DNA of 8,031 nucleotides from Oopsacas minuta (Eukaryota; Animalia; Porifera), in contig JAKMXF010000180.1 in NCBI GenBank assembly GCA_024704765.1, positions 1-8,031 of the forward strand, written 5' to 3'. The notes under the pieces were generated by a model. The model was given only the letters and a program-made list of their open reading frames with translations. It was not told where the DNA came from and ran no database searches. Each line of letters opens with the position of its first letter. Positions within the stretch are counted from its first letter, which is position 1. Positions 1 through 8,031 of this stretch are shown here, piece by piece. The position numbers and the translations under genes were made by a program.

Positions 1-282
1 ATTTTTATGAACATCACCTTAACGAGATTACCTTCAAGTTTTAAAAATGACAGTAACATCATATGCATAACTGAATATAGAATCTATCTAGAAGAAACTT
101 CAACTTGGAGAGAACCATTCTTGCTGAAGGAAAAGTTGTATACTAAAATCAAAACTAATGAGGAAATTCTTCTGTGTAATTTGGCAACAAATATTTACAA
201 GAGATACATTCAACCAAACGGAAAAATTCATTTGAAAATCTTATTAGATTACGACTATATTATGAACAAACGTTATTTCTGA
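1..282 (+). CDS. Partial ORF of unknown function, open from the window edge (possible terminal exon)
   Basis: Frame is stop-free from position 1 to TGA at 280-282 (94 codons) in very AT-rich DNA, with protein-like composition. No motif confidently recognised. Confidence 0.35.
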   Translation: MFMNITLTRLPSSFKNDSNIICITEYRIYLEETSTWREPFLLKEKLYTKIKTNEEILLCNLATNIYKRYIQPNGKIHLKILLDYDYIMNKRYF

Positions 283-515
283 AGTAGTTATTCAGGCTTC
301 AGCTTCATGTATGACTCTTTTACAGTTCGAGCATTGGTTTGACTATTGTGATGAACTCATTACTTTTCGCTTTGCAAGACTTTTATACTAATTGGCCCAT
401 TTGGGACCACAATAAGTTTTACAAATTTAGTAATTGATTCCATTCTATCAGTAAACAGTAATGTACATATATACTTGATTGACTGAATTACAAGGTGTTG
501 TATACATACTTATAG

Positions 516-944
516 CTCATGTTGCCCATCAGAATTATGGCACTATGGCCATTACTCAAATATCTTGTTCAGGCAAGAGTTTTGGAAATATAAAAACATT
601 GATAATTACATGTATTATTATCAAAGTTATGGGATATACACCCCCATGGGTAATTCATTTCGCTGTATTCTTCGATACAGATCCTTCTTCCATCCATTTG
701 ATTAGGCACTCAAACTTAAAAGCCCAAATTCGAAAGGTTCTATTCAGTTACGCCTCACTTTAGGTATTTCAAATTTTGTTTCCTATTTCATTCAAAATTG
801 CCTCCGGGCCATCCCAAACCCAAATTTGGAAGTACAATTGGCTGTGCTATTCAAAACGCACCAATTTACCCACCCTACTTTGGAGGATCCACTGCATTCC
901 TAAAAACAAAAATAAATTCTCATATGATTCACTCAAAGTGGTGA
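516..944 (+). other. Exon-like or pseudogene-like coding segments, product unidentified
   Basis: Acceptor-like cttatag ends at 515. One frame is open to 763 (AHVAHQNYG...TPPWVIHFAVFFDTDPSSIHLIRHSN) and an overlapping frame is open 720-944 (KPKFERFYSVTPHFR...KLPPGHPKPKFGSTIGCAIQNAPIYPPYFGG). No family assigned. Confidence 0.2.
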
Positions 945-997
945 AACTCAGATTCATATTTTAGAATATAATTTGTTTTATTGAATTCTATATATAG

Positions 998-1091
998 ATC
1001 AGACAGAGAATGGGGTTATGGTCCAACTGATATTCGTTTGCTACCAAATGTAAACTATTCACCAAATATTATTCAGTGGACCCCTGGCGAG
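998..1091 (+). CDS. Putative internal exon of an unidentified gene (SDREWGYGPTDIRLLPNVNYSPNIIQWTPGE)
   Basis: AT-rich tract ending tatatag before 998, GAG|GTTAGG donor after 1091, and only one of three frames open across it. Confidence 0.35.
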
Positions 1092-1099
1092 GTTAGGAT

Positions 1100-1366
1100 C
1101 ACACGATGGTGCAGCAATGCCGCATCCGTAATACATTTCTATGTAACTTATAGGTGCGAATTTGCCGCATGTACATTGGCGGTCCCATGGGGACAGACGG
1201 GGCATTAGCCCCATAATTGAAAATCCTAGCCCTGACTCGACCCCAATTCTGCCATATCCTCAGATTTTGCTCCGGATTTGCAATGGATTTGAAATCTTGG
1301 CCCAGACCTTGCCCCGGGTATGCAAAATCCTCAGACCGCCCCAGCGCATGTGCAGCAACCGAGTTA
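1100..1366. repeat. GC-rich block with imperfect inverted repeats, probably a degenerate MITE
   Basis: About 50% GC (line 1261-1320 counted at 30/60) against an AT-rich background. Inverted pairs ggcggtc/gaccgcc, gattttgc/gcaaaatc and tgtaact/agttaca. No clear termini or TSD. Confidence 0.3.
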
Positions 1367-1601
1367 CACCTCAGGTATAATCGAAAATTGGATCATTCGG
1401 TTACAACATTGTAATAATACAAGTTGAATATTTAGGCAAATTCCACCATTCAGTCAATAACGTCAATTAGTATGAATTCCTGAAAGGGTTATTGTCCGAA
1501 TTATTTAGCAATCAGATTATATTTAAGCTTGAATAAAAATAATTTGTTCTTCTTATCCAGAAATTCGTATTAACCGTGTTTGTATTAACCAAGTTCCACT
1601 G
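1367..1601. mobile_element. Degenerate pogo/Tigger-like MITE (right end clear, left end decayed)
   Basis: Right end reads TA|CAGTGGAACTTGGTTAATACAAACACGGTTAATACGAA on the minus strand, with gtattaacc repeated at 1567 and 1582, typical of pogo-type TIRs. The left end at about 1367-1410 matches only loosely. Confidence 0.5.
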
Positions 1602-1675
1602 TACTTCCCAACCCCTTGAATAGAACCTAAATTAAAGCATTCTCTCAAATTAAACCCTAACTCAAATACTTAATA

Positions 1676-1946
1676 CTGTATACCCTCGCTAATCCGAACA
1701 GGGCCTAGAGCTTATACAATATTTGGAAAATTATTTAAAACGGAAAAACATAGCCGATTTATATCCAGTTCTACTACAGATCAATATCTAATACTATATT
1801 ACGCATGTCGGCCCCCATTACATCGTTTAGACAACTTTCGAAAGAGTCCTCCCAGATTCTATAGTATTGTTTCAATGCATTTCGCTAATCTGAAAGTATT
1901 ATTTTGCAATCGGAAGAGTGGTGTTCGGATTAGTGGGAGTATACTG
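1676..1946. mobile_element. Tc1/mariner (pogo-like) MITE, 271 bp
   Basis: 25-bp TIRs at 1676-1700 (ctgtataccctcgctaatccgaaca) and 1922-1946 (reverse complement cagtatactcccactaatccgaaca), 21/25 identical, with TA on both sides (1674-1675, 1947-1948). Confidence 0.8.
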
Positions 1947-2087
1947 TAGCCCGTTGATTGGACTGAAATGAATGATCACCACGGCTACTATTGACTATTG
2001 AGTAAATACTTGCCAAAAATATCATGTTAGCTATCACACAACTAATCTATGGACATTATTCAGAACAGAAAGTACGAAACTATAGTA

Positions 2088-2917
2088 TTATAATTTAGTT
2101 TGTATAGGTGCTGGAGTACAATTGATACCAGTTTCATTGTAACTCTTACTTTTGCAAGCTAGACTCCCATCACTTGCTTTGGATAGACAGATAAAACAAA
2201 AGTCTTTCTCGCAACTACAACAAGTCATTGTATTGCATTTACTTGTGTGTTCAATGAGAGTATGGCAATCTTTTCTGGGACAAGCTCTCCAAAGTGGAAT
2301 AGAAACAATCTTTCCGTTATAATCTTTAAAATCCTTTCTAGGAGAATTAATTAAAACTTCTATCTCCTCTCTCATGCAATTCACATTCCCACAAACTTTA
2401 TCACTGTTTGAATTATTCCAATCTCTCATACAATACCAGCAAAATGAGTAATAATTATTTAGTTTTCGAGGACAAATTAAGCAAAATACTTTAGGATTAT
2501 CTTTTCTTTCTCTTTGACAAAGAGTCTTGCACTGAGGGCATTGTTGGATGTCCTGGCTCTCATAGAAGTTTGTAGTTATAGCTGTTGTGAGAAATTGTTC
2601 TTCTTCTAGACTCGGTAATCCAAATTTGATTACATCCTGCATTGAAATTATTTTATCACAACCTGTGCAACTAATCTCAAACTTCATGTTACTGATATCT
2701 CCCCAAGCCTTACCCAGAATATCATCTGGGCATATGAAATGACCACATTTCATTCTCAGGCCAGAGGAATGAAAACATGTATTGCAAGTACCACTGGGAT
2801 GGGAAAATGAAACAGTCCGTTTTTCGTCTCTAAATTCATCAAACATCAATTCACACCCTCTAGCCTCAGTAAAAGAGACATTTTTCTGTTCAAAAGGGTT
2901 AACATCTGCCATAGTTT
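2088..2917 (-). CDS. RBR-family (RING1-IBR-RING2) E3 ubiquitin ligase, terminal coding exon (first in-exon ATG at 2912)
   Basis: 274-aa ORF. RING1-like C43/C46/C56-H58/C61/C82/C85; IBR C125/C128/C144/C147/C158/C161/C174; RING2 RACPRKDC...IEHTSKCNTMTCCSCEKDFCFICL matching the RBR IEKxxGCNHMxC...FCxxC pattern, with putative catalytic C226. Acceptor ttttctgattag| at 2918 and branch-like CTAAC at 2945-2941. Confidence 0.92.
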
Positions 2918-3002
2918 CTAATCAGAAAATACAATTACTAGTTAGAACTTTAAAGGAAACCTCAATTAAATAACCCTTTTGGTGTACCAATAGACTATTT
3001 TA

Positions 3003-3030
3003 CAGGATTGCCGTGGGAACAGAATTTCTA
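3003..3030 (+). mobile_element. hAT-like left terminal inverted repeat remnant
   Basis: caggattgccgtggg (3003-3017) matches the reverse complement of 4812-4826 (cagggttaccgtggg) at 13/15. CAGGG-type start is common in hAT TIRs. Confidence 0.4.
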
Positions 3031-3244
3031 CTCATTAACATGATCCACCTATATGCCAATGCAAAAAATTTCGGGACATATTTATTGCTGTTTTATGATA
3101 ATGAAGTATGGTCAAGCAATTACTGAAATATAAAATATTACTAGAAATTAGAGACTCGCTCTTCTTGAGTGCATAAGGCTATCAAGTAGGTACACTGATT
3201 CAGAATTTCGCACTTTTAAGTCTGTCATGAGTAAACTTATTGTA

Positions 3245-3560
3245 GTTTTATGAAAATGAATTATTCACATTGCGGAAATTTCAAAATATAGATAGAGAAT
3301 TGATTTTAATGGGTACATAAGGGTAAACACATGTATGTTGAATCCGAAAATGATATTAACCACCAAATATTATGAATACTTGTTGTACTGCTAATCGAGT
3401 ATACTTACTGATTCGGTTTAATATTTCAAGTTTGCTATATGTAACTTAGCGTTGGTTTTATGAATATAAATAAGGATAAATAGTTGAAATTTCAAAATAT
3501 CCATACTAGTAACTAGTTTTCAACGGGTACATAGGGTACACAAGTATTTTATTTCGAATT
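3245..3560. repeat. Diverged direct repeat, about 211 bp period (transposon-internal type)
   Basis: gaaatttcaaaatat at 3275-3289 and 3486-3500; gggtacata(a)gggta at 3311 and 3525; gttttatgaa precedes both copies. Confidence 0.65.
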
Positions 3561-3629
3561 TCGTAATTTCAAGGTTTCATATGTATACATATTTGCGAAT
3601 TAATAACATTTGTAATAATAGACTTTTGC

Positions 3630-3719
3630 TTAATTGGAGGCACAAAGTTCCGAGCGTAAGCGGAAACGAAGTGTTTGCAATCCGCGTAGCGCTAGCAAGC
3701 GAAGTGCGCTACTTGCTAA
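3630..3719 (+). mobile_element. Helitron-like 3' terminus (hairpins followed by CTRR|T)
   Basis: GC-rich hairpins gttcc-gagcgtaagc-ggaaac and gtagcgc...gcgctac / tagcaag...cttgcta around a gcgaag motif, ending CTAA|T at 3716-3720. Confidence 0.5.
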
Positions 3720-3882
3720 TAATAATATGTATGAAGCAAATTTAGTAATATCATAGAAAAAATTACAAAGGATTTGTCTGACCGTATTATGTGTAATAAC
3801 CTCAACAGTATGAAAAAATTTGAACATAAAACACAAGTTACGAGTATATATAAAACATTGATATAATTATAATGTAACATAG

Positions 3883-4083
3883 TCAGTAATATTTGTTACC
3901 ACCTGGTAGTCTAACCACCATAACAATACTTGCGCCACCACCTATTCCATAGTCTTCAAAGGTCATCACTTCTCCATCGCGAGAATTCTCTAGATCTTTA
4001 GAACCATACAGCAAACGTTGTTTGTCTACATCAATCCCGGTTGCTACTTTCACTTTCACTTTCAGTTCTGATATTTTTAAATT
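3883..4083 (-). CDS. Ubiquitin-like domain exon (NLKISELKVKVKVATGIDVDKQRLLYGSKDLENSRDGEVMTFEDYGIGGGASIVMVVRLPGG-NKYY*)
   Basis: Manual translation aligns to ubiquitin residues ~20-76 (GIxxDxQRLxYxxKxLE, TxxDYxI, VxRLxGG). Acceptor ttctctcgtctag| at 4084, phase 0. Stop TGA at 3885-3883 if unspliced. Absent from the ORF track because no start codon precedes it. Confidence 0.82.
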   Translation of the reverse strand, partial: NLKISELKVKVKVATGIDVDKQRLLYGSKDLENSRDGEVMTFEDYGIGGGASIVMVVRLPGGNKYY

Positions 4084-4172
4084 CTAGACGAGAGAACACA
4101 TTATTAATTATAGGTATTTAAAGCGATTTGGAGCAAAAACACATACAAATACATTATTACAGGAATAAAATA

Positions 4173-4214
4173 ATGCTCCATTTTATTAACGCGAATTGGA
4201 GCATATCGCGTTAA
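4173..4214. other. Two interleaved perfect inverted repeats (pseudoknot topology)
   Basis: atgctcca (4173-4180) pairs with tggagcat (4197-4204); ttaacgcga (4186-4194) pairs with tcgcgttaa (4206-4214). Confidence 0.85.
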
Positions 4215-4368
4215 AAAAGTAGGGCTGAATTTGTAAAATGATGTATGAAATAAGCTAGAAATTTTCTCGATTCTCTCTTTTCATACAGGGGCATTCAAAT
4301 AGTAACTAATCACTCCCAAAGTTTATAGTATGCAGACAATTGAATGCCTCATTATTATTATATTTTAG

Positions 4369-4527
4369 AGACCAATTTTTCTACTCAAGAGAGGTTCTTC
4401 CAGATGTCTGTGTGTCAGACTTTCGTACAGAGGAGGTTCTCTATCGCATATTTTTCGATGCCTTAGGTCCAGTAGCTCAGATACCTGCACCAAACAGAGA
4501 TGTAGCAAGCAGATTTCAATTGATCAG
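4369..4527 (+). CDS. Putative 159-nt symmetric (phase 2-2) internal exon of an unidentified gene
   Basis: Acceptor ttattattatattttag| at 4368, donor CAG|GTTAAC at 4528, GC higher than flanks, open frame DQFFYSREVLPDVCVSDFRTEEVLYRIFFDALGPVAQIPAPNRDVASRFQLI. A second plus-strand frame is also open. Confidence 0.35.
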
Positions 4528-4533
4528 GTTAAC

Positions 4534-4614
4534 CTTTACAAAATATATGGAGCCACCAAAGTTGGTCCGGTTGACTAATACTATTTGTATTGGCAGTGAA
4601 AATGGATTTTCCAT
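4534..4614 (-). CDS. Weak candidate first exon of the Ubl-RBR gene (MENPFSLPIQIVLVNRTNFGGSIYFVK)
   Basis: ATG at 4614-4612 and phase-0 donor AAG|GTTAAC at 4533 fit the phase-0 acceptor at 4084. IQIVLVN-turn-SIYFV loosely resembles the ubiquitin beta1-beta2 hairpin, but the start overlaps repeat DNA. Confidence 0.2.
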
Positions 4615-4826
4615 CGGTTTCCAATAGATATCCCATAGAGGAATTCCCATAGAAAGAAAATAATTCCCATAACGATTAACCTTGAAAAAACGAATAAATT
4701 CATCTCAAGAGAATGCACATGGCTTAGTACAGAGAAAACAGAAAAATGGTTTTCCCATATGGAAATTCTCATAGCAAGAAAATGATTTCCATTCCCATGG
4801 GAATTCCCATACCCACGGTAACCCTG
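4598..4826. mobile_element. hAT-like element right end or MITE with repeated ATTCCCAT subterminal motifs
   Basis: aattcccata at 4642 and 4662, further copies at 4752, 4791 and 4803; perfect 14-bp palindrome attcccatgggaat at 4791-4804; terminus cccacggtaaccctg at 4812-4826. No 8-bp TSD found. Confidence 0.6.
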
Positions 4827-4995
4827 GGATTTACCTGCAGCTTTCGTTTCTCTATATGTATTGTCTTCGACTTTCCCTCTAAACCAGAAATATAGATATT
4901 TTCCATTCTTCGAGAAGTGAAAATCTACATAAAAGACATAATGGAGAAATACCCATTATCTGTTAATTTTAGTAAAAATTCATGGTTATTAATGA

Positions 4996-5022
4996 CTAGC
5001 TTGCTTCGCTTGCTATGTCGCT
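4996..5022 (-). mobile_element. Helitron-like 3' terminus
   Basis: Minus strand reads gcgacatagcaagcgaagcaagCTAG|T and shares the exact 12-mer tagcaagcgaag with the end at 3693-3704. Confidence 0.45.
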
Positions 5023-5075
5023 GCCGATACCCCTGGTATAACCCAGTATTAAATAGCTAAATTTCATGATACTTT

Positions 5076-5600
5076 TAGTCCCTTAGCGACGGGATATACT
5101 CAGCACTACGTGCCTCGAGTTGAGATATTGAAGAAATTTCAATTTTTATTATCCATGGCCCATCTACATGATATTTACTTGGTCTTGAGTTGCTATATGG
5201 CTTTTGATCAGTATCCTGGGCACATCGTGCAAGGAGTATTATGAAATTCCCAAAATTTCTGAATTTAAACAATTCATGAATTTTTCGAATCGTCTTAATG
5301 ACGTGATACTCTCATGATGAATTAGCTTTTGGTGAAAATGACGTCAGGACATTTGGCACATTGAGGGTACCTGCGATTCAAATTTCAAAATACTATCATG
5401 TATATTGGCTGAGCAGTGGTTAATAATGTGATTTTTTGAAAATCCAAAAAGGTAACAATGACGTGATAATTTCGTCATAGGTGTGAACTTTGGCCCAAGA
5501 CTCGAAAGTGTCCGAGCCAGGCCCAAAATACCCCTGTACGCCAAAAATCACCCCTTGGGGTCTTCCAATTTCTTCAATTAATTCTTGATAAAATATTGCA
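5076..5600. repeat. Degenerate interspersed-repeat block with recurrent ATGACGT(G/C)A motifs, possibly Helitron/Helentron-related
   Basis: atgacgtgat at 5298 and 5458, atgacgtca at 5338, hairpin atgacg/cgtcat at 5458-5478, and a tttt|agtccc...gggatatact start. Boundaries uncertain. Confidence 0.35.
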
Positions 5601-6179
5601 ACACTATATTACGCACAGATGGCACATGGCGAGATCGGTTGAAAGATTATATGACTATAGCAGAAAGTAGGACAATAGCTTGCTATCATTTGTTGTTTAT
5701 GATATAGTTATGTTAAAATTGTTTGAAATCATCATAAAAACTGAGGTTACATCACTTTGGTGCCAGGTGCCAAGTGTGGCAGGATTTTTCAATACTTATG
5801 GCCAGGCAGGGTACATACAGATTAGTACTATAGATGTATTAGTTTTTGTTGCAGTACATTTTGCTAATTACATGAGTAAATTTACATTCTTGACTGTACA
5901 GTAGAAGTCTTTACCACTACCTATGCATGGTAAAATGCATTAAGGGGGTGGAAAGATAAAAACATGTCCAGCCTACAGACTGGTAGTGCAGTTTAGGGTT
6001 ATGTATTTTTGTTCTTTCAGGGGGGCACGCTCCCCTACCCTCAGTATAAATGCGGTAATGCACCGGATCCGACTGGATCCTGGATCTGATAAATATTTCG
6101 GGATATTCAATATTTTCGTCCTCTAATGTACTTCATATTCTATCTTCAAATCCTATGGATAAAATTCCGAATAATTATC

Positions 6180-6470
6180 CTACAATTACCCCTTGTATAA
6201 CTTCTGAAACGAAATCTCTAACATCAATTTAAATATGTGTAAAAAGGTGTGAAAATATGATAATTGATGTAGATATAAATTTGAAAATTTGAATTTTGGA
6301 ACCTACATACTCGATTACCCCTAACTAGCAGTAAAAACGAAATCTCTGGCATGATTTTGAATATTATGCAAAAAGGTGTGAAAATATGATTATTCATATG
6401 ATAAATCTGTGAATTTGTAACTTTCAGCTGAAAATCTCAAATTCGGACTCTACGCACTCAATTACCCCTG
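6180..6470. repeat. Diverged tandem repeat, about 129-147 bp unit, about 2.3 copies
   Basis: aaaaaggtgtgaaaatatgat exact at 6241 and 6370; aaacgaaatctct at 6207 and 6335; attacccct at 6185, 6314 and 6461. Confidence 0.8.
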
Positions 6471-6544
6471 ACAACATTTTGTCAAACAGGTGCAATGTCT
6501 CACTTTTGGTGCGGGAATTGGTTGAAATATAGTGGTAGAATTTT

Positions 6545-6574
6545 AGTGTTCCTTTTCGTTACGAACGTAACACT
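6545..6574. repeat. Imperfect hairpin following TTTT, possible Helentron/DINE-type terminus
   Basis: agtgtt...ttcgt-t-acgaa...aacact arms, plus an inner gttacg/cgtaac pair. Confidence 0.4.
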
Positions 6575-7024
6575 TCGGCCGTAATCGGTTAAACGCCAGG
6601 CATTGCAATGAAATCTGAAGAGTAATTAGGGTATACGTATATCCAAATATTTAAAATAATTACCTGAATTGTAATCGAAAATTCTAAGGAGATCTTAATC
6701 TGTAAAATGGGACTATTAAGGTAAGTAATAGTGCATATAAACCTCTTAAATAGCTTATAGAATTACTATGAAATATGAGACAGTTGCTTATTCACGAGAT
6801 TCATAGAAACTGCTAATTATAAATTCATATTCACTTCTATTCCCCATGAAATGTATAAGGTTATTGAAAAATGTTGCTCGAATCTTTCCTGTATAACAAT
6901 GGTTTCCAACCTCACACGATGAAACATATTGTGAGTTCAAAAGTATATAATGAATGTGCATGGTGTATATTATTCAAAATATTCAATAATCTCACTTGTA
7001 AGGGGTCGCGAATTTGTTGGAAAA

Positions 7025-7355
7025 TTTAAGTGGATCGCCGAACATTCGTTTGGGTATCACTGCTGTACAAGAATAAAAATTTTGCACAATTGGAACTATT
7101 GAGTAATTTTTTGAATCCTAATTGAACTAAGTTAGAGCCTATATCATATGATAATATTACAACAATTGGTAAACCCTCAAATCTGATAGGTCAATACATT
7201 TTGACACCTATCTCAAAGGGATTTTGAGATATCGCTTAGATCTTATAACATGTTCCTAGATTTATCACATTCCACAAATTTCAAGTTTGTAGCTCTTACC
7301 AGTCCTCAATCAATTCCGGACAAAAAACAAAAACATAGACGAAATATATAATAGA
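7025..7355 (-). mobile_element. Non-autonomous Helitron-like element, about 330 bp
   Basis: Minus-strand 5' end A|TCTATTATATA at 7356/7355; subterminal hairpin ccgaac-attc-gtttgg at 7038-7053; the CTRR 3' end is decayed. Confidence 0.55.
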
Positions 7356-7365
7356 TTTCATCCAC

Positions 7366-7495
7366 CAGTTTTAGAGATTAGTGCAGGGGGCTAAGATTTG
7401 GCTTAATTCATCAAAGGAGGAGATTTACCCAGATGTATTTAAATTGGAACCAAAACCCGAGGAATTATGCCCCTAGTTAGTATAAACGAATACTG
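7366..7495. mobile_element. Older, decayed relative of the adjacent Tc1/mariner MITE
   Basis: Left end cagttttagagattagtgcagggggct and right end gcccctagttagtataaacgaatactg|ta resemble the ends of 7498-7735. Confidence 0.45.
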
Positions 7496-7497
7496 TA

Positions 7498-7735
7498 CAG
7501 TATTTCCTCGAATTAGCGGCGGGGCTTCAATAAGCTTAGGGAGCTAGGGAATCCATGACCTGCGAATAAAATTTATCAACACCTTCTAGAAGAATTTCTT
7601 TGATGAAAATTACGTCTCATTTGACTATACAACAAATAAGGATATTTTGTTACCCAAAATCATTTGTACTATCAAAAATTATAAAAAATACTCACGAAAA
7701 TAATCAGCCCCTGGTGCTTCTGCAGGGAAATACTG
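7498..7735. mobile_element. Tc1/mariner-type MITE, 238 bp
   Basis: Perfect 10-bp TIR cagtatttcc/ggaaatactg extending imperfectly to ggggct/agcccc, with TA at 7496-7497 and 7736-7737. Confidence 0.8.
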
Positions 7736-7780
7736 TACTTATATAATTTTCTGAAATATAGTCAGATTACCGAATTTCCC

Positions 7781-7834
7781 ATGTTTCCCCAGTCCTATAT
7801 ACTATTGAACTCGGATACCTACTCGGGGAAACAT
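7781..7834. repeat. 10-bp perfect inverted repeat with 34-nt spacer
   Basis: atgtttcccc (7781-7790) and ggggaaacat (7825-7834). Confidence 0.6.
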
Positions 7835-8031
7835 TTATTATTTCGTATTGACGAAAGTAATTCTTACCCGAATCTTGCTCCTATACAATTAATGAAATAA
7901 TTGCTGATCCATTTTGGAGAAAGTTGGGAATCACTGGAAGATTACATTTCACAAATATAATATGGACAATAAAATTAGAGATTAATTCATCTCATACATT
8001 GTTTCAAAAGTTGCAGATAACCAGAATAAGA

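Follow-up and report, generated by a model that had tools for sequence, protein, structure and literature searches.

On a contig from Oopsacas minuta, a glass sponge, two same-strand sequences raise the question of whether a ubiquitin-like (Ubl) domain and a RING1-IBR-RING2 (RBR) ligase are made as one protein or as two. The window, by which we mean the whole 8,031-bp contig JAKMXF010000180.1, carries both on its minus strand, and an Rfam search of it found no match. An earlier note on this DNA had taken the 274-aa ligase ORF for only the last exon of a compact, Parkin-like ligase that begins with a Ubl exon. The likely reading, in our view, is a cassette of two genes lying next to each other on one strand. 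Their products are mainly two separate proteins, and the in-frame splice that joins the Ubl to the ligase is real but rare.

The RNA evidence comes from one sample (run X2). The depths given below are those of Logan contigs, not of raw reads, and such contigs measure RNA levels poorly and cannot show transcript ends. In X2 the depths of exons and introns differ more than 100-fold, so the run behaves as RNA.

The Ubl gene has the following parts:

6664..6712, minus strand: 5′ untranslated exon, with a firm 3′ end at 6664 and a 5′ end between ~6748 and 6712
4835..4924, minus strand: Ubl exon 1, with acceptor AG 4926-4925, ATG 4906-4904, 24 codons and donor GT 4834-4833 in phase 0
3883..4083, minus strand: Ubl exon 2, ending in RLP-GG-NKYY-stop, with acceptor AG 4085-4084
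3841..3882, minus strand: short Ubl 3′ UTR, its 3′ end placed near 3841-3870 from contigs, not raw reads

The ubiquitin-fold exon that the earlier note had begun at 4083 on the ligase strand was found at those coordinates, and by itself it matches PF00240 with E 4.8e-9 (profile positions 20-71). To complete the fold, an upstream exon is needed. The coding part of exon 1 (4906-4835, MENIYISGLEGKSKTIHIEKRKLQ, followed by donor GTAAAT) corresponds to beta1-beta2, and with both exons the PF00240 match extends over profile positions 8-71 (E 1.8e-9). In the PDB the Ubl is matched best by ubiquitin. Exon 1 is kept in paralogous loci, as seen with tblastn. The earlier note had overlooked both this exon and the 5′ UTR exon ending at 6664.

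Analysis of the X2 contigs agrees with this structure. Depth is 979 at 6703 in the UTR exon, 33 at 6645 and 2.5 in the bin 6749-6935, and the letters of the loose end at 6664 match 4924-4913 in reverse complement, which means that the UTR exon is spliced to 4924. In exon 1 the depth is 4,500-6,800 versus 10-88 in the next intron, and in exon 2 it is 11,138 at 3934 and 6,978 at 3892. Past the stop it falls to 1,866-2,247 (at 3879 and 3861) and then to 354, with a low-depth unitig beginning at 3870. The gene would then consist of the UTR exon ending at 6664, exon 4924-4835 and an exon running from 4083 to about 3850. Its product would be a 90-residue Ubl precursor with an RLPGG end and the four-residue tail NKYY. 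The Gly-Gly codons occupy 3903-3898, the tail 3897-3886 and the stop TGA 3885-3883.

The fold, the Gly-Gly of the precursor and the short tail suggest that the Ubl is a conjugatable type I modifier, conjugation itself being predicted. Ubiquitin fusion genes and the NEDD8 and ISG15 precursors have the same beta-grasp fold and a C-terminal R-L-x-G-G followed by a short dispensable tail. Identity to ubiquitin is ~30% in a hand alignment (an uncomputed figure), and, judged by eye, the hydrophobic positions of the L8/I44/V70 type are retained. Unlike ubiquitin, the sponge protein has two loop insertions, 86 residues to Gly-Gly and Pro in place of Arg74; unlike the precursors of ubiquitin type, it is encoded beside its presumed E3, to which it is fused in other phyla.

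The second gene is simpler:

2088..2912, minus strand: RBR ligase ORF, 274 aa, identified by Pfam IBR, paralogue alignment and AF2/Foldseek
2050..2087, minus strand: short ligase 3′ UTR containing AATAAT (2060-2055)

It would be a single exon, 2912-2088, giving the 274-residue ligase from its own ATG. Pfam recognised PF01485 (IBR) in two stretches (E 4.8e-8) and did not itself call RING1 in this ORF. The RING1 ligands (C43-x2-C46-x9-C56-x-H58-x2-C61-x2-D64-x17-C82-x2-C85, the sixth being Asp, not Cys) are invariant or at least 90% conserved in an alignment of 36 paralogues. Conservation is likewise at least 90% for the catalytic-type cysteine of RING2, C226, which lies in KCNTMTC and aligns to GCNHMVC of ARIH1 (1wd2). 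The C-terminal motif is C.PAPIQTKL. The predicted fold (AF2 pLDDT 82, pTM 0.79) was matched by Foldseek to ARIH2 7od1 (E 2.4e-7) and, over 230-270 columns, to ARIH1, Parkin, HOIL-1, HOIP and RNF216, all at a probability of ~1. By RING1, IBR, RING2 and overall modelled fold the protein is a member of the RBR family, and thioester transfer from an E2 to its RING2 is predicted. At the 3′ end of the gene, depth falls from 785 at 2094 to 114 in the bin 1887-2073, and a contig stops at 2050 and continues into adapter letters. The ligase alleles differ at many amino acids.

The comparison with Parkin (PRKN) holds as an analogy. Here, as in Parkin and in HOIL-1L (RBCK1), a Ubl is associated with an RBR module, but the sponge ligase shares only 14-18% sequence identity with either and is without RING0, NZF and REP. 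That there is neither a RING0 nor an Ariadne domain had been read correctly from the DNA. Only 42 residues precede RING1, they hold no zinc-ligand cluster, and the first conserved cysteine is C43. The Parkin Ubl is not known to have a conjugatable Gly-Gly end, whereas the sponge Ubl ends in a putatively conjugatable one and is mostly a separate protein, with the fusion a minor product. In size and in its bare RING1-IBR-RING2 the ligase resembles the RNF144 type, to which the nearest named ESM Atlas clusters belong (score 0.95). It differs from that type in having no C-terminal membrane helix and Asp as the sixth RING1 ligand, and its family has its own N-terminal NPF...RTV.F.HP and C-terminal PAPIQTKL motifs.

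Two further parts are the sequence between the genes and the exon with which the GenBank annotation begins:

2918..3902, minus strand: spacer of 985 nt between the Ubl and ligase genes, and GT..AG intron of a minor chimeric transcript
6996..7045, minus strand: opening coding exon of LOD99_11374 (GenBank model), which the gene itself probably lacks

Each sequence feature given in the earlier note was found in place. The spacer contains the signals that it described, namely CTAAC (2945-2941) and, ahead of the ligase ATG at 2912, an acceptor AG (2919-2918). Two phase-1 GT donors (3902-3901 and 3899-3898) are present in the Gly-Gly codons, also as it had described. A splice from 3903 to 2917 gives the in-frame reading ...VVRLP-ET-MADVNPF, and one X2 contig carries precisely this joint (2917 to 3903, GT..AG on the minus strand) at depth 235; among the X2 joints listed, none came from the second donor (3900). 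Thus the proposed in-frame Ubl-RBR splice does exist in RNA. One could then argue that what functions is one Ubl-RING1-IBR-RING2 chain, produced by splicing 3903 (or 3900) to 2917, with the stop after Gly-Gly lying in an intron. The depths speak against this, and against the ORF being only a last exon. Position 3892, located 11 nt beyond the donor and inside the tail, still has a depth of 6,978, which indicates that most transcripts are unspliced at the 3903 donor, and the ligase exon reaches 2,000-17,000. A single unspliced unitig covers 2920-3870 at depth 354.

The same junction is used by LOD99_11374 (399 aa). Its exon at 6996..7045 has a depth of ~8 (bin 6936-7122), next to 2.5 in the bin 6749-6935, compared with thousands in real exons, and residues 1-39 of the model have no Pfam match. 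The model is probably a conjoined-gene artefact, derived from a rarely used read-through splice and given a false N-terminus.

Paralogous cassettes provide a second line of evidence. A protein search returned 59 glass-sponge paralogues, in line with the lineage-expanded family suspected earlier. We studied 12 Ubl copies from several glass-sponge assemblies, 11 of which have a ligase gene downstream. In all 11 intact pairs a same-strand Ubl precedes the ligase, and tblastn found the first Ubl exon in 10 of them. Divergences of the Ubl and the ligase correlate (Mantel r 0.73, p 1e-4), which suggests that the pair duplicates as a unit.

In 11 of the 12 Ubl copies Gly-Gly is followed by a tail of 1-7 aa, then by a stop codon. 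Different copies use different Gly codons (GGTGGT, GGGGGT, GGAGGT, GGTGGC, GGCGGA, GGTGGG), and this variation argues that the protein motif is kept, not the GT donors. Tails so short in all 11 copies have a probability of ~6e-5 given the spacing of stops in the flanking spacers. A second allele encodes an identical Ubl protein with a frameshifted yet still short tail, NNITD-stop. On the ligase side, the alignment of the 36 paralogues has an initiator Met at the homologous position in every copy. All of this counts against a single chain, as does the annotation of three further O. minuta pairs as separate Ubl and ligase genes beside UQ_con genes; that annotation was made with RNA-hinted BRAKER (PMC10280926).

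The reading frame is less decisive. It permits a fusion in 6 of the 11 pairs, including 3 of the 4 from O. minuta, which favours a single chain; the other 5 pairs cannot fuse in frame. One-third would be expected by chance, and we dropped frame compatibility as support for fusion because 6 of 11 is not clearly above that. An AG close to the ligase ATG was also rejected as a conserved signal: it occurs within 23 nt in 10 of the 11 pairs, but with this base composition chance alone would, by our estimate, give about two thirds.

The donors themselves suggest a regulated switch. Both lie exactly within the Gly-Gly codons, so that splicing and conjugatability are mutually exclusive, and use of these donors could decide between a free modifier plus ligase and a non-cleavable fusion, in a share varying with stage or stress. 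By analogy with Parkin, such a fusion might have altered activity under intramolecular control. In O. minuta, the window and the pairs L001 and L007 have an AG of the right phase 2-5 nt before the ligase ATG; between the window and L001 its position differs by exactly 3 nt, a possible hint of frame maintenance there. On the other hand, only ~3% of transcripts use the splice in the one RNA run (the chimera may rise at other stages or under stress), 5 of 11 pairs have no donor or the wrong frame, the 6 in frame are not clearly more than chance would give, and in an AT-rich genome GGT often encodes Gly anyway. We therefore hold a switch to be highly improbable.

Alternatively, the two genes could be expressed as in an operon: one precursor would be transcribed, the ligase mRNA would be freed by spliced-leader trans-splicing at 2918 (or at the AG 2949-2948), and the chimera would be a by-product of making separate proteins. 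Spliced-leader trans-splicing has been reported in hexactinellids (PMC7986045, PMC10282587). The unspliced unitig over the spacer, which would be the read-through precursor, has ~17 times the depth of the intron-1 background, cis splicing does use the 2918 acceptor, the ligase exon is far deeper than everything upstream, and the order Ubl then ligase is constant in the 11 pairs. However, no leader sequence was found among the X2 loose ends listed. The two Logan contigs L014 and L015, which carry sponge ligase ORFs, gave no leader but look genomic. In A. vastus the leader is present on just 4% of long reads (PMC10282587), and no operons have been reported in the group (PMC7986045). The Ubl-ligase spacers are long (446-3,125 nt across pairs), and in pair L004a the 54 nt next to the ligase ATG lack any AG. 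The data are fitted equally well by a start of the ligase gene's own near 2950, given the TATA-like TATTTAA at 2972-2966, upstream of the ligase ATG, and a unitig break at 2920/2950. An operon-like arrangement is thus unlikely in our view.

Two separately translated genes remain our preferred reading, and the sponge proteins have relatives in other phyla. Word-index protein searches returned glass-sponge proteins only; the fused relatives surfaced only in an exhaustive profile search, in which the RBR domain proved homologous at profile E values of 1e-28 to 1e-61. A single chain containing both the Ubl and an RLPGG[SGA] junction was found for 38 of 144 representative relatives, among them proteins of Acropora, Ruditapes, Mercenaria, Mya and Branchiostoma (e.g., Acropora millepora XP_044178914.1, Ruditapes philippinarum XP_060565936.1 and Branchiostoma lanceolatum XP_066282921.1). 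The view that Ubl and RBR belong together is borne out. The fused proteins share with those of the sponge the Ubl motifs IF/YxxGLxGK... and ...LVLRLPGG and a C-terminal A-P/A-I/V-Q-T motif near the end. Amphioxus and the sponge both have a phase-0 intron at the beta2-alpha1 loop, and in amphioxus too there are tandem paralogues and an adjoining UQ_con gene. The sponge E2 has no match at the amphioxus locus at E 1e-3, which suggests that the amphioxus neighbour is an E2 of another type.

The fused proteins differ in running as one chain from the Ubl through Gly-Gly and an acidic linker of 15-40 aa to the ligase, with the Ubl-ligase junction inside one exon in amphioxus, whereas the sponge has a stop after Gly-Gly and tail, and a ligase with its own ATG. 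The fused relatives retain Gly-Gly at the junction, while the chimeric splice of the window deletes one or both glycines. The wider family does use a fused architecture, which favours a single chain in the sponge as well, but this loss of what natural fusions keep counts against it. Taken with the depths and the paralogues, it makes a single functional chain very unlikely.

Since relatives encode both parts as one chain through a conserved RLPGG, the sponge pair is better seen as a split form than as a relative of Parkin, and we think it probable that it is the split version of the gene fused in corals, clams and amphioxus. In the tree the sequences from glass sponges group together (99% SH-aLRT), which fits either one split event or one fusion event. 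In an incomplete literature collection we found no description of a Ubl-GlyGly-RBR family, and the animal fusion family is apparently undescribed.

For the sponge we propose the following course of events. Removal of the tail would expose the Gly-Gly of the modifier, which would then pass through an E1 and a UBE2J2-like E2 to the RING2 cysteine of the ligase, and on to targets. The E2 beside sister cassettes matches human UBE2J2 (E 6.5e-51); the window, a contig too short to include that neighbour, has no E2 gene, no E1 gene was found in any locus examined, and the choice of both enzymes is our suggestion. A few per cent of transcripts of the Ubl gene would run past their poly(A) site, and in part of these a splice would lead from 3903, within the first Gly codon, to the AG that precedes the ligase ATG by five bases, giving an in-frame chimera without Gly-Gly.

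The likely artefactual GenBank model matters for counts of sponge E3 ligases. More generally, the sponge cassette, being split, offers a natural experiment: one chain in corals, clams and amphioxus, two proteins here. That the sponge pair works split, with its Gly-Gly end preserved, argues that the fused proteins may be precursors cut at Gly-Gly, and that the Ubl may be a conjugatable tag with a dedicated RBR E3. The dozens of tandem paralogues, the ligase allele differences and the linkage to a UBE2J2-like E2 are reminiscent of systems like ISG15 that evolve fast and may serve defence, although this is speculation. In its widest form, which we judge quite unlikely as a whole, the locus would belong to an unrecognised animal Ubl conjugation pathway. 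Its modifier would be encoded in cis with a dedicated RBR E3 (in sponges also with a UBE2J2-like E2), as a self-resolving modifier-GlyGly-ligase precursor in most phyla and as a split and massively duplicated pair in glass sponges, and splicing inside the Gly-Gly codons of O. minuta would act as a switch making the modifier a permanent regulatory domain of its ligase.

In an AT-rich, eukaryotic window (30-44% G+C), the elements on which the earlier note had built its proposal, namely a ubiquitin-like (Ubl) exon, phase-1 donors, a CTAAC motif, an acceptor and the ATG of an RBR ligase ORF (2912-2088, 274 aa), are all present on the minus strand. They lie as follows, together with one further Ubl exon:

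4924-4835, minus strand: Ubl exon 1, IFTSRR-MENIYISGLEGKSKTIHIEKRKLQ, a further exon in the GenBank model
4085-4084, minus strand: acceptor AG of Ubl exon 2, whose open frame begins at 4083 and reads NLKISELK...VVRLPGGNKYY-stop
3903-3898, minus strand: Ubl Gly-Gly codons
3902-3901 and 3899-3898, minus strand: two GT donors, each phase 1
3885-3883, minus strand: Ubl stop TGA
2945-2941, minus strand: CTAAC motif
2919-2918, minus strand: acceptor AG ahead of the ligase
2912, minus strand: ligase ATG

Pfam recognizes Ubl exon 2 as ubiquitin (PF00240, E 4.8e-9, profile positions 20-71) and the ligase ORF as IBR (PF01485, E 4.8e-8). Splicing from 3903 to 2917 yields RLP-ET-MADVNPF. The exon that the earlier note regarded as hidden is real but already annotated, since GenBank model LOD99_11374 (399 aa), which contains the 274-aa ORF at 100% identity, holds exactly this junction. 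The ATG at 4906 in exon 1 opens beta1-beta2 of the ubiquitin fold, which the exon of the earlier note lacks, and the PF00240 match widens to profile positions 8-71 once exon 1 is joined.

For RNA data we used four runs of one sample, assembled as Logan contigs. X1, X3 and X4 covered exons and introns evenly and behaved like DNA, and X2 behaved like RNA. One X2 contig ending at 6664 runs on as the reverse complement of 4924-4913; thus, splicing joins a 5′ UTR exon, whose end is at 6664, to 4924. The N-terminus of LOD99_11374 (39 residues, exon 6996-7045) is probably spurious, because X2 depth over this exon was about 8, as against thousands in real exons, and no Pfam domain match was found in these residues. 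The other X2 depths, which are k-mer depths of contigs, a poor gauge of RNA level, were:

exon 1: 4,500-6,800
intron 1: 10-88
Ubl exon 2, bin 3944-4130: 30,511
Ubl exon 2, position 3934: 11,138
position 3892, within the tail coding sequence and 11 nt beyond the donor: 6,978
positions 3879 and 3861: about 2,000
spacer, one unitig spanning 2920-3870: 354
joint 2917 to 3903 (GT..AG, minus strand, one contig), among the joints listed: 235
ligase exon: 2,000-17,000

The junction predicted by the earlier note therefore occurs in RNA. From the same depths it follows that most Ubl transcripts pass the donor, reach the tail and stop, and terminate within about 15-45 nt, and that read-through of the spacer concerns a few per cent of them. 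The spliced chimera amounts to roughly 2-5% of the depth of either exon.

The ligase exon was more than 10 times deeper in X2 than read-through and chimera combined, so most ligase mRNA must gain its 5′ end otherwise. It could start at its own promoter, in line with a TATA-like TATTTAA at 2972-2966 and a unitig break at 2920/2950. Alternatively, the 5′ end could be supplied by spliced-leader trans-splicing, which hexactinellids are known to use (PMC7986045, PMC10282587). At another glass-sponge locus (L009, 7198-8300), transposase-like HTH ORFs sit inside the Ubl-ligase spacer, which is 3,125 nt long; the pair thus withstands insertions of large size, which speaks against an operon with tight spacing.

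We collected paralogous loci and placed exon 1, exon 2 and the ligase by tblastn, obtaining 11 pairs; their nine loci come from O. minuta and from several assemblies in ENA and Logan that include glass-sponge DNA. Every intact ligase copy examined had a same-strand Ubl upstream (11/11 pairs), at a spacing of 446-3,125 nt, and Ubl exon 1 was located in 10 pairs. R-[LV]-x-G-G followed by a tail of 1-7 residues and a stop ends 11 of the 12 Ubl copies (tails NKYY, NRYFH, YVS, YPPS, YLSS, Q, NRKIL, NFDIFII, M, KY and VTKCN); the remaining copy terminates GD-T. This last copy, at O. minuta locus L008 (Ubl and ligase at 6015-6642 and 8001-8750), ends RLPGDT without Gly-Gly, and its partner ligase lacks the first ~25 residues. 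Stops in the flanking spacers have a median spacing of 10 codons; on that basis, the P for all 11 copies having tails of at most 7 residues is about 6e-5, somewhat overstated in significance as the copies are assumed to be independent. Gly-Gly codons vary between copies (GGTGGT, GGGGGT, GGAGGT, GGTGGC, GGCGGA, GGTGGG), and Gly-Gly is retained in some despite loss of one or both GT donors. A second allele of the window (X3, X4) encodes an identical Ubl protein; in its tail, a 1-nt deletion is followed by a SNP making a new stop (NNITD-stop).

Requiring a phase-1 donor in the Gly codons and an AG close to the ligase ATG, we found in-frame fusion feasible in six pairs and ruled out in five, which is not clearly beyond chance. 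All three donor-bearing O. minuta pairs are frame-compatible, and at L001, another O. minuta locus, the AG is displaced by exactly 3 nt relative to that of the window. In the alignment, Met begins every ligase copy at the homologous position. Given this and the low depth of the chimera, the claim that the ORF is only a last exon fails. The identities among Ubl copies correlate with those among their ligases (Mantel r 0.73, p 1e-4), so the pair duplicates as one unit. At L004, a 1.74-Mb contig on which three intact Ubl-ligase units stand in tandem, the array also contains a ligase copy split over three frames (11637-12433), which looks like a decaying paralogue.

The O. minuta annotation was made by BRAKER/Augustus with TopHat RNA-seq hints (PMC10280926). 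Three other O. minuta pairs are annotated as separate genes (Ubl 87-91 aa, ligase 249-279 aa); only the window's pair is merged, presumably through an intron hint from the minor junction. Gene order is E2, Ubl, ligase at one sister locus and Ubl, ligase, E2-containing gene at another, and the cassette E2 matches human UBE2J2 (E 6.5e-51). UBE2J2 has a membrane helix at its C-terminal end. UBE2J2-like E2 genes at L008 (1613-3636 and 9193-11217) have annotated products of 648 and 674 aa with long C-terminal extensions, and that at L007 (4662-5390) has a Cys-rich C-terminal tail (..RLCFCLCCIKSDFYI), which may be a lipid anchor. A gene encoding a coiled coil and NHL repeats is found no more than 10 kb from Ubl-ligase units at two glass-sponge loci (L005 18461-19636, minus; L006 19041-20360, minus) and in amphioxus (L013 21853-23106, plus). 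The sponge and amphioxus proteins share 26% identity (E 9e-16), and the gene may represent conserved linkage or a system partner.

Four window segments (5253-5626, 6001-6187, 6375-6561 and 1700-1886) exceed the single-copy level (72 in X1) in the DNA runs, with depths 15 to 280 times as high, and are therefore high-copy interspersed repeats lying in the Ubl introns and flanks; the L001 Ubl intron (about 2440-2700) carries similar sequence. Two inverted-repeat pairs with 27-30 nt arms, separated by 184-221 nt, look like miniature transposable elements:

1674-1700 / 1922-1948: inverted-repeat pair 1
7495-7524 / 7709-7738: inverted-repeat pair 2

Across an alignment of 36 paralogues, the zinc ligands of RING1, IBR and RING2 are invariant, the sixth RING1 ligand is Asp, a catalytic-type Cys lies in KCNTMTC and the C-terminus is family-specific (C.PAPIQTKL). 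The AF2 model of the ligase (pLDDT 82) matches ARIH2, ARIH1, Parkin, HOIL-1, HOIP and RNF216 over nearly full length. The ligase has no membrane helix and, as the earlier note had held, neither RING0 nor an Ariadne domain. The X3/X4 allele of the ORF (2088-2912) differs at 18 or more sites, the 18 listed comprising 14 non-synonymous and 4 synonymous, and retains all zinc ligands. Together with the unchanged Ubl protein, this suggests that selection on the ligase is relaxed or diversifying.

A search of 1.84 billion representatives with a profile built from the ligase alignment yielded 2,433 matches at E <=1e-3. When the 144 top new matches were tested with the sponge Ubl profile, 38 also carried an N-terminal match, in a single chain of ...LRLPGG[S/G/A], a 15-40 aa linker and RBR. 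They include members from Acropora, Ruditapes, Mercenaria, Mya and Branchiostoma; Pfam calls ubiquitin and IBR in every chain tested but that of Mya, where it calls IBR only and the Ubl is recognized solely through the sponge profile. The fused relatives share a C-terminal A-x-V-Q-T motif. Amphioxus has a phase-0 intron in the same Ubl loop as the sponge, and its Gly-Gly, linker and RING1 start all lie within one exon. A quick maximum-likelihood tree unites the split forms of glass sponges (99% SH-aLRT) and places all fused forms outside them, for which a single fission or a single fusion would be enough. A literature search for a description of this Ubl-RBR family found none.

The window is best read as a two-gene cassette of a candidate conjugatable Ubl precursor and a presumed dedicated RBR E3, and the in-frame chimera as a rare read-through product without Gly-Gly. 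What fails in the earlier proposal is the Parkin-like protein with the ORF as its mere last exon; its core intuition holds, since the link between modifier and ligase, seen in paired genes and fused relatives, is real and ancient.

Follow-up and report, generated by a model that had tools for sequence, protein, structure and literature searches.

Gene Organization of the Locus

The window, i.e., the whole stretch of DNA analyzed here, is the 8,031-base contig JAKMXF010000180.1 of the glass sponge Oopsacas minuta. It contains a gene for a ubiquitin-like protein (Ubl) and a gene for an RBR E3 ligase, both on the minus strand and separated by the Ubl stop codon and 970 bases. In the NCBI annotation the two are fused into one model, LOD99_11374 (P0001, 399 aa), with exons 7045-6998, 6711-6664, 4924-4835, 4083-3903, and 2917-2088. 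The last two are the Ubl exon (4083-3903) and one large RBR exon (2917-2088), joined from 3903 to 2917 at an RLP/E junction. The features of the locus are as follows (a slash marks a splice site; X2 is an RNA-like sequencing run described below):

6664..6711, minus strand: upstream exon of the Ubl transcript, an exon of P0001; 5' UTR or N-terminal extension of the NCBI model
4835..4924, minus strand: Ubl exon 1, with the ATG at 4906-4904; codes MENIYISGLEGKSKTIHIEKRKLQ; donor CAG/GTAAAT
3883..4083, minus strand: Ubl exon 2, the last two thirds of the Ubl domain, ending RLPGG-NKYY-stop; Pfam PF00240, E 4.8e-9
3898..3903, minus strand: Gly-Gly codons GGT GGT; first GT at 3902/3901, second GT at 3899/3898
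3883..3897, minus strand: tail NKYY and TGA stop of the read-through (free Ubl) product, from the sequence in the Ubl frame
2918..3902, minus strand: Ubl-RBR interval, a 985-base facultative intron of a conjoined transcript (a joint and an unspliced contig in X2)
2922..2924, minus strand: in-frame TGA, 12 bases (start to start) before the RBR ATG
2918..2919, minus strand: acceptor AG, tattttctgattAG/AAACT ATG, 5 bases 5' of the RBR start codon
2088..2912, minus strand: RBR E3 ligase ORF, 274 aa in a single exon, with its own ATG (2912-2910) and stop (2090-2088)

In the searches, the two Ubl exons of the window were used as separate queries, and the spliced forms were represented by the proteins P0001 and P0047, the latter being a paralogous Ubl. 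A homolog of Ubl exon 1 is present at the paralogous loci (tblastn), and a word search with Ubl exon 2 gave a single match. No contigs encoding the 274-aa RBR ORF of the window were found, and the P0047 query returned the NCBI contig only.

The two upstream exons (6998-7045 and 6664-6711, minus strand) give the NCBI model 38 extra N-terminal residues. The paralogous Ubl genes begin at the Met of MENIY or MDNIY, and the bin with the first NCBI exon (6998-7045) has a depth of just 7.4 in the RNA-like run; the 38-residue extension is probably 5' UTR.

The Gly-Gly Codons and the Splice

The end of the Ubl exon is as the first-pass annotation of this DNA had described it: the minus strand from 3906 to 3883 reads CCA GGT GGT AAC AAA TAT TAC TGA, in frame with the Ubl exon, and its read-through product ends P-G-G-N-K-Y-Y-stop in the Ubl frame. 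That annotation had further proposed that splicing at either GT of the Gly codons destroys the Gly-Gly pair and makes the ligase. A splice from either GT to the AG at 2919/2918 is indeed in frame, because the downstream exon begins AA ACT ATG; both donors are phase 1 and would give RLP-E-TMADV and RLPG-E-TMADV, respectively. An RNA joint was seen for the first GT only, and none from the second GT (3899/3898) occurs among the X2 joints listed. While a GT within a GGT codon is trivial by itself, the one in the first Gly codon is more than a chance occurrence, because an X2 contig joins 3903 to 2917 with GT..AG ends.

The absence of AATAAA after the read-through stop, also noted in the first-pass annotation, was confirmed: the nearest site on the minus strand is at 3553-3548, ~330 bases downstream. 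As no AATAAA was found close to the 3' end of either gene in the window, its absence past the Ubl stop is uninformative. One X2 contig stops at 2050, 38 bases past the RBR stop codon, where it runs into Illumina adapter sequence; AATAAT lies ~10-15 bases upstream of 2050, and AATAAA is absent there. This hints at a very short 3' UTR of the RBR gene.

Transcripts of the Locus

Contigs from four public runs of one sample and one study were aligned on positions 1800-7200. Three of the runs (X1, X3, and X4) are DNA-like, and X2 is the single RNA-like run. In X2, exon bins have depths in the thousands, and the contigs of intron 1 (4274-4482 and 4453-4864) have depths of ~20-23. The X2 contig ending at 6664 runs on with 12 letters that are the reverse complement of the exon start at 4924, so that the GT..AG splice from 6664 to 4924 is seen in RNA. 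In another X2 contig, 3903 is followed directly by 2917; the 985 bases left out have GT..AG ends on the gene strand (CT..AC on the plus strand). This joint is absent from the DNA-like runs X1, X3, and X4, and is the same junction as in P0001.

The same run contains a single 951-base contig spanning 2920-3870, the whole Ubl-RBR interval, in unspliced form. The first-pass proposal had named the existence of spliced transcripts alone as an outcome that would speak against it, and this contig shows that unspliced RNA exists as well. In X2 the unspliced interval contig has a depth of 354, ~17 times that of the intron-1 contigs, and the junction contig has a depth of 235. Past the donor, the depth is 6,978 at 3892, where paralogous transcripts may raise it, and ~1,900-2,200 at 3879 and 3861. 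The RBR exon has a depth of 5,180 at its 5' edge (2903), well above both visible inflows (354 + 235). Since contig depth cannot rank parts of a gene and may be raised by paralogs, conclusions are limited to two: spliced and unspliced RNA forms both exist, and the spliced form is not obviously dominant among the X2 contigs.

Conservation of the Ubl End in Paralogous Loci

Nine loci from the O. minuta assembly and four ENA assemblies were compared (L001-L005 and L008-L011, L011 re-covering the L001 region). Together with the window they provide 18 copies of Ubl exon 2 and 17 RBR starts. L006, a 942-base Logan contig of a relative with 108 non-Ubl bases before the ATG, was left out of the comparison.

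The terminal motif R-L/V-x-G-G, mostly RLPGG, is kept in 16 of the 18 Ubl copies. The Gly pair is encoded by GGT GGT in eight copies, by GGG GGA in two, and once each by GGA GGT, GGG GGT, GGT GGG, GGC GGT, GGC GGA, and GGC GGC; this variety of synonymous codons indicates that Gly-Gly is kept as protein. In four of the 16 Gly-Gly copies neither Gly codon contains a GT, so that these copies cannot splice like the window. A stop codon follows 1-7 codons past the Gly-Gly position (median 4) in all 17 non-decayed copies, window included; TAA, TGA, and TAG all occur, and their positions differ. In the other two frames from the same point the median distance is 10.5 and the maximum 67 codons (one-sided Mann-Whitney p 8.5e-5, with related copies treated as independent). 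The first-pass annotation had suggested that conservation of the Gly-Gly, short tail, and stop be checked in paralogs and had cautioned that the Gly-Gly might be vestigial. The arrangement is conserved, so that the sequence after Gly-Gly does not represent unconstrained intron, and its retention in 16 of 18 copies through synonymous codons, with the tail kept short, argues against a vestige.

Two Ubl copies are decaying (L008 16286 and L005 13841). One of them ends RLPGD-T-stop, with Asp in place of the last Gly; in the other the second Gly is gone, the tail is 28 codons long, and no RBR gene lies behind it.

GGT is found at the second Gly codon in 11 of 16 cases and at the first in 9 of 17, vs. 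28% of 350 other Gly codons in these genes. This excess (binomial p 8e-4 and 0.026, respectively) was calculated with related copies treated as independent, and much of it may reflect shared ancestry within two clades. The GGT excess and the conserved acceptor context are compatible with selection for the splice in some members of the family. The closest paralog, L001, has the same CCA GGT GGT AAC, the conserved TTCTGATTA before the ATG, and a phase-1 AG. The interval can be aligned with that of L001 only beside the two genes and in a patch of ~35 bases.

This patch (window 3770-3803, minus strand; L001 ~8860-8895) lies 80-110 bases past the Ubl stop and is, apart from the gene edges, the sole part of the interval conserved relative to L001. 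It is a candidate signal for 3'-end processing in the Ubl gene.

Conservation of the RBR Start and Annotation of Other Pairs

The RBR exon has 46 close glass-sponge relatives with 44-100% identity, nearly all of them ORFs of 271-292 aa starting at Met. An own ATG at the homologous place (MAD.., MAE.., MSG.., or MCA..) was found in 17 of 17 RBR copies, with an in-frame stop 3-63 bases upstream of it in each. The proposal that the splice makes the ligase is thus not supported, as the ligase does not need it. A phase-1 AG between the upstream stop and codon 4 is lacking in four of the 17 copies, and the acceptor positions differ between copies; in the glass-sponge paralogs, neither is the acceptor phase conserved nor is the donor GT always present (missing from 4 of 16 copies). 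The phase-1 AG of the other 13 of 17 RBR copies was considered as support for the splice and rejected, being common enough by chance.

Four other O. minuta pairs are annotated by NCBI as separate genes, with Ubl proteins of 91, 89, 87, and 87 aa and RBR proteins of 274, 279, 274, and 249 aa; the fused annotation is limited to the pair in the window. In the L008 pair, with GGC GGC and no phase-1 AG, such a splice is impossible.

Ubl and RBR Proteins and the Neighboring E2 Genes

The paralogous Ubl P0047 (91 aa) is 77% identical to exon 2 of the window. It aligns with ubiquitin over residues 3-76, with RLPGG on RLRGG and Gly-Gly on G75-G76. An AlphaFold model based on an 18-row alignment is a beta-grasp fold with a pLDDT of 87.6 and a low-confidence C-terminal tail; a single-sequence model (pLDDT 38.7) was discarded. 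The best Foldseek matches in PDB are ubiquitin chains (~30% identity, TM by target up to 0.91). Equivalents of L8, I44, V70, R72, and L73 are kept, and the Lys aligned with K48 is invariant. By its predicted beta-grasp fold and its terminal Gly-Gly with a short tail, the Ubl of the window qualifies as a putative type I Ubl, which would be expected to undergo conjugation.

The RBR exon matches Pfam PF01485 (IBR, E 5.2e-8) in two stretches, and only IBR families were matched. Residues 211-262 align with the RING2 structure of HHARI (1wd2), the Cys in KCNTMTC standing opposite CNHMVC. The protein thus appears to have IBR and RING2 (Rcat) domains with a predicted catalytic Cys. For RING1, no Pfam RING model matched; by eye, the pattern C-x2-C ... 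C-x-H-x2-C ... C-x2-C can be recognized, one ligand short.

A gene for a UBE2J-like E2 adjoins the cassette in L001, L004, L005, L008 (twice), and L009 (twice). None was found in the window, which stops 2 kb past the RBR gene. The same-strand Ubl/RBR/E2 cassettes are located at L008 8590-13292 and 15671-20825, L009 5057-7040 and 13367-15061, L001 3275-4003, L004 4620-5402, and L005 18073-20235. Some of the E2 genes are long (648-720 aa), and TRAF, NHL, and ankyrin genes are found close by.

Relatives in Other Animals and Known Systems

With the RBR exon as query, an exhaustive profile search gave 577 matches at E <= 0.001, 254 of them at E <= 1e-10. A Ubl profile built from the glass-sponge alignment was run on the non-glass-sponge representatives among the matches listed, and an N-terminal Ubl was found in 36 of these. 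In all 36 the ORF stays open beyond the Ubl and into the RBR, adding 171-342 residues (median 261.5), and in 33 the Ubl ends in R-x-x-G-G (once in Q-x-x-G-G): RLPGG in 13, RLLGG in four, RLKGG in three, and RLRGG in three. Named fused members include proteins of the bivalves Ruditapes philippinarum (XP_060565936.1) and Mercenaria mercenaria (XP_045163613.2), and a fused ORF of 346-347 aa is carried by several short Logan contigs. The first-pass annotation had considered Pro at the position of R74 a possible hindrance to recognition; with RLPGG in 13 of the 33 fused relatives, it is a hallmark of the family rather than a defect.

The glass-sponge genes share with this unnamed animal family a homologous RBR (E 1e-20 to 1e-37) and a Ubl ending in R-x-x-G-G, most often RLPGG. 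In the animal single-chain proteins, however, the chain passes the Gly-Gly via a linker to the RBR, whereas in glass sponges a stop follows after 1-7 codons; in terms of sequence, the glass-sponge genes are a split form of a Ubl-GlyGly-RBR family. As 33 of the 36 relatives have Gly-Gly at the joint of Ubl and RBR, Gly-Gly is the conserved junction of the family. Its retention at an internal junction would be expected of a chain that is cleaved at this point, in the manner of ubiquitin-ribosomal fusions, and cleavage at Gly-Gly is probably the step shared by the family. The spliced isoform of the window deletes Gly-Gly and therefore is not equivalent to the fused relatives.

Several known systems resemble the locus in part. 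Short C-terminal tails are carried by NEDD8, SUMO1-3, ISG15, and the last unit of polyubiquitin, and the Ubl of the window family, with its beta-grasp fold, Gly-Gly at G75-G76, and tail of 1-7 residues, is like these precursors. It differs from them in Pro for Arg74, a five-residue insertion before the last helix, ~30% identity to ubiquitin, multiple copies, and pairing with an own RBR gene (one decayed copy is without RBR). As in UBA52, RPS27A, and FAU/FUBI-S30, a Gly-Gly-ended Ubl is encoded directly 5' of a partner protein, although the partner is an E3 ligase and not a ribosomal protein, and a stop and 970 bases intervene in the window. By analogy, this suggests that, in the fused relatives at least, Ubl and RBR are co-produced and cut at Gly-Gly.

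Like Parkin and HOIL-1L, the spliced isoform carries its Ubl N-terminal to RING1-IBR-RING2 (RING1 by eye only), and neighbors in the protein atlas include the parkin and RBCK1 clusters. Unlike these proteins, it has no RING0/UPD and no NZF (IBR only in the Pfam scan), and the tethered form is a minor isoform. The Ubl domains of Parkin and HOIL-1L are not known to keep a terminal Gly-Gly. With fusion found only as a spliced isoform, no RING0/UPD, and an own RBR ATG in all copies, the locus is not of the Parkin type. Finally, the human NEDD8-MDP1 is a readthrough transcript of neighboring genes; as in such conjoined transcripts, the donor of an upstream Ubl gene is here spliced onto an exon of its same-strand downstream neighbor, so that a chimeric ORF exists alongside the separate products.

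Interpretation

The genes of the window belong to a cassette expanded in glass sponges, consisting of a Ubl, an RBR E3, and often a UBE2J-like E2. We consider the locus to comprise two adjacent genes, one for a tail-trimmed Ubl precursor and one for an RBR translated from its own ATG, with an occasional minor conjoined transcript (probability about 0.6). Gene 1 (4924-4835 and 4083-3883) would encode the precursor of a Ubl modifier ending in RLPGG, NKYY, and a stop. By analogy with the NEDD8, SUMO, and ISG15 precursors, a protease would trim the tail, exposing Gly-Gly for activation and conjugation, the latter most likely via the neighboring RBR and E2. Gene 2 (2912-2088) would give an RBR ligase translated from its own ATG, from RNA that either starts near the exon edge or is gene 1 RNA running on. 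The weak donor in the first Gly codon (CAG/GTGGTA) would sometimes pair with the AG that lies 5 bases 5' of the RBR ATG, yielding an in-frame Ubl-RBR chimera devoid of Gly-Gly. Counted from the Met of MENIY, this chimera would have 361 residues and a mass of ~41 kDa. The comparison of loci favors the free Ubl as the conserved product, and the chimera, real as an RNA, does not appear to be one. The first-pass suggestion that one locus encodes both a modifier and a ligase is thus retained in part: both RNA forms exist and the Gly-Gly, tail, and stop are conserved, but the ligase is independent of the splice, and the locus does not appear to be built as a switch.

A regulated donor in the Gly codon that decides whether the Ubl is made free and conjugatable or is tethered to the RBR as a non-cleavable regulatory domain (cf. 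Parkin) seems unlikely. The co-occurrence of spliced and unspliced forms in X2 agrees with such a choice, as does the enrichment of GGT at the Gly codons, even though a quarter of the Gly-Gly copies (4 of 16) have no GT there. NCBI adopted the in-frame splice in its model, but ~1/3 of such splices would be in frame by chance, and the junction contig is small compared with the unspliced depth. L001 keeps the donor CCA GGT GGT AAC, the acceptor context, and the phase-1 AG, whereas a phase-1 acceptor is missing from four RBR copies and the place of the acceptor varies across the family; Parkin's RING0, moreover, is absent (only IBR families in the Pfam scan). Restricting regulated Gly-codon splicing to a subset of glass-sponge cassettes that includes the window, with either a modifier and a separate ligase or an uncleavable tethered ligase as the outcome, gives a version that we find distinctly unlikely. 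We know of no ubiquitin-like system for which a splice-controlled choice between substrate and regulatory domain has been described. The splice is real, yet no conserved design is apparent in it.

The Ubl and RBR genes could instead be co-transcribed in an operon-like manner, the AG before the RBR ATG being mainly an acceptor for trans-splicing of a spliced leader and the cis splice a by-product of the exposed acceptor meeting a weak upstream donor. A trans-spliced leader of ~37 bases was reported for the glass sponge Aphrocallistes vastus, but on 4% of long reads only (PMC10282587), and trans-splicing and operons go unmentioned in the O. minuta genome paper. The continuous contig across the interval in X2 and the acceptor-like TTAG immediately 5' of the ATG in several copies fit co-transcription, and so does the depth at the RBR 5' edge (5,180 at 2903), far above the entering paths (354 + 235), weak as this point is for contigs. 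No loose end at 2917 occurs among the X2 ends listed, however, and no leader was seen, and we judge this scenario quite improbable. Highly improbable, in our opinion, is that the fusion is the sole real product, with the interval an ordinary intron, the unspliced RNA pre-mRNA, and the Gly-Gly, tail, and stop a relic. The NCBI model of the locus is a fusion, and the ends of the junction are canonical GT..AG, the acceptor being pyrimidine-rich. Against this, Gly-Gly is kept through synonymous changes, the tail is kept short, the RBR ATG is found in all copies, the interval contig is ~17 times deeper than the intron-1 contigs of the same run, and the four other O. minuta pairs are annotated as separate, the L008 pair being unable to form the splice.

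A full-text literature search yielded no description of the Ubl/RBR family. New here are a splice within a Gly codon that RNA confirms, figures for how well Gly-Gly, tail, and stop are conserved, and the conserved start codon of the RBR gene. Should the Ubl be conjugated, glass sponges would possess a private ubiquitin-like system in dozens of copies, made up of an RLPGG modifier, an RBR E3 of its own, and in many cases a UBE2J-like E2. The existence of fused relatives in molluscs and other animals suggests that the family is old and that its ligase is co-encoded with the modifier it probably uses. Since Gly-Gly codons can serve as a splice donor, annotation can silently merge modifier and ligase genes into a 'Parkin-like' fusion.

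Repeats and Other Sequence Elements

The segments 5239-5600 and 5963-6686 reach depths of up to ~23,000 in the DNA-like runs, vs. ~70 in unique sequence. Together with the many internal joints, such depths point to repeats of high copy number or fragments of transposons. In the window, no Rfam match exceeded the threshold, and neither an SL RNA nor any other RNA gene was found; a weak sub-threshold match to snR107 (E 0.53) lies within 5239-5600. Matches from a scan for sigma-70 promoters and terminators were at chance level, and such signals are irrelevant for a eukaryote.

A GC-rich element of ~45 bases, with the core AGCAAGCGAAGYG and partly palindromic flanks, recurs in this AT-rich setting at the following positions:

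window, 3640-3720, plus strand: in the Ubl-RBR interval, antisense to the genes
window, 5002-5014, minus strand: ~100 bases upstream of the Ubl ATG, in sense orientation
other loci: L003 6432-6444 and 9737-9749; L006 43-55; L001 7096-7108

Outside the window, it is found 55-330 bases upstream of the RBR ORFs of three relatives and in an L001 intron. The chance expectation is ~0.01 matches per window. The element may belong to promoters or represent a small mobile repeat.
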